Positions 1-64,000 of a stretch of DNA of 64,000 bases are shown piece by piece; the first letter of the stretch is position 1, and every line of letters starts with the position of its first letter. A program made the translations under genes and the position numbers. This DNA is from an uncultured Muribaculaceae bacterium (GTDB taxonomy: Bacteria > Bacillota_I > Bacilli_A > RF39 > UBA660), in assembly GCA_964533935.1 (NCBI GenBank), contig CAZHOG010000003.1:40531-104530 (forward strand), given 5' to 3'. Under the pieces are notes generated by a model, which ran no database searches, was not told the origin of the DNA, and was given only the letters and a program-made list of their open reading frames with translations.

Positions 1-988
1 CATTAGAATATTCTAAATCACTAGTATAATTATTAATTGTATTTCCAATTACCGAAACATTAGGTATTTGATTATTAATCTGCTTAGCAAATGATGTAAA
101 CGATAAATTCATTTCAAACATACCACCAGTAAGAGCAGTTAAATTATCTCGGTCATTTCCTTCTATCCAAATTCTTATTGTAACTTTTTTTATACCGTCA
201 TTTTTTTTATTATCTAAATATGTTAACATGGGATCTCCATTAGCACTTTGAATTTTATGTGAAGCACTAAGATTATCCCTTAAATTATCTATACTTGTTA
301 ATTCATATATTGCAGATTCACTGGCATCTATAAATCTATAATCTTGTTGTTCAACTGAATATAATGTTACAAAACATTTTCCAGTACTACAATCAATTTT
401 ATAATTTTTATTAGGTGCCCATACTAAACTTGCTTTATTGGATACTGCATAATAACCATTATTATATTCATTATCAATAAAAGCTAATCTAGTCGATGCC
501 GCAATTAAATCTCTACTAAAGTTACCTGATGATGATAATCTTTCTACTTCTGTGCCTAATAAATCATTTTCATCTGTACCAGTAGCTGGTAATACGTAGG
601 AAGAATCTTCTAAAAATACCCCAACATTACCAGATGATTTAAACCATACATCAAATTCTAAATAATCTTTATTTGCTGTAGCTCTTTTAAAAGTAACAGG
701 TGTTCCATCATCACGTTTACTTGTTGCTATATAAAAATTAACACCATCACCCGTTATTTCGTGGTCAAAGGAATAATCATTAGTAAAATCAAGAGATAAT
801 TCATTACTCCATTCTTCCCCATCTAATGAAATCAATAAATCACTATACGAATTCGTTCTTAAAACTAAATCATTTGCTTTTATTTCATTATTTTTATTTA
901 ACCATGCATATGCTGCAAGTGCAATTGATGCAATAATTACTAACAATCTAAAAGCAATTAATAATACATTTTTTCTCTCTTTAGTCAT
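1..988 (-). CDS. Secreted or membrane-anchored beta-rich protein with TasA/camelysin-like features, partial (C-terminus lies beyond window start)
   Basis: Absent from the ORF track because it runs off the window. I hand-translated the minus strand from the ATG at 988..986 and it stays open to position 2 (~329 codons): MTKERKNVLLIAFRLLVIIASIALAAYAWLNKNNEIKANDLVLRT...DVWFKSSGNVGVFLE...IRIWIEGNDRDNLTALTGGMFEMNLSF. The basic-hydrophobic N-terminus ending AAYAW resembles SipW-type signals. Its ATG overlaps the TAA of the upstream gene (TAATG). Confidence 0.6.
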   Translation of the reverse strand, partial: MTKERKNVLLIAFRLLVIIASIALAAYAWLNKNNEIKANDLVLRTNSYSDLLISLDGEEWSNELSLDFTNDYSFDHEITGDGVNFYIATSKRDDGTPVTFKRATANKDYLEFDVWFKSSGNVGVFLEDSSYVLPATGTDENDLLGTEVERLSSSGNFSRDLIAASTRLAFIDNEYNNGYYAVSNKASLVWAPNKNYKIDCSTGKCFVTLYSVEQQDYRFIDASESAIYELTSIDNLRDNLSASHKIQSANGDPMLTYLDNKKNDGIKKVTIRIWIEGNDRDNLTALTGGMFEMNLSFTSFAKQINNQIPNVSVIGNTINNYTSDLEYSN

Positions 989-2097
989 TAATTCACCAAA
1001 AATTCTAATGCTTTTTTATTTGAATTATTAAACTTATCTATTTCTTTATTAAATATTTTTGCTATTTTGTCTTCTCTTTTTTTCTTTTCAGAATAAATAT
1101 TTTTAAATTCACTATTTATTAAAGATTTAAAAGATTTTTCATTATATTTTTCATTATTTTCTATAAAATCTTTTATTATTCTTCTTATATAATATTTTTT
1201 AATATTTGATGAAGGTGAATTTTTACCATTAAGAATCAAATAATCCAATAAGAAAGCTTCATTCATATTATCTCTTGCAACAGATTCATCTTCATAATCT
1301 TTTGAATCACTTTCTTCTATTTTATCTTTAACATTATATTGTTCGATAAATTCCCATAATTCCAATGCTTTTTGAAAGTTTGGATTTTTTAAGATAACAT
1401 TTGTTTTTCTAATTGGAGATTTAACCATCATAGCATGTGCAGCCATTAAATCTTTTATAAAAGCACTTTTCATAAAGTCTGCAATAATAAATTGAATTCT
1501 TTCAACTCTTTCTGAAAGATCTAATCCTTTAGGATCTTTTCCAACTAAATCTTCAAAATATGAACTTTCAAAATTAATATCTATTTTAACTTTTTCTTTT
1601 CCTACTTTAGTAACACCAGAATAATTAATATTCTTATTTATTTTACAATTTGAACCTTCTTTGGTTAATTCTTTTCTTTTTGATATAAACATTTGTAGAT
1701 TCAATAATAATGAATATATAAATCTATTTTCGTACATATCAAAACTTTCTTCTTTATTTATATTCAAAACTTTAGAAGGAGTTATTGTTCCTTTTTTTTC
1801 ATCAAATTCCTGAATTAAATAAGTATGAGTAGCTAAATGTTTGATACTTTCTTCAGTAATCTTTTTAGCCTTTTCAACCGGAACAACTTCTTCTTCTTGC
1901 ATGATAAATCTTTTTGGATTTCTAATAATTGCATCAAGATACTCAACAGTTTCTTCAGTTTTATCCAACCAGCTATAATCAAATTCAACTTTTCGATAAT
2001 CTGTTTTAACTTTAAGTTTAGCTTTATTATTTTCTAAAAATTCTTGTTTAACAAATGAATCAACATTATCTAAATATTTTTCTAAATTATTATTCAT
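988..2097 (-). CDS. McrC-like / DUF2357-like partner protein with no recognisable PD-(D/E)xK nuclease domain
   Basis: 369-aa ORF 11 nt downstream of the McrB-like gene. It has the DMYENRFIYSLL motif I associate with the DUF2357 N-terminal region of McrC-family proteins. The C-terminal half is low-complexity and K/E-rich, with no obvious D...(D/E)xK motif. Confidence 0.45.
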   Translation of the reverse strand: MNNNLEKYLDNVDSFVKQEFLENNKAKLKVKTDYRKVEFDYSWLDKTEETVEYLDAIIRNPKRFIMQEEEVVPVEKAKKITEESIKHLATHTYLIQEFDEKKGTITPSKVLNINKEESFDMYENRFIYSLLLNLQMFISKRKELTKEGSNCKINKNINYSGVTKVGKEKVKIDINFESSYFEDLVGKDPKGLDLSERVERIQFIIADFMKSAFIKDLMAAHAMMVKSPIRKTNVILKNPNFQKALELWEFIEQYNVKDKIEESDSKDYEDESVARDNMNEAFLLDYLILNGKNSPSSNIKKYYIRRIIKDFIENNEKYNEKSFKSLINSEFKNIYSEKKKREDKIAKIFNKEIDKFNNSNKKALEFLVN

Positions 2098-2108
2098 ATA
2101 TCATCATC

Positions 2109-3647
2109 CTACATTAATTTTTTAAGTCTATTTAAATAAGCCTTACATTCATTCATATTTTCTTTGCCAAATAAACCATCTAAAAATTTTATAAATCCAT
2201 CAATTTCATCACGAATAAATGATAGGTTTAATTGTTCAAATTTACGTAATATTTTTTTAGCAATAACATAATCTAAACCATCAATTTCTTTTCCACCACA
2301 AGCAACATAAACAGGAATAAATTCATTAATATGTTTAACAATACGATTACCAAAAGCTAATCTAAAATGTTCAATAACATAGTTATCCATTTGTTCAAGT
2401 TTATCTAATAGTTCTTGTCCAACTTTATATTTTTCTTTAGCATCAGCAAAAAGACCTTCTAAATACTTGCTACTTATTTGATATCCTTCAGTTACTGGAG
2501 CGTCAAAGTATTCTCCTTTATCATTTATATCTATTGGCATAGCACGGTCATAAACCTTATCTGTAACCATGAATGTTGAATCATCGTTATTGATTGTACC
2601 AATGTACCACATATTATCAGGAATTTTTAGTTTTCCATCAGTTAATTTCTTCGGATCATCTGGCCATACATTAGGAACCAAATCAATAACCCATTCATCT
2701 CTTGATGGCATTTCTAGAATAGATAACATTTCGGCAAAATAATATTCAACACGAGCTATGTTCATTTCATCTAGAATAGTTAAATAAACAATATCTTTAT
2801 AACTAGCTTCATACATTTTCATTAATACTTCAGTTTCATTAAATTTCTTTGTAAATTCATTAAAGTATCCAAATAATTCCGTACGATCACGCCAAGAAGG
2901 TTGAACTGATGCAATAATTGCATCATTTTTCAAAAATTTACCCCATGCATATGGAAGAGATGTTTTACCAGTACCAGAAATACCTTGTAATATAACAAGT
3001 CTTGTTGATGCAAGTGAACTTACAAATAATCTAATAATATCAACTTTATAATATAACTTCATTTTAGAAGCAGCAAAATTTCTAAATGTTTCACAAAGTT
3101 CTTCTAAAGTAAAAGTATTATGTAAATCTTCAGGAACATAGTCTGCCATTGCTTTATCAACTTCACTTAATTTAAAGAATCTACCACTAAATTCTGTTTT
3201 AGCTTTTTTCTCTTCAGGATTAGCATCATCTCCAAGATCTTCAATTTCTGAAGACTCACCAGGTTTTAATCCTAATTGACTAACCTTCATTGCCATAATT
3301 TTATCTTTTTCAGTAGTTAATTTTAATACAGATCTATTTAAATCAGCTACTTCTTCTAATAAACTTTCTTGGTCAACTAAAGATTTTCTAACTCTAACTA
3401 ATTTTCTAATTAATAAAAATAATATAAAAATTATTAATGCTATTAATGCAACAAAAACTAGTACTACTAATGCAACTAGAATCCATCCAGCTCCATGAAT
3501 ATCGCCACTATATCCTTTAATTATATTTGCATAAGCCTTAAAATTAAAGATTTGCATAATACCTAATCCTATATTTTTTACAATCGTAATTAAGCCTCCA
3601 AAAAATTGAGACATAAAATCAAATAAAAATCTTACAAAGAAATCCAT
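2109..3647 (-). CDS. Membrane-anchored, coiled-coil McrB-family AAA+ (AAA_5) GTPase
   Basis: Walker A LQGISGTGKTS. Walker B plus the McrB-type segment LTILDEMNIARVEYYFAEMLSILE. NxxD signature in YIGTINNDDSTF. N-terminal ~80 aa are hydrophobic (WILVALVVLVFVALIALIIFILFLLI), followed by a heptad-like stretch (SLVDQESLLEEVADLNRSVLKLTTEKDKIMAMKVSQL). Confidence 0.7.
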   Translation of the reverse strand: MDFFVRFLFDFMSQFFGGLITIVKNIGLGIMQIFNFKAYANIIKGYSGDIHGAGWILVALVVLVFVALIALIIFILFLLIRKLVRVRKSLVDQESLLEEVADLNRSVLKLTTEKDKIMAMKVSQLGLKPGESSEIEDLGDDANPEEKKAKTEFSGRFFKLSEVDKAMADYVPEDLHNTFTLEELCETFRNFAASKMKLYYKVDIIRLFVSSLASTRLVILQGISGTGKTSLPYAWGKFLKNDAIIASVQPSWRDRTELFGYFNEFTKKFNETEVLMKMYEASYKDIVYLTILDEMNIARVEYYFAEMLSILEMPSRDEWVIDLVPNVWPDDPKKLTDGKLKIPDNMWYIGTINNDDSTFMVTDKVYDRAMPIDINDKGEYFDAPVTEGYQISSKYLEGLFADAKEKYKVGQELLDKLEQMDNYVIEHFRLAFGNRIVKHINEFIPVYVACGGKEIDGLDYVIAKKILRKFEQLNLSFIRDEIDGFIKFLDGLFGKENMNECKAYLNRLKKLM

Positions 3648-3682
3648 ACTTCCACCTATTTTCTACTATTCCACTATATCTA

Positions 3683-3711
3683 ATTATATCAGATAGATTA
3701 AGCATTTACAA
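3683..3711 (-). promoter_or_regulatory. Candidate sigma-A promoter of the McrB-like operon
   Basis: Minus strand reads TTGTAA, a 17-nt spacer ending in TG, then TATAAT (extended -10). It lies ~35 nt upstream of a GGTGGAAG RBS and the start at 3647. Confidence 0.45.
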
Positions 3712-3723
3712 TAAATGGTTTAT

Positions 3724-3753
3724 ATAAAAAAAGAAACATTAATTAATGTTTCT
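3724..3753 (-). terminator. Rho-independent terminator after gmk
   Basis: Minus strand AGAAACATTAATTAATGTTTCT hairpin followed by a T run. The hairpin overlaps the gmk stop codon. Confidence 0.6.
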
Positions 3754-4432
3754 AATCTATATGAAAATCCTCATTAACTATATCTTTATCAATCAATAAT
3801 TCATGAATTTCTTCTTCCTCATTTTCTAAGTAAACATCTTCAATACGATTTACACTACATTTTTCTGCAAGTAAAATTGCATTTATTTTCTTCGCTGCTA
3901 ATTCTACTTCATCATTAACAACAACATAATTATACTTAGTTACTTCATTTATCTCTTGGTAAGCCCTCTTAAATCTTTTTAATAATTGATCTTGAGTCTC
4001 AGTTTTTCTATTTTCAAGTCTAGTTTTTAAATCTTTAAAAGTTGGAGGCACAATAAATATAAACAAAGCATCTTCATATAATCTTTTAACTTTTAAAGCA
4101 CCTTGTATTTCAATAATTAATAAAACATCTATTCCTGAATTTAATTTTTCTTCTATTTTACTTTTTGGAGTACCGTAATAATTATCTGCATAACAAGCAA
4201 ATTCTAAAAAATCTTTATTATTTATTTTTTCTTCAAACTCTTTTTTTGATAAAAAGAAATAATTGACACCATCAACTTCTCCATTTCTAGGTTCTCTTGA
4301 TGTTGCAGAAACAGATATCCACACATTTTTATTCATTTTTTGTAATTCATTGCATACAGTATCTTTTCCAGCTCCACTAGGTCCAGAAATAACAGTTAAT
4401 ATTCCTCTTGATTTATGACTTATTATATTCAT
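3752..4432 (-). CDS. gmk: Guanylate kinase with ~30-aa acidic C-terminal extension
   Basis: P-loop GPSGAGKDT, SATSREPRNGEVDGVNYFF (canonical S-x-T-x-R-x-P-R-x-G-E motif region), NYYGTP. Confidence 0.9.
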   Translation of the reverse strand: MNIISHKSRGILTVISGPSGAGKDTVCNELQKMNKNVWISVSATSREPRNGEVDGVNYFFLSKKEFEEKINNKDFLEFACYADNYYGTPKSKIEEKLNSGIDVLLIIEIQGALKVKRLYEDALFIFIVPPTFKDLKTRLENRKTETQDQLLKRFKRAYQEINEVTKYNYVVVNDEVELAAKKINAILLAEKCSVNRIEDVYLENEEEEIHELLIDKDIVNEDFHID

Positions 4433-4502
4433 TTTTTGCCTCCATTAATTTAATGTATTATAGCACAATTATATTTATATATGTAAATTTATATATTTAA
4501 AC

Positions 4503-4531
4503 TTGATATTATAAATCAAGTTTGTTAAAAT
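4503..4531 (+). promoter_or_regulatory. Candidate promoter of sRNA copy 1
   Basis: TTGATA (4503-4508), 17-nt spacer, TAAAAT (4526-4531). Confidence 0.45.
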
Positions 4532-4537
4532 CAAATT

Positions 4538-4618
4538 GTGAGAAGCAAAAAGTCTTCGGACTAGATGCTTAACACTATGTTAGGTCATCTTTATTCATAA
4601 GAATAAAGATGTTTTTTT
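4538..4618 (+). ncRNA. Candidate antitoxin-type small RNA, copy 1
   Basis: Starts ~7 nt after the -10 box. Contains AGTC-TTCG-GACT (UUCG-type tetraloop hairpin), AGATG...CATCT enclosing TAACA-CTA-TGTTA, then an 11-bp terminator stem CATCTTTATTC/GAATAAAGATG (4586-4611) and T7 (4612-4618). It is convergent with the small ORF, ending 5 nt before the ORF stop codon. Exact 5' end not determined. Confidence 0.5.
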
Positions 4619-4623
4619 ATACT

Positions 4624-4704
4624 TTAGATTAATTTAAAAACTAATACTAAAAGTATAAAAATTATAATAAGTAATAAAAGTACTAAAAAATCTTTTTTAC
4701 CCAT
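4624..4704 (-). CDS. 26-aa hydrophobic peptide, candidate type I toxin, copy 1
   Basis: Hand-translated as MGKKDFLVLLLLIIIFILLVLVFKLI. AAGGAG RBS lies 8 nt upstream. Basic N-terminus followed by a single TM-length hydrophobic helix. Below the ORF-track size cutoff. Confidence 0.5.
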   Translation of the reverse strand: MGKKDFLVLLLLIIIFILLVLVFKLI

Positions 4705-4803
4705 ATAAATCACTCCTTAGAATTATTTAATAATCCCCCTGAATAATTCGTCCGACATTTTTAGAGTGATAAACATCTTTTCTTCTTGTTTCTCGAGAAA
4801 TGT

Positions 4804-4847
4804 ATTATACATATTTCTTTTTTTCTTAACAAGTGATTCGACAAAAC
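4804..4847 (-). promoter_or_regulatory. Candidate promoter of toxin mRNA copy 1, with upstream Spo0A-box-like element
   Basis: Minus strand: GTTTTGTCGAATC (4847..4835, contains TGTCGAA), then TTGTTA (-35, 4832..4827), a 17-nt spacer ending in TG, then TATAAT (4809..4804). Confidence 0.45.
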
Positions 4848-4891
4848 ATTACAAAATAAATCCTAAAATATTATTAAAATATAAATTAATG

Positions 4892-4920
4892 TTGAAAAGC
4901 AATAATTATTTTGTTAAAAT
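4892..4920 (+). promoter_or_regulatory. Candidate promoter of sRNA copy 2
   Basis: TTGAAA (4892-4897), 17-nt spacer, TAAAAT (4915-4920). Confidence 0.45.
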
Positions 4921-4926
4921 TAATTT

Positions 4927-5006
4927 GTGAGAAGCAAAAAGTCTCCGGACTAGATGCTTACCACTAGTGGTGGCATCTTTATTCAACAGAATAAAGATGT
5001 TTTTTT
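4927..5006 (+). ncRNA. Candidate antitoxin-type small RNA, copy 2
   Basis: Same architecture as copy 1: AGTC-TCCG-GACT, AGATG...CATCT enclosing the palindrome CCACTAGTGG, terminator stem 4974-4999 and T7 at 5000-5006. Confidence 0.5.
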
Positions 5007-5011
5007 ATGCT

Positions 5012-5092
5012 TTAGATTAATTTAAAAACTAATACTAAAAGTATAAAAATTATAATAAGTAAAATTGTGATTAAAAAATCTTTTTTACCCAT
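5012..5092 (-). CDS. 26-aa hydrophobic peptide, candidate type I toxin, copy 2
   Basis: Hand-translated as MGKKDFLITILLIIIFILLVLVFKLI, with the same RBS context as copy 1. Confidence 0.5.
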   Translation of the reverse strand: MGKKDFLITILLIIIFILLVLVFKLI

Positions 5093-5191
5093 ATAAATCA
5101 CTCCTTAGAATTATTAAATAATCCCCCTGAATAATTCGTCCGATATTTTTAGAGTGATAAACATCTTTTTTTCTTGCTTCTCGAGAAATGT

Positions 5192-5234
5192 ATTATACAT
5201 ACCTCTTTTTTTCTTGCAAGCGATTCGACAAAAC
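5192..5234 (-). promoter_or_regulatory. Candidate promoter of toxin mRNA copy 2, with upstream Spo0A-box-like element
   Basis: Minus strand: GTTTTGTCGAATC (5234..5222), TTGCAA (5219..5214), a 16-nt spacer ending in TG, then TATAAT (5197..5192). Confidence 0.4.
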
Positions 5235-5244
5235 ATTACAAAAT

Positions 5245-5272
5245 AAGTTCATGAAATTTATTTTAATGAACT
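5245..5272 (-). terminator. Hairpin at the 3' end of the RT gene (possible terminator)
   Basis: AAGTTCAT / ATGAACTT 8-bp stem spanning the RT stop codon, followed on the minus strand by ATTTTGT. Confidence 0.35.
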
Positions 5273-6406
5273 TATCTTTTTTAGCAAGCTTCCACAACTT
5301 CCCCATTTAAAATGTCCGTAATATCCAGACATTTCATTTATGTATTCCTTTTTATTTATATTATTTAACCTCAAACAATTGTCTAAATACTTTAATTTCC
5401 TATTAAATCTTTTCTTACAGTCATTTTTCACTTTCATAATAGCCTTATTATTAATAATAAAATATTTATATCCTAAAAAATCAAGACCATTATTTATATT
5501 AGAAATAATGGTCTTTTTATTATTTAATTTCAACTTATATTTGCTAAGAATTTCATTTATATCTTTTAAGCACTCTTTAAGATATTCTTTATTGTCATGA
5601 ATAAGTATTCCATCATCCATATATCTTACATAATATTTAATTTGTAATACTTCTTTTATATAATAATCTAATTCATTTAAATATAATATTGCTATTATCT
5701 GACTGGTCATGTTGCCAATTGGAAATCCATGACCAGTGGCATATAATGTAACATCTTTAATCTCATCTATCTTCTTAGTTTTTTCAGTATCACTTATATT
5801 CAAATTTTTAATTCTTTTTTCTTCCTGTAATTTTAACTTATTTATAGATTCATTAACATATTTACAATCAGTGGAATCAACGATTTTATTTACTAATTCT
5901 AAATCATCATTATCTTTAATCTTCTTAGCAAATAAATCTTTAACTATTTCATGACTTATACTATAAAAATACTTACTAATATCAAATTTTAAATAATATA
6001 TATCTTTATTATTCTTTTTCATCTCATTTAAATATTTCTTTATAGCTATAAGCCCTTGGTGGGTACCTTTATTTTTTCTAGTAGCTATATTCATATCAAT
6101 AAATGTTTTATCAAATACATCAACTAAAAAATAATTAGCCACCAAGTGATTAATTATCTTATCATTAATATTTTGACTCATAATAAGTCTTAACTTAGGT
6201 TCATGAATAAAAAAAATATTATACTTACCTACTTCATAATTTTTATGTTCTAAAACATTCCTAATCAAAAAAATATTTTCAGAATAATATTCTTCAAATA
6301 ATTCAACTTTTCTTTTATTTTTTGTTTTAGAACAGATTAAGTTGCTATATTTTATAATATTATCTAATTCACATATTTTTGGATATAAATTATTCACTCT
6401 TTTCAT
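5258..6406 (-). CDS. DGR-type reverse transcriptase
   Basis: EPKLRLI (motif 1/2 region), YYLKFDISKYF (motif 3), GFPIGNMTSQ (I/LGNxxSQ signature of DGR RTs, where group II and retron RTs have QGxxxSP), RYMDDGIL (YxDD), LDFLGYKY (motif 7). No maturase or endonuclease extension. Confidence 0.9.
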   Translation of the reverse strand: MKRVNNLYPKICELDNIIKYSNLICSKTKNKRKVELFEEYYSENIFLIRNVLEHKNYEVGKYNIFFIHEPKLRLIMSQNINDKIINHLVANYFLVDVFDKTFIDMNIATRKNKGTHQGLIAIKKYLNEMKKNNKDIYYLKFDISKYFYSISHEIVKDLFAKKIKDNDDLELVNKIVDSTDCKYVNESINKLKLQEEKRIKNLNISDTEKTKKIDEIKDVTLYATGHGFPIGNMTSQIIAILYLNELDYYIKEVLQIKYYVRYMDDGILIHDNKEYLKECLKDINEILSKYKLKLNNKKTIISNINNGLDFLGYKYFIINNKAIMKVKNDCKKRFNRKLKYLDNCLRLNNINKKEYINEMSGYYGHFKWGSCGSLLKKISSLK

Positions 6407-6725
6407 AACTCATCCACCCAAATATCATTTTATGAAGTTCTGTCAAATACTTCGAATAATTAACATATTTTTTCTTTGTTAATATTTCCTTATCATAACT
6501 TTGTTTCAAATAAAAATTAACCATTTTTATTTGAACTATAATTTCCTTTTTATAATTCTTATCCTGTGTTAAATTGGCACGATATATATTTTCTAATATA
6601 TCATACAATGCATTTAATATTCTATTTTTTAATACTATATATTCATTAGGAAAATTATAAATATTTTTTTCTATATAGTTCAAAGTTTTTTTAGCACTTC
6701 GTACAATCATTAAATTATCTTCCAT
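6390..6725 (-). CDS. avd: Avd-like accessory variability determinant (small helical-bundle protein)
   Basis: Small basic helical ORF between TR and RT that overlaps the RT start by 17 nt. The ORF track starts it at 6773, but the ATG at 6725 is preceded by GGAGGA and gives ~111 aa (MEDNLMIVRSAKKTLNYIEKNIYNFPNEY...). Confidence 0.7.
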   Translation of the reverse strand: MEDNLMIVRSAKKTLNYIEKNIYNFPNEYIVLKNRILNALYDILENIYRANLTQDKNYKKEIIVQIKMVNFYLKQSYDKEILTKKKYVNYSKYLTELHKMIFGWMSYEKSE

Positions 6726-6896
6726 ATCTTCCTCCACAAAAAAATAGTAGCTATAGAAATAATTCCGGTTCACTTTGTGTTACTAAAGCCTTATTTCTTC
6801 TACTATATATTTTTTACACTTTCGTGTATGGGATATAACTTGTTTTTTTGTCTTACAATTATATACCAAGTATATAAAACATAGTTATCATGAAAT

Positions 6897-7000
6897 CTGG
6901 GCGAACTCCAAAGTTATTAGTATTGTTGTAATTATTGTTGAAGTTGCCATTGCTATTAACATTCCAAACATTATTAGTATTATTTAAAGAGCCGGACCAA
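6897..7000 (-). repeat. DGR template repeat (TR), 104 nt
   Basis: The non-coding copy of the VR. On the coding strand it reads TGG TCC GGC TCT TTA AAT AAT ACT AAT AAT GTT TGG AAT GTT AAT AGC AAT GGC AAC TTC AAC AAT AAT TAC AAC AAT ACT AAT AAC TTT GGA GTT CGC CCA G. 15 of 34 codons are AAY, the hallmark of DGR templates. Confidence 0.85.
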
Positions 7001-7124
7001 ACCAAAAAGAGAATCGAAAAGGCCACTATCACCTACTAGTTATATCCCGTGTCATGCCTACACGCAAGCGTTCGGCATAGATCCAGGCAGCAATGAATTG
7101 TCACCTAGTCGCAATCAAAGATTG

Positions 7125-8258
7125 CTAGATTTCAGATGATGAGATGCTGATAACTGGGCGAACTCCGAAGTAAGAAGTATTGTAGTAAGTGTGGCGGTAG
7201 AAGGAGCCAGAGCTATGAACATCCCACACAGTACTAGTAGTATTCAAAGAGCCGGACCAATAAGAAGTAGAATAAATAAATGCTGGAGCTGATGTACAGA
7301 AATTGTTACCTGATGAACATCCTAGCGTTTCCAATTCTTCTTTTGTTATAAGACTTGCACTATTTATTGTTGCTCCTAGTTCTTCTAATTTTGTTTTATA
7401 TGTATTTACATATCCTTCTACTATACTTCCTGCATATTCTGAAGAAGTGGATGAAAAAGCTGTAGTACCATTATATATATATATATCTTGTCCTGATACG
7501 TATCCTACCATTGTACTATCTTGCATATCTGTAGCTTCATCTCCATAGGGGGTATAAGTACTCGTTGAGTTATCAAATGTCCCACCAACATATAAATTAT
7601 ATTGAGCTAACGCTTTAATATTTGTGTCATCATTAGATATTACATAAAAGCTTTCAGTTCCTGTAGTTATCAAATCACCTATGTCAGCTTTATTATTGCC
7701 ATTTTCATCTGTTGTTAATGTCCATATGCTTGCAACTGGTGTTTCAACTTTTAATGTATCTACTCCTAGAGTTGCACTGAAAGTCTTACCTTGATATGCA
7801 TTTTGATTTTCTTCTTTATATTTGTAACTTACTGTTAATGTATATTCTTTTGTTACTCCTGATGCTATTGATACATTTGTCATAACATAGTCTTTTCCAG
7901 TATTTGTTTCTGGTAAAACAGTTTCACTTACCACACTACCAGTTTCATCAGATAATGTGTATACTAAATCTTCATTGAATTCATTTGTAATATTTTGTAA
8001 ATAAATATTATAATCTACTGCTATAGTACTGGTATTTTCTACAGTAAATGTTTTTGTAAATGAATCTCCTGGAACTATTCCAGTTACATTTATTTCTTGG
8101 CCTCCTGTATATACTAGTGTTAACTCATTAGTTTTAATCACTGTTTCTGTTTTATTATTTTCTTTTACTCTTGCACTATAGTATGCATATGATGCACCAG
8201 CTACAAGAGCTACCACTGCAATAATACTTACTACAATTATTGCTATTTTCTTTTTCAT
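7125..8258 (-). CDS. DGR target protein: SipW-type signal, TasA/camelysin-like domain, DUF1566/C-type-lectin-like variable C-terminus
   Basis: N-terminus MKKKIAIIVVSIIAVVALVAGASYAYYSA (compare TasA/CalY ...GGGTFAYFSD). PGDSFTKTFTVEN and QNAYQGKTFSATLGV match TasA-family landmarks. C-terminus has SLITKEELETLGC...STSYWSGS...YFGVRPVI (DUF1566-like pattern), and the VR covers WSGS...GVRP. Confidence 0.85.
   Translation of the reverse strand: MKKKIAIIVVSIIAVVALVAGASYAYYSARVKENNKTETVIKTNELTLVYTGGQEINVTGIVPGDSFTKTFTVENTSTIAVDYNIYLQNITNEFNEDLVYTLSDETGSVVSETVLPETNTGKDYVMTNVSIASGVTKEYTLTVSYKYKEENQNAYQGKTFSATLGVDTLKVETPVASIWTLTTDENGNNKADIGDLITTGTESFYVISNDDTNIKALAQYNLYVGGTFDNSTSTYTPYGDEATDMQDSTMVGYVSGQDIYIYNGTTAFSSTSSEYAGSIVEGYVNTYKTKLEELGATINSASLITKEELETLGCSSGNNFCTSAPAFIYSTSYWSGSLNTTSTVWDVHSSGSFYRHTYYNTSYFGVRPVISISSSEI
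7154..7260 (-). repeat. DGR variable repeat (VR), 107 nt, last ~35 codons of the target gene
   Basis: Identical to the TR at both ends (TTGGTCCGGCTCTTT... and ...GGAGTTCGCCCAG). Internal differences fall almost entirely at TR adenines. Confidence 0.85.
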
Positions 8259-8369
8259 TTTTTCTCCTACTTTCTATATTACATAATAAGTGTAACTCAG
8301 TTTAATAATAAACTTCAATATAAATGATTTAATATGTTTGTTTTTGACAAGTAATTAACATTAATAAAG

Positions 8370-8396
8370 CAAAAAAAATTGTACAAATGTACAATT
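8370..8396 (-). terminator. Rho-independent terminator after pyk
   Basis: AATTGTACA-AA-TGTACAATT hairpin followed by a T run on the minus strand. Confidence 0.6.
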
Positions 8397-9806
8397 TTAA
8401 ATTTCTTCTATTTTCATTAAGTTAGTTGTTTTTGTAACCCCTGTATTTGGGAATCCTCCAGTAATAACAACTATATCTCCTGTTTCTAAATTCATAAACT
8501 CTTTTGCTTTATTAATAGATGATTCTATTACTTCATCAGTAGTATTTAATACTGGAACATTTGTAGTATATACACCCCAATTTAATGCAAGACCTCTTTG
8601 AGTTTTTTCATCAGGACAAGCGGCTAAAATCAAACAATTAGGTTTTAAGTTACTTATTTTCCTAGCTGTAAATCCACTAACTGTAGCAGCTACTATTAAT
8701 TTAGCTCCTAACATATTTGCACTTTCAACAACACTATTTGCTATTGTTTGGGTAATACCTATTCTACTTTTATAATCAAATGATTGAATTAATTCTCCAT
8801 GATTTTCTGTGAATTCACAAACATCAGCCATGAATTTAACTGTTTCAACTGGAAATTTACCAACTGTTGATTCTCCAGATAACATAACTGCATCTGTTCC
8901 ATCTAATACAGCATTAGCTACATCACTAATTTCTGCTCTAGTAGGTCTAGAATTTTTCTTCATTGATTCTAACATTTCAGTAGCAACAATACATATTTTT
9001 CCTTGTTCACGAGCTTTTTTTATTAATTTTTTTTGAATAATTGGTAATTCTTCTAATTTAGCTTCAACACCAAGATCTCCACGAGCTACCATTATACCTT
9101 CAGATTCTTCTAATATACTTTCAACATTTTCAACACCTAAAGTACTTTCAATTTTACATATTAATTTTAAATCTTCACGATTTTGTTCTTTTAATATTTT
9201 TTTAACTTCTAAAACTTCTTCACGAGTGGAAACAAATGATAAAGCTAAGAAATCTCCTTCATGTTGACATGCATAAATAATATCTTCGCGATCAACATCA
9301 CTAATAAATGGTATATCTAATTTAACTCCTGGAACACTTAAACTTTTTTTGTTTCCTAGAACTCCACCATTAATAATCTTGCAAGTAACGCCATCTTCCT
9401 CAACACTTATTACATCCATTCTCATTAATCCGTTTTCAAGTAATATTATATTACCTACTTCTAATGAATCAATTGCTTGTTTATAGTTAACTGAAAATCT
9501 TTTTTCATTACCAAGAACTTCTTCTTTAACAATTCTAATAGTTTTTCCTTCAGCTAAATTAATTTCATCATTTTCTAACATACCATTTCTAAATTCTGGC
9601 CCTTTTGTATCATATAATATAGCTATATTTTGTTTAGTTATTTCTCTAACTTTTTTAACTGATTCAACTACATCTTCTCTTTCTTGAATAGTTGCATGGG
9701 AAAAATTAATTCTTGCAACATTCATTCCACTTTCAACCATTTTACTCATTGTATCAACACCTACACTTGCAGGTCCAATACTACATATTATTTTTGTTTT
9801 CTTCAT
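8397..9806 (-). CDS. pyk: Pyruvate kinase
   Basis: MKKTKIICSIGPAS, ARINFSH, MVARGDLGVE, full-length 469 aa. Confidence 0.95.
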   Translation of the reverse strand: MKKTKIICSIGPASVGVDTMSKMVESGMNVARINFSHATIQEREDVVESVKKVREITKQNIAILYDTKGPEFRNGMLENDEINLAEGKTIRIVKEEVLGNEKRFSVNYKQAIDSLEVGNIILLENGLMRMDVISVEEDGVTCKIINGGVLGNKKSLSVPGVKLDIPFISDVDREDIIYACQHEGDFLALSFVSTREEVLEVKKILKEQNREDLKLICKIESTLGVENVESILEESEGIMVARGDLGVEAKLEELPIIQKKLIKKAREQGKICIVATEMLESMKKNSRPTRAEISDVANAVLDGTDAVMLSGESTVGKFPVETVKFMADVCEFTENHGELIQSFDYKSRIGITQTIANSVVESANMLGAKLIVAATVSGFTARKISNLKPNCLILAACPDEKTQRGLALNWGVYTTNVPVLNTTDEVIESSINKAKEFMNLETGDIVVITGGFPNTGVTKTTNLMKIEEI

Positions 9807-9917
9807 ACTTCTAACTCCCTCGCCTTTAACATTTTATCAAAAAAAGTTAAAAAGTCAAATTAAATAACATAATAAATTTAAAAACATATTATAAATTAGA
9901 GTATTTTGGAGGTAATT

Positions 9918-10715
9918 ATGATAAATTGGTTTATTAATTTAAATTGTATTTTACAAGCATTCTTAGCCACTTTATTTACTTATGGCATTACTGCATTAGG
10001 TGCAAGTATAGTTTTATTATTCAAAAAAGTTAATAAAAATTTTATGGATGCAATGCTAGGATTCGCTGGTGGATTAATGATTGCAGCATCATTTTTTTCA
10101 CTTATCTCACCAGCTATTATTATGTCAAATAATTTAAAAATGACATCCTGGTTAGTAGTAACCATTGGATTTATTGGCGGTGGAATACTTTTATTTATTG
10201 GTGATAAATTCTTTGATAAAATATCTAAAAAGAAAAATAAGGAATCTTCTAAGTTTAAAAGATGCTTAATGTTAATGTTTTCAATAACATTACATAATAT
10301 TCCAGAAGGTGCTGCAGTTGGAGTAGCTTTTGGTTCCCTTGCCTATAATTTAGATGGTGCAACTCTTGCTTCTGCTTGCATGCTTGCATTAGGTATTGGT
10401 ATTCAAAATTTTCCTGAAGGTACAGCAATAAGTGTTCCTTTAAGACGTGAAGGCTTTTCTAGAAAAAAATCATTTTTCTTTGGTCAATTAAGTGGCCTAG
10501 TTGAACCAATATCTGGAGTTATTGGAGCTATCTTAGTAATTAAAGTAAGATTTTTATTACCATATTTATTAGCATTTGCAGCCGGTGCTATGATTTATGT
10601 TGTTGTTGAAGAATTAATTCCTGAAAGTCAAACAAATGAAAATAAAGATTATATGGCTTTTTTTACCTTAATTGGATTTGCTATTATGATGATCTTAGAT
10701 GTTTCTCTTGGATAA
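9918..10715 (+). CDS. ZIP-family metal (zinc) transporter
   Basis: HNIPEGAAVG and QNFPEGTA motifs, multi-TM. The ATG at 9918 follows a GGAGG RBS. The track's TTG start at 9906 overlaps that RBS. Confidence 0.8.
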   Translation: MINWFINLNCILQAFLATLFTYGITALGASIVLLFKKVNKNFMDAMLGFAGGLMIAASFFSLISPAIIMSNNLKMTSWLVVTIGFIGGGILLFIGDKFFDKISKKKNKESSKFKRCLMLMFSITLHNIPEGAAVGVAFGSLAYNLDGATLASACMLALGIGIQNFPEGTAISVPLRREGFSRKKSFFFGQLSGLVEPISGVIGAILVIKVRFLLPYLLAFAAGAMIYVVVEELIPESQTNENKDYMAFFTLIGFAIMMILDVSLG

Positions 10716-10717
10716 AA

Positions 10718-10750
10718 AAATAAATCAGGATAACCTGATTTATTTTATTG
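10718..10750. terminator. Bidirectional terminator hairpin
   Basis: AAATAAATCAGG-ATAA-CCTGATTTATTT, flanked by an A run and a T run. Confidence 0.5.
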
Positions 10751-11282
10751 AATGAATAAACGAAAATATTTCATCTACTTTATATAGCAATACTAATATA
10801 ATTAATCCAATATATAAATATTTTTTATTTATTTTATTATATATTTTTTCTAGAGTTGGTAATATTATCTTTGCAAAAATTACACCTAAAACTCCCCACC
10901 CTAATGAAATAAATAAACAAACTCTACCATTAATATTAAGTGGCTGACTGGAATAATCCCACCATGAATTGTGATAAAAAATTTCTAAAGCAACACTTGT
11001 TAAATATTCAAAAATCGTACAAGAAAGTAATGCTATTATAAAAGCTTTAAACCAATTATTTTCAAATTTATTAAGTAATAAGTATAATAAAATTGTTGCC
11101 CATCCATACATTGGTCTCCACATAAAATACATGAATCCACTAAAACATATTCGATGCTCAGTTAATAATATAAATGTTATTTCAATAATACCACCTATAA
11201 AAGAACCTACAAAAAACAAAAAAGTTAAAAACGCTATACACTCAAATATTTTTTCATAATTTCTTTTTTTAATATTATCCAA
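10740..11282 (-). CDS. Small polytopic membrane protein (PF06541-like, WWDYS motif)
   Basis: 4-5 predicted TM helices, NSWWDYSSQPLNINGRV. Confidence 0.4.
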   Translation of the reverse strand: MDNIKKRNYEKIFECIAFLTFLFFVGSFIGGIIEITFILLTEHRICFSGFMYFMWRPMYGWATILLYLLLNKFENNWFKAFIIALLSCTIFEYLTSVALEIFYHNSWWDYSSQPLNINGRVCLFISLGWGVLGVIFAKIILPTLEKIYNKINKKYLYIGLIILVLLYKVDEIFSFIHSIK

Positions 11283-11290
11283 CTTCTAAT

Positions 11291-12331
11291 TTAATTAAAC
11301 TTAAATACTTTCTTTGCTATTTTATATCCTTTTAATGAAATGAAATCACCAAATTTACCTGGAAGATATGTTAAACCTGAAATTGATTTATTTTTTAATC
11401 GTTTATATAACTTTAAATCTTTTTCTTTAACATAATTCCATAGTTCTTCTCTTTTTAAAAGTGCTTCTTTGTCACCAATCATTAACAAATATATATCTGA
11501 AATTACAAACATCATTGATAAAAAGTTAACCATGTATTTTTCTAGTTTTATTGACTTATTTTTAACATCTACTAAATTTGTACAATCTACCATTAGCTTA
11601 GTAACTTTTATTTGTTGATCAACTCTACCCATCATTACTTTTTCATTAACAGATTGATCTTCTCTTCCAATAAAATAATGATACAAATCAACATCTATAT
11701 AGCAAAAATTATTTACATAAGAAAGTGGTTGATAAGCAACTATATTATCTACATAAAAAGTATGTTCTGGAAGAAGCAATTTTGATTGTTTTAATATTTC
11801 AGTTTTATATAATAACGAATGCATAATTAAGTACTGACTTTTTTTAAATGAACCAATTTCTTCCCATTTCATAATTTTATTTTCATTAAATATATTATTA
11901 TAACTCATTGTTTTTTGGAACCCATCGTATAAATGATCATAAATATAATTAGATATTACTAAATCAACATTAATATTTTCTTCATCCCATTTTTTTATAG
12001 TATTTATTATTTTAATTAAAGCATCTTCATCTAACCAATCATCACTATCAACAACTTTAAAATATTTACCACTAGCTTCTTTTAACCCAGCATTAACTCC
12101 ACTACCGTGTCCACCATTAACTTTATGAATCACTTTAATTAATTTAGGATATCTTTTTTGATAACCATCAGCAATTTTTCCTGTATCATCTGTTGAACCA
12201 TCATCAACGATTATTATCTCAACATCTTCTTTGCCTTTAATTAAAGAATTAATACATCTTTCCATATATGCAGCAGAATTATAACAAGGTACTGCAAAAG
12301 TAATTAATTTATTTTTATTATTTTTTTTCAT
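11291..12331 (-). CDS. Family 2 glycosyltransferase
   Basis: FAVPCYNSAAYMERCINSL, IIVDDGSTDDT, VDSDDW. Confidence 0.8.
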   Translation of the reverse strand: MKKNNKNKLITFAVPCYNSAAYMERCINSLIKGKEDVEIIIVDDGSTDDTGKIADGYQKRYPKLIKVIHKVNGGHGSGVNAGLKEASGKYFKVVDSDDWLDEDALIKIINTIKKWDEENINVDLVISNYIYDHLYDGFQKTMSYNNIFNENKIMKWEEIGSFKKSQYLIMHSLLYKTEILKQSKLLLPEHTFYVDNIVAYQPLSYVNNFCYIDVDLYHYFIGREDQSVNEKVMMGRVDQQIKVTKLMVDCTNLVDVKNKSIKLEKYMVNFLSMMFVISDIYLLMIGDKEALLKREELWNYVKEKDLKLYKRLKNKSISGLTYLPGKFGDFISLKGYKIAKKVFKFN

Positions 12332-12410
12332 ACAACACTTCCCAATGACTCTATTTAATTAAGTATATCATAATATATAAAACAAACAAATAATTATTTG
12401 TTTGTTAATT

Positions 12411-13151
12411 TTAATCACAATTTTTTTCTGTGCATACACCTGTATTTTTAAATACTTTATTAAACATTGAATTATATGCATTATATAATTCTTTATATTG
12501 ATCATTTGTCATTTTATCATGTTTTGTTTGATTTTCTTCTAATTCTACAGTACCAGTATGATCATCTACTACTTTACCATTTTTTGTTGCGATAACATAA
12601 GGCATATAAATTCTTTTTTCTTTAGTATTATATGATTTTCCTTTATCATCTGTGATACTGTAAATACTTAATCTATCATCAAGCTTTTCTAATAATTTAT
12701 AGTAGTCTTCTGTGCCTTCTTTTGTTTTAACTACCTTTTTATTTTGAACTTCAAAAGTATCTCTATCTTCATCTATATTTAAATAATATATTTTTTCTAT
12801 ATTATTTTTTTTAGCAACTTCTATTAATACTGGAACTGCATTACGACACCAAGGACACCAATTAGCACCAATATATATAATTGCATTATCATTGTCTAAA
12901 ATATTTAATGCTTCTTTTATAGTTATATATACCATAGGATTATCTTCACTAATACTTACATTATTATATTTTTGACCATCAGATTCTCTTGTGGTATTGT
13001 TTAATAATTCATATTCTTTTTTAAATTTAATTGCATCAGCACTATTTGCTTTTTCATCTCTTTTATTAAATAGTAGTATTCCTCCCACTATCATTATTGC
13101 AATAAAAATAATTGCAGATATAATTATTGTAACTTTTGAACTTTTTTTCAT
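12411..13151 (-). CDS. Membrane-anchored thioredoxin-like protein
   Basis: ANWCPWCR CxxC motif after an N-terminal TM anchor. The likely start is the second ATG (MKKSSK), which is preceded by GGAGAG. Confidence 0.6.
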   Translation of the reverse strand: MKKSSKVTIIISAIIFIAIMIVGGILLFNKRDEKANSADAIKFKKEYELLNNTTRESDGQKYNNVSISEDNPMVYITIKEALNILDNDNAIIYIGANWCPWCRNAVPVLIEVAKKNNIEKIYYLNIDEDRDTFEVQNKKVVKTKEGTEDYYKLLEKLDDRLSIYSITDDKGKSYNTKEKRIYMPYVIATKNGKVVDDHTGTVELEENQTKHDKMTNDQYKELYNAYNSMFNKVFKNTGVCTEKNCD

Positions 13152-13247
13152 AATATCTCTCCATTTCATGGTTCAATTTTATATTATAATAATGATAAAA
13201 AAAATAAACCTAAAATTGAAAAAACTCAACTATTGGTTGAGTTTTAA

Positions 13248-13949
13248 TTATTTACAATTTTCTTCTAAAGATAATGGAATCTTGTATGTGATTATTTTAT
13301 TATTTGAATCAGTGGCATTAATTAATAAATATAAACTATGATCTTGATATTTTTTACATGTTCCTGCATAATTATCTATATTAAATTTTAAATCTTTTAA
13401 AAATTCTTCTAATCGAATCGGTTCATTTATATCCACATTATATTCATCAATTTTTATTTCCGCATTTTCATCTTTTTCATATAAACTACATTTTATATCT
13501 GAATACACTTCGTTATCGTCTCCACCACAATACTCCACATTTGAAATGTATATTGAAGATTTTTGATCATTATATGCCATACTTCCTGAAATAGTAAACT
13601 GACTACAAGAAGATGATAAAGTTTTAAATTCAAAATTTTTTGAATTATAATGAATAACTACTTCAATGGCAATTATTAATAAAATAATTACTAAAGAAAT
13701 TAAGCCAATAACAATCTTAGTTTTTTTATTTTTTTTAGGTTTAATAGAACCATCTAATACATCTTCAATATTAATATTAAAATCTTTACTAATTTGCTTA
13801 ATCAAAGAAATATCTGGCATATTTTTACCATTTTCCCACTTGCTAACAGCTTGATAAGTAACATTATATTTTTCAGCTAATTCTCTTTGAGTAAGATTAT
13901 TTCTTTTTATTAATTCTTTAATAAACTCCCCAAATTTTTCTTGATTCAT
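13248..13949 (-). CDS. XRE-family HTH protein with TM segment and extracytoplasmic domain
   Basis: LTQRELAEKYNVTYQAVSKWENGKNMPD, followed by a TM helix. Confidence 0.7.
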   Translation of the reverse strand: MNQEKFGEFIKELIKRNNLTQRELAEKYNVTYQAVSKWENGKNMPDISLIKQISKDFNINIEDVLDGSIKPKKNKKTKIVIGLISLVIILLIIAIEVVIHYNSKNFEFKTLSSSCSQFTISGSMAYNDQKSSIYISNVEYCGGDDNEVYSDIKCSLYEKDENAEIKIDEYNVDINEPIRLEEFLKDLKFNIDNYAGTCKKYQDHSLYLLINATDSNNKIITYKIPLSLEENCK

Positions 13950-14012
13950 TAAATCACTTCCTTAAAGCCATTAGTATTATATCATAAAAAAAATATAGAT
14001 GTTATCTATATT

Positions 14013-14660
14013 TTATCCAGAAAAAGTCGCATCTAAATAATAGATTTGTCTTCCTTCTTTTAAGTATTGTTTTTCATAATTAGTCATTACATTTTCAATT
14101 GGATTTTCATCATGATGTAAATCCATACTGATACGATCAAATACATACCAATATTGAGACATGGTCTCTAATGAATGAGCAAAGAATCCTTTATTATCTG
14201 TTTTTAAAACGATATGTTTATTCTTTTTAAAAATTTTATCATATAATTTAAGATAAACAAAATGAGTAAATCTTTTCTTGTCATCTTTTTTCTTTGGCCA
14301 TGGATCACAGAATGTTAAATAAATAGTATCTATTTCTTTGCCAAAAATATTATCTAATTCCATTGCATCTTTATTGATTAATTTTAGATTTGGTAATTTT
14401 AAACTTTCTAACTTTTTTATGCCCATAACCATTTGAGAATCATTAACTTCAAGTCCAATGAAATTTTTATTTGGATAGGTCTTTGCCATATCAATTATAA
14501 AGTCTCCTCTACCCATTCCTAGTTCTAAACAAATGGGATTATTATTGCCAAATAATGAAGACCATTTTTTCTTATATTCACTTGGATTATTAACAACATA
14601 AGGACTTCTTTTAACAATTAAATCAGCATTTTTTATTACATTATATTCCACAAATATCAC
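14013..14660 (-). CDS. trmB: tRNA (guanine-N7)-methyltransferase
   Basis: LELGMGRGDF, FCDPWPKKKDDKKRF. Confidence 0.85.
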   Translation of the reverse strand: MIFVEYNVIKNADLIVKRSPYVVNNPSEYKKKWSSLFGNNNPICLELGMGRGDFIIDMAKTYPNKNFIGLEVNDSQMVMGIKKLESLKLPNLKLINKDAMELDNIFGKEIDTIYLTFCDPWPKKKDDKKRFTHFVYLKLYDKIFKKNKHIVLKTDNKGFFAHSLETMSQYWYVFDRISMDLHHDENPIENVMTNYEKQYLKEGRQIYYLDATFSG

Positions 14661-14688
14661 TCCTGCTCAATATTATATCATAACTTGT

Positions 14689-14982
14689 CTATTTTTTAAT
14701 ATTTAATACATCAATAATTAAAATACATATTAATAATATAATTATTATATATGGTGTTAAAATTTTATCAACAAAAGCAGTTTGAATAAAAAATTCATAA
14801 TTATTACCACCAAATACAAAATCAAATTTTTTATTACTCCAATAAATATATAATCCAAATGTTAAACCTATTAAGCATAATTGAATGATTCCAACTTTTC
14901 TTTTTTTTATTATTGCTTTTATAGATGAATACAAACTAAAACCGATAATAATTCCAAATACAAAGTCAAACATTGTTACCAC
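14689..14982 (-). CDS. Small membrane protein, unknown function
   Basis: 97-aa ORF with three hydrophobic segments, tightly packed after the ATPase gene. Confidence 0.3.
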   Translation of the reverse strand: MVTMFDFVFGIIIGFSLYSSIKAIIKKRKVGIIQLCLIGLTFGLYIYWSNKKFDFVFGGNNYEFFIQTAFVDKILTPYIIIILLICILIIDVLNIKK

Positions 14983-14984
14983 CT

Positions 14985-17471
14985 CTATTTCTTTATTTTA
15001 AATAAATCAAATGGGATTGTACTTAAAACTGTTAAACCTACTATTAATAACCATTCTCTTATTCCAATAGCTGTTGTGTTAGCTACATTATTTAAAAATG
15101 GTATATAAACAATTGATAATAAGACTAATAAAATTACACTATTTACTAATATAACAACTTTATCTTTAAAACCATCTATAAAATTTTCTAAAGTTAAATT
15201 TCTAGATTTTAATGTATATGCTGAAAACATAATTGATAATAACAATGTTGAATATGCTATAGTTGTTGCTTTTTCTAATGAATAATTATTATAAAAATAT
15301 ATGAATGATCCAAGAACTATTCCAAACATTACTATTCCTTGCAATACACATCTTTTTAAAGTACTAATATCTATTATATTTTCTTTAATATTTCGAGGTG
15401 GTTTTTTCATAATATTTTTATCCGGTTTTATTCTTTCAAACATAATTGTACTAGTTGGATCAATTAATAATTCTAATAAAACAATATGAATTGGTATCAA
15501 CATAGCTGGTAATTTTAATAATGGAATTATTAATGATAACAAAGCTATTGGTATATGTATTGCTAAGATATAAGAAATTGCTTTTTTAATGTTATTATAA
15601 ATACATCTTCCATTTTCAACGGCCTCAACTATTGTATTAAAATTATCATCTAATAAAATCAAATCAGCAGATTCCTTTGCAACATTAGTTCCACGATTAC
15701 CCATAGCTATTCCAATATTAGCTTTCTTTAATGCAGTTGCATCATTAATTCCATCACCAGTCATTCCTACTATTTCACCATTAAGCTGCAATGCACTAAC
15801 AATTCTCATTTTATGATTTGGATATACTCTAGCATAAATATTAACATTTTTAACTTGCTCTAATAATTCTTCATCAGACATTTTTTCTATTTCGTCGCCA
15901 CTTAAAACATCGTCATAATTTTTTATTCCAATTTGTTTCGCAATTCCTTTTGCAGTTTTACCATTATCTCCAGTAATCATTATTACTCTAATTCCTGCAC
16001 TATAACATTTATTAATAGAATCATTAATTCCTTCTCGTGGAGCATCTGCAAGAGCTACTAATCCTTGAAATATCAATTTGTAGTCATATAAAGATTCTTT
16101 TACCTTTATATTTTTTTTACTGGCAACAGCTATAACTCTTAATCCTTGCTTTGCAAATTCTGAAACTTTTTCTTCTATTTCATTTATTTCATTATCAGTT
16201 AAATTACATAATTTAATAACACTTTCGTAAGCACCTTTTACATAAAGTGTATTAATATTATCTTTTTCAAATATTTGTCCCATCATCTTATCATTATTAT
16301 TAAATATATATTCATGTTTTAATATCATGTCGTCTAAATTAATCTTTTCATTTTGATAACAAAAATCTTTTAATGATATTTCCATATTATCATATGGATT
16401 TATTGGACAAGCAAAATACAAACTATTATAAAAATCTTTGTTTGTTTTATAAAATTCTTTAACTTGCATTATATTTTGAGTAAGTGTTCCTGTTTTATCT
16501 GTACATAATACTGTTATTTCACCAAGTGTTTCAACACAATTCATACTTTTAGTTAAAGCATTTTTCTTAGATAGTTTCCAAGATCCCATAGCTAAAAATA
16601 CTGTTAATACAACTGGAATTTCTTCAGGTATAGTTGCAATAGCAATTGTTATTCCTGATATAAAAGATTCTATTATTCTTGCTTTAAAATCTAGTGATGC
16701 AAAATTAATAAAAGAAATAATAATTACTGATACAAATAAACATGCACATAATATTCCATATATTTTAACAACTTTTTTTACTTGATTCTGCATTAAACTT
16801 TTTGTATTTGTTATTTCATTCAAGGAAGTTCCAATTTTTCCATACTCAGTATTTGCACCAACTGCAGTAATTTCTATAATAGCCATTCCATTAGTAATAT
16901 TTGTCCCTTTATAACACATATTATTCTTAAATTTATTAGTTTTATCATCATCTAAAGATTTATAAATAACTTCTGTTTCACCAGTTAATGCTGATTCATT
17001 AACTCCTAAACCTTGTATTTCTAATAGTTTTGCATCAGCTGGAACTAAATCTCCCTCTTCCAAAATAACGATATCCCCAACAACTAGTTCATCACTATTT
17101 AAAATAATTTGTTTATTATTTCTTATTGCTTTTACATCTAATTCAGATAATTTATTTAATTCATCAAGAGCTTTATCAGTTCGATATTCTTGCATAAATT
17201 CTATAAAACAACTAAAAGACACACAGAAAAGCATTATAATTCCATCAGGTATCTTACCTAAAATAAAATATATACATGCTGCTATTACTAATAAAAGCAA
17301 TGTTGGTTCCTTTAAAACATCTAAAATTCTTTCAAAAAAACTCTCTTTTTTCTTTTTTATAATACTGTTATTTCCATATAATTCTCTTGATGAATTAACC
17401 TCTTTTGTAGTTAGTCCTTTATATTTTTTAAAATTCATGTTAAACACCTCTAGTTTTTTTTGATTTTTCAA
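14985..17471 (-). CDS. Cation-transporting P-type ATPase (Ca2+-ATPase-like)
   Basis: CTDKTGTLTQN, MITGDNGKTA, TGDGINDATALKKA. Confidence 0.9.
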   Translation of the reverse strand: MKNQKKLEVFNMNFKKYKGLTTKEVNSSRELYGNNSIIKKKKESFFERILDVLKEPTLLLLVIAACIYFILGKIPDGIIMLFCVSFSCFIEFMQEYRTDKALDELNKLSELDVKAIRNNKQIILNSDELVVGDIVILEEGDLVPADAKLLEIQGLGVNESALTGETEVIYKSLDDDKTNKFKNNMCYKGTNITNGMAIIEITAVGANTEYGKIGTSLNEITNTKSLMQNQVKKVVKIYGILCACLFVSVIIISFINFASLDFKARIIESFISGITIAIATIPEEIPVVLTVFLAMGSWKLSKKNALTKSMNCVETLGEITVLCTDKTGTLTQNIMQVKEFYKTNKDFYNSLYFACPINPYDNMEISLKDFCYQNEKINLDDMILKHEYIFNNNDKMMGQIFEKDNINTLYVKGAYESVIKLCNLTDNEINEIEEKVSEFAKQGLRVIAVASKKNIKVKESLYDYKLIFQGLVALADAPREGINDSINKCYSAGIRVIMITGDNGKTAKGIAKQIGIKNYDDVLSGDEIEKMSDEELLEQVKNVNIYARVYPNHKMRIVSALQLNGEIVGMTGDGINDATALKKANIGIAMGNRGTNVAKESADLILLDDNFNTIVEAVENGRCIYNNIKKAISYILAIHIPIALLSLIIPLLKLPAMLIPIHIVLLELLIDPTSTIMFERIKPDKNIMKKPPRNIKENIIDISTLKRCVLQGIVMFGIVLGSFIYFYNNYSLEKATTIAYSTLLLSIMFSAYTLKSRNLTLENFIDGFKDKVVILVNSVILLVLLSIVYIPFLNNVANTTAIGIREWLLIVGLTVLSTIPFDLFKIKK

Positions 17472-17502
17472 TTGTAGAAAATAAAATACTTAATAATTAT
17501 TT

Positions 17503-18471
17503 TTATTCTGATCTATTTTTTAAATCTTTAATCATTTTAATTCCCATTATTATTGAATATATTCCAGCTATAAAAAACGGAAGTAACATTACCTTAATTA
17601 TAATATCACTAGGAATAGCAACTTTTGCAATAATTAAATCAAAAATACATCCACTTACTATTGCTACAATAGGTTCACTATAATAAAAAATATTTACAGA
17701 TTTAGATTTCAATGCAACCAATTCAGGACTATTGTCAACATTAATGGTGTTAATTTCATCTTCAGCTTCCTCATCATCTTCATCTGCTAAATACTTTTCA
17801 TCTAATTCTTCATAAGTATTTTCGTTTATTTTATTTATTATTTTCATTTTCTTTATCTTATAAATAATGTCATATATTATTAAAAAACTCAAGATTATTA
17901 ATATAAAAAGTTCATTAAAATTAAAAACACTATTAAATTTTATCATTAATACTAATATAAAGATAAATACTACGTATGGTAAAAAAACTATTTTGTCAAA
18001 ATTACCAAATGGAGTATGCCAACATAATAAATAATAATTTTTTTCTTTTTGTTTTTCAAATTTTTCAGAAGATTCTCCATAAATTTTCACTATATAATCA
18101 GCAGTTCTCAATACATTATAATATTTATGCTTTTTTAATTTAACATTTTTATCAACATCTAAATTATATTTTTTTCCATTAGATTTATAAAAATAATATT
18201 TATTTTTATCTATGTATTTTAAATATAAAACATCTTTTTTAGGTTTAATTATTATATTAATAAAATACTTATACCAAAAAAAGATTGAAAAACAACTAAA
18301 AAATATTAATGGTGACCATCTAATAACTATTTTTTGTAAATAATCCAAAAAATTAACAAATGTATATTCCCTTCCATTCCAACCACAGATTAATATTAAT
18401 AATGTGATTACCAAAATTGCAGTAAATGCAACCATAACTTTTGGATCAAATTCTTCTTTAATTTTTTTCAT
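17503..18471 (-). CDS. Polytopic membrane protein, unknown function
   Basis: Long ORF with several TM segments and an acidic linker. No recognisable motif. Confidence 0.4.
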   Translation of the reverse strand: MKKIKEEFDPKVMVAFTAILVITLLILICGWNGREYTFVNFLDYLQKIVIRWSPLIFFSCFSIFFWYKYFINIIIKPKKDVLYLKYIDKNKYYFYKSNGKKYNLDVDKNVKLKKHKYYNVLRTADYIVKIYGESSEKFEKQKEKNYYLLCWHTPFGNFDKIVFLPYVVFIFILVLMIKFNSVFNFNELFILIILSFLIIYDIIYKIKKMKIINKINENTYEELDEKYLADEDDEEAEDEINTINVDNSPELVALKSKSVNIFYYSEPIVAIVSGCIFDLIIAKVAIPSDIIIKVMLLPFFIAGIYSIIMGIKMIKDLKNRSE

Positions 18472-18574
18472 AAATACAACTCTTTCTAAACTATCTATTA
18501 AAATAAGTATACAACAAAAAAAGATAGATTTATAAAATATCTATCTTCGTATTATAAAATAAGTGTACATAAAA

Positions 18575-19057
18575 CTATTTTTTTAAGTTAAGCTTTTTTG
18601 TATCTAATAAATTATCATTTTTATTCAAATAATATGAAATTACATCGTCATATGTTTCGGTAGTATATATTTTTAAATTTCTTCTTCGTGGTGAAACTAA
18701 CATATCATTTGGAAATTGTTTTTTATCTTTATTGTATCTAATTCCATTTTCATCCCATGTATAATTTCCTATTTTTAAAAAATCATTATAATCAGCTATA
18801 CTAATATTATTTAACTTATCATCATTTTTCATAAAATATCTCAATCTATTATATTTTAAATCACCTTCTAATATCCTAGTTAATCTTTCATCTAAAAATC
18901 CACTCTTTATTTCTTTTTTCATTTCATTATATTCTTCTTCTGTAACATGACATACTAAAAAACTAATATTTGCATAAAAAAGACTTTCTACATAGTCATA
19001 TAAAGAACAATAAATTTCTCTATCATTTTCTTCAAACATAACAATAATTTTATCCAT
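18575..19057 (-). CDS. Hypothetical cytoplasmic protein
   Basis: 160-aa ORF, no recognisable motif. Confidence 0.35.
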   Translation of the reverse strand: MDKIIVMFEENDREIYCSLYDYVESLFYANISFLVCHVTEEEYNEMKKEIKSGFLDERLTRILEGDLKYNRLRYFMKNDDKLNNISIADYNDFLKIGNYTWDENGIRYNKDKKQFPNDMLVSPRRRNLKIYTTETYDDVISYYLNKNDNLLDTKKLNLKK

Positions 19058-19138
19058 ACCAAATCTCCATTTAATCTAACTTTTCTAGTTTACTACATAA
19101 ATATACGAAAGTATAGAAAAATTAATCAAACTAATTTA

Positions 19139-19594
19139 TTATATTTTTTTTACTTTAATTATATTATCAAGACTTTGATCTAAATATTCATCATGAGATA
19201 ATAAATCATCAAATATATTTTTAAATTTATCATCCATACATACACTACAATCATATTTAACCATATAATTATAATCACAGTCTTCTATTTCTTCCGAAGA
19301 ACATATTATAATTGGCAAATTAACTAGTTTAAATCTTTTTCTTACTTCCCTAATAATATCTGCACCGAATGGTTCAATCATCATTTCATCATCATATATA
19401 GGCATATAGTTATCACAAATTATTACGTCATATGGTTCAAATTCATTTTCTTTAAAATTATGATTTCGAATAGCACACAAACCACTATTTCTAGATTTTT
19501 CCCATTCAATAATTGAATTTCCTAATAATTTATTTAATATCTTTTTCACATTCTCATATTTGTATTCATTATCTTCAATAATTAATATTCTCAT
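19139..19594 (-). CDS. Stand-alone receiver (CheY-like) domain protein
   Basis: MRILIIEDNE, VIICDNYMP (candidate phospho-acceptor Asp), PIIICSS. No output domain. Confidence 0.5.
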   Translation of the reverse strand: MRILIIEDNEYKYENVKKILNKLLGNSIIEWEKSRNSGLCAIRNHNFKENEFEPYDVIICDNYMPIYDDEMMIEPFGADIIREVRKRFKLVNLPIIICSSEEIEDCDYNYMVKYDCSVCMDDKFKNIFDDLLSHDEYLDQSLDNIIKVKKI

Positions 19595-19704
19595 TATACA
19601 TTTTTCTTTCTATTATAATTTTTTCTAATCAACAATTTTTAATAAATATATATTTTTCAATTGCCAGATATCTAATTTTTAATATTTATTCTTGTTATAA
19701 CTTT

Positions 19705-20298
19705 TCAATTTTCATTTTTAATGTTTGTTAATATTAATTTTCTATATTCCAAAGATTGTAGTAAAATTGTTGCAGAAAATATTGCAACCGCTATTTGAAG
19801 ATTTTGTAAATTATAAAATAATATAGCTATTAATAATAGCACTATTTCTCCAGTAACTTTACCATATGCATGAATACTTTCTTGTAAAAATGTATATTCT
19901 AACCTGCATTCATTTAATAACTTCATAGATTTTATATTAAATATTGCACTATTCATAAGAATAGAGGTTATTTGATAGGCAATATTAAAAACTATATTAT
20001 ATAGTATAAAGTATTTAAAATTAGATGTAAAAATTATTGGAATTAAAGATAAAATTATAGATACTGATGATAATATATATGCTTTTGTATAATATCTTTT
20101 TTTTAGAAATTTACTTACTATTAATGCTGTTAAAATTCCTAAAAATGAAAACAATGCATTTAAATATCCTAAACTAAATTCTGATCCTAATTTCAAAAAT
20201 ATTACAAGTTGTATTGCTGTTTTTAAAGCTCCACAATATCCAATTCCTTCATAAAAAACTATTCTATAAATATGTTTTGCACTTTTATCTTTTAACAA
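19705..20298 (-). pseudogene. C-terminal half of a polytopic (MFS-like) transporter, apparently truncated
   Basis: Six hydrophobic segments only. The frame stays open upstream of the TTG start to ~20480 with no ATG and non-membrane sequence. Confidence 0.3.
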
Positions 20299-20536
20299 TT
20301 TCTTTAAATTGTTATTATTAAATCTACTAATTTTATAGTCTTTTTTTTCAAATAAATGAATATATTTATTCTTATTAAAATAAAAGTTATTTTCAATTTT
20401 GACTGCAGTATCCTTTATAAAATTATACCCTTCTGTTCCATTTACGCTTCCAATAATTGAATATGTAAATTTATATTCTATTTAGAATTAACTCTATAAC
20501 CTACCGCTATTATTACATCAATTAAACTACAAATTA

Positions 20537-21043
20537 TTATTTATATTCCACTAAAGCAGTAATATCTTTTCTTACTTTATGAAACGGGCTTGGCGGACAC
20601 AATTTTGATCTATATCCTATTGGAAGTAAACAAACAGGTATTAAATTTTTAGGTATTTCAAATTCCTCCATTAATATTTTTTTATCAAACATTTCTATCC
20701 AAATATTATCTATTCCAATATTTGTTGCTTCTAGCATCATATGTGTTGTGACAATAGTTGCATCCATTTCAAATGTTGAATAATCTTTTTTAGTATATGC
20801 ATTTTCTTTATCACCACATATCAATAAAACTGTTTGAGCCCCATATCTGCATCTTGTTGCTTTATCTAGTTTATTTAATCCTATTTCAGATTGTATAATA
20901 TATATTTTAAATGGTTGTAAATTTTTGGCTGTTGGTGCAATTCTTCCCGCATTTAATATTTTATCTAATTTTTCTTGTTCAATTTTCTTATCACTAAATT
21001 TTCTTGTTGCTTTTCGACTTTCGATTACATTTTCAAAATTCAT
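20537..21043 (-). CDS. Nitroreductase-family protein
   Basis: RKATRKFSDKKI, GRIAPTAKNLQP. Confidence 0.7.
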   Translation of the reverse strand: MNFENVIESRKATRKFSDKKIEQEKLDKILNAGRIAPTAKNLQPFKIYIIQSEIGLNKLDKATRCRYGAQTVLLICGDKENAYTKKDYSTFEMDATIVTTHMMLEATNIGIDNIWIEMFDKKILMEEFEIPKNLIPVCLLPIGYRSKLCPPSPFHKVRKDITALVEYK

Positions 21044-21206
21044 ATTATATTCCCTCTTTCTATTTGTAAATCACACAATTACCTCATAAACCTAGTATGG
21101 AAAAACATATTCTCCTCAGACAGCCTATTATATTTTTTTTGGATTTTTTGAATAAAATAAGTTTTTTTATCTAAAAATTGTTGTTTTCCCCTTATTTTTC
21201 AAGGTT

Positions 21207-22403
21207 TTAGCGCAGTTTCATTACGCATACACATTCAACATGATAAGTATAAGAAAACATATCCAGTAAATTTAATTCTTTTATTTCATATTCTTTTTTC
21301 AATTCATTTAAATCTCTAACTAATGTAAGTGGATCACATGATGTATATAGAATTTTATTTGGTTTATATTCTAAAATTGTATTTAAAGTTTTTTTGTCTA
21401 ATCCAGCACGAGGAGGATCAACTACAATAATATCTAATTTATCTTTTATTTTAGGTAATATATTTGGAACACTTCCTAAATTAAAATATATATTATCTTT
21501 ATGATTAATTTTAGCATTAAATAAGGCATCTTTTATTGCATTCTCAACTATTTCTATTCCATATACTTTTTTAGCTTTATTTGCTTCTACAATTGATAAA
21601 GTTCCAACTCCACAATATAAATCTGCAACTATAGAATCTTTTTTAATATTATTTTCTATTATATTAAATAACTCACTACAAATATAATTATTTACTTGAA
21701 AAAAAGCATTATAAGAAACTCTAAACATCATATTATTTATTATTTCCATAAAGAAAGGATCATTATGAATAGTTATCCCATTAACAATAATACCTGCAAT
21801 TTTATTATTTGTTATAATCTCTTCATAATTAAAATTATCTTCTGTATCTATTATTAATAATAATTCATCATTATAATTAGCTCTTATAGTTATTTTAGCA
21901 TTATTTAAGCCACTTTTTAATAAATAAGGGATTACTTTATTTATACATGATTTAGTTATCATACACTCATTTATTTCAACTAAATCATGAGTATTATTTT
22001 GATAGAACCCAATCTTACCATTTTCCATTTTTAATTCAATTTTATTACGATAATTATATTCATTTTTATTTTCAATAAAATTTATTTTATTATAATTAAT
22101 ATTATTTCTTTCAAATAAATTTTTAATTTTATTGATTTTATATTCTTTATTATTTTGATATGACATATTTTGTAAACTACATCCACCACATTCATAAAAA
22201 TATGGACAAACTGGATCAATTCTATCTAATGATTTTTCAATAATATTAATATTTTTTCCTACAAAATAATTTTTTTTATCTTCAATTATTTCTGTTTCTA
22301 TTAACTCACCAATTAAAGCATTGGGAATAAATATTATTTTATTATTTATATATCCAATTCCTTGTCCTTGATTATCATATCTTTCAATTCTTACTTTTTC
22401 CAT
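21207..22403 (-). CDS. 23S rRNA (uracil-C5)-methyltransferase, RumA/RlmCD family
   Basis: TRAM-like N-terminus, Cys cluster CPYFYECGGCSLQ, DLYCGVGT, VDPPRAGL, and a Cys in YTSCDP. Confidence 0.8.
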   Translation of the reverse strand: MEKVRIERYDNQGQGIGYINNKIIFIPNALIGELIETEIIEDKKNYFVGKNINIIEKSLDRIDPVCPYFYECGGCSLQNMSYQNNKEYKINKIKNLFERNNINYNKINFIENKNEYNYRNKIELKMENGKIGFYQNNTHDLVEINECMITKSCINKVIPYLLKSGLNNAKITIRANYNDELLLIIDTEDNFNYEEIITNNKIAGIIVNGITIHNDPFFMEIINNMMFRVSYNAFFQVNNYICSELFNIIENNIKKDSIVADLYCGVGTLSIVEANKAKKVYGIEIVENAIKDALFNAKINHKDNIYFNLGSVPNILPKIKDKLDIIVVDPPRAGLDKKTLNTILEYKPNKILYTSCDPLTLVRDLNELKKEYEIKELNLLDMFSYTYHVECVCVMKLR

Positions 22404-22479
22404 TGCTTACCTCTTTTTAATTATAACATAATAAAGTATACCTTACAATTTATGGTAAATAATAAAAATGGTGAAATAA

Positions 22480-23904
22480 ATGGAAAAACTTATACAAAGA
22501 ATTAAAGAAGAATTTGCTGATACTCCTGACATAGTTTTTAGAAAAATAAGTACAGGTATTAATAAATATCTTTATGTAATATATTTAGAAACTGTTTCAA
22601 GTAGTGATAAAATAAATGATTATATATTAAAAAATCTTACTTTTTTTATTAATAAAAAGAATATAAGAAATTTAAATAAATTATTACCATCTCCTCATGT
22701 TATACCAATAACAAAACATGATGAAATAGAATACTATTTAACTAATGGTTTTACCATCGTATTATATGAAAGTAATATATATGCTGTAGAAACTAAAGCC
22801 GATATAAATAGAAGCATCAGTCCTCCTGAAGTAGAACAAGCCCTATATGGTCCAAAAGATGCATTTAATGAAAACTATCAAATGGATATAGGACTAATAA
22901 AAAGAAGAATTAAAAGCAGCCATTTAAAAATAATTGAAAAAAACATAGGTAGAATAAGTAATACAAAAGTTGGTTTATTATATATTGATAATATTGCTGA
23001 AGATAAGAATGTAAAAGAAATTAAAAATATTTTAAATAAAATAGATGTTGATGCAATTTTAGATTCTGGTCAACTAGCACAATATTTTGTTGAAAACAAA
23101 AGTACTTTTCCTACTGTCACTTCAACCGAAAGACCTGATAAAGTTGCCAAAGGTTTATTAGAAGGAAAAATAGCTTTAGTTGTTGATACATCCCCATACG
23201 TTTTATTACTGCCTGCTTTTTTTGGAGATTTCATAAACCCTATTGTTGATAACTATAATAAAAATATTAAAATAAATTTTTTAAGAATACTTAGAATTTC
23301 CTGTTTTTTCTTAACAATATTAGTACCTGCATATTATATAGCTGTAATAAATTATAACCAAGAAACATTACCAATAAGCTTACTTATAAACTTTGCAACT
23401 CAACGATCCGAAGTGCCCTTTCCTTCTATTTTTGAGGCATTAATAATGTTATTTATTTGTGAAATGTTACGTGAAAGTGATATAAGATTTCCTAGTTCAT
23501 ATGGAAGTGCAATTTCAATTCTTGGTGCTTTAATTTTAGGTGAAGCTGCAGTTAGTGCTGGAATCGTGTCCCCAATAATGATTATTATTATTGCCTTTAC
23601 TTTTATAACAAGTCTTATGTTTGTTGAATTTGAAATAGTTAATGCAATAAGACATTTTAGATTTATTTTTTTATTACTAGCTTCGTTCTATGGTTTATAT
23701 GGAATATTTATCGGCATGATTCTTTTCTTAGTCAAACTATGTAGTGTTAAAACATTACACAATCCATATTTCTACCCTATTGCACCATTCAATAAAAATT
23801 ATTTTAATAAAATGTTTTTAAAAAGCGATTCTACAAAAGATATGAAAAGAAGTAATTTATTAGCTAAACAAAATATAACTAAACAAAGGAATGATTTTCT
23901 ATGA
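22480..23904 (+). CDS. Spore germinant receptor subunit A (GerA family)
   Basis: GPKDAFNENYQMDIGLIKRRIK, VTSTERPDKVAKGLLEGK, C-terminal TM bundle. Confidence 0.85.
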   Translation: MEKLIQRIKEEFADTPDIVFRKISTGINKYLYVIYLETVSSSDKINDYILKNLTFFINKKNIRNLNKLLPSPHVIPITKHDEIEYYLTNGFTIVLYESNIYAVETKADINRSISPPEVEQALYGPKDAFNENYQMDIGLIKRRIKSSHLKIIEKNIGRISNTKVGLLYIDNIAEDKNVKEIKNILNKIDVDAILDSGQLAQYFVENKSTFPTVTSTERPDKVAKGLLEGKIALVVDTSPYVLLLPAFFGDFINPIVDNYNKNIKINFLRILRISCFFLTILVPAYYIAVINYNQETLPISLLINFATQRSEVPFPSIFEALIMLFICEMLRESDIRFPSSYGSAISILGALILGEAAVSAGIVSPIMIIIIAFTFITSLMFVEFEIVNAIRHFRFIFLLLASFYGLYGIFIGMILFLVKLCSVKTLHNPYFYPIAPFNKNYFNKMFLKSDSTKDMKRSNLLAKQNITKQRNDFL

Positions 23905-24989
23905 AAAAAATTATAGTATTATTAGTTTTAATATTTAGTTGTACTGCTTGTTACGATTACAATGAATTAAATGATCTATCACTAGTATCTGGAATAGCTA
24001 TTGATTATGATGAACAAAATGATAAATTTATAACTACTTTTGAAATTTTAAATGACGAAAAAAGCAGTGATAACGGAAGTTCTCAAAGTAAATCGTTTTA
24101 TGTCAAAGGAAGTGGAAAAACAATAGCGGAAAGTTTTAATAATTCTGCATTAGAAATTCCTAAAACACCATATTATGCACATTTAAAAGTATTAGTAATA
24201 TCAGAAAAAATTGCTAAAAATAATTCTAATGATATTATTGATTACATTTTAAGATACCCAACTATTTCTAATATTTTTTATTTAGCAATTAGTAAAGAAA
24301 TTAATGCCCAAGATATTTTAAGATACAAAACAGAAGAAGATAAAATAGTTTCTGATGAAATATATAATTTAATAGACAAAAATGAATTAGGTACAAATAT
24401 ATCTATGAAAGTTAAATTTGAAGATTTTATTTCTAAATTAAAAAATAAATATGAAGATCCTTATGTTTCAACCATAAGTATCAAAGATGATAATTTAAAA
24501 TTAGATGGTTTAGCTATTTGGAAAAATAATAAAATGACTGATATTTTAAATGATAAAAATAGCCAGACACTCACAATTTTATTAGGAGAAAATAAAAATG
24601 CATCTTATCGAATAAAATGTAATGATGAAAAATACGTAGTTATTAATATTTATAATCAAAAAATAAAAACTGATATTACAGCTAAAAAAGCTAAAATTAT
24701 TATTAATGCTGAAGCAAGAATTATTGAAAACGGGTGTAATTTAAACTTAAAAGATTCTAATACTTATAAAAAATTAAGTGATAAATTTTCTAAAAGTATG
24801 AATAAAAATGGATATGAATTAATAGATATACTACAAAATAAAAATTCTGATCCATTAAGTATTGCCTATTCTTATTATAAAAAAACTAAAAAAAATCTTG
24901 ATTATAAAAATTTAAAGTTCGATATTAATTCAAAAATTAATATAAATAAAAATGGTTTGATTTTTGAGGTGACAAATGATAACAAATAG
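23901..24989 (+). CDS. Spore germinant receptor subunit C (Ger(x)C lipoprotein)
   Basis: Lipobox LIFSCTAC. Overlaps the A subunit by 4 nt. Typical size. Confidence 0.75.
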   Translation: MKKIIVLLVLIFSCTACYDYNELNDLSLVSGIAIDYDEQNDKFITTFEILNDEKSSDNGSSQSKSFYVKGSGKTIAESFNNSALEIPKTPYYAHLKVLVISEKIAKNNSNDIIDYILRYPTISNIFYLAISKEINAQDILRYKTEEDKIVSDEIYNLIDKNELGTNISMKVKFEDFISKLKNKYEDPYVSTISIKDDNLKLDGLAIWKNNKMTDILNDKNSQTLTILLGENKNASYRIKCNDEKYVVINIYNQKIKTDITAKKAKIIINAEARIIENGCNLNLKDSNTYKKLSDKFSKSMNKNGYELIDILQNKNSDPLSIAYSYYKKTKKNLDYKNLKFDINSKININKNGLIFEVTNDNK

Positions 24990-26001
24990 ACAAAAAAATT
25001 TCTTAGTATATTTCTGTACAAGATCATTTTTTTTAGGAATAGGTTTTTCACTTATTTTCAAAAAATGTAATAATGACTCATGGATTACTTTTATTATTGG
25101 AACCATACTTGGAATTGGTTTTTGTAAATTGTTTAAATATATTTTAGATAAAAAAGGCAAAAAAAAATTATCTGAGTATCTAAATGAACTTGGAATAACT
25201 GGTAAAATAGTTAGAATACTCTTAATACTATTATCAATAATAATATTAAATGAATTATTATTTGTTTTACAAATATTTGCAAAATCATTTTTCTTAATTA
25301 ATTCTAAAACTTTCTTTTTAATTATTCCAATAGTATATTTAATAGTATTTATTGCATTTAAAGGTTATAATCTTTTGTGCTATATATGTGAATGTTTATT
25401 TCCAGTAGCTATAACAATATTTGTGCTTGCTTTATATGCCCTAATTTTTAAAGTTGACTTAACTAATCTACAACCATACTTTAATACAAATATACTAAAT
25501 TTCTTTCAAGGAATTATATTTTATTTTTCATTATCTACTACTCCATTATTATTATTATTAGACATGGATTTTGAAGATTCAAATATATTAAAAAGTTATA
25601 TTGGTTCATCATCTACATTAATAATACTTGCTATTTTACTAAGTGGAATTCTTGGTCAAATACTTGTTAATATTTATAGATTCCCGGAATATATGATTCT
25701 AAAAGAAATAAAAATGTTTAACTTTATTGAAAATATTGAAAATATAGTTTCACTAATTTGGTTAATTGATCTATTTGTAGTGCTTTCCCTATCAGCAACA
25801 TTTCTAAAAAACATACTACCAAAAAAATATAACAATTACTCATTCTTAACAATAATTACATTAGTTGTCATTTCTATTTGCTATATCTTTGGAAATAATT
25901 ATATTAATGATTTATTCATATATAAATATATACCTTATTTTTTATTAATATTAAACATAATAATAATTCTAATATTAACATTAAAAAAGCAAAAAACTTA
26001 G
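24976..26001 (+). CDS. Spore germinant receptor subunit B (permease-like)
   Basis: ~10-TM protein overlapping the C subunit. A-C-B order as in gerK-type operons. Confidence 0.75.
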   Translation: MITNRQKNFLVYFCTRSFFLGIGFSLIFKKCNNDSWITFIIGTILGIGFCKLFKYILDKKGKKKLSEYLNELGITGKIVRILLILLSIIILNELLFVLQIFAKSFFLINSKTFFLIIPIVYLIVFIAFKGYNLLCYICECLFPVAITIFVLALYALIFKVDLTNLQPYFNTNILNFFQGIIFYFSLSTTPLLLLLDMDFEDSNILKSYIGSSSTLIILAILLSGILGQILVNIYRFPEYMILKEIKMFNFIENIENIVSLIWLIDLFVVLSLSATFLKNILPKKYNNYSFLTIITLVVISICYIFGNNYINDLFIYKYIPYFLLILNIIIILILTLKKQKT

Positions 26002-26024
26002 AATACTTCTAAGCTTTTTATTTT
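25997..26024 (+). terminator. Terminator after the ger operon
   Basis: CTTAGAA-TAC-TTCTAAG followed by CTTTTTATTTT. Confidence 0.5.
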
Positions 26025-27179
26025 AAATTAATTCAGTAGCTGATATTGTAATAACAGGACGAACTCCAAAGTTATCAGTACGAATGTAATTTTTGATATT
26101 AAATGATCCTGAACTACCAACAGACCATATAACATTAGGATTATCAGTTGTAGATATTGTCCAATAAGAAGTTGTAAATACAAATGCTAATGCTGAAGAA
26201 CAACTATAAGATTCTTCAAAACATCCCAATGATTCTAATTCTTCTTTTGTTATAAGGCTTGCACTATCTATTGTTGCACCGAATTCTTCTAATTTTGTTT
26301 TATATGTGTTTACATATTCTTCAACTATGCTTCCTGAATAATCACTGTAATTTGTTCCTTTTTGTTCATCTGATGAAAATGCCGTAGTTCCTTTTCTTAA
26401 ACTTTGGCCAGATATATATCCTAACATTGAACTATCTTGTATTCCTGTTGCTTCTTCTCCATATTCTGTCCAATTAGTTCCATCATATGATCCACCAACA
26501 TATAAATTATATTGTGCTAATGCTTTTATATTCGTATCATCATTAGATATTACATAAAAGCTTTCTGTTTTATATGTTATTAAATCACCTACATCTGCAT
26601 GGCCATTGCCATTTTCATCATTTGTTAATGTCCATGTAATTGGTTCTTCTATCTTTACTGTATCACTCCTAGTGTTGCACTAAAAGATGCCCCTTGATAT
26701 GCATTTTGATCATCATCAGAATATTTATAAGTTATTTTTAATGTATATTCTTTTGTAATACTAGCTGCTATATTTATTGAAGCCATTAAATATTCTTTTC
26801 CAGTATTACTAACTGGTAACACTGTTTCCTCAATCACATTACCAGTTTCATCAGATAATGTATACACTAAATCTTCATTAAACTCATTTGTAATATTTTC
26901 TAAATAAATATTATAATCTACTGCTATATTACTTGTATTTTCTACTGTAAATGTTTTTGTAAATGAATCTCCTGGAATTATATCAGATACATTTATTTCT
27001 TGCCCTCCTGTATAAATTAAAGATAACTCATTAGTTTTAATAACTGTTTGAGTATTATTTATCATTCTTACATTTGCACTAAAGTATGCATAAGTAATTC
27101 CTATAACAGAAAACACTAATAATAACATACCAACTATTATTAAGCTTGTTTTTCTTTTCATGATTATTCCTACTTTCAA
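26023..27179 (-). pseudogene. Frameshifted paralogue of the DGR target (TasA-like plus DUF1566-like)
   Basis: ORFs 26655..27179 and 26023..26427 match the N- and C-termini of the 7125..8258 product. I traced the downstream frame open from 26679 to 26023. Comparison with the intact gene shows a 1-nt deletion (GTATC-ACTCC versus GTATCTACTCC) near 26660-26670. Confidence 0.75.
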
Positions 27180-27255
27180 ATTAATTATACTATCTTCATT
27201 AAATTATAACAATTATTCCTTTAGTCAAAATGTAAATATATTGGCAATAAATCAT

Positions 27256-27286
27256 ATAAAAAACTGGTTAATTTCTTAACCAGTTT
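27256..27286 (-). terminator. Terminator after rpoC
   Basis: AAACTGGTTAA-TTTC-TTAACCAGTTT followed by a T run on the minus strand. Confidence 0.65.
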
Positions 27287-27290
27287 AATA

Positions 27291-30200
27291 TTAAGCTAAT
27301 TCTTCTTCTAATTCAGAAGTATCACTATCATCTAAGAATTTTTCTTCTAAATATTCTTGAGCATCATCACCCATGAATTCTTTTTGAAGCATCATTTCAA
27401 TATCACTATATTGTTTAGCACCTGTACCAGCAGGTATTAATTTACCAATAATAACATTTTCTTTTAATCCTCTTAAATGATCAATCTTTCCTTTAACAGC
27501 AGCTTCTGTAAGAACACGTGTTGTTTCTTGGAATGATGCAGCAGATAAGAATGAATCAGTTTCTAGAGATGCTTTAGTAATACCTAACATAATTGGTCTT
27601 CCTTTAGCAGGAACCCCACCTTTTAAGATTACTGGTTTATTAGCATCAGTAAATTCTCTTAATGAAACAGATAATCCTTCAACTAATTCTGTATCTCCAG
27701 CTTCTAGAATTTGAACTTTATTAATCATTCTTTGTACTATTACTTCGATATGTTTATCTGAGATATCAACACCTTGTAATTTATATGTACTTTGAATTTC
27801 TTTTAAGATATATTCTTGAGCAGTTAATGGATCAGTAACAGCTAATAATTCTTTAGGGCTTACAGCACCTTGTGTTAACTTATCACCAGCATTAACTTCA
27901 TCACCTAATTGAACTCTAATTTTCATGTTGTAATTTGTAACATGTTCTTTAGCTTCAACATCATTTTCAATAACGATTTTATATTTACCGTTACTTTCTT
28001 CGATAGAAGTAATTTTACCACTAATTTCAGCAATTGTAGCTTTTCCTTTTGGATTTCTAGCTTCAAATAATTCTTCAACTCTTGGAAGACCTTGAGTGAT
28101 ATCGTCTCCACTAGCAACACCACCTGTATGGAATGTACGCATTGTTAACTGAGTACCAGGTTCACCAATAGATTGGGCAGCCATAATACCAACAGCTTCT
28201 CCAGTTTCAACTAAGTTACCAGTAGCTAAGTTTCTACCATAACATTTTTGACATACTCCATTAGCAGTTTTACATGTTAATACACTTCTGATACTAACTT
28301 TCTTAATACCAGCTTTTGAAATTTTAAGAACAATTGGTTCTGTAATCATTTCACCTTTATCTAAGATTAATTCTTTAGTTTCAGGATTAATAATTTTTTG
28401 TGCTGAGAAACGTCCTAAAATACGTTCAGCAAGTGGTTCAATAACAGAACCATCTTTATCATTAATTAAATCATATACTTCAACACCGTTTATTGAACCA
28501 CAGTCATATTCTTTAACGATTATATCTTGTGCAACATCAACTAAACGTCTTGTTAAGTATCCAGAATCGGCAGTACGTAATGCTGTATCAGCATCTCCTT
28601 TTCTAGAACCATGTGTTGATAAGAAAAATTCAGATACTGTTAATCCTTCAGCAAAGTTTGATATGATTGGAATTTCAACAGTTGAACCATCAGGTTTAGC
28701 CATCAATCCACGCATACCAGCAAGTTGTGAGAAGTTTGAAATAGATCCACGAGCACCAGAGTTCATCATCATGAATACTGGGTTTTCGAAATCTCCACTT
28801 GAAATTTCTTCTAACTCTTTTTGAATTTTTTGGTTTGCTTTTGTCCAAACATCAATTACACTATTATATCTTTCTTCTTCAGTTATTAAACCACGTTTGA
28901 ATTGTTTATTAATTTTTTCAACCATTTCATGTCCTTGCTCAATAACAGCATGTTTTGTTTTAGAAGGAACGATATCTGAAGCAGATACTGTAATACCAGC
29001 AACTGTAGAATATTTGAATCCTAAATCTTTTAATTTATCAAGCATTACTGAAGTTTCAGTAGTTTTATATCTTTTAAATACTTGAGCAATTATTTGACCT
29101 AAAGTCTTTTTAACAAATGGTTTTCCTAAAGGCATTTCTTTAATAGCTTCAGGAATATTAGTACCCATTTCTAAGAAATATTTACTTGGAGTTATTCCTT
29201 CGATATTTTCTTTGCTTCCTTCATTAATATAAGGGAAACTATCTGGTAAAATTTCATTAAATATAACTTTACCTGCTGTAGTAACTAAATATTTATTTCT
29301 TTGTTCTTCAGTAAATATTTTATGTTTAAATGAATTAACTGGAATAGCAATTCTTGTATGAAGTGTTATTTCATGTCTTTGATAAGACATCAATACTTCA
29401 TTAGTATTTTTATAAACTTTACCTTCATTTTCTTCATCAGCTTTTTCAATTGTTAAATAGCAGTTTCCTAAAACCATATCTTGTGATGGAGTAACAATTG
29501 GTTTTCCATCTTTAGGGTTTAAGATATTATTAGCACCTAACATAAGAATTCTAGCTTCTGCTTTTGCTTCTTCTGATAAAGGTACGTGAACAGCCATTTG
29601 GTCACCATCAAAATCGGCATTAAATGCAGCACATACTAATGGGTGTAATCTAATAGCTTTTCCACCAACTAATTTTGGTTCAAATGCTTGAATACCAAGT
29701 CTATGTAATGTTGGTGCACGGTTTAACATAACTGGATGTTCTGTTATTGCATCCTCAACAACATCCCATACACATTCATCTCTATTTTCGATTAATTTTT
29801 TAGCACCTTTAATATTATGAGCTAAACCTCTTTCAACGAGTCCATGAATAACATGTGGTTTAAATAATTCAAGTGCCATTTCTTTTGGAATACCACATTG
29901 ATACATCTTTAAGTTTGGTCCAACAACGATAACTGAACGTCCAGAATAATCAACACGTTTTCCTAATAAGTTTTGACGGAAACGTCCTTGTTTCCCTTTT
30001 AACATACTAGATAAAGATTTTAAAGGTCTATTTCCAGCAGCTGTAACACTTCTTCCACGACGTCCATTATCAAATAATGAATCAACAGCTTCTTGAAGCA
30101 TACGTTTTTCATTTTGAACAATAATGCTTGGAGCACCAAGTTCTAATAATTTTTTAAGACGATTATTACGGTTAATAATTCTTCTATATAAATCATTTAA

Positions 30201-30959
30201 ATCAGATGTAGCAAAACGTCCACCATCTAATTGAATCAATGGTCTAAGTTCTGGAGAAATAACTGGTAATACAGTTAATACCATCCATTCAGGTCTATTA
30301 CCTGACTCAGCAAATGAAACTAAACAATCTAAACGTTTAACAAGTCTTAATTTCTTTTGACCAGATGCGTTTTCGATTTCTTTTCTTAAATCTTCAATTT
30401 CTTTATCAAGATCAACTTCAGCAAGTAATTCTCTAATTGCTTCAGCACCCATACCAACTTTAAATGTGTTTCCATATTTTTCATAGTATGCTCTATATTC
30501 TTTATCTGATAAAGTTTGTTTTTTCTCTAAAGGACATTTTCCAGGATCAATAACAACATAACTTACAAAGTAAATTACTTCTTCAAGATCTCTTGGAGAC
30601 ATATCTAATACAAGACCCATCTTAGATGGAATTCCTTTAAAAAACCAAATGTGAGAACAAGGAGATGCAAGTTCAATATGTCCCATACGTTCACGACGTA
30701 CTTTAGAACTAGTAACTTCTACTCCACATCTATCACATACAACATTTTTGTATCTTAATCTCTTGTATTTTCCACAAGAACATTCAAAATCTTTTGTAGG
30801 TCCAAAAATCTTTTCACAGAATAAACCATCTCTTTCAGGTTTTAATGTACGATAATTGATTGTTTCTGGTTTTTTAACTTCACCATATGACCAACTTAGG
30901 ATTTTTTCAGGAGAAGCAATCCCTATTTTAATACCATTAAAATTATTAGCTTCTATCAT
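27291..30959 (-). CDS. rpoC: DNA-directed RNA polymerase subunit beta'
   Basis: NADFDGDQM catalytic motif, zinc-binding CSCGKYK...CDRCGVEV, 1222 aa. Confidence 0.98.
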
Positions 30960-33900
30960 AGTAAATCACTCTCCTCATTTAAATCTTCTAAATCTTCTGG
31001 AAAATCAATTTCTTCCTCTTCTTCTTCGAATTCATCAATTTCTTCTACAATTGGTTCTGGATCTGCAGGTTCTTCAAAAGTTTCAGCGTCAATTTGTTCA
31101 ATTTTTACCGCTTCCTCTTGATCTTCTTCAACTTCCATATCTTTGAAATCAACTAATTCATTATCTTTATTTAATATTTGAATATCAAGACCTAGTGCTT
31201 GTAATTCTTTTATTAATACTCTAAAGCTCTCTGGAACACCAGCTTGGTTAATAGTTTTACCTTTTACTAATGCTTCATAAACTTTAACACGACCAACTAC
31301 ATCATCTGATTTAACAGTTAAGATTTCTTGTAGAACATGTGCAGCACCATATGCATATAATGCCCAAACTTCCATTTCTCCAAATCTTTGTCCACCAAAT
31401 TGTGCTTTACCACCTAAAGGTTGTTGTGTAACAAGTGAATAAGGTCCTGTTGCACGAGCATGTAATTTGTCATCAACCATGTGGTGTAATTTAACCATGT
31501 ACATAACACCAACATTAATTTTATTATCGAATGGTTCACCAGTACGTCCATTAATTAATGTAACTTTTCCATCTTCTGGCATACCAGCTTCACGCATTTC
31601 TTCATGAATATCTTCTAAGTTTGCACCATCAAATACTGGAGTGGCATATTTAACACCTAAATTTTTACCAGCTAATCCTAAATGCATTTCTAATACTTGT
31701 CCAATGTTCATACGAGAAGGAACTCCTAATGGATTTAACATGATATCAACTGGACGACCATCTGGTAAATATGGCATATCTTCTTCTGGTAAGATTAATG
31801 ATATAACACCTTTATTACCATGTCTTCCTGACATCTTATCTCCAACTTGAATTTTTCTCTTTTGAATTATATATACTCTAATAATTTTGAATACACCAGC
31901 AGGTAATTCATCACTATTTTCTTTTGTATAAACTTTAACATCATGAACAATACCATCTGCTCCATGATCTACTCTTAATGAAGTATCTCTTACTTCACGA
32001 GTTTTCTCACCAAATATAGCATGTAATAGTTTTTCTTCACTAGTTAATTCTTGTACTCCTTTTGGAGTTACTTTACCAACTAAAATATCACCTTCATGTA
32101 CTTCAGTACCAATTCTGATAATACCTTCGCTGCTTAAGTTTTTACGTGCATCTTCAGAAATATTTGGAATATCTCTTGTAATTTCTTCAGGTCCAAGTTT
32201 AGTATCACGACATTCAATATCATAATGTTCAAGATGTAATGATGTATAAGCATCATCTTTAACTAATTTTTCACTTAAAATTACAGCATCTTCATAGTTA
32301 TATCCATTATATGTCATGAATGCAACAGTCATATTTTTACCAACTGCTAATTCTCCTCTTTGAGTAGATGGTCCATCAGCAATAACTTGACCCATTTTAA
32401 TTTTGTCACCTTTTTTAACTAAAGGAACATGATTTATACAAGTTGCAGCATTACTTCTTTCATAGTTAGCTAAATAATAAGTATCTTTGCCTTTAGCATT
32501 TTTAACTATAATTTTCTTAGAATCAACATAATCTATAACTCCATCAGCTTTTGAAACTACTGAAGATCCAGAATATTTAGCTGCTACACATTCAACACCA
32601 GTACCAACAATTGGTGATTCTGTTGTTAAAAGTGGAACTGCTTGACGTTGCATGTTGGCACCCATCAATGTTCTGTGGGCATCATCATAATCCAAGAAAG
32701 GAATACAACTAGTAGTAATAGCAACGATTTGTGCTGGAGAAACGTCTACAAAGTTTACTTCTTCACGTTTAGCCATAACGTTGTCGCCATTCATTCTAAC
32801 TACAACTTCATCATCTATTATTCTATTATTATCATCCATTGCAACTGTTGCTTGAGAAATAAAATAATCTTTTTCTTCATCAGCAGTTAAATAACAAATT
32901 TCATCTGTAACTACACCATCAACAACTTTATGATATGGAGTCATTACAAATCCATAATCATTTATTTTTGCATATCCAGCTAATGATGTAATTAACCCGA
33001 TATTTTGTCCTTCTGGTGATTCTATTGGACATATTCTACCATAGTGAGATGGATTGATATCACGAACATCCATACCAGCTCTTTCACGAGAAAGTCCGCC
33101 TGGCCCTAGAGATGATAAACGTCTCTTATCAGTTAATTCAGCTAATGGATTAATTTGTTCCATGAATTTTGATAATTGAGAACTACCAAAGAATTCTTTT
33201 AATACAGCAGTAACAGGTCTAATATTAATCAAAGATTTTGGAGTAACATTTTCAAGTTCTTGAGTAGTCATTCTTTCACGAATAACTCTTTCCATTCTTG
33301 CCATACCAACTCTAAATTGTCCTTGGATTAATTCTCCAACTTGTCTAACACGACGATTTCCTAAATTATCGATTTCATCATCATTTCCAATACCATCTTG
33401 TAAATTTAAATAATAAGAAATTGATGCATAAATATCAGAAATAGTTAATCTTCTAACATCGATAGATTGATCATTACCAATAACTTTAATAATTTTTGTA
33501 TCATCATTTTTATCATAAACTAATATTTCTTGAATTTGATCATAATCATCTAAATCTTCATTAATAATAGTTTTCTTAAGACCATAACCAGCTTCTAAAG
33601 CAGGTTTGATTTCTTCTAATACTTTTTTGTTAACTACAGTACCTTGTGCAGCAACAACTTTACCATTTTCATCCTTAATATCTTCAGCTAATGTACAATT
33701 AAGTAAACGATCTGCAACATTTAATTTTTTATTAAATTTGTAACGACCTACTTTAGCTAAATCATAACGGAATTTATCAAAGAATCTAACAACTAATTGA
33801 TTTTTTGCTGAATCTAAAGTAGCAGGTTCCCCTGGTCTTAATTTTTCAAAAATTTCAATTAATGCTTCATCAGTATTTTTAGTTGTATCTTTTTCAAAAG

Positions 33901-34558
33901 AATTAGCAATATATTGATTTTCACCAAATACACTTATAATATCTTCATCACTAGATAAACCTAATGCACGTAAGAATGTTGTAATAGGTACTTTTCTTGT
34001 ACGGTCTATTCTAACATAGTAAACATCCCTAGCGTCCAATTCATATTCTAGCCAAGTTCCTTTATTTGGAATAATTTCACCGTTAACAATACGACGACCA
34101 TTTTTATCTATTTCTTTTTTGAAATAAACAGATGGACTACGTACTAATTGAGAAACAATAACACGTTCTGCACCATTTATAATAAATGTTCCAGCATCAG
34201 TCATCATAGGCATATCACCTAAGAAGATTTCTTGTTCTTTTACTTCTCCAGTTTCATGGATGAATACTCTTGCTTGAACCTTTAAAGGCATAGCATAAGT
34301 AACCATTCTTTCTTTTGATTCCTTGATTGAATATCTAGGCTCGTCAAAAGAATAGTCACCGAAATCAAGAGTCACATTACCTGTAAAACTTTCAACAGGA
34401 AATAAATCCTCAAATATTTCCTTTATTCCTTCTTCTAAAAACCAATTGTATGATTTTTTTTGGATTTCCAACAAATCCGTAAGCTCCATAGTGTTTTTTG
34501 ACTTTGAGAATGTGCGTCTTTCAGCATAATCTCCAAATTTTTTAACTTTATAAGCCAC
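30956..34558 (-). CDS. rpoB: DNA-directed RNA polymerase subunit beta, with acidic C-terminal tail
   Basis: [27 protein letters not shown]. Overlaps rpoC by 4 nt. Confidence 0.98.
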
Positions 34559-34656
34559 AATTTCACCCCAATATCTAAATATTTATTTTAGCGCTCTGCC
34601 AAAGAAAAAATTAACACGTCACCAATTTATAATTTTATCAGTAACATACCTTAATG

Positions 34657-35247
34657 TCAACATATTTTAGCTTTATAAATATAAAAACCTTTATCTTTGT
34701 CCATTAATTCTACTTTATAGTATTTTTCTAATTCCTTAGCAATACTTTTAGCTCCTTGATCCTTTCGGATAACAAACCAAAGTTCACCATCTATATTTAA
34801 AAATTCTCTAGCTTTATCAAGAATTTCTAAAACAACTTTTTTCCCCGCTCTTATTGGAGGATTACTCACAACAATATTATATTTTCCGGTAACATTTTCA
34901 TAAATATTGCTTTCCAATACTTTTGCCTTAATATTGTTTTCCTTTATGTTCATTTCTGTTAAATGAACTGCCCTTTTATTTATATCAACCATCGTAACAT
35001 CATAATTCATTATTTTGGCAAGTGAAATACCTATAAATCCATATCCACAACCAACATCTAAAATATTTAAATTTTTTTCACAATTTTTAATAATTGTTTC
35101 AATTAAAAGTTTACTTCCATAATCTAAATGATTTTTTGAAAACACTCCATTATCACTATTGAATCTCAATAAAAAGCCACCATTTTCATAATTAATGGTC
35201 CTAAGTTCGCTCTTTAAATTTTCATTGTTAGTAAAATAATGTGCCAA
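34657..35247 (-). CDS. Class I SAM-dependent methyltransferase (YbxB/RsmC-like)
   Basis: ILDVGCGYGFIG, VSNPPIRAGK. It sits just upstream of rpoB, as ybxB does in Bacillus. Confidence 0.7.
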   Translation of the reverse strand: MAHYFTNNENLKSELRTINYENGGFLLRFNSDNGVFSKNHLDYGSKLLIETIIKNCEKNLNILDVGCGYGFIGISLAKIMNYDVTMVDINKRAVHLTEMNIKENNIKAKVLESNIYENVTGKYNIVVSNPPIRAGKKVVLEILDKAREFLNIDGELWFVIRKDQGAKSIAKELEKYYKVELMDKDKGFYIYKAKIC

Positions 35248-35325
35248 AAAATCACCATTTTCTAAAAAGTTCCAAGTGCTTTCATTATACTATAATATAA
35301 ATTTATAGTCAATTACATTATTTCA

Positions 35326-35353
35326 TTAAAAAAATGAAGAATACATCTTCATT
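35326..35353 (-). terminator. Terminator downstream of ftsK
   Basis: AATGAAGA-ATACA-TCTTCATT followed by T7 on the minus strand. Confidence 0.55.
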
Positions 35354-35460
35354 TTAATTAACATTGATCAGTACAATACGCAGAATATGAAGTTATTAAT
35401 TTTTTATTCCATGTATTTGATGAATTTATAAACATCTTATATGTATATAAGGTTTGTTCA

Positions 35461-37677
35461 CTACTCTTCACCATTATTCTCTAATTTAACTAATACTTCA
35501 CGAGGTTTAGAACCATTTTGTGGTCCTATTATTCCTCTTTCTTCTAACAAATCAACTATTCTTGCAGCTCTATTATAACCAAGTCTAAATCTTCTTTGTA
35601 ATAATGAAGCACTAATTTTACCATTTTGAATAGCAAATTCAACAACTTCATTATATATTGGATCATCATATTCTTCTTTTTCTCCAGATCCCCCAGTAGA
35701 ACCAGATGATACAGGTTCATCTAAATTCATAGCTTCATCATAAGTTGCAACTTGTTCTTTGCAAACATAATCAATTACTCTTCTAATTTCATCATCAGAT
35801 ATAAAACATCCTTGAATACGTTGTGGAACATTTTCACCCATTGGAAGGAATAACATATCTCCTTTTCCAAGTAATTTTTCAGCACCACCCATATCTAAGA
35901 TTGTTCTTGAATCTATATTTGATGCAACTGCAAAAGCAATTCTTGATGGAATGTTTGCTTTAACTACACCTGTAATAACATCTGTTGATGGTCTTTGTGT
36001 AGCAACAATTAAATGAATTCCTGCAGCACGAGCCATTTGTGTAATACGCATTATTGAATCTTCAACATCTTTTGCAGCAACTAACATTAAATCTGCAAGT
36101 TCATCTATTATTACAACTAAATAATGCATTTTTTTCTTAATGTTTTCTGGATGTTTTTGATTTTCTTTAACAATCATATTATTATAAGCTTCAATATTTT
36201 TTACTCCAGTATCACTAAATACATCATAACGTCTTTCCATTTCTGCAACTACTTTTTGTAATGCTATAGAAGCTTTTTTCGGATTAGTAATTACTGGAAT
36301 CAATAAATGTGGAACACCATTGTAATTTGACAATTCAACCTTCTTTGGATCTACTAAAACTAATTTACATTCATCAGGTCTATATTTCATTAAAATAGAT
36401 GCAATAATACTGTTGGTACATACTGATTTACCACTACCAGTAGAACCAGCAATTAATAAGTGTGGCATTTTAGACAAATCTGCAAGTTTGCCATTACCCA
36501 TAATATCTTTTCCTAAGGCAACATTTATTTTTCCACTATCTTGAGAATTATTTATTAATATTTCTTTAATCTTAACTGGTGAAACAATAGCATTTGGTAT
36601 TTCAATTCCAACTGTACTTTTTCCTGGAATTGGTGCTTGAATTCTTACATCTTTTGCAGCAAGTGCCAAAGATATTTCTTTATTAATAGCACTTATTCTA
36701 CTTAATTTTGTTCCAGCAGGTACTGTTATTTCATATTGTGTAACAGCAGGGCCTACGTGAATTTCTACAACTTTACCAGCAATTTGAAAATCTGATAATA
36801 CTCTTTCAAGAGTATCTTTATTTGATTTAATAAATTCAGTTGAATTAGTTTTCTTTGGTTTTTGTGGATCATCAAGTAAATTAAGTGGTGGTAATTTATA
36901 ATTACTTACTACTATATCAGTATCTTTAACTGGTGCTAAAGTTTCAGGGATTTTTTGAGCTCCAACTTTTAATTCATCAACACTAGAAATAATAATCTTA
37001 TCATCTTTTTTAGATTCATCTTCTTCATCTTCATATTCTAAGGTATCAACATTAAATTTCTTCTTAGGTTCTTTTTCTTTATGTTCTCTTTTAAATATTC
37101 CAAATACTTTTTTTAACATATCAGTTAAAGTAATTTCAAATAACATAATAAAACCAAATAACGCTAATATTACTAAAACTATTAATGTTCCTTTTTCACC
37201 AAAACATGTTGCAAAAATAAATGCAAAAAAGGCTCCAATAATTCCTCCACCAATTGAAATTGAAGTTTGACCTGTTGTTCCGATTTTAGCTGTTGCGCTT
37301 ATTGTTGCAATTCTATTCATAAAATTATCTATTGTTGTTTTTAATATATCAGATGATTTAGCACATTCTTGAATAAATGGAATATGTGACCAAACTAATA
37401 AAACTATTAATAATATATATATTCCAATTAATCTAGATGTAAAAAAGTTAGGCATTTTTCTTTTGAAAAGCATATAAGCTCCTAAAAATAAAACTAATAA
37501 TAATATTAAAACCCACCAATTGCCTAATAAGAACATAGCAAACTTTTTAATTAAATTACCTACTGGTCCAAATCCTACCCCAATTATACCAATTAGAATA
37601 AGTAATAAACCTGTTAATTCTACACTATATTGAAAACTTTCTTTTTCAGTTTGTTTACTTTTTTTCTTCTTTGCCAT
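35461..37677 (-). CDS. ftsK: DNA translocase FtsK/SpoIIIE
   Basis: N-terminal TM domain, HLLIAGSTGSGKS, VVIIDELADLM, C-terminal gamma wHTH (SASLLQRRFRLGYNRAARIVD). Confidence 0.92.
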   Translation of the reverse strand: MAKKKKSKQTEKESFQYSVELTGLLLILIGIIGVGFGPVGNLIKKFAMFLLGNWWVLILLLVLFLGAYMLFKRKMPNFFTSRLIGIYILLIVLLVWSHIPFIQECAKSSDILKTTIDNFMNRIATISATAKIGTTGQTSISIGGGIIGAFFAFIFATCFGEKGTLIVLVILALFGFIMLFEITLTDMLKKVFGIFKREHKEKEPKKKFNVDTLEYEDEEDESKKDDKIIISSVDELKVGAQKIPETLAPVKDTDIVVSNYKLPPLNLLDDPQKPKKTNSTEFIKSNKDTLERVLSDFQIAGKVVEIHVGPAVTQYEITVPAGTKLSRISAINKEISLALAAKDVRIQAPIPGKSTVGIEIPNAIVSPVKIKEILINNSQDSGKINVALGKDIMGNGKLADLSKMPHLLIAGSTGSGKSVCTNSIIASILMKYRPDECKLVLVDPKKVELSNYNGVPHLLIPVITNPKKASIALQKVVAEMERRYDVFSDTGVKNIEAYNNMIVKENQKHPENIKKKMHYLVVIIDELADLMLVAAKDVEDSIMRITQMARAAGIHLIVATQRPSTDVITGVVKANIPSRIAFAVASNIDSRTILDMGGAEKLLGKGDMLFLPMGENVPQRIQGCFISDDEIRRVIDYVCKEQVATYDEAMNLDEPVSSGSTGGSGEKEEYDDPIYNEVVEFAIQNGKISASLLQRRFRLGYNRAARIVDLLEERGIIGPQNGSKPREVLVKLENNGEE

Positions 37678-37756
37678 ACTTTATCACCTTATCATAATTA
37701 AATTATAAACTATTTACTTGTAATTTGCAAAAGCATTTACTATTTTTAGACAAATA

Positions 37757-37782
37757 AAAATGACTTATAAATAAGTCATTTT
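37757..37782 (-). terminator. Hairpin after thiI
   Basis: AAAATGACTTAT-AA-ATAAGTCATTTT. Confidence 0.45.
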
Positions 37783-38968
37783 ATAAAATATCTTCAAATT
37801 CGTTTACTATCTTATTACTAATATTAATAATTTCATGTTCTTTAATTGCTTCAGATATCAATTCTTCCCAAGGAATCTTTTTTTCATATTCTTCGCATTT
37901 AGCTATTTCAGGATTAATAACTGGATGTTTAGGGACAAAAATTGTACAACAATCTTCAAATGGTAATATACTTGTTTCAAATGTTTTAATATTATTAGCA
38001 ATATCTATTATTTCTAATTTATCAAAACAAGCAAGAGGCCTAATAACTGGCATTTTAATTACACTATTAATTGCATTCATACTTGTTAAAGTTTGACTAG
38101 CAACTTGACCAATGCTTTCACCATTTATTAAAATACTACAACGATTTCGATATGCAATTTTAGAAGAAATTCGATACATCATTCTTCTCATTATTGTAAT
38201 CAAATATTCGTGTTCAATATTTTTATATATCGCTTCTTGAATCTTTGTGAAATTAATAACATGTAGTTTTAAATTTCCATTATAATTTGTTAATATTCTT
38301 GCTAATTCTTTTACTTTATTTTTTGCTTCTAATGATGTATGTGGAGGACTTTCAAAATAAATTGCTTCGAGTCTTACTCCACGCTTACAAGTTAAGTATC
38401 CAGCAACTGGAGAATCAATTCCACCTGACAACATTAATAATCCTTTACCTAATGTTCCAACCGGATAACCACCTGCTCCAACTATTTTATCAAAATAAAT
38501 ATAGAATGCATCATTTCTTAATTCAACATTAATTAATAAATCTGGATTATGAACATCAACAGAAATATTTTCTTTATTTTTTAAAACAACAGCACCTAAA
38601 TCTCTACTTATTTCCATACTATTTTTTTCTATTTTTTTGTTACTTCTTTTAGTTTCAACTTTAAAAGTTTTAAAATCTTTTTGACTTATTAATTCAATTA
38701 AGCTTTTATCTAATTCTTCAAAATCATTGCTAATTTTATAACCAATGATAATTTCATGAATTCCAAAAATAGTTTTTAATTTATTTGTTACTTCTTCAAA
38801 ATTATCATCATTTAAAAAAATAAACATTCTTCCTTTATCAAATTGAATTTTAACATTAAAATCAACTAATGCTTCAGCAATATTTCTCTTTAATGCACTT
38901 AAAAATAATCCAATATTATCTTTTTTAGTTGTCAATTCTCCATATTTAATTATTATAATTTTTTCCAT
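37781..38968 (-). CDS. thiI: tRNA 4-thiouridine synthase
   Basis: THUMP-like N-terminus, PP-loop LSGGIDSPVA. Confidence 0.85.
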   Translation of the reverse strand: MEKIIIIKYGELTTKKDNIGLFLSALKRNIAEALVDFNVKIQFDKGRMFIFLNDDNFEEVTNKLKTIFGIHEIIIGYKISNDFEELDKSLIELISQKDFKTFKVETKRSNKKIEKNSMEISRDLGAVVLKNKENISVDVHNPDLLINVELRNDAFYIYFDKIVGAGGYPVGTLGKGLLMLSGGIDSPVAGYLTCKRGVRLEAIYFESPPHTSLEAKNKVKELARILTNYNGNLKLHVINFTKIQEAIYKNIEHEYLITIMRRMMYRISSKIAYRNRCSILINGESIGQVASQTLTSMNAINSVIKMPVIRPLACFDKLEIIDIANNIKTFETSILPFEDCCTIFVPKHPVINPEIAKCEEYEKKIPWEELISEAIKEHEIINISNKIVNEFEDIL

Positions 38969-39942
38969 TGTAAGCTCCTTTGCTGTTGAATTATTTTTTC
39001 ACATTCTCCATTATAATTAATTCTTAAAGTTTCAAGCATTCTTTTATTACTTATAAAATCAAAATCTAACTGATCTAAACTTTTCATAATATTTTTTATA
39101 TTAGCAATAGTATCGAATTTTTCCAAATATTCTTTTAAATAATTTGGATCATCATTTATTCTATTTTTTAATGTTGCAGATAATACGGTTGCTAATATAT
39201 ATTTTTCATAAATTATATTATTAGCAGTTTTATTTTCAAGAATAATATTCAAATAATAATTTCCATATTTATTAAATATATATTGCTTCTTTTTATTAGG
39301 CAACTTATCTACTTCCAATTTAATATTTTCTTTTGATATAAAACCATCTTTAATAAACAATAATCGAACCATTTCGATAAATTCGCAAGCACCTGCTAAA
39401 AATATATAATTATTAATTCTTTCTAATAAAAGTAAATTGTTATCCTCTTTAAAATTATTTTCTTCTAAAAACTCATTTAATAATCTTTCAAAAGTCAAAG
39501 AATTTATTTCACCAAATAACATATAATAAAAATTTTTATTAAATGTATTAGATATTATATGTATAGATTCGTGGCACAAAGAATACACAGTTTTTAAATT
39601 ATTGGTATCTTGAACATACATTATTCCATCTTTTGCCATATTTTTTTCTTCATTTTTGCTTATATCACATCTTTGTTTATCATTAATTAATTCATTGAAT
39701 TTTTCAAAAATAGTATTATCAATACTCTTAAAAAATTCTTTTGAAATTTCTTCAGCCTCTGTAACATTCATTATATTAATATATTTATTTTCAAAATCTA
39801 TTTCATTGCCTTGATTAAGAACTATATTATTAATTGGTTTTAAAATCTCTGAAAATTTATAAAAGTCATCTGTTTTTCTGAAATCAATGTATGCTTTTAA
39901 ATTCTTATTTATTTTTTCCCATGTTTCATCAGAATTATTCAT
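38953..39942 (-). CDS. HExxH-motif protein (putative gluzincin-like), unknown function
   Basis: LCHESIHI followed by FGEINSLTFERLL. Wedged between nifS and thiI with overlapping or abutting ends. Confidence 0.4.
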   Translation of the reverse strand: MNNSDETWEKINKNLKAYIDFRKTDDFYKFSEILKPINNIVLNQGNEIDFENKYINIMNVTEAEEISKEFFKSIDNTIFEKFNELINDKQRCDISKNEEKNMAKDGIMYVQDTNNLKTVYSLCHESIHIISNTFNKNFYYMLFGEINSLTFERLLNEFLEENNFKEDNNLLLLERINNYIFLAGACEFIEMVRLLFIKDGFISKENIKLEVDKLPNKKKQYIFNKYGNYYLNIILENKTANNIIYEKYILATVLSATLKNRINDDPNYLKEYLEKFDTIANIKNIMKSLDQLDFDFISNKRMLETLRINYNGECEKIIQQQRSLQWKKL

Positions 39943-39943
39943 A

Positions 39944-41089
39944 TTATTCCTCTGAAATTAAATTACTAAGCTTATGATAAACTAATTTAAAGCTATTTAA
40001 AAATTTATTAATTTCATCAGTTGTTGTCATATGTGACAAACTTATTCTAATTGTAGAAGTTGCTCTTTTTTTATCATTATATATTGCCATAACACTAGTT
40101 GATAAATCTCCACTACTACAAGCAGTATTAGTACTTAAATATATTTCATATTCTTCCATAGCATGAATAAAAGTTTCAGGTTTAATATTATCTAAAGAAA
40201 TATTTAAAATATGAGGAATAGAAATTTTTGTTTTATTAATTTTTATTCCATCAATTTTTTCAAGTTCAGCACAAATTTTTTCATTTAATCTTTTTATAAA
40301 ACTTTCTTTTTTATCTAAATCCATAACAGATAATCTGATTGCTTTTGATAAAGATGCAATTAAAGGAAGTGGTATAGTTCCAGGTCTTAAACTATTATCT
40401 TTACTGCTTCCATATATAATAGGAGTTAATTTAACCCTGCTACTTTTATATAGAACTCCAATTCCCTTTGGGCCATAAATTTTATGTCCTGAAAAACTTG
40501 CTAAATCTACATCATGAAAATTTACAGAAACTTTGCCTATTGCTTGAGTCATATCACTATGAAATAAAGTATTTTCATTTTCTTTTCTAATAACTTGTCT
40601 AATCATCTTAAGTGGTTGTCTAACTCCTACTTCACTATTTACAGCTACAATACTTACTAAAATAGTAGTTGGTCTCATCAATTTTTTTAAATCATCAAAA
40701 TCTATTAAACCATTTTCATCATTATCAACATAGCTGATTTCAAAGCCTTGAGTTTCTAAGTAGTCACATATTTTGTAAATAGATGGATGTTCTAATTTTG
40801 AAACGATAATATGATTACCATATTTTGCATACGCAAAAGCAAGTCCAATAAGTGCCATATTATTACTTTCTGTAGCCCCACTAGTAAAAATTATTTCACT
40901 ATCTAAAACATTAAAAATATCACTTATTTGTTTTTTTGCACTATTATATAAAGTTTTTGATTTAACACCTAGACTATGTATTGAATTGGCATTACCAATA
41001 AAATTTTTAGTAACATTATTATAAGTTTCTAAAACATCATAACTAACTGGAGTTGTTGCACTATAATCTAGATATATCATAAAAATCAC
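39944..41089 (-). CDS. Cysteine desulfurase (NifS/IscS, class V aminotransferase)
   Basis: YLDYSATTP, SGHKIYGPKGIG (PLP lysine), C-terminal active-site region TNTACSSG. Confidence 0.88.
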   Translation of the reverse strand: MIFMIYLDYSATTPVSYDVLETYNNVTKNFIGNANSIHSLGVKSKTLYNSAKKQISDIFNVLDSEIIFTSGATESNNMALIGLAFAYAKYGNHIIVSKLEHPSIYKICDYLETQGFEISYVDNDENGLIDFDDLKKLMRPTTILVSIVAVNSEVGVRQPLKMIRQVIRKENENTLFHSDMTQAIGKVSVNFHDVDLASFSGHKIYGPKGIGVLYKSSRVKLTPIIYGSSKDNSLRPGTIPLPLIASLSKAIRLSVMDLDKKESFIKRLNEKICAELEKIDGIKINKTKISIPHILNISLDNIKPETFIHAMEEYEIYLSTNTACSSGDLSTSVMAIYNDKKRATSTIRISLSHMTTTDEINKFLNSFKLVYHKLSNLISEE

Positions 41090-41138
41090 CTAAATTCATT
41101 ATATATTATATAAAATAAAAAAGCCATATTTTATTGGC

Positions 41139-41714
41139 TTATTGTTCAATTATTTTTTTTACTTCATTAACTACTTGTTTAGCTTTAATTTTAATTAAAA
41201 TCAAATCAATTACATCAATTACTGCATATATACATATAATAATTCCGATTGTTTTAGTAACAAGCTTACCACCATTTACAGGGTCTAGTACTAATAATAC
41301 TCCTGCAACTAATGTAATAATAGCGTACACTAAAGTAATCGCCCAAAAACTTATTTTATCATCTCTTAAATCCATTGAAATAGAAATTCTATTAATACCA
41401 TTTATAACCATCCATAATCCTGTTATTATTGGTATAATAGTATTTAAAATATTTTCATTCATTAATAATACTAATCCTGCAATAATACACAACATTCCCA
41501 TCATAAAACTAAATGTTGTTGCAAATCCTCTAGATCTAAATCTAAAATAATTTATTATTGGAATAATTCCTATTATTAAAAATGCTACTCCCATTATTAT
41601 AGCTACTGTTTTAATTACAGTATCTGGAAAAATAAATAATAAAACTCCAAATGATAAAATAGCTATTGTAGATATCATAGACATCCAAAATATTCTTTTA
41701 GTTAAATCTTTCAT
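41139..41714 (-). CDS. HdeD/DUF308-like membrane protein
   Basis: Six TM helices with repeated GxxxIxxG-type units. GAGGT RBS upstream. Confidence 0.5.
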   Translation of the reverse strand: MKDLTKRIFWMSMISTIAILSFGVLLFIFPDTVIKTVAIIMGVAFLIIGIIPIINYFRFRSRGFATTFSFMMGMLCIIAGLVLLMNENILNTIIPIITGLWMVINGINRISISMDLRDDKISFWAITLVYAIITLVAGVLLVLDPVNGGKLVTKTIGIIICIYAVIDVIDLILIKIKAKQVVNEVKKIIEQ

Positions 41715-41809
41715 ATTAATTACCTCACTTATATAACAAGAATATACCTTTTTTGAGAAAAATGCAAACCATTATAGAATAGAATTAATTAGACAAGGGG
41801 GATTATATT

Positions 41810-42166
41810 TTGAATAATAAATTTCCTCCAAATATTGAACCAGGTTTATTCACTTTAACCGCTGTAGCTGTTGGTGCCTGTTTAATTCAAGATTATAATG
41901 CTAATGAACAAAATGCCATTGGAAACTGGATAATAATGGCTGGTCAGTATGTATTAACTAATGCTGCTCAACAACAATTAATAGAAAGTCGTATTGAGAA
42001 TGCTAATATTAATACAAACAGTAAAGAAGCTAAAGCTGGTGGCAGTCCATTTACTACACAAAAAAAAATGAGTAATCAAACTCAAAGAGATGAAGTTGAT
42101 TTTTTACTTGATGCCTTAGAAAAAATGCAAAAAGAATTAAATTCATTTAAAAATGATCAAAAATAA
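41810..42166 (+). CDS. Hypothetical small protein
   Basis: 118-aa ORF preceded by GGGGGA. No recognisable motif. Confidence 0.4.
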   Translation: MNNKFPPNIEPGLFTLTAVAVGACLIQDYNANEQNAIGNWIIMAGQYVLTNAAQQQLIESRIENANINTNSKEAKAGGSPFTTQKKMSNQTQRDEVDFLLDALEKMQKELNSFKNDQK

Positions 42167-42997
42167 TTATTTTTGATCATAGTCATCTAAAAAGTTATAT
42201 ACTTCGTTATCTTTATGATAACCAATTATTTGAGTTAAATTTATATTTGCTACACTATTAAAAATATTTTGATCTATATATTTATTAGTTTGTCTAAATT
42301 GATTAACCAAGTTTTTCATTTCCAATCTCTTACTTGCAGATTCATCTATACTGCACGTTTCAGTAAATTTACACGCACAATTTAAAAACTTTAATTCATT
42401 ATATGAAACCCATGATTTAATAGCACTTTCTTTTACTAAATATAAAGGTCTTATCAATTCCATATTTTCAAAATTATCACTATGAAGTTTAGGCATCATA
42501 GTTTTAATTTCACCACTATATAGCATTGATAATAAAATTGTTTCAACAACATCATCAAAATGGTGTCCTAAAGCTATTTTATTGCATCCCAAATTTTTAG
42601 CTTCATTATATAAATGTCCTCTCCTCATTCTCGCACATAGATAACAAGGATTGCCTTTGGTTAAATTTGTTACTACTTTAAAAATATCTGATTCAAAAAT
42701 ATGAACTGGAATATTCATTAATTTTGCATTTTCTTCAATCAATTTAGCATTCGCATCATTATACCCTGGATTCATAACAATAAATTCTAAATCAAAATTC
42801 ATTTTCCCATGTCTTTTTAATTCCTGAAAACATTTAGCTAATAAAAATGAATCTTTACCGCCAGATATACAGACTGCAATTTTATCATTTTCTTCAATTA
42901 ATTTATAATCATTAATTGCTTTAACAAATGGTCTCCATATTTCTTTACGATATTTTTTTATGATACTTTTTTCAATATTTTTGCAATCTTCTTCCAT
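42167..42997 (-). CDS. PP-loop ATPase, TtcA-like tRNA thiolation enzyme
   Basis: CISGGKDS PP-loop, CYLCARMRRG, LGHHFDD. Confidence 0.7.
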   Translation of the reverse strand: MEEDCKNIEKSIIKKYRKEIWRPFVKAINDYKLIEENDKIAVCISGGKDSFLLAKCFQELKRHGKMNFDLEFIVMNPGYNDANAKLIEENAKLMNIPVHIFESDIFKVVTNLTKGNPCYLCARMRRGHLYNEAKNLGCNKIALGHHFDDVVETILLSMLYSGEIKTMMPKLHSDNFENMELIRPLYLVKESAIKSWVSYNELKFLNCACKFTETCSIDESASKRLEMKNLVNQFRQTNKYIDQNIFNSVANINLTQIIGYHKDNEVYNFLDDYDQK

Positions 42998-43033
42998 CAG
43001 TGCACCTCTTCAAAAGAAATTATAACATACTTT

Positions 43034-43864
43034 TTAATTGTTTTCTTCACTTATTAAATCAGTCAAATAAATTGGAGTAAGTCCTTTAAATTTTATTTGG
43101 TTTAATATAACATTTACATTATCAATATTTGTACTATTTTTAATTAAAATAATAATTCCATTTTTAATACTATTTTTAACTTCAAAAACATTATTATTAT
43201 TTAAAACTATCGTTGGTTCAACTAAATATTTTTTCTTGCTTCTACAAAATTGTAAATTATTCTTATTTTCTAAAAAACATATATTATTAGATGCACTTTT
43301 TAAATATGAATTAACTTTATTATAATTACTAAAATCATTATTTATTTTCTCTAATTTTGTTTGAACATCATAAGTATCAACATCAACTAATATATCAGCT
43401 TTAATATTATTATCATCAAAGTACTTAATAGTATTTTGATTATATTCAATTACAATGCTCATTTTTTGATCAATATAGTTTCCTGTTTTAATTATTTTAT
43501 CCTTATTATCTTCCAAACTTATTTTAGGAATTATTTGGTCATATACTAAATAATAAGAATTAAAAGCACCAAAGGATTTCATTAAACTAAAACTTTTTGA
43601 AGAATTAATAGTTAATCCATTTTTACCTGGAATAATATAATCATCTTCAATTATAGCATTTACACTTTTTTCATAATTATCTTTTTTTATATTTTCAATT
43701 TCTATCATAATAGGATTTTTACTTTGAACTAATAAAGCAATTTTATCAGTATAATAAAAGCTAAAAACCATAATAATTATTATCCCAAAATATTTATATA
43801 TTTTTTTCACAAAAAAATCACCTATTAAAATATATGATAAGGCAAAAAAAAAAGTCTTTTTCAA
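43034..43864 (-). CDS. Membrane-anchored hypothetical protein
   Basis: N-terminal TM segment. No catalytic motif recognised. Confidence 0.4.
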   Translation of the reverse strand: MKKTFFFALSYILIGDFFVKKIYKYFGIIIIMVFSFYYTDKIALLVQSKNPIMIEIENIKKDNYEKSVNAIIEDDYIIPGKNGLTINSSKSFSLMKSFGAFNSYYLVYDQIIPKISLEDNKDKIIKTGNYIDQKMSIVIEYNQNTIKYFDDNNIKADILVDVDTYDVQTKLEKINNDFSNYNKVNSYLKSASNNICFLENKNNLQFCRSKKKYLVEPTIVLNNNNVFEVKNSIKNGIIILIKNSTNIDNVNVILNQIKFKGLTPIYLTDLISEENN

Positions 43865-43867
43865 GAC

Positions 43868-44395
43868 TTAGATTTTATATAATTTTGTATTTTTTCTTGT
43901 AACATAGTATACACCACCAGCAAGAGCAACACCTACAGCTATTACTGCATATGGCATAAAATTACCTGTTTTAGGATTTTCTGTTGTTTTAGTTAATTCT
44001 ACAGTTTTAGGAACTTGTAAACAAGTAAATACTACACTACAATTTTGACCAGCAGTACCTTTACTTATAAATTCTAAAGAACCAATAGTAAATTCTGAAG
44101 CAGTTTCAGCAACAGAGTTACTAAAATAAATTTGATCTCCAGATACATTTACAGACCATCCATTATTTCCTATTTCAGACCCTTGAACAAATTCAGCATT
44201 TTCAAGTTTCATTGAAGCACTAAGTTCATTCATAGTATTTCCACCAGTCTGATTAACTACAATATTAACTTTAAAGCGTCCATTTGATTCTTCTACTTTA
44301 TTATAAGAAACAGATGTTGTTGCAGCATTTGCTTTAATTGGTAATGCTATTAATAAAGCAATAGCAATCATTCCTAAATATTTTTTAATTTTCAT
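43868..44395 (-). CDS. Surface protein with NPKTG sorting signal (sortase B substrate)
   Basis: Signal peptide ...PIKANAAT. C-terminal NPKTG, then a hydrophobic stretch, then an RKNTK tail. Confidence 0.65.
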   Translation of the reverse strand: MKIKKYLGMIAIALLIALPIKANAATTSVSYNKVEESNGRFKVNIVVNQTGGNTMNELSASMKLENAEFVQGSEIGNNGWSVNVSGDQIYFSNSVAETASEFTIGSLEFISKGTAGQNCSVVFTCLQVPKTVELTKTTENPKTGNFMPYAVIAVGVALAGGVYYVTRKNTKLYKI

Positions 44396-44534
44396 AAAAT
44401 ATACCTCTTTCCATTTTTCCTATTTCTATTATGTCTTAATTATAACACAAAAATACATTATTGCTATATATTTTTATTTTTTTTATAAAAAAAGTGTAAA
44501 ATATGATATCATATTATAGTAGGTGGTATGACAA

Positions 44535-46130
44535 ATGAAAAAGATACTAATCAGTATAAAAAATGATTCTTTAGTTTTTGCTTACAGGACTTCTTTGCCC
44601 AAGAGTCAAGGAAATTTATTAAATACCAATATTATTTCTGATAACGAGCTAGTTTTTAGTGACGAATATTTATCTAATAATATTAAAATTGTTTCTTTGT
44701 TTTTGAAGGAATTATGTGTTGAAAAGCAAATTCATGCAGTTACTGTATCAAATAATGAATTAGCATTCCTAATATTAAAATTACTTAAGAAAAATGATTA
44801 TGTAACTTCATTTTACATAAAAGAAAATGCTAATTTAACTTTTGCTATTTGTGAAGAATTGATTAGCTGTAAATATATTAAGAAATTAAATGTATTTAGT
44901 ATTCAAACATTTATGTTAGAAATGTTAGATAATCATGACATAATGGTTGAATCAAGAAATGAAACATTTGTAGTTTCAAATTTCATGTTAGAAAATAATT
45001 TACAACAATTTTCAAAAATCTATTATAAATCTTCACTAAGATTTACCATACCACTTTCAAAAGATGATCTAGATGATTTTGAAGCTTTTTGTAAAATAAA
45101 TAGATATTTAAAAAACATACACATAAGTCAATTCGATAATTATGATTTAGATAATATAATAACAATTATAAAGAATAATAAATTAAAGAATTTAAAAATT
45201 TATATTCATGATGATAATAACAATGTAGAAAATATTGAATTTTTAAAAAAATTAAATAAAAAATTCAAATCTAAATATAAAATAGAATTTAAACTTAAAT
45301 ATTCTGATGAATATTTAAAAGAAAATATATTTAAACAAATAATGTTAAATACTTTAAAAATATGTGGCTTAATAATAACTACTCTCGTTATAGGAATTAT
45401 TTCCTATGTTAGTTATACTAATTATAAAGCTATGAAAGACTTAACTAAAATTCAAAATAATATTAATGATATTATTGAAGATGCCAAAGAAGAAAATATT
45501 GAGCCACCCGAAGAAAACATAGATAATAATATTGAAAATACCGAAAACACTTCAAATAATACCATTATAAATAAAGATTTGACTGCTTTATTTGAAATTA
45601 ATACTGATGTTTATGGATGGTTAAAAGTTAATAACACTAATATTGATTATCCAGTTGTCAAATCTGAAGATAATAGTTATTATTTGAAACATAATCTATA
45701 TAAAGAAAATGATAAAAATGGTTGGATTTTTATGGATTATCGTAATAGTAAAACAAGCGAATTAAGCAAAAATACCATTATTTATGGTCATAACATGTAT
45801 TATAGTGGTGTTATGTTTGGAACTCTTACCAATGCCTATAAAAAGTCTTGGTATACTAATAAAGATAATCAAATTATTACTTTTAATACGCTATATAAAA
45901 ATATGAAATTTCAAATATTCTCTATATATAAAATTCCTAAGACTTCAGATTATCTTTATACTTCATTCGATTCTGATGATGAATTTCAAGAATTTGTTTC
46001 AATGATAAAAGGAAGAAGTATTTATGACTTTAATATTGATATAAATAATGATGATAATATTTTAACATTATCTACTTGTACGGGTAACAATGCTAGACTT
46101 GTAGTTCACGCCAAACTAATAAAAGAATAA
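44535..46130 (+). CDS. srtB: Class B sortase fused to a ~270-aa cytoplasmic N-terminal domain
   Basis: C-terminal domain has DVYGWLKVNNTNIDYPVV, IIYGHNM, LTLSTCT, RLVVHAKL. A TM helix lies at about residues 275-295. The N-terminal region is leucine-rich and repeat-like. Confidence 0.7.
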   Translation: MKKILISIKNDSLVFAYRTSLPKSQGNLLNTNIISDNELVFSDEYLSNNIKIVSLFLKELCVEKQIHAVTVSNNELAFLILKLLKKNDYVTSFYIKENANLTFAICEELISCKYIKKLNVFSIQTFMLEMLDNHDIMVESRNETFVVSNFMLENNLQQFSKIYYKSSLRFTIPLSKDDLDDFEAFCKINRYLKNIHISQFDNYDLDNIITIIKNNKLKNLKIYIHDDNNNVENIEFLKKLNKKFKSKYKIEFKLKYSDEYLKENIFKQIMLNTLKICGLIITTLVIGIISYVSYTNYKAMKDLTKIQNNINDIIEDAKEENIEPPEENIDNNIENTENTSNNTIINKDLTALFEINTDVYGWLKVNNTNIDYPVVKSEDNSYYLKHNLYKENDKNGWIFMDYRNSKTSELSKNTIIYGHNMYYSGVMFGTLTNAYKKSWYTNKDNQIITFNTLYKNMKFQIFSIYKIPKTSDYLYTSFDSDDEFQEFVSMIKGRSIYDFNIDINNDDNILTLSTCTGNNARLVVHAKLIKE

Positions 46131-46168
46131 TTTTAAAAATTATTCTTTTTTTCATAAAAAAAATGTCA

Positions 46169-47254
46169 TTAAGACATTTCTAAACTACATTGATATCCTT
46201 TGCTTCCATAAAGAGTTCTAACTTCTTCAAAAGTTGATGGAAATAAACCATTAAGTTTATTAAGTTCACTTGAATCTAATAACTTAACTATCTTTATTTT
46301 ATAATATTCATCATCAAAGCTCGCTACTCCACTATGATTTTCAATCATTTTAGAAGAATCATATTCTGCCTTAGCTTTATCATAATCTTCTTGACTATTA
46401 AAAATATAATCATATATTCTTATTGCATTTACAAAGTAATCAACAGAATTAAAACCTATTTTATCATTAACCTTTAATGATGCATTATAATTAGTAGTAT
46501 CATTTTTAGATGCAGATAAATACTTTTCAGCTACTACATTCGAAACAACTAATATAGCATCTTTTGAATTTTTATTATTGTATTCATCAACTACATTAAT
46601 TCTTTCTATATAAATACCATTATTTTTAATATCATTTAAAGCTTTATTTTTATCTTCAAAAGAAACTGTTGTTTTTGATAAATCATAACTATTCATGATA
46701 AAATTTGTTGCTTCAATAGTTTCATTATTTTTAGCATTAAATATTTTTAATGAAACTTGAGGAGCTGTAGTATCTACAACTTTAGCCTTAGCAGTATAAC
46801 TTTTATCTGAACAATTAATTTTATAATCATATTCCCCTATTTTAGAAATATCAACTGATGATAAATCTATTTTGCAATCTGATAATCCATCAACATAATC
46901 ATCAATATTATCAGATAATTCACTACCTAATTCTAGCTCAATAGTTGCAATTTTTGAACCCATTGACGTTGTATTTTTAGCATATACCAAAAAATAATAC
47001 AAACCTAATCCAAATAAAACTATTAATACTATTATTAAAATAATCCATAAAATCTTAAAATTGAATTTTTTATGTTTTTGTGAATTATTTTGCCAATCGC
47101 TTGAAGGAATACCACCAATTTCACTAATTCTAGGAGGAACTGGTACTGATTCAACTGGTTTAATAAATTGATTTTTTAAATCATTATTTGTAACTGGAGT
47201 ATCTATATCCAATACTTCAATATTATTTAAATTATTATTTCCATTATCATTCAT
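46169..47254 (-). CDS. Membrane-anchored hypothetical protein
   Basis: Pro-rich N-terminus, a single TM helix, and a beta-rich extracytoplasmic part. Confidence 0.4.
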   Translation of the reverse strand: MNDNGNNNLNNIEVLDIDTPVTNNDLKNQFIKPVESVPVPPRISEIGGIPSSDWQNNSQKHKKFNFKILWIILIIVLIVLFGLGLYYFLVYAKNTTSMGSKIATIELELGSELSDNIDDYVDGLSDCKIDLSSVDISKIGEYDYKINCSDKSYTAKAKVVDTTAPQVSLKIFNAKNNETIEATNFIMNSYDLSKTTVSFEDKNKALNDIKNNGIYIERINVVDEYNNKNSKDAILVVSNVVAEKYLSASKNDTTNYNASLKVNDKIGFNSVDYFVNAIRIYDYIFNSQEDYDKAKAEYDSSKMIENHSGVASFDDEYYKIKIVKLLDSSELNKLNGLFPSTFEEVRTLYGSKGYQCSLEMS

Positions 47255-47323
47255 TTTATCAACCCTTATTCTTTTAAATTATATCTTTTTTCAAATTAAA
47301 AAGCAATAACATAGCATTGCTCT

Positions 47324-48043
47324 TTAATTTTTTTTAATTTTGTTCATATAATATTTTATTTTTCCAGCCCAAGTTGTACTAGCTGCATATTTCTTATTAA
47401 TAGCTTCAGGTGTTTTTAATCCTTTTTTAATATAATTATTTGAAAGATTTTTCATAAAAGATTCAATTCCTTTTTCAAGTGAACTAAATTTTTTATATGA
47501 TCCATTTCCGCAATTTGGACCACCTTTCATTCCTCCAACATTATTACATTTTTTAACTAATCCGCTACAACTTCCTGAATTACATCCAGTTTCATGAAGT
47601 ATTATAGCAACAGCTAAATAGGGATCCACATCATATTCTATAGCATAAGACGCAATAGTATAACCATATCCAGATAAGGTTGATTTTAAATTTTTGTCTA
47701 ATTTATCTCCTAATTGTTCTAAAGTCATTCCTTCATAAACAATCTCAGGATAAATTTCACTATAATCTATTTCTTCCTCAATAAGAACACTACTTACAGC
47801 ATTATCAATTGTCTCTACCTCAAATGATTTATCTGTTTTTAGTAGGTGTTTAGAATCTATCGTTACCTTTTCTTTAGCATAATCAATACTATCTAAAGTA
47901 TTAAAGGATGCCATGATTTTCGTATCACTATTAACAACCCTATTAATTCGTTTCACATTATAATCAAAAGCTGATATTATATTTACTAAAATAATTGCGA
48001 TCATGGTCATAACAATGACCCTAACCGACGGTAATTTTTTCAT
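47324..48043 (-). CDS. Glucosaminidase-family (LytD/FlgJ-like) cell wall hydrolase
   Basis: DPYLAVAIILHETG ... NNVGGMKG ... YKKFSSLEKGIESF. Confidence 0.55.
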   Translation of the reverse strand: MKKLPSVRVIVMTMIAIILVNIISAFDYNVKRINRVVNSDTKIMASFNTLDSIDYAKEKVTIDSKHLLKTDKSFEVETIDNAVSSVLIEEEIDYSEIYPEIVYEGMTLEQLGDKLDKNLKSTLSGYGYTIASYAIEYDVDPYLAVAIILHETGCNSGSCSGLVKKCNNVGGMKGGPNCGNGSYKKFSSLEKGIESFMKNLSNNYIKKGLKTPEAINKKYAASTTWAGKIKYYMNKIKKN

Positions 48044-48124
48044 TACTTCTACCTCTCCTAATAAGCGGAAACGTATTCAATAATACCAAATTTTTATTTA
48101 AATGTCAAATTTTGTAAACTTTTA

Positions 48125-48877
48125 TTACTCTAAAGACGTATTTAAAACTCTACTGCTTGCTTCCATAGTACCGTTATATAGTGATGGAACTTTACCATTA
48201 ATTATCTTAGAAGCAATTAAAACTTCAAAATTTCTGGTATCTATTTTTGATTTAACTGGTGTAAGAATCAAGGATGAAATACTAATATTTGTATATACTT
48301 CAATTAATGAATTATTTATACCATATGAAGTAACTTTTGTTTTTACACCAGTAAGAATACTTCCTATAAATTTAACTTTAACAGGAATTCTAGGTCCAAG
48401 GTTACTTGAATAAATATTATTTGAATAAATTCCTATAGGAACTTTTAAAACAAAATAGTTTTGATTATTAGATAAATAATCATCATAAAAATCCATATTA
48501 GTTTTGCCAACTTCTAAATTATATAAGTCTGCTTTTAATTCATCAGTTATATGTGCTGAAAAGTTATATACTGATGGTAAATCAAAATCTATATTTATAA
48601 TTTCTTCATCTTTATTTTTATTAATTATTAAGATTTTTTCTATTGTTTTATAATCTTCTTTTAAGGAATACTCAGTAATTATATTATTTAGCATTTTATT
48701 AATATTTACTTCTACAATTTTTATCATTTTAGGATTTATGCTTTTATTAAAATAATTAAATAATAAAAAAGTATTTATAGTAATCAAAAAAATAACTATC
48801 CATAATATATTAATAGTTTTGATATAATTTCTAGTTTTAAAAACTTTATATCTTTTCATATTAATATATATGAACAA
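48125..48877 (-). CDS. yunB: Sporulation protein YunB-like
   Basis: N-terminal TM helix, LGPRIPVKVKFIGSILTGVKTKVTSYGINNSLIEVY. Size ~250 aa. Confidence 0.55.
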   Translation of the reverse strand: MFIYINMKRYKVFKTRNYIKTINILWIVIFLITINTFLLFNYFNKSINPKMIKIVEVNINKMLNNIITEYSLKEDYKTIEKILIINKNKDEEIINIDFDLPSVYNFSAHITDELKADLYNLEVGKTNMDFYDDYLSNNQNYFVLKVPIGIYSNNIYSSNLGPRIPVKVKFIGSILTGVKTKVTSYGINNSLIEVYTNISISSLILTPVKSKIDTRNFEVLIASKIINGKVPSLYNGTMEASSRVLNTSLE

Positions 48878-48880
48878 TTC

Positions 48881-49705
48881 CTAAAATATTTGTAAGTTTA
48901 AATAATTATTTAAGAAAAATAATACTCCACCAATAAAAGCAATTACTATTAATACAATTAATACTCTTATAATTATTTTAGTAGATTTCAAATCATCTTT
49001 TAAATCATTAAAGTCATCAAAATCACTCTTAGTAAAAGCATTAGTTGTAGTATAAAATGAATTTGTTAATTTATCATTTTTTTCTTGTTGCATTAATTCT
49101 CTTGTTTCGCCCTTTTTAACTTCTTCTTCAATTCCACTAAGTACTTTTGTATTATCATCACCTTTTAAATCAGATAATATATCTAATGGATCTACACTAC
49201 ATGTTTTTGCTAATTCTTTTGAAGTAATGGTATTTATTAATGACATTAATTCTTCTTCTTTTGCACTTTTTGCTGGATTATCTTCTTCATTAACTTTTCT
49301 TCTTACTTCATCTAAATCTAAATTATTTAATATATCAAATTGAGTATCACGTAATTTTTTTAATCTGTCTCTTTCATAATCAACTTCTTTTTCTTCACGA
49401 GCTTTTTCTAAAATAGAATTAATATCATACTCTTTCGTTTCTTCTAAATTTATTTCTTCGTCTTCATAATCATCTATTTTAATTGATTTTCTTTTTGGAT
49501 TAGTTTTATAGTTTGTTTCCAATAAATTTCTAATTTTATCAACATCTATAACATTTTCGTTATCCCCAATTACCTTTACATTACTATTAGGGTTGAATTT
49601 TTCTAAATTCATATTATTTATTTCTTTATATAAATTATCATTTTTATCTAATCTAGATTTAGTAAGCTCATGGTTATCATAATATTTTTCCATACGTGAT
49701 TTCAT
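48881..49705 (-). CDS. Hypothetical charged protein with C-terminal TM anchor
   Basis: 274-aa ORF rich in E/K/D, with a terminal hydrophobic helix. Confidence 0.4.
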   Translation of the reverse strand: MKSRMEKYYDNHELTKSRLDKNDNLYKEINNMNLEKFNPNSNVKVIGDNENVIDVDKIRNLLETNYKTNPKRKSIKIDDYEDEEINLEETKEYDINSILEKAREEKEVDYERDRLKKLRDTQFDILNNLDLDEVRRKVNEEDNPAKSAKEEELMSLINTITSKELAKTCSVDPLDILSDLKGDDNTKVLSGIEEEVKKGETRELMQQEKNDKLTNSFYTTTNAFTKSDFDDFNDLKDDLKSTKIIIRVLIVLIVIAFIGGVLFFLNNYLNLQIF

Positions 49706-49814
49706 GTAACCACTCCTTATTCATATATATGATATCATAATTTAAAAAGATTTAAAACAGATTTATTTGCAATTTTTAATAATTACATTTATAATTTTTT
49801 TAGGAGATGAAAAT

Positions 49815-50117
49815 ATGAAAAAAATAAATGTAAATAAAGAAATGTGCATTGGTTGTGGAGCTTGTGTTGCAATCGATGATGAACATTTTAATTTTGACGA
49901 TAATGGTTTATCAAACGTTATTTCAAATGAATCTTTAGATTCTGCAAACTTAGCAAACGCAATTGAATCTTGTCCTGTTGGAGCAATATCAATAAGTGAT
50001 TGTGAATGTGGATGCCAAGAAAATTGCAACTGCGATTCTGATTGTGATTGTGGATGCCAAGAAGGCGAAGAATGTTCTTGCGATTCTTGTGATTGCGATT
50101 GTGAACATTGTAATTAA
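49815..50117 (+). CDS. Small 4Fe-4S ferredoxin with Cys/Asp-rich C-terminal tail
   Basis: CIGCGACVAIDDEHF ... CPVGAISI, followed by DCECGCQENCNCDSDCDCGCQEGEECSCDSCDCDCEHCN. The ATG at 49815 is preceded by AGGAGA. Confidence 0.7.
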   Translation: MKKINVNKEMCIGCGACVAIDDEHFNFDDNGLSNVISNESLDSANLANAIESCPVGAISISDCECGCQENCNCDSDCDCGCQEGEECSCDSCDCDCEHCN

Positions 50118-50158
50118 AAATTCCAAATCAAAAATACAAAAGAAATATAGACAGTCAA

Positions 50159-50186
50159 AAAAGACATATCAATTGATATGTCTTTT
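50159..50186. terminator. Bidirectional terminator
   Basis: Palindrome AAGACATATCAATTGATATGTCTT, flanked by A and T runs. Confidence 0.55.
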
Positions 50187-50898
50187 ATTTTAAACTATAT
50201 AATTTTTTTACTTCTTTAATACTTAATTCTCTATATTCTCCAGATTTTAAGTTTTCAAGATTTAAAAAAGCATAACTTTCTCTTTTTAATTTTATAACTT
50301 CATGATGTAATTCATGAAATAGTTTTTTAACAATATGATTTCTTCCTTCAACAATAGTAATTTCTATTAAAGAAGTATTTTTCACGATATCTTTTTTTCT
50401 TACTTTAAATCTAACTGGTTTACATCTTCTATCTTCAATAATTACGCCTCTTTTTAATGCATCTATATCTTCTTTTGCTAAGATGCCTTCAATTTTAGCA
50501 ATATAAGTCTTTTCAATATTATTACTTGGATGACTTAATATATTAGTTAATTCGCCATCATTTGTTAATAAAATTAAACCAGTAGTATCGTAATCAAGTC
50601 TTCCAATTGGATAAATTCTAGAATCAGTATTAATTAAGGATACGATAGTATTTCTATTTTTGTCATCACTTACACTGCTTATATAACCACGTGGTTTATT
50701 TAAAATATAATATTCTTTAATTAAATCTTGGTTAATAGCATTTCCATTAATTGTAATACTATCACTATAATTTACTTTAGTACCCAACTCTTGTACTACT
50801 TTACCATTAACTTCTACACATCCTTTTAATATTAATTCTTCAGCTTTTCTTCTTGATGTATATCCACTATTTGCAATAACCTTTTGTAATCTTTCCAT
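50185..50898 (-). CDS. Pseudouridine synthase, RsuA/RluB family
   Basis: S4 domain (SRRKAEELI), catalytic GRLDYDTTGL. Confidence 0.82.
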   Translation of the reverse strand: MERLQKVIANSGYTSRRKAEELILKGCVEVNGKVVQELGTKVNYSDSITINGNAINQDLIKEYYILNKPRGYISSVSDDKNRNTIVSLINTDSRIYPIGRLDYDTTGLILLTNDGELTNILSHPSNNIEKTYIAKIEGILAKEDIDALKRGVIIEDRRCKPVRFKVRKKDIVKNTSLIEITIVEGRNHIVKKLFHELHHEVIKLKRESYAFLNLENLKSGEYRELSIKEVKKLYSLK

Positions 50899-50962
50899 AC
50901 TAGCACCTCACTCGTTTTATAGAGTATAACATATTTTAATGAATTAAAGAATAAAAGAAATA

Positions 50963-51475
50963 TTAAAAAAATAAACTTACTACTATAAAGCTAGCTATTA
51001 TTCCAATTAAATCGGCAAATAAGCCACATAATAAAGCATATTTTGTTTTAGTTACTTTGATACTACCAAAATACAATGCTAAAACATAAATTGTTGTATC
51101 TGTACTTCCTTGGATAGTAGATGCCAAAAGACCAGCAAAAGAATCAGGTCCATATTTCAAAAAAATTCCATTCATTATTGAAAGACTTGCTGTTCCCGAA
51201 ATTGGTCTTAATAAGGCCATTGGTATAATATCTAATGGTAAATTAATTTTTGCCAATACAGGAGTCATAAATTTAAATACGTGCAAAACAAAATTACTAT
51301 TTAAAAATAAATTAACAGCAAATACCATGGCAATAATTGATGGGAATATATTAAAGCAAGTTTTCAGGCCATCTTTAGCACCATTCAAAAAAGATTCATA
51401 TATATCTTGATGCTTAATAATACCATAGATTATTATTAATAAAATAAAACTGGGAATGATTAATTTAGTTATCAT
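50963..51475 (-). CDS. spmB: Spore maturation protein B
   Basis: Nucleoside-recognition-type membrane protein directly after spmA, overlapping it by 11 nt. Confidence 0.7.
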   Translation of the reverse strand: MITKLIIPSFILLIIIYGIIKHQDIYESFLNGAKDGLKTCFNIFPSIIAMVFAVNLFLNSNFVLHVFKFMTPVLAKINLPLDIIPMALLRPISGTASLSIMNGIFLKYGPDSFAGLLASTIQGSTDTTIYVLALYFGSIKVTKTKYALLCGLFADLIGIIASFIVVSLFF

Positions 51476-52049
51476 AGTTTTTTCTCCTTATAAAATAATC
51501 TAATAATAAACCTCCTAATGAAGAAAAAAATGTAGCAATAACAGAAGTTATAATTATACTTTCAGGATTTGAACTTCCAGTCATTAATCTTAATGCAATT
51601 GTAGTAGTTGGTACAATTGTAACACCTGATGTATTTAATATAAGAAAAGTTATCATTGGTGTTGTCGCAGTATCTTTTTGATTATTGATTTTTTGTAATT
51701 CTTCCATTGCTTTTAATCCAAAAGGTGTTGCTGCACTTCCAAGTCCAAGTGCATTGGCTGCAATATTTGAAGCTATGTATCCGAGTGATTTATTTTCTTT
51801 GGGAACTGTTGGAAATAACTTTGATAAAAATGGATATAACAAATTTGAAAATTTATTTAATAAACCGGAATCCTCAGCTATTTTCATTATTCCAGTCCAT
51901 AATACAATAATTGGTAATAAATCTAGCATCATTTTAAGTCCATCATTAGCACTGGTTAAAATTGTATCATTTAATCCACTTATATTATTAGTCATAATAC
52001 TAAAACCGATTCCTAGAATAATTAATAAACCCCAAATTATTGTAACCAT
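51465..52049 (-). CDS. spmA: Spore maturation protein A
   Basis: Membrane protein. Context downstream of dacB, as in the Bacillus dacB-spmA-spmB operon. Confidence 0.7.
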   Translation of the reverse strand: MVTIIWGLLIILGIGFSIMTNNISGLNDTILTSANDGLKMMLDLLPIIVLWTGIMKIAEDSGLLNKFSNLLYPFLSKLFPTVPKENKSLGYIASNIAANALGLGSAATPFGLKAMEELQKINNQKDTATTPMITFLILNTSGVTIVPTTTIALRLMTGSSNPESIIITSVIATFFSSLGGLLLDYFIRRKNYDN

Positions 52050-52100
52050 CTACTCATCTCCATATTTAAAAATATGAAAAAAGATAAAATAAATGATATT

Positions 52101-52946
52101 TTATCTTTTTATTAATTCAAGTTTTTTTATTTGTTCTTCAAAAGGTTCATTATTATATGTGGATAATAATTCTAAAGATTCTTCTGTAGTATGAATATTT
52201 TGAGTAACAAATTTATTATTTTCTTTAAATAAAAGTTCATAAAATATCGGTAAATCTTCTCCATAAATTATATCTTCTCTATTATCTTGATTTAATAAAG
52301 CCGCATGAGTTAATTCGTGAATATTAATAAGTGTAGAACTTTGGTCTTTTATTATTGGTAAAAGTATTTTATCAAAGTTTTCACCAAATACTCCAAATAT
52401 GTCAGAATTATTATAAGAATCAGTATCTAACCATTTAGTTTTTTTTAAAATCAAATCTAATAAAGAATTATCTAATACTTGCTCATTAATAAGAAAACTA
52501 TTCACATTATCATTGTTAAACCCTTTAACATAACTAATATAATTATTCATATCTTCATCAGATAAATCTTTATAATTCTTACGTGGTATATAAAACTTAT
52601 ACTCTAGATTCATATCAATAGCAGTTTCAATATTATCAATTAAGTATTCAAAATACTGATATTTCTTTTCAAATCCATCATCTATTTTATCTAAAAAATT
52701 ATATACATCTTGGCAATTCAATTTATAGCCATTTTTAAATATGAAATCTAATACAGTCATTTCTCTATATGTATTTTCTAAATAAACTTCTATTTCTTTT
52801 TTAAAAGAATCATTTAGTAAAGTATTATTAAACTTCTTTTTAGCTTTCATTCCATACCAATACTTATTGGCTAATACAGAATATATTTCTTTATAAGAAT
52901 AATAATAATATTTTAGTACTTCTAAATATATAAATCCACTTTTCAT
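52101..52946 (-). CDS. HExxH-motif protein, unknown function
   Basis: INIHELTHAAL ... YGEDLPIFYELLF. Inserted between dacB and spmA. Confidence 0.4.
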   Translation of the reverse strand: MKSGFIYLEVLKYYYYSYKEIYSVLANKYWYGMKAKKKFNNTLLNDSFKKEIEVYLENTYREMTVLDFIFKNGYKLNCQDVYNFLDKIDDGFEKKYQYFEYLIDNIETAIDMNLEYKFYIPRKNYKDLSDEDMNNYISYVKGFNNDNVNSFLINEQVLDNSLLDLILKKTKWLDTDSYNNSDIFGVFGENFDKILLPIIKDQSSTLINIHELTHAALLNQDNREDIIYGEDLPIFYELLFKENNKFVTQNIHTTEESLELLSTYNNEPFEEQIKKLELIKR

Positions 52947-52973
52947 AAAATCACCATTTCCGGTATTATAACA

Positions 52974-54056
52974 CTATTTAAAAATATTTTTAATTTTTTC
53001 CCATAAATTCGTTTTATTTTTTTTAATTTTCTTATTTTTTATATAAATATTTTCTTCATAAATAGTTTTATCATTTAATACTACCTGTGCTTTTCCTATA
53101 ACTTGATTATTCTTATAATTTTCATTTTTTTCTAAAACAATATTAATTTTAACATTATCTTTTTCTATATCATTTAAAAGCATTTGATAATCTTTTTTTA
53201 CATAAAAGTTTGCTTCATTATAAAAAGTTTCATTTCTTATTTTAAATTTTTTCTTATCAATTACTTTTATCAATGAATATTTTTCAAAATATTCTTCATA
53301 AAGATTTTTATGATCTTCAAAATCATTTCCATCATTTAAAGTAACAACTACTAATTTCTTATTTTCTTTTGTTGCTGATGTTACTAAAGTTCTCTTAGCT
53401 AGTTTAGTATATCCTGTTTTACCGCCATTACAATATTTATAATTAAATAATAGTTTATTTTTATTTCTCCATGAATATGTTTTTTTATCACTTTTTGCTG
53501 TATAATTTTTAGTACTAACTATTTTTTTAAAATCATTATTTTTCATTGCATAACTCATTAATAGTGCCATATCATAAGCCGTAGATAAATTAGCTTTTCC
53601 ATCATTTTCTTCTAAACCATGAGAATTATAGAATACCGTATTAGTCATATTTAACTGCTTAGCTTTATCATTCATTTTTTTTATAAAATCTATTTTTTTA
53701 TTATTAAAATAATTTGAAATAACAATGGCTGCATCGTTCCCACTTCTTAACATTAAACCATATAATAAATCTTCCAAACTTATTTTTTCTCCTAATTCAA
53801 TATATATAGCACTTCCATAAGCTTTTAATACAGCTTCATCTACAGTAATTTCATCAGATAGCTTACCATTTTCTAATGCTACAATACACGTCATTATTTT
53901 TGTAGTACTTGCAATTAGTTTTTGTTCGTCAATATTCTTTTTATATAAAACTCTATTTGAATCTTGATCTAACACAATTGCAGATTCAGCACTTATTGCT
54001 AATATATTTAATGGACATATAAAAAATAATAATACTACAATTAGTACTTTTTTCAT
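52974..54056 (-). CDS. dacB: D-alanyl-D-alanine carboxypeptidase (S11, DacB-like)
   Basis: SxxK (ASTTKIM), SGN (RSGND), KTG (GKTGYT), signal peptide. Confidence 0.85.
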   Translation of the reverse strand: MKKVLIVVLLFFICPLNILAISAESAIVLDQDSNRVLYKKNIDEQKLIASTTKIMTCIVALENGKLSDEITVDEAVLKAYGSAIYIELGEKISLEDLLYGLMLRSGNDAAIVISNYFNNKKIDFIKKMNDKAKQLNMTNTVFYNSHGLEENDGKANLSTAYDMALLMSYAMKNNDFKKIVSTKNYTAKSDKKTYSWRNKNKLLFNYKYCNGGKTGYTKLAKRTLVTSATKENKKLVVVTLNDGNDFEDHKNLYEEYFEKYSLIKVIDKKKFKIRNETFYNEANFYVKKDYQMLLNDIEKDNVKINIVLEKNENYKNNQVIGKAQVVLNDKTIYEENIYIKNKKIKKNKTNLWEKIKNIFK

Positions 54057-54102
54057 TTAATCACCTATTTAATGATATGAAAAAAAGAACTTTTTAAGTC
54101 CT

Positions 54103-54261
54103 TTAATTTTTCTTTGTATTTTTAAATATAATCTTAGAAAACAATATTAAAAATAAAATTGCACTAATTAATAAACAATATGGAAAATAATTTATTTCAT
54201 CATTAGTATTTTTAGTATCTCCATCAACAATAACTTTTTCAATCAACACTTTATTTTCCAT
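54103..54261 (-). CDS. 52-aa C-terminally anchored small protein
   Basis: Hand-translated as MENKVLIEKVIVDGDTKNTNDEINYFPYCLLISAILFLILFSKIIFKNTKKN, with a GAGGTG RBS upstream. Confidence 0.3.
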   Translation of the reverse strand: MENKVLIEKVIVDGDTKNTNDEINYFPYCLLISAILFLILFSKIIFKNTKKN

Positions 54262-54326
54262 CCATACACCTCATTGTATTTTAATTATATACTTATTTTC
54301 TAAAAATATCTATAAAAAAAGAGTTA

Positions 54327-54905
54327 TTAACTCTTTTTATCTGTATCAATAGAAGTATCATTTGAATAATCATATATTCCATGAATTTTTTGAATATCAG
54401 CATTTGTTGGTTCTTCTAAAACCCATTTACCATTTTCTTTTACTACTGTAAAATCTATTGAATATGTTACTGTAGTTTCATATTTTTTCATTTCATCTAG
54501 TTTATAATCAATATATAAATCTTCATCATATGCACCATCAGTATAGAACTCATCTTTATGCTCACTTAAATATTTTGCGGTGTCTTGTTGAACTTTATAG
54601 TAATCATATACAGTTATTTTTGCAGTAACCTTAGCTTCGTCACCATTATATACTTCGTCAGTAATCTCATATTTCATATCTTGATATTGACGTTTTAATA
54701 TATCCTTATATTTATCTTTTTGTTTATCTTTAAGATCCTCTTCGTCAATCAATTTGTCAAGTTGTGTAGATACATTGTCATCTAGTTTTTTATAATTATC
54801 TAAATAATCTCTAACTTTATCTTTTGCCCTATTATCTGTACATCCGCAACCAACTGCCAAAAATACTGCTATTAAAATTGCTACTATTTTATAAGTTTTT
54901 TTCAT
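54327..54905 (-). CDS. Lipoprotein, unknown function
   Basis: MKKTYKIVAILIAVFLAVGCG lipobox. The ATG at 54905 is preceded by AAGGAG. Confidence 0.55.
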   Translation of the reverse strand: MKKTYKIVAILIAVFLAVGCGCTDNRAKDKVRDYLDNYKKLDDNVSTQLDKLIDEEDLKDKQKDKYKDILKRQYQDMKYEITDEVYNGDEAKVTAKITVYDYYKVQQDTAKYLSEHKDEFYTDGAYDEDLYIDYKLDEMKKYETTVTYSIDFTVVKENGKWVLEEPTNADIQKIHGIYDYSNDTSIDTDKKS

Positions 54906-54951
54906 ATCTATCCTTTTCTCCTTTTTAATATTATGGTCAAATAAATGTAAA

Positions 54952-55584
54952 CTATACATTGCTATATGATAACTTAATTAAATTATATATATTATATTGT
55001 TCTTTAGTAATTCCACGGTTTAAATCTTCAATTGATTTTTTTAATATTTCATTATAGTCTTCACTTATTAAATTAAACCATTCATAATATAAATACTTTA
55101 ATTTTTCAAAATCTTTATTATCATATAATTCTTTTAATTCTGTTAATATAATTCTTTTAATCTTTTCTTCTTGTCTAAAATTATTTTTTAACTTATATTC
55201 TTTAATTTTAGATATATCAATATTTCTATTTTTTAAGGAATATGCGATTTCACATATGTTATTCTCATCTTCCAGAAGTAGATTGCTTCTTGATACACTC
55301 TTGCCAATATCATTAAATTCAATTGCAATGCAATTTTTAGTATCACAAAAAATACAAGCTGTTAATAAGTCACCTTTTTTAACAATACTTTTACCTTTTA
55401 TTGAATTTAAAAATTCATCAGATATTATAAATTCACTTGAATAAATTTTTTGTAATAAAGGTGTTGATATTTTTATTAATGGAATTTTTTTAAAGTTATC
55501 CAAATTATCATTTGCTTCCCATTCATAAAATTCTAGTAATTGTTCATCATCAAAGTTTAGTTTTATTTCGTAATAAAAATTCAT
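54952..55584 (-). CDS. Hypothetical cytoplasmic protein
   Basis: 210-aa ORF, no recognisable motif. Confidence 0.4.
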   Translation of the reverse strand: MNFYYEIKLNFDDEQLLEFYEWEANDNLDNFKKIPLIKISTPLLQKIYSSEFIISDEFLNSIKGKSIVKKGDLLTACIFCDTKNCIAIEFNDIGKSVSRSNLLLEDENNICEIAYSLKNRNIDISKIKEYKLKNNFRQEEKIKRIILTELKELYDNKDFEKLKYLYYEWFNLISEDYNEILKKSIEDLNRGITKEQYNIYNLIKLSYSNV

Positions 55585-55783
55585 TTTTAATATTCCTTTC
55601 TAAAGAAAAATAAATCATTAGTAATCCTATATAAAAGATTAAACATTCAAACTTCATATTAATAAATTCTACATATTCTAAAAAACTATACCCTAATGTT
55701 AATAAATTTAAATAAAGTATTGAAAAAAGCAATCCTAGACTGCAAAGAAATATACCTAAAAAAAATAAAATAATCTTTTTCAT
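55550..55783 (-). CDS. Small membrane protein
   Basis: 77-aa ORF with two hydrophobic helices. Confidence 0.3.
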   Translation of the reverse strand: MKKIILFFLGIFLCSLGLLFSILYLNLLTLGYSFLEYVEFINMKFECLIFYIGLLMIYFSLERNIKNEFLLRNKTKL

Positions 55784-55852
55784 AACAATCTCCTAAAACA
55801 TTTTATTTCTTATTTTATGATTTTAGTATATAATTATTACAGGTGATTATAG

Positions 55853-56665
55853 ATGGAAATTTTAAAATACATTTTTTTAGGAATAATTCAAGGAATTGCT
55901 GAGCCCTTGCCAATTTCTTCCAGTGGACATTTGTTTTTATTAACTCATTTGTTTAATACAGAAGCATTTAGTGATCTGAATTTTGAAATAATTGTTAACT
56001 TTGGTTCATTCATTGCAATATTTTTTATATTTTATAAAGAAATATTTGATCTAATAAAATCATTCTTTATTTATATTTTTAATAAAGATAAAAGAAAACA
56101 ATATGCAGAAAAGTTTAATTATTGCATAATGATAATAATAGGTTCAATACCTGTTGCTATTGTAGGTGTTTTATTTAAAGATAAAATAGAATCAGCTCTA
56201 TCCAAAATGTGGGTATTGGGTATCTCTTTTCTAATAACAGCTTTAGTTTTATTTTTAGTTAGAAAAATTAATGGTAATAAAACAGATAAAGATATTACTT
56301 ATAAACAAGCTTTATTAATTGGAATATTTCAAGCTATAGCTCTTGTTCCTGGTATTAGTAGAAGTGGTATGGTATTAGTTGCTTGTTTACTATGTAAATT
56401 AAATAAAGAATCTTCATTAAAATATACTTTTATGCTTTATATGCCAGTTAGTGTTGCATCAATGGTACTAGGAGTAAAAGATTTAGCTGAAGCAACTAAT
56501 TTAAGTTCCCTTGCAATACCATATACTGTTGGAATGATTGCAGCATGCATTGTAACATATTTTTCATACCAATGGTTATCAGATTGGGTAAAAAAAGGAA
56601 AATTATGGAAGTTTTCAATTTATTGTTTAATTCTTGGAATATTTGTATTAATTTATTTTAGATAA
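55853..56665 (+). CDS. uppP: Undecaprenyl-diphosphate phosphatase
   Basis: PISSSGHL, PGISRSG. Confidence 0.88.
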   Translation: MEILKYIFLGIIQGIAEPLPISSSGHLFLLTHLFNTEAFSDLNFEIIVNFGSFIAIFFIFYKEIFDLIKSFFIYIFNKDKRKQYAEKFNYCIMIIIGSIPVAIVGVLFKDKIESALSKMWVLGISFLITALVLFLVRKINGNKTDKDITYKQALLIGIFQAIALVPGISRSGMVLVACLLCKLNKESSLKYTFMLYMPVSVASMVLGVKDLAEATNLSSLAIPYTVGMIAACIVTYFSYQWLSDWVKKGKLWKFSIYCLILGIFVLIYFR

Positions 56666-56685
56666 AAAAATGAATAACATAATCG

Positions 56686-57768
56686 TTATTCATTTTCTTT
56701 TTCTATATCATTTGTAAGTTTGTCTACATCAACACTATTAATAGAATTAAATCTATTAGTAATTTTTTGCGTTGTAACATGTATTTCTTTAACATCTTTA
56801 CTTACTGTGTCAATGCTTCTAGATAACTTATCCCAGCGTTCTTTATATCTTGCAAATTCAAAAGATAATTTATTAAGTTCTTGGTGAATTACCTTAGCAT
56901 ATTTATCACGTTCCATATTTTTTAATATCATACTTATAGTTGTTAAAGTACTCATAAGAGTTGTTGGAGATGTTATCCATACACTCTTATTATAAGCTTC
57001 TTTTACTAAATCAGGATGATAAGCATTTATTTCAGCAAAAATAGCTTCTGCAGGTAAAAACATAATTGCTTCGTTTGATGTTTCTCCAGGAACAATATAT
57101 TTTGAACTGATTGCTTCAATATGTTTTTTTACATCCAATTTAAATTGTTTTTCAGCAACTGTTCTTAATTCTTTTGACAATGTTTTATCTGTCATTTTTT
57201 CATAATTTTCCAATGGAAATTTAGAATCTATACAAATTGTACCTAGTGGTGATGGTGCATATAATATTGCATCAGCTATATAACCATTACTCATTTTATG
57301 TTGAATATCATATACTCCACTATTCTTTTCTCCAAAAACACTAGTTAAAATATAGTTCAAATTTACTTCCCCAAATATTCCCCTAGTCTTTTTATCTGTT
57401 AAAACACTTTGTAATGATACAATTTCACTAGACAATCCGTCTATTTTCTTTTGTGCTTCATCTATTTTAGATAATCTTTCAATAATATTATTAAATGTTT
57501 TATTAGTTTTTTCAAAATTTTGATCTATTCTTTCATTAACCTTATCATTAATCATATTTAATTTACGTTCAATTTTTTCATTTAAAAATTCAAAATCACT
57601 TCTTAAATCTTTACTAAAATCAATTCTAAAAGTACCAACTTCTTTAGTAATATCATTTTCAAATCTTCCTAATCTTTCAATCATTTCACTATCATTATTT
57701 TTTCTTATAATTAGTACTATTAATAAAATAATAGCAATAACCATAAGACCTATTAAAACATATTCCAT
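56686..57768 (-). CDS. rmuC: DNA recombination protein RmuC
   Basis: N-terminal TM helix, coiled coil, and a C-terminal RmuC region (GIFGEVNLNYIL, FLPAEAIFAE). Confidence 0.75.
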   Translation of the reverse strand: MEYVLIGLMVIAIILLIVLIIRKNNDSEMIERLGRFENDITKEVGTFRIDFSKDLRSDFEFLNEKIERKLNMINDKVNERIDQNFEKTNKTFNNIIERLSKIDEAQKKIDGLSSEIVSLQSVLTDKKTRGIFGEVNLNYILTSVFGEKNSGVYDIQHKMSNGYIADAILYAPSPLGTICIDSKFPLENYEKMTDKTLSKELRTVAEKQFKLDVKKHIEAISSKYIVPGETSNEAIMFLPAEAIFAEINAYHPDLVKEAYNKSVWITSPTTLMSTLTTISMILKNMERDKYAKVIHQELNKLSFEFARYKERWDKLSRSIDTVSKDVKEIHVTTQKITNRFNSINSVDVDKLTNDIEKENE

Positions 57769-57777
57769 ATAAACCTC

Positions 57778-58359
57778 CTATAAACCAAATTTTTTAGTAA
57801 CTATTTTACTTAATGTATATGCTACAAAAAGCATAAAAGCAACTTTTAACAATATAATTGGATGTGTTAAACTTTGAATCAAATTAGTTCCAATAAATCC
57901 CCAAAAGTATACCATAAAAAACTTACCAATGATCATTCCTATTAAAAACTTTTTTGTTTCTATTTTCGATACGCCAGCTGCTATATTAACCAAAAATGCT
58001 GGAGTAAAAGGAACCGCTACAATAACTGCTAATTGAGAAATACTACATTTTTCAATTATCTTCATAATTTTATTTGCACTTTCAATTACTCTTACTTTTT
58101 TATCAAACCAATTTTTTATACCTTTTCGGAATATAATAAAAGATAAAAAGCAGCCTAAACAAGTACATAACCATGAAATAATAAAACCTATTACATACCC
58201 AAAAGAAATACAATTTAATGTTATAAAAACACATAGTGGTAATATGGGTATCATTGATTCAATAACTATTAAAAAGCATCCTAAAATTGGCCCAGCCGTT
58301 CCTAAGAAAGCTATCATATAATTTATAAATTCACTTATTGTTGAAAAAATTGCTGTCAT
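57778..58359 (-). CDS. TVP38/TMEM64 (DedA-related) membrane protein
   Basis: Polytopic protein with PFTPAFLVNIAAG. Confidence 0.55.
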   Translation of the reverse strand: MTAIFSTISEFINYMIAFLGTAGPILGCFLIVIESMIPILPLCVFITLNCISFGYVIGFIISWLCTCLGCFLSFIIFRKGIKNWFDKKVRVIESANKIMKIIEKCSISQLAVIVAVPFTPAFLVNIAAGVSKIETKKFLIGMIIGKFFMVYFWGFIGTNLIQSLTHPIILLKVAFMLFVAYTLSKIVTKKFGL

Positions 58360-58404
58360 ATATTCAATCCTCAGTATTTATTATAAATCAAAAACAAAAA
58401 AAAA

Positions 58405-58674
58405 TCACTCTTTATATAATTGAGTGACATCATAACCGTAAAGTTCTAAAATACTAACTGCCCTTTTGCTTTTATGCCCACCACTGCAAATCAAATAGTA
58501 TTTTTTATCTTTACTTAAAAGTGTTTTATAATTAAACATTAATTTATTAAATGGAATATTAATACTCCCTGGAAAATGATTTAACTTATATATATACTCT
58601 TCTTCTAAATCAATAACAATTCCCATATTATTTTTATAATCAGATAATTTAATTCTTTTCATTCTCTTCACCAC
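58405..58674 (-). CDS. Single-domain rhodanese-like protein
   Basis: HFPGSINIP, active-site loop CSGGHKSKR. Confidence 0.55.
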   Translation of the reverse strand: MVKRMKRIKLSDYKNNMGIVIDLEEEYIYKLNHFPGSINIPFNKLMFNYKTLLSKDKKYYLICSGGHKSKRAVSILELYGYDVTQLYKE

Positions 58675-58771
58675 TATATATTATTATAAATAAATAGATA
58701 TGATTGGACTTTTATATCAATATTTATAAATCTTTGATATAATTTAAAATAGAAAGAAGTGTGAGAAGTTT

Positions 58772-60205
58772 ATGTTGGACGAAAACAACAGCGTTTCTAA
58801 TATAGAAACAAATTCTGAATTAAATACTGCAAATGTAAATAATTCAGAAATCAAAAACAACAGTAAAAGAAATAAAATAATTTCTCTTATTGCTGTAGTA
58901 TTAGCAATTGTTTTAATTGCTGGAGGAGGATTTTATTACTATTTTATTCAACCAAGCGTTATAGTAAAAAACTTAATTAATAATGCTTATAATAGTTTTA
59001 GTAATTTAATTACTAAAAATGATTCTTTTGATATTGAAAAAGATACTGCTCTAGTTACTGGAGATTTAAATGTTGATACAAATATTCCTGGTTTAGAAGA
59101 TTTAAATGAAGAAAAAATTGGATATACATTAGGTTTAGATTACAAAAATAAAAAAGTTGAAGCTGGTTTATCTTTAACAGAAGATAAAAATGATATTATT
59201 GATGCTTTAGTATATTTTATAAATAACAAAATGTATTTAAATTTAAAAGATGATTACAAAGACATAATCGAACTTGATTCAAAAGATTATGAATTTAGTG
59301 AATTATTTAATATTGAAAAAAGTGATATTAAAACAGAAGATATTGATTATATAGTAAAAGAATTTAAAGATATTTTAATTGAATCTCTTGATATGGATAA
59401 ATTCGAAAAATCTACTGATACAATAAAAATAAATAATAAAAATACTAAAGTTAATAAGTTGACTTATGAACTTAATAAAGAAAATTTAGAAGAATTAACA
59501 AATAATATAGTTGATAAAACTTTAGAAAATAAAGATTTATTAAAAAAACTTAGTGAATTATCAGATACTGATGTTGAAGATATTGAAGAAAAATTAAAAG
59601 ATTCTAAAGAAGATATTGATGAATTAGAGGATATTGGAGAATTAAATATTTATACTAAAGGTTTAACAAACAAAGTTTGTAAAATAGAAGTAAATGATGA
59701 AGATTCAAGTATTGGAATTATTGTTAATAAAAAATCTACAGATATTTATATAAGTGGTATTGGTAATGTAAATGCTTTAATACAAATAAAAGAATACAAT
59801 AAAGAAAAAGTTGATATTGATTATAATATTAAAATTGAAGATGAAAAAATAACAGGAAATATTTTATTTACTAGCAAAAAAGAAAATAAAAATAAATTCT
59901 CAGGTACAGTAAATATCAGCGTTAAATATAATGATTATAAAGTTTCTGTTAAATCAAACTATAATGTTGATACAAAAGCAGCTATTGCTGATATTAAACC
60001 TAATGATACTGTTAAATATAGTTCAATTAGTTCAAATGAAATAGATAGTATTAATTCTAAAATAATGAATAGATTCAGTGATTCAAATTTATATTCACTT
60101 GTTAGTTCATTATTTGGATCTGTTAACACATCTAGCGATGATGATGACGATTATGACTATGACTATGACTATGATTATGATTATGATTATGACTATGAAT
60201 ATTAA
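58772..60205 (+). CDS. Membrane-anchored hypothetical protein with C-terminal (Asp-Tyr)n tail
   Basis: TM helix at about residues 35-57. Ends in DDDD followed by repeated DY units and EY. Confidence 0.5.
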   Translation: MLDENNSVSNIETNSELNTANVNNSEIKNNSKRNKIISLIAVVLAIVLIAGGGFYYYFIQPSVIVKNLINNAYNSFSNLITKNDSFDIEKDTALVTGDLNVDTNIPGLEDLNEEKIGYTLGLDYKNKKVEAGLSLTEDKNDIIDALVYFINNKMYLNLKDDYKDIIELDSKDYEFSELFNIEKSDIKTEDIDYIVKEFKDILIESLDMDKFEKSTDTIKINNKNTKVNKLTYELNKENLEELTNNIVDKTLENKDLLKKLSELSDTDVEDIEEKLKDSKEDIDELEDIGELNIYTKGLTNKVCKIEVNDEDSSIGIIVNKKSTDIYISGIGNVNALIQIKEYNKEKVDIDYNIKIEDEKITGNILFTSKKENKNKFSGTVNISVKYNDYKVSVKSNYNVDTKAAIADIKPNDTVKYSSISSNEIDSINSKIMNRFSDSNLYSLVSSLFGSVNTSSDDDDDYDYDYDYDYDYDYDYEY

Positions 60206-60245
60206 TGTATTATAAAATAAAAAAATAACCGAAAAGTTATTTTTT

Positions 60246-60890
60246 TTATATACTATTAAATTGACGCATTTTTTCTAAACTTCTTTTTTCATAGCGAGAA
60301 ACCTTTGCTTGTGATAAAGATAATTTTTTTGCAACTTCTTGTTGAGGTAAATCTTCATAATATCTATAAGTAATAATCTTTTTTTCTTCTTCTGTTAATT
60401 GATTTAAACTTTCTTCCAAAATTAATTTATCATCAAGAGATATTGTTTCATTATTACTAAGAGTTTCACACATACTTCTAGTATTATCTAAATCATTATC
60501 TATACTTATAGTATTTCCAATATTTGTAGCCATATCTATTAATTCAATATCTATATTTAAATATTTCGATAATTCTAAATTATTAGGTATTTTATTAATG
60601 TTTTGTGCTAATGAATATCTAGTCACTTCAATCTTTTTATAAAGTTTTATTAAATCTTTACTTACTTTATAATGTTTTGAACAATTAACTAAATTATACA
60701 TTTCTCCAAATATATAATCATATGCATATGTTGAAAACTTTGTTGTACCATTTTCTTGATAGTTTTTATACGCTTTTAAAACCCCTATCACACCAACTTG
60801 ATATAAATCATCCATATCTTCTTTATAAAACTTATTGGCAATCTTATATATTAATTGTTTATTTAGATTTATTATTTCTAATGTAGTCAT
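60246..60890 (-). CDS. Sporulation-type group 3 sigma-70 factor (SigF/G-like, short)
   Basis: Region 2 DLYQVGVIGVLKAYKNY...FSTYAYDYIFGEM. Region 4.2 QQEVAKKLSLSQAKVSRYEKRSLEKMR. Confidence 0.75.
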   Translation of the reverse strand: MTTLEIINLNKQLIYKIANKFYKEDMDDLYQVGVIGVLKAYKNYQENGTTKFSTYAYDYIFGEMYNLVNCSKHYKVSKDLIKLYKKIEVTRYSLAQNINKIPNNLELSKYLNIDIELIDMATNIGNTISIDNDLDNTRSMCETLSNNETISLDDKLILEESLNQLTEEEKKIITYRYYEDLPQQEVAKKLSLSQAKVSRYEKRSLEKMRQFNSI

Positions 60891-60899
60891 GTTATCTCC

Positions 60900-61232
60900 T
60901 TATATTCTTAATAAATTTAATGCTGTTAGTTCACTGCTGGTTTCTTTAAAACCAGCTTTTTTAAAGACCTTATTATATTCCTCAGGTATTTCACAAACAT
61001 ATAATTTACCTTTATTACTTTTTACTGCACACTTAGTATTTAACATTGCATCTAATCCTGAATCATCGATATTATCCAGTAAAAAACAATTATATACTAA
61101 ATACTTAATCTTATGCTTTAAGATAACTGGTACTAAATAGTTATTTAATTTATAAGAAGTACTACGATTTAGAATACCATTTAATCTTACAAATAGTATT
61201 CCATGATTATACTCCATATCCATTCTTAACAT
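60900..61232 (-). CDS. STAS-domain anti-sigma-factor antagonist (SpoIIAA-like)
   Basis: ~110 aa, LLDNIDDSGLDAML (DSG phospho-serine motif region), 9 nt upstream of the sigma gene. Confidence 0.6.
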   Translation of the reverse strand: MLRMDMEYNHGILFVRLNGILNRSTSYKLNNYLVPVILKHKIKYLVYNCFLLDNIDDSGLDAMLNTKCAVKSNKGKLYVCEIPEEYNKVFKKAGFKETSSELTALNLLRI

Positions 61233-61285
61233 TTTCTTTCACCTTTGCTTTATCACTATACAATAAAAAAATATAAAATAAAATA

Positions 61286-61298
61286 GATTCGACAAAAC
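61286..61298 (-). promoter_or_regulatory. Spo0A-box-like element upstream of the STAS/sigma operon
   Basis: The minus strand reads GTTTTGTCGAATC, which contains TGTCGAA, ~55-65 nt upstream of the STAS start codon. Confidence 0.45.
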
Positions 61299-61318
61299 AA
61301 GACAAAAAAAGAAGAAAA

Positions 61319-62773
61319 TTATTTATCTTCTCCTTTAATAATTGTATCGATTTTTTCTTTAGCTTCATTAACGCTATTAACATCTGGTTCCATTACATAT
61401 GATTTAGCTGTCTTATAAGAATAAGTATAATTAAATGAATCAGTACCAGTTAAATTACTTGTTTCTATCTCCCAAGGATCAATAGTTTTAATTTGTTTTT
61501 TTATAAATGCTTTAATACTATCATCGTCAATATTAGTCACGAAACTTCCATTAACAGATTTTAATATTGAGTTATATTTTGTAATCAATGTTGGTGACAT
61601 AACTTTATTTATTATAGCTGTTAATACTAATTGTTGATTTTTATTTCTTGTTCTATCGCCTTCTGCAAATGCTTTTCTTTCTCTACTAAATGCAAGCGCA
61701 GCATCACCATCTAATTTATTAATGCCTTTTTTAAACTTGTATTTAGAATCAAATGTTGTAAAAGCATATGGTGAATCAACTTCTATTCCACCGATTGAAT
61801 CAACTATTTTAATTAGTGATGAAAAATTAACTTTAAAATAGTAATTAATATCACAATCTAATAAATCTTCAGCGGTTTTAACAGATGTTTCTATTCCATG
61901 AATACCAGCATGAGTTATTTTATCTTTATAAGATGTTATTCCATGAAGATATACATAATAATCTCTTGGAATTGATGTTAATAATATTTTATTTGTTTTA
62001 GGATTAATTGTAACAACCATATTAACATCACTTCTTGAAACACTGCTTATACTACCATAAGTATCAATACCAGCTATAAATACACTAAAAGGTTGTTTAG
62101 TAATATCTACATCCTTTGTATAATCAGTTACTGAAATATCTATAGAAAATTTATATATTACTTTTGTATTTTCTGCAAATGACTCATCATCTTCATAGGC
62201 AATATTTAAATAAGTATCCTCTATCATAATTACACTAAGATCTTGAGAATTAAGTAAATCTTTTAGTTCACCAATATCATCTTTATTTTCATAAGTAACA
62301 TTTACTTTTTTATTTAAATAAGCTTTTGCTTCTTTAACTCCATCATTACTCTTAGGATTTAATATCCCAACACTTTCATCTTTTATATCTTTTATAGAAT
62401 CATATTTACTACTTTTAAGAACTACCAAACTATAATTTTGAGTTTTATAATCTTTAGAACCTATCTTTTTTAAGAACCCTATTGTATTTAATTCATAAAC
62501 TATTCCTAAAACAATACCTATTATTAAAAATATTGAAATAAATGTACCAAACATTCTTTTTTTCCAACCTTTTCCTAATAGCATAAAACTCATTAAGCCA
62601 TCAATTAGAGCAAATATAACACAACATATAATGAAATATTCAGTTGGTAAAACATTTATAAACCAGATTAATCCTAAACAAATAATACTAACTAAAACTA
62701 ATGCACTAGTTAAATATTTAAAAAACATCATACGATTGTTTTTTTTCTTTTTACTTTTATTTTTCATAAGCAC
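61319..62773 (-). CDS. LytR-CpsA-Psr (LCP) family protein
   Basis: N-terminal TM helices, SIPRDYYV, INYYFKVNFSS, ALAFSRERKAF. Confidence 0.78.
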   Translation of the reverse strand: MLMKNKSKKKKNNRMMFFKYLTSALVLVSIICLGLIWFINVLPTEYFIICCVIFALIDGLMSFMLLGKGWKKRMFGTFISIFLIIGIVLGIVYELNTIGFLKKIGSKDYKTQNYSLVVLKSSKYDSIKDIKDESVGILNPKSNDGVKEAKAYLNKKVNVTYENKDDIGELKDLLNSQDLSVIMIEDTYLNIAYEDDESFAENTKVIYKFSIDISVTDYTKDVDITKQPFSVFIAGIDTYGSISSVSRSDVNMVVTINPKTNKILLTSIPRDYYVYLHGITSYKDKITHAGIHGIETSVKTAEDLLDCDINYYFKVNFSSLIKIVDSIGGIEVDSPYAFTTFDSKYKFKKGINKLDGDAALAFSRERKAFAEGDRTRNKNQQLVLTAIINKVMSPTLITKYNSILKSVNGSFVTNIDDDSIKAFIKKQIKTIDPWEIETSNLTGTDSFNYTYSYKTAKSYVMEPDVNSVNEAKEKIDTIIKGEDK

Positions 62774-62830
62774 TCCTATAACGTATTTTAATTATACCAC
62801 TACTTATTTTTCTATCAGAATAATATTATA

Positions 62831-64000
62831 TTACTTTACATTATTTTGATTTAATTCTTGATAATGTAAAACAATATTCTTATCATAGTATTTAATTTGT
62901 CCAGAAGGAAGTAAAAGTATTCTTTCAATTCCTAAATTATCAACAAATTCAACATTATGGCTTACTACTAACATAGTTCCAGAATAGTTTTTAAAGGTGT
63001 CGGCAATAATTTTTTGGGTTTCCGGATCCAAATGATTTGTTGGTTCATCCAATAATAATAAATTAGCTTTTAATACTGCTATTTTAGCAAGTGCAACTCT
63101 ACTTCTTTCTCCCGGAGAAAGAACATTAATTTTTTTATTAATATCATCACCATGAAATAAGAAACATCCTAAAATACTTCTTAATTCAGGTAACAATAAT
63201 CCACTATCTTTAAAATTATCAATAATACTCAAATCATTATTTAATATTTCATGCTCTTGGGCATAATAACCAATATCCACTTTATCATTAATAATTATTT
63301 CACCACTTAATGGAACCAATTTTTCCATTATTAGTTTTAATAACGTTGATTTTCCAACACCATTTTCTCCAACAATCAAAAATTTTTCGCCACGAGATAA
63401 ATCAAATGTCAAATTTTTAATAATTACATTATCACTGGTATATCCAAAATTTAATTTTTTTACACAAACTGGAGTAACACCACTAGGATGATCTATTTGC
63501 ATTTTAAAATTTGAATTTTTATATTTCTTTTCAATAACAACTTTTTCTTTTTCTAATTTTTCAAGTTTCTTTTGTCTATCTTTAGCTATATTAGCTTTTT
63601 TTTCATTACCTCTTATATACTTAGTAATAATCTTTTTTAATTTTTCTTCTTCTCTTTCTTGTTTCTCTAATAATTTAAGCTGAGCTTCTTCTCTCTCTGT
63701 TTTAATTTTTTTATACTTTTCATAATTTCCTGGAAATAATTCCATCTGATGAGATACTTTATCTAAATATAATGTTGATGAAGTTACTTCATTTAAAAAT
63801 TCTATATCATGGGATATTACCATAGTCATTCCATCATATTTTTTTAAATAATTAATTATATAATCTTTACTTTCTTGATCCAAATGATTGGTTGGTTCAT
63901 CTAATAAAATTATTTCTGGCTTAGAATATAATAATCTTGCAAATGCTATTTTAGATTTTTGACCACCAGATAAATCAGCTAATTTCATATCTAACAATTC
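62831..64000 (-). CDS. ABC-F family ATPase, partial (N-terminus beyond window end)
   Basis: Two ABC signatures (LSGGQKSK, LSPGERSR), Walker A GENGVGKST, and a K/E-rich inter-domain linker. Confidence 0.82.
   Translation of the reverse strand, partial: ELLDMKLADLSGGQKSKIAFARLLYSKPEIILLDEPTNHLDQESKDYIINYLKKYDGMTMVISHDIEFLNEVTSSTLYLDKVSHQMELFPGNYEKYKKIKTEREEAQLKLLEKQEREEEKLKKIITKYIRGNEKKANIAKDRQKKLEKLEKEKVVIEKKYKNSNFKMQIDHPSGVTPVCVKKLNFGYTSDNVIIKNLTFDLSRGEKFLIVGENGVGKSTLLKLIMEKLVPLSGEIIINDKVDIGYYAQEHEILNNDLSIIDNFKDSGLLLPELRSILGCFLFHGDDINKKINVLSPGERSRVALAKIAVLKANLLLLDEPTNHLDPETQKIIADTFKNYSGTMLVVSHNVEFVDNLGIERILLLPSGQIKYYDKNIVLHYQELNQNNVK

What the first reader, a model, noticed from the sequence alone, without database searches (positions are those of the whole stretch)
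1..3711. Membrane-anchored coiled-coil McrB-family GTPase with a nuclease-less McrC-like partner and a coupled secreted protein
The 512-aa protein has clear McrB/AAA_5 hallmarks (GISGTGKTS, ILDEMNIARVEYYF, NxxD in TINNDDS). Instead of a DNA-binding N-domain, it starts with hydrophobic TM segments followed by a coiled coil. The partner carries the ENRF motif of the DUF2357 region, which in McrC inserts into the McrB ring, but I see no PD-(D/E)xK nuclease. The third gene encodes a signal-bearing beta-rich protein. A McrBC-like motor with no nuclease, tethered to the membrane and coupled to an exported protein, does not match a classic type IV restriction system. It may be an uncharacterised defence or envelope/fibre-assembly module.
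Basis: partly seen in the sequence, partly recalled or inferred. Interest (0 to 1): 0.7.

Follow-up and report, generated by a model that had tools for sequence, protein, structure and literature searches.

The report
Membrane McrBC-like GTPase in fibre operon
A restriction-enzyme-type GTPase motor that has lost its DNA-binding and DNA-cutting parts sits in the cell membrane inside a conserved gut-bacterial operon for secreted surface-fibre proteins; this system type was named (CoCoPALM) in 2024 but has never been studied experimentally.

Summary
On the minus strand, 2109..3647 encodes a 512-aa McrB-family GTPase with an N-terminal transmembrane helix. 988..2097 encodes a 369-aa DUF2357 (McrC N-domain) partner with no detectable nuclease. 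1..988 is the 5' part of a 372-aa secreted beta-rich protein whose start overlaps the partner's stop codon.

Related contigs show this trio is the core of a conserved operon of about 10 genes in uncultured low-GC gut Bacilli and some Oscillospiraceae-named MAGs. The full operon has a cytoplasmic protein of about 370 aa, two SipW-type signal peptidases and four to six paralogous exported proteins. Most of these carry a '(Y/F)AW(F/L)' motif after the signal helix. Some also carry CBM26, CBM_2/LRR or DUF285 binding modules.

The partner is adjacent in 47/47 loci, and a SipW-like peptidase is present in 28/28 loci with full flanks.

[quoted passage not shown] (eLife 2024). I found no follow-up.

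Best reading: a GTP-driven, membrane-tethered McrBC-derived machine that assembles or regulates a SipW-dependent adhesive surface fibre, not a restriction system. The mechanism is inferred.

In this window the upstream half of the operon is replaced by gmk plus a DGR whose target is a TasA/camelysin-family protein.

The parts
2109..3647 (-). 512-aa membrane-anchored McrB-family GTPase (McrB homologue of a CoCoPALM system)
   Evidence: ORF. E. coli McrB is the only PDB family hit, E=1.5e-4 single sequence and 1.4e-6 profile. NCBIfam McrB 1.7e-4. PADLOC PDC-M26A 8.7e-35, GTPase domain only. More than 8000 homologues, about 70% identical across related MAGs.
3402..3494 (-). Transmembrane helix (residues ~52-82), followed by the basic stretch RKLVRVRK, which places the GTPase in the cytoplasm
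   Evidence: Hydropathy 2.2-3.7 over 19-residue windows. Conserved in all orthologues. The topology is an inference from the positive-inside rule.
3267..3386 (-). Conserved helical or coiled-coil-like segment (residues ~88-127), followed by a variable acidic linker
   Evidence: Conserved 'LVEQExLLEEVAxLNxxVxKLTxEKxKIxAMKVSQLGL'. Bell et al. call this TM plus coiled-coil region FtsB-like. My own hhalign against FtsB and DivIC was negative.
2112..3182 (-). GTPase (AAA+) domain. Walker A is at 2958..2984, Walker B (D293, E294) at 2766..2771, N353-N-D-D356 at 2580..2591, and R368 is invariant.
   Evidence: Invariant columns in a 24-sequence alignment. Ungapped alignment to E. coli McrB NTAD and RRR.
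988..2097 (-). 369-aa McrC-like partner. The DUF2357 N-domain is at 1648..2025 and YENRF at 1720..1734. The helical C-terminal part (991..1530) has no nuclease fold.
   Evidence: Pfam DUF2357 7.9e-13. AF2 pLDDT 80.8: residues 190-369 are almost all helical, with a long helix at 320-368. No invariant D...(D/E)xK. No nuclease in Foldseek or the PDB profile search. Adjacent to the GTPase in 47/47 loci.
1..988 (-). 5' part (329 of 372 codons) of an exported beta-rich 'T-family' protein. The signal helix with A-Y27-A-W29-L is at ~905..988. The start codon overlaps the partner's stop codon (TAATG).
   Evidence: P0241 is the full length. AF2 pLDDT 88: helix 3-32, disordered 32-39, beta-sandwich plus a DUF4073-like C-domain. 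Orthologue directly downstream of the partner in related loci.
3683..3711 (-). Promoter-like site (TTGTAA-17-TATAAT with TG) in the 104-nt gap between gmk and the GTPase gene
   Evidence: It is a consensus match only; the number of such sites in the region is not above the shuffled expectation.
7125..8258 (-). Probable associated component: a 377-aa TasA/camelysin-family exported protein ('ASYAYYS' after the signal helix) whose C-terminus is the variable region of the adjacent DGR
   Evidence: Pfam Peptidase_M73 2e-10, residues 1-161. TR/VR pair with 20 of 31 mismatches at TR adenines. Peptidase_M73-domain proteins sit between SipW and the GTPase gene in L009 and L048. The functional link to the operon is an inference.

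Best explanation
This is the core of a CoCoPALM system, a McrBC-derived GTPase machine recruited from restriction to cell-surface fibre biogenesis.

Shown:
- A McrB-family GTPase carries an intact nucleotide site and is held at the membrane by an N-terminal TM helix.
- Its obligatory neighbour keeps the McrC N-domain (DUF2357) but has a helical C-terminus instead of a nuclease.
- Both genes are embedded in a conserved operon, with tight or overlapping gene junctions. The operon has two SipW-type signal peptidases, a cytoplasmic protein of about 370 aa, and four to six paralogous exported beta-sandwich proteins. Most of these carry a '(Y/F)AW(F/L)' motif just after the signal helix. Some carry carbohydrate- or ligand-binding modules.

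Inferred:
- As in McrBC, six GTPase subunits form a ring under the membrane. The partner inserts its conserved loops or hairpin into the ring and triggers GTP hydrolysis.
- The resulting movement is passed through the TM/coiled-coil stalk, and through the long coiled coil of the partner in Oscillospiraceae versions, to membrane-anchored fibre subunits.
- SipW then cuts these subunits near the YA|W motif, and they polymerise into an adhesive surface fibre, possibly by donor-strand exchange as in TasA and BsaA.
- The motor would therefore drive or gate assembly, or passage through the wall. In this role it would be analogous to the PilB/PilC motor of type IV pili.

In this window's organism only the downstream half lies next to the GTPase gene: GTPase, partner, T, T, small exported protein, SipW and a giant LRR/CBM adhesin. 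Upstream are gmk and a DGR that diversifies a TasA-family protein.
For: Identity of the parts:
- GTPase. TM helix.
- Partner: DUF2357. AF2 model with a helical C-terminal half and no beta-sheet core of a PD-(D/E)xK fold. No invariant acidic/Lys triad. No nuclease hit.

Operon:
- The source contigs L055-L057 continue with T 372 aa, T 356 aa, a 186-aa exported protein, an S26 peptidase of 205 aa, and an LRR_5/CBM_2 protein of more than 2300 aa.
- The full 10-gene order is seen in L017, L059 and about 25 other loci.
- The SipW assignment rests on TIGR02228 at 87 and 94 bits against a cut-off of 51.85.
- The partner is adjacent in 47/47 loci. Of 28 loci with full flanks, 28 have a SipW-like peptidase and 27 have a T-family protein.
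- The T paralogues are mutually homologous (hhalign 95-100%).
- The motif [YFV]AW[FLM..] occurs in 96/174 T and 13/25 small exported proteins, and in none of the cytoplasmic proteins. The giant adhesin starts with a TM helix plus 'SFAWL'.

Adhesin modules: 3x CBM26, CBM_2/LRR_5, DUF285, and a DGR-varied C-terminus on a Peptidase_M73 protein.

Not a mobile defence island:
- GTPase identity is 55-88% across many species.
- Flanks are conserved housekeeping genes: an ABC transporter in L017 and the dcw genes in L059.
- GC content shows no anomaly.

Literature: Bell et al. 2024 define CoCoPALM by exactly this architecture.
Against: - No experiment exists for any member, so fibre formation and the role of the GTPase are inferred.
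- The T family shows no detectable sequence homology to TasA (hhalign probability below 1%). The fold match is weak (TasA fibre 8aur probability 0.35; best hit Epf adhesin E=5.8e-4, TM-scores about 0.1-0.3).
- TasA-type fibres in Bacillus need no NTPase, so a motor is not obviously required.
- The partner model has pTM 0.49 and did not retrieve solved McrC structures. Ring insertion is therefore by analogy only.
- FtsB similarity of the N-terminus was not reproduced.
- In this window the upstream half of the operon, including the cytoplasmic ~370-aa protein and one SipW, is absent from all 64 kb. The system here may be reduced or split.
- A defence-database profile (PDC-M26A) does hit the GTPase domain.
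Confidence: 0.6

Rival explanations
1. It is an anti-phage defence system. On this view a membrane-tethered McrBC/CoCoNuT-like sensor acts through an unknown non-nuclease effector and merely neighbours, or guards, a fibre operon, for example by sensing phages that use the fibre as a receptor.
For: The GTPase belongs to a family otherwise known from type IV restriction. It hits the PADLOC candidate PDC-M26A at 8.7e-35. Bell et al. place CoCoPALM beside the predicted-defence CoCoNuTs. A DGR lies next to it in this window.
Against: No nuclease or other effector domain was found in the partner. The partner and the third protein have no significant PADLOC hit; the only one is Cas11a at E=0.039 on the third protein. 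The PADLOC hit covers only part of the GTPase domain. The genes are unusually conserved for a defence system. Gene order is fixed, with overlapping stop and start codons into the exported-protein gene. Flanks are housekeeping genes rather than defence islands. There are no phage-family hits.
Confidence: 0.12
2. The pair is not an assembly motor. Instead it is a GTP-dependent regulator or quality-control device for secretion. It might extract or hold uncleaved signal-anchored subunits, gate SipW cleavage, or help folded subunits cross the peptidoglycan. C. perfringens BsaA and BsaC depend on type IV pilus proteins in a comparable way.
For: It rests on the same context evidence as the main explanation. 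There is a precedent: secretion of SipW/TasA-family matrix proteins can depend on a separate NTPase-driven pilus apparatus (PMC11580942). These organisms have peptidoglycan synthesis genes (PBP in L059). Prepilin-type proteins occur in or beside the operon in L011, L024 and L059.
Against: Nothing distinguishes it from the motor model with present data. There is no known example of McrB-type rings acting on proteins.
Confidence: 0.18
3. It has a cell-division or envelope-organisation role. On this view an FtsB-like TM/coiled-coil GTPase works with the divisome and is linked only secondarily to the exported proteins.
For: Bell et al. report FtsB homology of the N-terminal region. In L059 the operon lies next to mraZ, rsmH, an ftsL-sized gene and a PBP.
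Against: The adjacency to dcw genes is not conserved: L017 has ABC transporter flanks, and this window has gmk. FtsB/DivIC similarity was not detected here. The strictly conserved neighbours are SipW and the T proteins.
Confidence: 0.05

Closest known systems
[quoted passage not shown]
   Same: A McrB-type GTPase whose N-terminus is a TM helix plus a helical or coiled-coil segment. An adjacent McrC homologue with DUF2357. Association with signal-peptidase-family genes. Coiled coils on the McrC homologue: long in the Oscillospiraceae orthologues, one ~50-residue helix here. A signature 'N-x-D followed by D'.
   Different: The published description is one paragraph with no gene-by-gene anatomy. 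Here the full operon is laid out: two SipW, a cytoplasmic ~370-aa protein, and four to six T-family exported proteins with a (Y/F)AW(F/L) motif and adhesin modules. This window's copy lacks the upstream half and instead has gmk plus a DGR with a TasA-family target. FtsB homology was not reproduced.
Classical McrBC type IV restriction enzyme (E. coli McrB/McrC; PDB 6hz4, 6ut6, 7vsr)
   Same: The GTPase-domain fold family, with Walker A and B, N..D signature and Arg. A partner with the McrC N-domain. By analogy, probably a hexamer plus an inserted activator.
   Different: No DNA-binding N-domain on the GTPase; it has a membrane anchor instead. No PD-(D/E)xK nuclease in the partner. Not in a defence island. 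Strongly conserved and syntenic, and coupled to exported proteins.
CoCoNuT systems (CnuB/CnuC with HEPN or other nucleases; same paper)
   Same: According to the paper, the same branch of McrB GTPases. Coiled-coil fusions. The McrC homologue often lacks an active PD-(D/E)xK.
   Different: CoCoNuTs always have an associated HEPN or other nuclease and RNA-binding domains, and no membrane anchor. Here there is none of these, and there is a SipW and exported-protein context.
TapA-SipW-TasA (B. subtilis) and SipW-BsaA-BsaB-BsaC (C. perfringens) matrix-fibre operons
   Same: A dedicated SipW-type signal peptidase encoded with its exported substrates. The motif after the signal helix resembles TasA 'TWAAF'. 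A true Peptidase_M73/TasA-family protein lies 3.5 kb upstream in the window, and inside the operon in L009 and L048. A disordered stretch after the predicted cleavage site could serve as a donor strand.
   Different: Those operons contain no NTPase. The main exported family here (T) is not detectably homologous to TasA. There are two peptidases and many paralogues.
Type IV pilus / type II secretion assembly motors (PilB/PilC)
   Same: Functional analogy only: a cytoplasmic hexameric NTPase coupled through the membrane to N-terminally membrane-anchored subunits that a dedicated peptidase processes.
   Different: Unrelated ATPase family. A different peptidase (SipW type, not prepilin peptidase). 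A different subunit fold.

Membership tests
CoCoPALM (Bell et al. 2024) | McrB-type GTPase domain | tested here: met
   E. coli McrB is the only PDB family hit (E=1.5e-4 and 1.4e-6). NCBIfam McrB 1.7e-4. Walker A, Walker B, N..D and Arg are invariant.
CoCoPALM (Bell et al. 2024) | Signature motif shortened to NxD (usually followed by E or D) | tested here: inconclusive
   The invariant N353-N-D-D356 fits 'NxD+D'. It also aligns without a gap to E. coli N-T-A-D as NxxD. Placement in the NxD branch would need a phylogeny that includes CnuB sequences, which I did not have.
CoCoPALM (Bell et al. 2024) | GTPase fused to an FtsB-like transmembrane plus coiled-coil region | tested here: inconclusive
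   The TM helix at 52-82 is clear, and a conserved helical-looking segment at 88-127 follows. Homology to FtsB/DivIC was not detected by Pfam at E<=1 or by hhalign against single sequences recalled from memory. The coiled coil was not modelled.
CoCoPALM (Bell et al. 2024) | Adjacent McrC homologue (DUF2357) | tested here: met
   Pfam DUF2357 at 48.7 bits against a cut-off of 23.3. Adjacent in 47/47 loci.
CoCoPALM (Bell et al. 2024) | Association with signal-peptidase-family genes | tested here: met
   This lies outside the window but on its source contig: L055 4356..4973, Peptidase_S26 at 22.0 bits (cut-off 22.9). Orthologues in L017 reach TIGR02228 at 87 and 94 bits against a cut-off of 51.85. 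Present in 28/28 loci with full flanks.
CoCoPALM (Bell et al. 2024) | Coiled coil also on the McrC homologue ('usually') | tested here: inconclusive
   The window's partner has only one long C-terminal helix, 320-368. Oscillospiraceae-named orthologues have about 500 residues of coiled coil.
Classical McrBC type IV restriction system | N-terminal DNA-binding domain on McrB | tested here: not met
   Residues 1-155 are a TM helix, a helical segment and an acidic linker. No domain hit in Pfam or NCBIfam.
Classical McrBC type IV restriction system | PD-(D/E)xK nuclease domain in McrC | tested here: not met
   Residues 190-369 are predicted almost entirely helical, with one strand. No invariant D...(D/E)xK. 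No nuclease hit by Foldseek, PDB profile or Pfam. Caveat: model pTM is 0.49.
CoCoNuT | Tandem HEPN or other nuclease encoded with the McrBC homologues | tested here: not met
   The neighbouring genes are exported T proteins and SipW. No nuclease family was found in any operon protein.
TasA/camelysin (Peptidase_M73) SipW-dependent fibre proteins | Sequence membership of the third gene's product in PF12389 | tested here: not met
   No Pfam hit at E<=1. hhalign against B. subtilis TasA gives probability below 1% (the TasA sequence was verified against 8aur). The Foldseek hit to the TasA fibre is weak. By contrast the DGR target at 7125..8258 and the ORF at 26655..27179 are TasA-family or TasA-like.
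TasA/camelysin (Peptidase_M73) SipW-dependent fibre proteins | Cleavage by SipW and polymerisation into fibres | not testable with these tools
   There is only indirect support: a dedicated SipW is encoded in the operon, a conserved (Y/F)AW(F/L) motif follows the signal helix, and a disordered segment 32-39 follows it.
PADLOC candidate system PDC-M26 | Match of all system components | tested here: not met
   Only the GTPase hits PDC-M26A, over profile positions 312-433 of 724. The partner has no hit, and the third protein has only a weak hit to an unrelated model (Cas11a, E=0.039).

The most novel reading that the evidence does not exclude
The McrBC-derived GTPase ring and its nuclease-free McrC-like shaft form the motor of a previously uncharacterised pilus-biogenesis pathway in Gram-positive gut bacteria. 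The motor would assemble SipW-processed 'T-pilin' subunits into an adhesive fibre. The fibre's tips carry interchangeable binding modules: CBM26, CBM_2/LRR, DUF285, and in this genome a DGR-diversified TasA-family lectin. That would be a clear case of a restriction-enzyme motor turned into a protein-fibre machine.
Probability: 0.35. Interest if true: 0.85.

Novelty: new member of a known kind. Interest (0 to 1): 0.55.

Why it matters
McrBC is the textbook GTP-dependent restriction enzyme. A widespread, strongly conserved derivative that has lost both DNA binding and the nuclease, and is wired into a surface-fibre operon, would show that this motor can be reused for envelope biology.

The carriers are abundant, mostly uncultured gut bacteria. 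The associated proteins carry starch-, cellulose- and ligand-binding modules, so the system is a candidate for how these organisms attach to dietary particles or hosts.

The class has a name but no data. The operon anatomy, the shared (Y/F)AW(F/L) signal motif, the conserved cytoplasmic ~370-aa protein and the link to TasA-family and DGR-varied proteins give concrete handles for experiments.

Tried and rejected
- An exact look-up of the window's GTPase found no contig. The partner (P0121) did, which gave the downstream genes.
- PHROGs gave nothing useful.
- The partner has no significant match to the PDB, either as a single sequence or as a profile.
- Foldseek of the partner model returned only meaningless low-TM hits such as TolC and CapZ, and did not recover solved McrC chains. 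I use this only as 'no nuclease seen'.
- Foldseek and the profile search of the third protein gave weak adhesin, Ig and TasA-fibre hits. I do not claim TasA homology for it.
- hhalign of the four T subfamilies against TasA was negative.
- hhalign of the GTPase N-terminus against E. coli FtsB and B. subtilis DivIC was negative. Both sequences were recalled from memory and not verified.
- A 511-aa protein upstream in L001 looked like a second GTPase copy. It is unrelated: 19% identity and no Walker A.
- P0017 (646 aa) appears to contain an internal duplication, probably an assembly artefact.
- A search of the window for the upstream half of the operon (cytoplasmic protein, T, T, SipW) by tblastn and HMMs found nothing.
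- Rfam found no family in 1..9000.
- Literature searches for a CoCoPALM follow-up, McrB+SipW, McrB+TasA and PDC-M26 found no characterisation. The supplements held for the eLife paper contain no CoCoPALM entries.

Full report
**1. What is in the sequence**

All genes in 1..9800 are on the minus strand. GC is uniformly about 22-29% across 1..6500 and rises only over the DGR target gene.

- 2109..3647 encodes 512 aa.
- After an 11-nt spacer, 988..2097 encodes 369 aa.
- The third gene starts at 988..986. Its ATG shares one base with the partner's TAA (TAATG). It runs off the window start after 329 codons. Its full length is 372 aa (P0241).
- Upstream of the 512-aa gene lies a 104-nt gap with one promoter-like site, then guanylate kinase at 3752..4432.

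**2. The 512-aa protein**

- Pfam finds nothing at E<=1.
- E. coli McrB is the only family recovered from the PDB: E=1.5e-4 with the single sequence and 1.4e-6 with a 24-sequence profile, aligned over residues 199-405.
- NCBIfam gives McrB at 1.7e-4.
- Across orthologues at 55-83% identity, several sites are invariant: G222-ISGTGKTS-230, D293-E294, N353-N-D-D356 and R368. The nucleotide site therefore looks intact.
The same four residues also fit 'NxD followed by a second D', the variant Bell et al. describe for this branch. I could not decide between the two readings.
- Hydropathy shows one unambiguous TM helix at about residues 52-82, followed by RKLVRVRK. Residues 1-36 form a conserved but only moderately hydrophobic segment.
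- Residues 88-127 are a conserved helical-looking stretch. Then come a variable acidic linker and the GTPase domain.
- By the positive-inside rule the GTPase domain is cytoplasmic. This is an inference.

**3. The 369-aa partner**

- Pfam DUF2357, the McrC N-terminal domain, matches at 48.7 bits against a cut-off of 23.3, over residues 25-150. The match includes the invariant Y122-E-N-R-F126.
- The AF2 model (40-sequence alignment, pLDDT 80.8, pTM 0.49) has an alpha/beta N-part with a long hairpin at 150-183.
- Two invariant segments are disordered in isolation: 63-69 (FIMQEEE) and 114-118. This is what one would expect of loops that fold on a partner.
- Residues 190-369 are almost entirely helical and end in one helix of about 50 residues. 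There is no mixed sheet that could be a PD-(D/E)xK core.
- No conserved D...(D/E)xK triad is present.
- Foldseek, a PDB profile search, Pfam, NCBIfam and PADLOC all return no nuclease.
- 'Nuclease-less' is supported, with the caveat that the model's domain arrangement is uncertain.

**4. The third protein**

- The AF2 model (52 sequences, pLDDT 88, pTM 0.83) shows helix 3-32, a disordered stretch at 32-39, a beta-sandwich body and a small C-terminal beta domain. In orthologues the C-terminal domain matches DUF4073.
- The helix ends in A-Y27-A-W29-L, and Y27, A28 and W29 are conserved.
- Structure matches are weak: Epf adhesin E=5.8e-4, and TasA fibre 8aur at probability 0.35.
- Profile comparison with B. 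subtilis TasA is negative. The TasA sequence was checked against 8aur first.
It is not demonstrably a TasA homologue.

**5. Context is decisive**

- The GTPase has more than 8000 database relatives. Most listed ones are about 70% identical over the full length.
- In a library clustered at 50% identity, 760 clusters match at E<=1e-30 and 8313 at E<=1e-3.
- A scan of species-representative genomes gave 51 loci. Their record titles include 'Bacilli/Mollicutes/Tenericutes/Mycoplasmatota bacterium', 'Clostridium sp. CAG:524' and 'CAG:1000'. To my knowledge these names correspond to the uncultured gut order RF39; this was not tested here. At about 55% identity the titles are 'Ruminococcus sp./Oscillospiraceae' MAGs.
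- I called ORFs in all loci and clustered them. The recurrent order, for example in L017 6325..16066 and L059, is:
  - a cytoplasmic protein of about 370 aa
  - T (~230 aa, signal-anchor type)
  - T (~370 aa)
  - signal peptidase
  - GTPase
  - DUF2357 partner
  - T (~385 aa, the window's third gene)
  - T (~350 aa)
  - a small exported protein (~190 aa)
  - a second signal peptidase
  - often a giant T-headed adhesin
- The two peptidases are archaeal/SipW-type signal peptidase I: TIGR02228 at 87 and 94 bits against a cut-off of 51.85, and SipW of Bacillus at 6e-29.
- The partner is adjacent in 47/47 loci. Of 28 loci with full flanks, 28 have a SipW-like gene and 27 have a T-family gene.
- The T paralogues are homologous to each other (hhalign 95-100%).
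- The motif [YFV]AW[FLM..] follows the signal helix in 96/174 T proteins and 13/25 small exported proteins. It occurs in none of the cytoplasmic proteins. It resembles the TasA 'TWA|AF' SipW site (my knowledge).
- The cytoplasmic ~370-aa protein has remote homologues in the variant operons (hhalign 96-99%).
- Flanks are ordinary chromosomal genes: an ABC transporter in L017, and mraZ, rsmH and a PBP in L059. They are shared between species.
- This is not how defence islands behave.

**6. The window's own operon**

- Source contigs found through the partner (L055-L057) continue past the window start. They carry T 372 aa, T 356 aa ('VSYAWF'), a 186-aa exported protein ('TVAWM'), an S26 peptidase of 205 aa, and an LRR_5/CBM_2 protein of more than 2300 aa.
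- The N-terminus of that giant protein is a TM helix plus 'SFAWL'. It is a T-family-headed adhesin.
- The upstream half of the operon is absent from the whole 64-kb window, although an 81%-identical relative has it (L059).
- In its place are gmk and a diversity-generating retroelement. Its parts are an RT at 5258..6406, bAvd at 6390..6773, a template repeat at ~6897..7000 and a variable repeat at ~7154..7260. Of 31 mismatches, 20 are at template adenines.
- The DGR target (7125..8258) is an exported Peptidase_M73 (camelysin/TasA) family protein: 2e-10 over residues 1-161, with 'ASYAYYS' after the signal helix.
- Peptidase_M73-domain proteins also sit between SipW and the GTPase gene in L009 and L048.
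- True TasA-family proteins are thus recurrently tied to this operon.

**7. What is known**

[quoted passage not shown] In it the GTPase is fused to an FtsB-like transmembrane/coiled-coil domain. [quoted passage not shown] They name these CoCoPALM and defer analysis to a future paper.

I found no follow-up and no details in the held supplements. The window's locus fits that definition. The membership table lists which criteria I could test.

**8. How it most likely works**

Shown:
- The components listed above.
- Their strict linkage.
- The intact GTPase site.
- The loss of both the nuclease and the DNA-binding domain.
- The SipW assignment.
- The shared signal motif.
- Adhesin modules on T proteins: CBM26 x3 in L035, CBM_2/LRR_5 and DUF285.

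Inferred by analogy with McrBC structures (6hz4, 6ut6, 7vsr):
- Six GTPase subunits form a ring, and one partner is inserted and stimulates hydrolysis.

Inferred from topology and context:
- The ring hangs under the membrane on six TM/helical stalks.
- It couples GTP hydrolysis to handling of membrane-anchored T subunits, which SipW releases and which polymerise into an adhesive fibre.

Two further points bear on this:
- The ~230-aa T paralogue has a cytoplasmic N-tail and no cleavage motif. It is a candidate anchor linking motor and fibre.
- In C. perfringens, secretion of the SipW-dependent proteins BsaA and BsaC depends on an NTPase-driven type IV pilus apparatus, and BsaA polymerises by donor-strand exchange while membrane-anchored (PMC11580942). 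This shows such coupling is plausible.

I put 0.6 on this overall reading. Identity as CoCoPALM rates higher, and the specific motor mechanism rates lower.

**9. Rivals**

- Defence (0.12). Supported only by family ancestry and a partial PADLOC hit. Contradicted by the lack of an effector, the strong conservation and the synteny.
- A regulatory, quality-control or wall-passage role rather than assembly (0.18). It cannot be separated from the main model with present data.
- A divisome role (0.05). It rests on reported FtsB similarity, which I could not reproduce, and on a dcw adjacency that is not conserved.

**10. Verdict**

- The locus is a new member of a named but unstudied class. It has a locus-specific twist: the upstream half is replaced by gmk plus a DGR that targets a TasA-family protein.
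- Interest is moderate to high. The biology is surprising, but the basic idea is already in print and no mechanism can be shown computationally.

Noticed in passing
window 5258..8258 (minus strand): A complete diversity-generating retroelement. Its parts are an RT at 5258..6406 (RVT_1), bAvd at 6390..6773, a template repeat at ~6897..7000 and a variable repeat at ~7154..7260 in the C-terminus of the target 7125..8258. Of 31 TR/VR mismatches, 20 are at template adenines, and there is one 3-nt indel. The target's N-domain is camelysin/TasA family (Peptidase_M73, 2e-10).
   Followed up: partly
window 4521..5267: A tandem duplication of a unit of about 388 nt (4521..4880 and 4910..5267, 93% identical) lies in the non-coding gap between gmk and the DGR RT. 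Each copy has a terminator-like hairpin on the plus strand. There is no Rfam match, and its function is unknown.
   Followed up: partly
window 26655..27179 (minus strand): A stand-alone 174-aa exported protein ('ITYAYFS' after the signal helix) next to rpoC. Its sequence is nearly the same as the N-domain of the DGR target. It is therefore a probable TasA-family subunit and a possible partner of the diversified protein.
   Followed up: no
L055 5014..11578 (source contig, downstream of the window start); also L001, L058, L059: A giant protein (over 2300 aa) with LRR_5 and CBM_2 domains follows the operon. Its N-terminus is a TM helix plus 'SFAWL', the same signal motif as the T family. It looks like a T-headed adhesin belonging to the system.
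   Followed up: partly
L032-L037, L046, L050, L051, L054 (Oscillospiraceae/'Ruminococcus sp.' MAGs): In these orthologous operons the DUF2357 partner is 790-950 aa, with about 500 residues of SMC-like coiled coil. The downstream T proteins are 700-1190 aa. One of them (L035 15229..18357) carries three CBM26 starch-binding modules.
   Followed up: partly
L038-L040 and L006 1..3900: A second operon type has a cytoplasmic ~377-aa protein, the GTPase, the partner, and a 420-560-aa protein. That last protein has a cytoplasmic N-part, a TM helix, Asp-rich repeats and a C-terminal domain resembling the N-domain of the window's DGR target. No SipW is in view. L006 carries both operon types.
   Followed up: no
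L011 4130..5896, L024 8644..9891, L059 4150..5334: Proteins with a prepilin-type N-terminal methylation motif (type IV pilin-like) lie inside or just upstream of the operon in some species. In L059 one is followed by a sigma-70-like gene.
   Followed up: no
P0017 (646 aa homologue of the GTPase): It contains an internal repeat of about 130 residues of the GTPase C-terminal region. This is probably an assembly or gene-call artefact rather than a real variant.
   Followed up: no

What the first reader, a model, noticed from the sequence alone, without database searches (positions are those of the whole stretch)
5258..8258. Complete DGR diversifying a TasA/camelysin-like secreted protein
The cassette contains an RT with the DGR-specific IGNxxSQ and YMDD motifs, an overlapping Avd-like gene, a 104-nt Asn-codon-rich TR, and a 107-nt VR forming the last ~35 codons of the upstream gene. 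The target is unusual. Its N-terminus and first domain look like the SipW-processed TasA/CalY biofilm-fibre family. Its C-terminus is a DUF1566/C-type-lectin-like ligand-binding tip. This implies a hypervariable adhesive tip on a fibre- or spore-surface-type protein in a spore former. I am not aware of this combination being characterised.
Basis: partly seen in the sequence, partly recalled or inferred. Interest (0 to 1): 0.85.

Follow-up and report, generated by a model that had tools for sequence, protein, structure and literature searches.

The report
DGR diversifying a TasA-like surface protein
This is a real, sequence-intact diversity-generating retroelement in an uncultured spore-forming gut Bacilli bacterium; it rewrites the lectin-like tip of a secreted protein whose front half resembles the TasA biofilm-fibre subunit, a target type I could not find described, although the retroelement itself is an ordinary member of a known kind.

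Summary
On the minus strand lie, in order:
- a 377-aa target gene (7125-8258) with a 107-nt VR (7154-7260);
- a 104-nt TR (6897-7000) with 15 AAY codons;
- a conserved spacer RNA;
- an Avd gene that overlaps a DGR-type RT carrying IGNMTSQ and YMDD.

Of 21 TR/VR substitutions, 18 fall on TR adenines (P = 3e-6). The other three are synonymous third-position changes. VR also carries one extra codon.

The target's N-terminal domain passes Pfam's threshold for Peptidase_M73 (camelysin/TasA), and its best PDB fold match is the TasA fibre. The C-terminal domain (pLDDT 96.5) matches DUF6273 and DUF1566 folds, the lectin-like class that DGRs usually diversify.

The element is not a one-off. Related RTs (38-48% identity) occur in hundreds of gut Bacilli/"Tenericutes" MAGs. 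Many have clean adenine-only TR/VR pairs, and their targets start with TasA-like or type IV pilin-like modules. Two relative pairs with identical TRs differ almost only at TR-adenine sites, so the clade is active.

For this element, activity is unproven. The only other assemblies on record have an identical VR. Fibre formation and SipW processing are inferred. No SipW gene lies in the window, but a GerA operon supports spore formation.

Verdict: a standard DGR with an undescribed target class, of moderate interest.

The parts
7125..8258 (-). Target gene (377 aa). It has its own RBS (AGGAG) and a promoter-like region after the pyruvate kinase terminator.
   Evidence: ORF; upstream sequence; 1019 homologues.
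8187..8258 (-). N-terminal hydrophobic signal/anchor helix ending in the conserved motif G-A-S-Y-A-Y-Y-S (SipW-type signal peptide, borderline hit).
   Evidence: TIGR04088 at 18.2 bits against a cut-off of 19. G21, Y24 and A29 are nearly invariant across homologues. The model has a helix over residues 2-33.
7758..8186 (-). TasA/camelysin-like beta-sandwich domain (about aa 25-167). It includes a conserved but low-confidence N-terminal segment (aa 27-46) that could act as a donor strand.
   Evidence: PF12389 at 41.3 bits against GA 22.5. Foldseek top PDB hit is the TasA fibre 8aur_A, E = 3.1e-5. pLDDT is below 50 for residues 27-46.
7128..7733 (-). C-terminal ligand-binding domain (aa 176-377) with a DUF6273/DUF1566 (Lcl_C)-like, lectin-like fold. 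It carries the VR.
   Evidence: AF2 model pLDDT 96.5. BFVD matches: DUF6273 at 8.4e-5 and DUF1566 at 4.6e-3. 4 of 31 homologues hit PF07603 and 3 hit PF19789.
7154..7260 (-). Variable repeat (VR), 107 nt, codons ~333-368.
   Evidence: 18 of 21 substitutions against TR fall at TR adenines; one extra codon.
7154..7166 (-). GC-rich 3' end of VR (GGAGTTCGCCCAG), identical in TR (6897-6909). Candidate IMH/IMH* element.
   Evidence: Direct reading. The function is inferred by analogy with phage BPP-1.
6897..7000 (-). Template repeat (TR), 104 nt, non-coding, with 15 AAY codons in the VR frame.
7032..7049 (-). Short motif CGGGATATAACTAGTAGG 5' of TR. Variants of GGG(A/T)WA..CT.. recur 10-45 nt upstream of TR in about 30 related loci, whatever the gene order.
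   Evidence: The spacer is GC-enriched (0.44 against 0.26 for the locus). No function was tested.
6755..6884 (-). Conserved spacer RNA directly 3' of TR: an ACAAG..TATCC single strand, a covarying hairpin (ACAC-GAAA-GTGT) and an A-run. It is probably the cDNA-priming 'Sp' element of the DGR RNA.
   Evidence: Rfam RT-14 at 31.4 bits (GA 48.1; E = 0.015 locally). The same element sits at the same place in 23-27 related loci, with 20 different stem sequences.
6390..6773 (-). Avd accessory gene. Likely start at 6725 (111 aa). It overlaps the RT start by 17 nt.
   Evidence: PF22296 bAvd at 38 bits (GA 40); NF033474 E = 2.7e-12. A 111-aa gene call carries a bAvd hit on the independent contig L086.
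5258..6406 (-). DGR reverse transcriptase (382 aa).
   Evidence: RVT_1 E = 6e-20. IGNMTSQ and YMDD are present, and all residues invariant among six clade relatives are kept. It is 38-48% identical to RTs flanked by adenine-only TR/VR pairs.

Best explanation
Window 5258-8258 (minus strand) is a chromosomal diversity-generating retroelement of an uncultured, AT-rich (25% GC), probably spore-forming gut Bacilli bacterium.

Shown by the sequence: the gene order is target(VR) - TR - spacer RNA - avd - RT.

Inferred by analogy with characterised DGRs: a transcript covering TR and the conserved spacer is bound by the RT-Avd complex. It is reverse-transcribed with misincorporation opposite template adenines. 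The cDNA then replaces VR, using the shared GC-rich 3' end (GGAGTTCGCCCAG) as the homing boundary. This can recode up to 15 Asn (AAY) codons in the last beta-strands of the target's C-terminal domain.

Shown for the target protein: it has three parts.
1. A hydrophobic N-terminal signal with a conserved SipW-type motif.
2. A TasA/camelysin-like beta-sandwich.
3. A 200-aa DUF6273/DUF1566-type lectin-like domain that carries the VR.

Most likely function (inferred): the protein is exported and displayed on the cell or spore surface. It may be a subunit or tip of a TasA-like donor-strand fibre built with paralogous N-domain proteins. The hypervariable lectin-like face would bind changing ligands such as glycans, host or phage surfaces, or other microbes.

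The cassette is intact, but this VR has probably not been rewritten recently.
For: DGR parts:
- ORFs and repeats.
- 18 of 21 substitutions at TR adenines, P = 3.2e-6, and 15 AAY codons.
- RT motifs and full conservation of invariant residues.
- Avd hits.
- RT-14-like spacer RNA conserved with covarying hairpins in related loci.

Clade context:
- 416 RT relatives in genome contigs, nearly all gut Bacilli/Tenericutes MAGs.
- About 33 of the best 80 loci have TR/VR pairs with at least 85% adenine-site mismatches, mostly in the same VR-TR-RT order.
- Relatives with identical TRs differ in VR at 18 adenine sites against 2 other (L077/L078) and at 15 against 0 (L030/L037), against 2-9% flank divergence.

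Target:
- PF12389 above threshold, plus TasA and SipW-signal models.
- Foldseek top hit is the TasA fibre.
- C-domain model pLDDT 96.5 with DUF6273/DUF1566 matches.
- Lcl_C hits in homologues.
- Hypervariability of exactly the VR stretch across homologues.

Other context:
- Flanking genes are pyruvate kinase and guanylate kinase, so the setting is chromosomal and not phage.
- Viral RT relatives are only 27-39% identical.
- GerA operon.
Against: - Three non-adenine (synonymous) TR/VR differences and a 3-nt length difference show drift since the last homing, or an imperfect event.
- The only other public assemblies of this locus are 100% identical, VR included. These are Logan contig SRR8925773_57779, listed as present in 3 samples. 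VR assembles without a break.
- No variant of the target above 67% identity exists among 5.8 billion proteins, so activity of this element is unproven.
- No SipW-type peptidase lies in the 64-kb window, and the SipW-signal model misses its cut-off by 0.8 bits.
- Direct PDB matches of the C-domain to C-type lectins are not significant (E about 1).
- Profile searches of PDB sequences found neither TasA nor any DGR variable protein.
- Fibre assembly was not modelled.
Confidence: 0.8

Rival explanations
1. Dormant or decaying DGR. The cassette reads as intact but no longer rewrites this VR. The adenine pattern would be a fossil of past homing, and the target now evolves by ordinary mutation.
For: - Three synonymous non-adenine differences and a one-codon indel between TR and VR.
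- VR is identical in the independent Logan contig, which is recorded in 3 samples, and assembles without breaks.
- A neighbouring paralogue (26023-27179) is frameshifted in this assembly. Its VR-equivalent is only 66% like TR, with many non-adenine differences, and is identical in a second sample.
Against: - RT, Avd, TR, the spacer RNA and the IMH-like end are all intact, and all clade-invariant RT residues are kept.
- 13 of 15 AAY codons are changed in VR.
- Clade relatives with 1-3 non-adenine mismatches still show adenine-site divergence between samples.
- The three samples may not be independent of the MAG's own source.
Confidence: 0.3
2. The target is not a polymerising fibre subunit. It would be a monomeric, membrane-anchored (uncleaved signal-anchor) or wall-associated receptor. 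The TasA-like sandwich would serve only as a stalk holding the variable lectin domain away from the cell.
For: - The model shows one long N-terminal helix, residues 2-33.
- The SipW-signal model is just below its cut-off, and no SipW gene lies in the window.
- Most cellular DGR targets are described as membrane-anchored binders (PMC8144416).
- Foldseek TM-scores to the TasA fibre are low (0.24/0.35).
Against: - The junction motif G-x-[ST]-Y-A-[YF]-[YFW]-S is nearly invariant across the family, as expected for a processing site.
- The segment after it (aa 27-46) is highly conserved yet unstructured in the monomer model, like the TasA donor strand, residues 28-38 (PMC9674648).
- N-domain-only 207-aa paralogues are abundant in related MAGs.
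- SGSMEP-type (SipW-like) peptidases lie within 5 kb of related DGRs in L015, L077 and L078.
Confidence: 0.35
3. A phage- or prophage-borne DGR whose target is a receptor-binding or tail protein.
For: The best structural matches of the C-domain are phage DUF6273/DUF1566 proteins and a 'receptor binding protein'.
Against: - The flanking genes are housekeeping genes: pyruvate kinase, guanylate kinase and a ZIP transporter.
- The target has a bacterial secretion signal and a TasA-like domain.
- Viral RT relatives are only 27-39% identical, against 38-48% for chromosomal MAG relatives.
Confidence: 0.03
4. A chance or ordinary duplicated repeat next to a non-DGR reverse transcriptase such as a group II intron, retron or defence RT.
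For: The NCBIfam models that hit the RT are for group II intron, Drt and retron RTs, all far below their cut-offs.
Against: - Adenine bias with P = 3e-6.
- An Avd gene is present.
- The DGR-specific IGNxxSQ motif is present.
- VR lies at the 3' end of an ORF.
- Relatives have clean adenine-only repeats.
Confidence: 0.01

Closest known systems
Bordetella phage BPP-1 DGR (Mtd / bRT / bAvd / TR-Sp RNA), the prototype
   Same: It shares the RT with the I/LGxxxSQ motif, the Avd partner and an adenine-specific TR-to-VR information flow. VR lies at the 3' end of a ligand-binding protein, and TR and VR share a GC-rich 3' boundary. A structured spacer RNA sits next to TR; Rfam RT-10 is the BPP-1 spacer (PMC5737381).
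   Different: This element is chromosomal, not phage. The order is VR-TR-avd-RT rather than VR-avd-TR-RT. The spacer resembles Rfam RT-14, not RT-10. The target is not Mtd-like. Nothing was tested biochemically here.
Legionella pneumophila DGR / LdtA and the 'category d' DUF1566/CLec2 targets of Wu et al. 2018 (PMC5758913)
   Same: It is a chromosomal DGR diversifying a C-terminal DUF1566-type domain of a surface-exposed protein. The N-terminal export or anchoring module varies.
   Different: LdtA is a Tat-exported lipoprotein of a Gram-negative bacterium. Here the N-terminus is a SipW-type signal plus a TasA-like sandwich. The window protein itself does not reach the Pfam Lcl_C threshold; only its homologues do.
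[quoted passage not shown]
   Same: The concept matches: a gut bacterium uses a DGR to vary the binding tip of a protein belonging to a donor-strand-assembled fibre family (abstract).
   Different: The phylum, fibre family (type V pilins versus TasA-like) and RT clade all differ. Fibre incorporation is experimentally supported there and only inferred here.
Bacillus subtilis TasA/TapA/SipW and Bacillus cereus CalY (Pfam PF12389)
   Same: The N-terminal signal motif and the first beta-sandwich are homologous. The host is a spore former. [quoted passage not shown]
   Different: The sandwich is much shorter (about 140 aa against about 230). It is fused to a 200-aa lectin-like domain that TasA and CalY lack. 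There is no tapA-sipW-tasA operon in the window. No fibre evidence exists for this protein.
Rfam RT-14 RNA (RF02921; Weinberg et al. 2017)
   Same: The 130 nt between TR and avd align end to end with the RT-14 model. They share its unpaired UAUxCC motif, central hairpin and 3' helix.
   Different: The score of 31.4 is below the gathering score of 48.1. The motif had no assigned function. Its placement right after a DGR TR is my observation in this clade only.

Membership tests
Diversity-generating retroelement (DGR) | Reverse transcriptase of the DGR type (motif 4 [I/L/V]GxxxSQ, catalytic YxDD) | tested here: met
   PIGNMTSQ and YVRYMDD are present. All 52 columns invariant among 7 clade RTs are kept. 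RVT_1 E = 6e-20.
Diversity-generating retroelement (DGR) | TR/VR near-repeat whose differences fall at TR adenines | tested here: met
   18 of 21 substitutions are at adenines, P = 3.2e-6. There are also 3 synonymous non-adenine changes and a 3-nt indel.
Diversity-generating retroelement (DGR) | VR lies in the 3' part of a protein-coding target gene; TR is non-coding and near the RT | tested here: met
   VR covers codons 333-368 of 377. TR lies 124 nt upstream of the longest avd ORF (172 nt upstream of the likely avd start at 6725) and about 490 nt upstream of the RT start.
Diversity-generating retroelement (DGR) | Accessory protein Avd | tested here: met
   NF033474 E = 2.7e-12 and PF22296 at 38 bits (GA 40), both full length. 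The scores are below the curated cut-offs, so this is a divergent Avd.
Diversity-generating retroelement (DGR) | Ongoing adenine mutagenesis (VR variants within or between populations) | tested here: inconclusive
   The only other assemblies on record are identical, and two metagenome scans found nothing. The feature is shown for clade relatives L077/L078 and L030/L037. Read-level data could not be examined.
TasA/camelysin family (Pfam PF12389 Peptidase_M73) | Sequence match to the family model above the curated threshold | tested here: met
   41.3 bits against 22.5, residues 1-161 on profile positions 2-182 of 196.
TasA/camelysin family (Pfam PF12389 Peptidase_M73) | TasA-like jellyroll/beta-sandwich fold | tested here: met
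   The top Foldseek PDB hit of the full model is the TasA fibre 8aur_A, E = 3.1e-5, probability 1.00. The TM-scores are low (0.24/0.35) and N-domain pLDDT is about 65-80.
TasA/camelysin family (Pfam PF12389 Peptidase_M73) | SipW-dependent signal peptide and a cognate SipW peptidase | tested here: inconclusive
   TIGR04088 scores 18.2 bits against a cut-off of 19. No SGSMEP-type peptidase lies in the window. Such peptidases occur near related DGRs. The rest of the genome is not available.
TasA/camelysin family (Pfam PF12389 Peptidase_M73) | Polymerisation into fibres by N-terminal donor-strand exchange | not testable with these tools
   There is only indirect support: a conserved but disordered segment at aa 27-46.
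DGR variable-protein C-type-lectin-like fold (DUF1566/Lcl_C, DUF6273) | Sequence match to PF07603 or PF19789 | tested here: not met
   The window protein has no hit at E <= 1. However, 4 of 31 homologues of the domain hit PF07603 (best 4.1e-8) and 3 hit PF19789.
DGR variable-protein C-type-lectin-like fold (DUF1566/Lcl_C, DUF6273) | Structural similarity to members of the fold | tested here: met
   The pLDDT 96.5 model matches DUF6273 proteins (E = 8.4e-5, TM 0.54-0.56) and a DUF1566 protein (4.6e-3) in BFVD. Solved C-type lectins (CD23, CLEC5A, SP-A) appear only at E about 1, so the link to the classical CLec fold is indirect.
DGR variable-protein C-type-lectin-like fold (DUF1566/Lcl_C, DUF6273) | VR maps to the C-terminal strands with a ...W.V...G....(F)GVRPV ending | tested here: met
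   The VR peptide is YWSGSLNTTSTVWDVHSSGSFYRHTYYNTSYFGVRPV. The same frame is conserved, and only the VR positions are hypervariable among homologues.

The most novel reading that the evidence does not exclude
Uncultured gut Bacilli may build Gram-positive surface fibres whose subunits or tips carry DGR-diversified lectin domains. The fibres would be TasA-like donor-strand polymers or, in sister loci, type IV pilin-like filaments. This would be a Gram-positive counterpart of the DGR-varied type V pilus adhesins of Bacteroides. In spore formers such a fibre might decorate spores. The clade's DGR RNA would use a conserved RT-14-like spacer as its priming element, which would give a function to an orphan Rfam motif.
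Probability: 0.3. Interest if true: 0.7.

Novelty: new member of a known kind. Interest (0 to 1): 0.45.

Why it matters
DGRs are the only known natural system of targeted protein hypermutation in bacteria. What they diversify shows which surfaces are under pressure to change.

Here the diversified domain sits on a homologue of the TasA biofilm and spore fibre subunit. Sister elements place it on pilin-like proteins. This suggests that poorly known gut Bacilli vary the binding specificity of surface filaments. It would extend the recent Bacteroides pilus result to Gram-positive, spore-forming bacteria.

The finding also yields a testable set of about 30 loci. These could be used to define the DGR RNA elements of this clade: a motif 5' of TR and an RT-14-like spacer 3' of it.

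The retroelement itself is conventional. Nothing here changes the understanding of DGR mechanism.

Tried and rejected
- Profile searches of PDB sequences with the C-domain alignment and the full alignment found nothing relevant, so fold assignment rests on predicted structures.
- The first TR/VR scan with blastn found nothing, even in the window, because the parameters were too strict. I replaced it with a seed-and-extend scan.
- RNA folding of the VR-TR spacer and the TR-avd spacer gave z-scores of -0.5 and -0.9, which are not significant on their own. RNAalifold on a short MAFFT alignment of the spacer core predicted no pairs because the hairpins were out of register. A per-sequence hairpin count was only modestly above shuffles: 23 of 23 against a mean of 17.7.
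- Rfam at gathering threshold found no RT motif in the window or in 11 related loci. Only sub-threshold RT-14 and RT-17 hits appeared.
- SipW search: NCBIfam on seven small window ORFs, a motif scan and tblastn with SipW-like proteins from L015 and L077 were all negative for the window.
- Population variation: two metagenome pattern scans found nothing. Look-ups of the target, P0011 and P0015 were not on record. RT and Avd look-ups returned only a contig identical to the window.
- I first took the gene upstream of the L001 homologue for pyruvate kinase, which would have implied synteny. That was wrong; there is no synteny.
- A second VR in the window was rejected. The paralogue at 26044-26150 is 66% like TR, with 19 of 36 mismatches at non-adenine positions plus gaps.
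- A phage origin was rejected.

Full report
**1. What is in the sequence**

All features lie on the minus strand.
- A 377-aa ORF at 7125-8258 follows the pyruvate kinase gene and its terminator. It has its own RBS.
- Its codons ~333-368 (7154-7260, 107 nt) are a near-repeat of a non-coding 104-nt segment at 6897-7000.
- A 127-aa ORF follows at 6390-6773. An independent gene call starts it at 6725, giving 111 aa.
- This ORF overlaps by 17 nt a 382-aa ORF at 5258-6406.

Family searches:
- The 382-aa ORF is a reverse transcriptase (RVT_1, E = 6e-20) with PIGNMTSQ and YVRYMDD.
- The small ORF is an Avd. NF033474 gives E = 2.7e-12 and bAvd gives 38 bits. Both matches are full length but below the curated cut-offs.

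**2. The repeat pair**

An in-frame comparison gives 21 substitutions. Eighteen are at TR adenines. TR is 35.6% A, so the binomial P is 3.2e-6.
- TR has 15 AAY codons out of 34, and 13 of them are changed in VR.
- The three non-adenine differences (GTT>GTG, the third base of AAT>CAC, TTT>TTC) are all synonymous third-position changes.
- VR has one extra codon (CGC) inside an AAC-AAT-AAT run.
- Both repeats end in GGAGTTCGCCCAG, then diverge.

The pair shows some drift, or an imperfect homing event, since VR was last written.

**3. RNA elements**

The 130 nt between TR and avd (6755-6884) align end to end with Rfam RT-14. The score is 31.4 bits against a gathering score of 48.1, with E = 0.015 for the local search.

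In 23-27 related DGR loci the same position holds '...GGAA-ACAAG-nTT-TATCC', then a 4-5-bp hairpin, then an A-run. The hairpin has 20 different stem sequences, for example ACAC/GTGT here, CTCT/AGAG, GGG/CCC, GAGT/ACTC and GAAC/GTTC.

Weinberg et al. identified RT-10 as the BPP-1 TR-RT spacer. They guessed that other RT motifs serve DGRs (PMC5737381). I read this element as the clade's spacer (priming) RNA, and it is intact in the window.

A second short motif, GGG(A/T)WA..CT.., recurs 10-45 nt 5' of TR whatever the gene order. Single-sequence folding was not significant.

**4. The target protein**

N-terminal half:
- Residues 1-161 hit PF12389 (camelysin/TasA) at 41.3 bits against a cut-off of 22.5.
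- Residues 1-84 hit the NCBIfam TasA model (E = 7e-6).
- The SipW-cognate signal model scores 18.2 against a cut-off of 19.
- An AlphaFold2 model (pLDDT 79) has an N-terminal helix, a disordered but highly conserved segment (aa 27-46) and a beta-sandwich. Its best PDB match is the TasA fibre 8aur (E = 3.1e-5), although the TM-scores are low.
- In TasA, the residues directly after SipW cleavage (28-38) form the donor strand that polymerises the fibre (PMC9674648). The conserved, disordered segment here is in the same place. That is the basis for the fibre inference, and it is the only basis.

C-terminal half (aa 176-377):
- It models at pLDDT 96.5.
- It has no Pfam hit of its own. Four of 31 homologues hit Lcl_C/DUF1566 and three hit DUF6273.
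- Foldseek finds DUF6273 proteins (E = 8.4e-5, TM about 0.55) and a DUF1566 protein (4.6e-3) among predicted phage proteins.
- In the PDB the best hit is the Thomasclavelia ramosa IgA peptidase (E = 0.035). Classical C-type lectins appear only at E about 1.
- In the homologue alignment, the stretch matching VR is hypervariable between conserved YW..S and FGVRPV anchors.

**5. Genomic and phylogenetic context**

- The window is 24.9% GC.
- The flanking genes are housekeeping genes, and a GerAA/GerAC/GerAB operon at 22480-26001 supports a spore-forming host.
- No SipW-type peptidase is in the window.

RT relatives:
- They number 416 in a one-genome-per-species collection. The best is 48% identical. 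Nearly all are gut MAGs labelled Bacilli, Tenericutes, 'Mycoplasma sp. CAG:776' or Candidatus Faecimonas.
- Viral relatives reach only 27-39% identity.
- My scan found TR/VR pairs with at least 85% adenine-site mismatches in about 33 of the best 80 loci, mostly in the order VR-TR-(avd)-RT. The four closest RTs instead have RT-TR.

Targets of these relatives:
- Their N-termini fall into two kinds. One kind is hydrophobic helices ending in G-x-[ST]-Y-A-[YFW]. A clade-specific HMM of the window's N-domain hits six of these at E = 1e-6 to 2e-16 (L005, L015, L029, L066, L076, L081).
- The other kind is type IV pilin signals, GFTLIELLAV (L004, L009, L034).
- Only the window's target reaches the Pfam PF12389 threshold.
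- SGSMEP-type peptidases lie within 5 kb of the DGRs in L015, L077 and L078.

Among the 120 best target homologues, 95 carry the N-terminal motif, and 13 of those also carry a C-terminal GxRP ending. The TasA-like module is thus a common chassis with varied C-terminal binding domains.

**6. Is it active?**

For the clade, yes.
- L077 and L078 have identical TRs and 97.7% identical flanks. They differ in VR at 18 TR-adenine sites and 2 others.
- L030 and L037 differ at 15 adenine sites and no others.

For this element I could not tell.
- No other target variant above 67% identity exists in the protein collection.
- Logan contigs from SRR8925773 are 100% identical to the window, VR included. One of them is recorded in three samples.
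- VR assembles without a break. The contig end inside the target gene at 8073 coincides with an exact 31-mer shared with a paralogue.
- Two metagenome scans were empty.

Together with the synonymous drift and the indel, this points to a VR that has been stable for some time, even though every DGR part is intact.

**7. Comparison and novelty**

The cassette is a conventional Avd-type DGR with a DUF1566/DUF6273-class VR. That is 'category d' of Wu et al. (PMC5758913).

The closest functional parallel is the set of Bacteroides DGRs that diversify type V pilus adhesins (bioRxiv 10.1101/2024.11.15.621889).

Literature checks:
- I found no paper holding both 'diversity-generating retroelement' and TasA, camelysin or Peptidase_M73.
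- PF12389 does not occur in the held part of the target annotation table of Roux et al., which lists PF07603 338 times.
- A G-type pilin domain in DGR targets has been mentioned before (PMC11661182).

The element is therefore a new member of a known kind, and its target class is undescribed in the literature I could search. Interest is moderate (0.45). It would be higher if fibre assembly and diversification were shown.

Noticed in passing
window 4521-5267: There are two tandem ~388-nt units (93% identical) between gmk and the RT stop. Each looks like a type I toxin-antitoxin module. A 26-aa hydrophobic peptide (MGKKDFL..IIIFILLVLVFKLI, minus strand, inside ORFs 4624-4713 and 5012-5101, RBS AAGGAG) converges with a plus-strand promoter-like site (4503-4531; 4892-4920). 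That site leads into a small RNA ending in a strong terminator (4586-4611 and 4972-5001, each followed by T7). A homologous peptide and terminator lie upstream of the target homologue in L001. The Logan contig L086 ends inside this repeat.
   Followed up: partly
window 26023-27179 (minus strand): A second paralogue of the target lies directly after the GerA operon, with a 1-nt deletion near 26662 (GGAGTG-ATACAG). The same DNA in another sample (L087, ERZ4240422) has the extra G and an intact 379-aa gene (P0002). Its VR-equivalent (26044-26150) is only 66% like TR, with many non-adenine differences, and is identical in both samples. The 5' 230 nt of L087 match a third paralogue (P0015) instead. 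This could be recombination between paralogues or a chimeric low-coverage assembly.
   Followed up: partly
window 22480-26001 (plus strand): A GerAA (474 aa), GerAC (362 aa) and GerAB-like permease (341 aa) spore germination receptor operon. It indicates a spore-forming host despite the small-genome, 25% GC, 'Tenericutes-like' look of the clade.
   Followed up: yes
window 6755-6884 and 7032-7049; L002-L081 next to their TRs: Conserved RNA elements flank the TR in this RT clade. One is an RT-14-like spacer with a covarying hairpin 3' of TR. The other is a GGG(A/T)WA..CT motif 5' of TR, present whether TR lies before avd-RT or after RT. L009 gives a weak RT-17 hit at the equivalent place.
   Followed up: partly
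L004 3105-5147, L009 3129-5099, L034 260-2302: The four closest RT relatives use the order target-...-RT-TR. In the three loci that hold a full-length target (L004, L009, L034), the DGR diversifies 656-680-aa proteins with type IV pilin (GFTLIELLAV, N_methyl) N-termini. In this clade, pilin-like and TasA-like modules are alternative chassis for the variable domain.
   Followed up: partly
L015 10313-11470; L077 8913-9434; L078 8678-9199: Archaeal/ER-type signal peptidase I candidates with the SGSMEP motif (SipW-like) lie 4-5 kb downstream of related DGR RTs. The one in L015 is fused to a long polytopic N-terminal region. They were not confirmed with a family model.
   Followed up: no
proteins P0077, P0036 and about 60 similar (581 aa); P0015 (545 aa, same contig as the window): The abundant TasA-like-N-domain proteins of related MAGs end in other lectin-like C-termini. 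Read by eye, these are '...GISGLRLVLTK', which resembles the FGE-sulfatase-type ending, and '...NVFPAFYLKAEV..GTGTINDPFIIE', which resembles the endings of other clade DGR targets. This suggests a family-wide design of TasA-like stalk plus binding domain. A 207-aa N-domain-only form is followed 3 nt later by an uncharacterised 173-aa secreted protein (L082 8627-9148).
   Followed up: no
window 988-3647 (minus strand): A DUF2357 (McrC-like) protein of 369 aa sits next to a 512-aa protein with a P-loop 'GISGTGKTS' and no Pfam hit at 1e-4. This may be an McrBC-like restriction pair just beyond gmk.
   Followed up: no
window 43868-44395 (minus strand): The 175-aa ORF resembles, by eye, the L082 175-aa protein (L082 5681-6208), which ends in an NPKTG-type sorting signal and lies next to a sortase gene in L082.
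   Followed up: no
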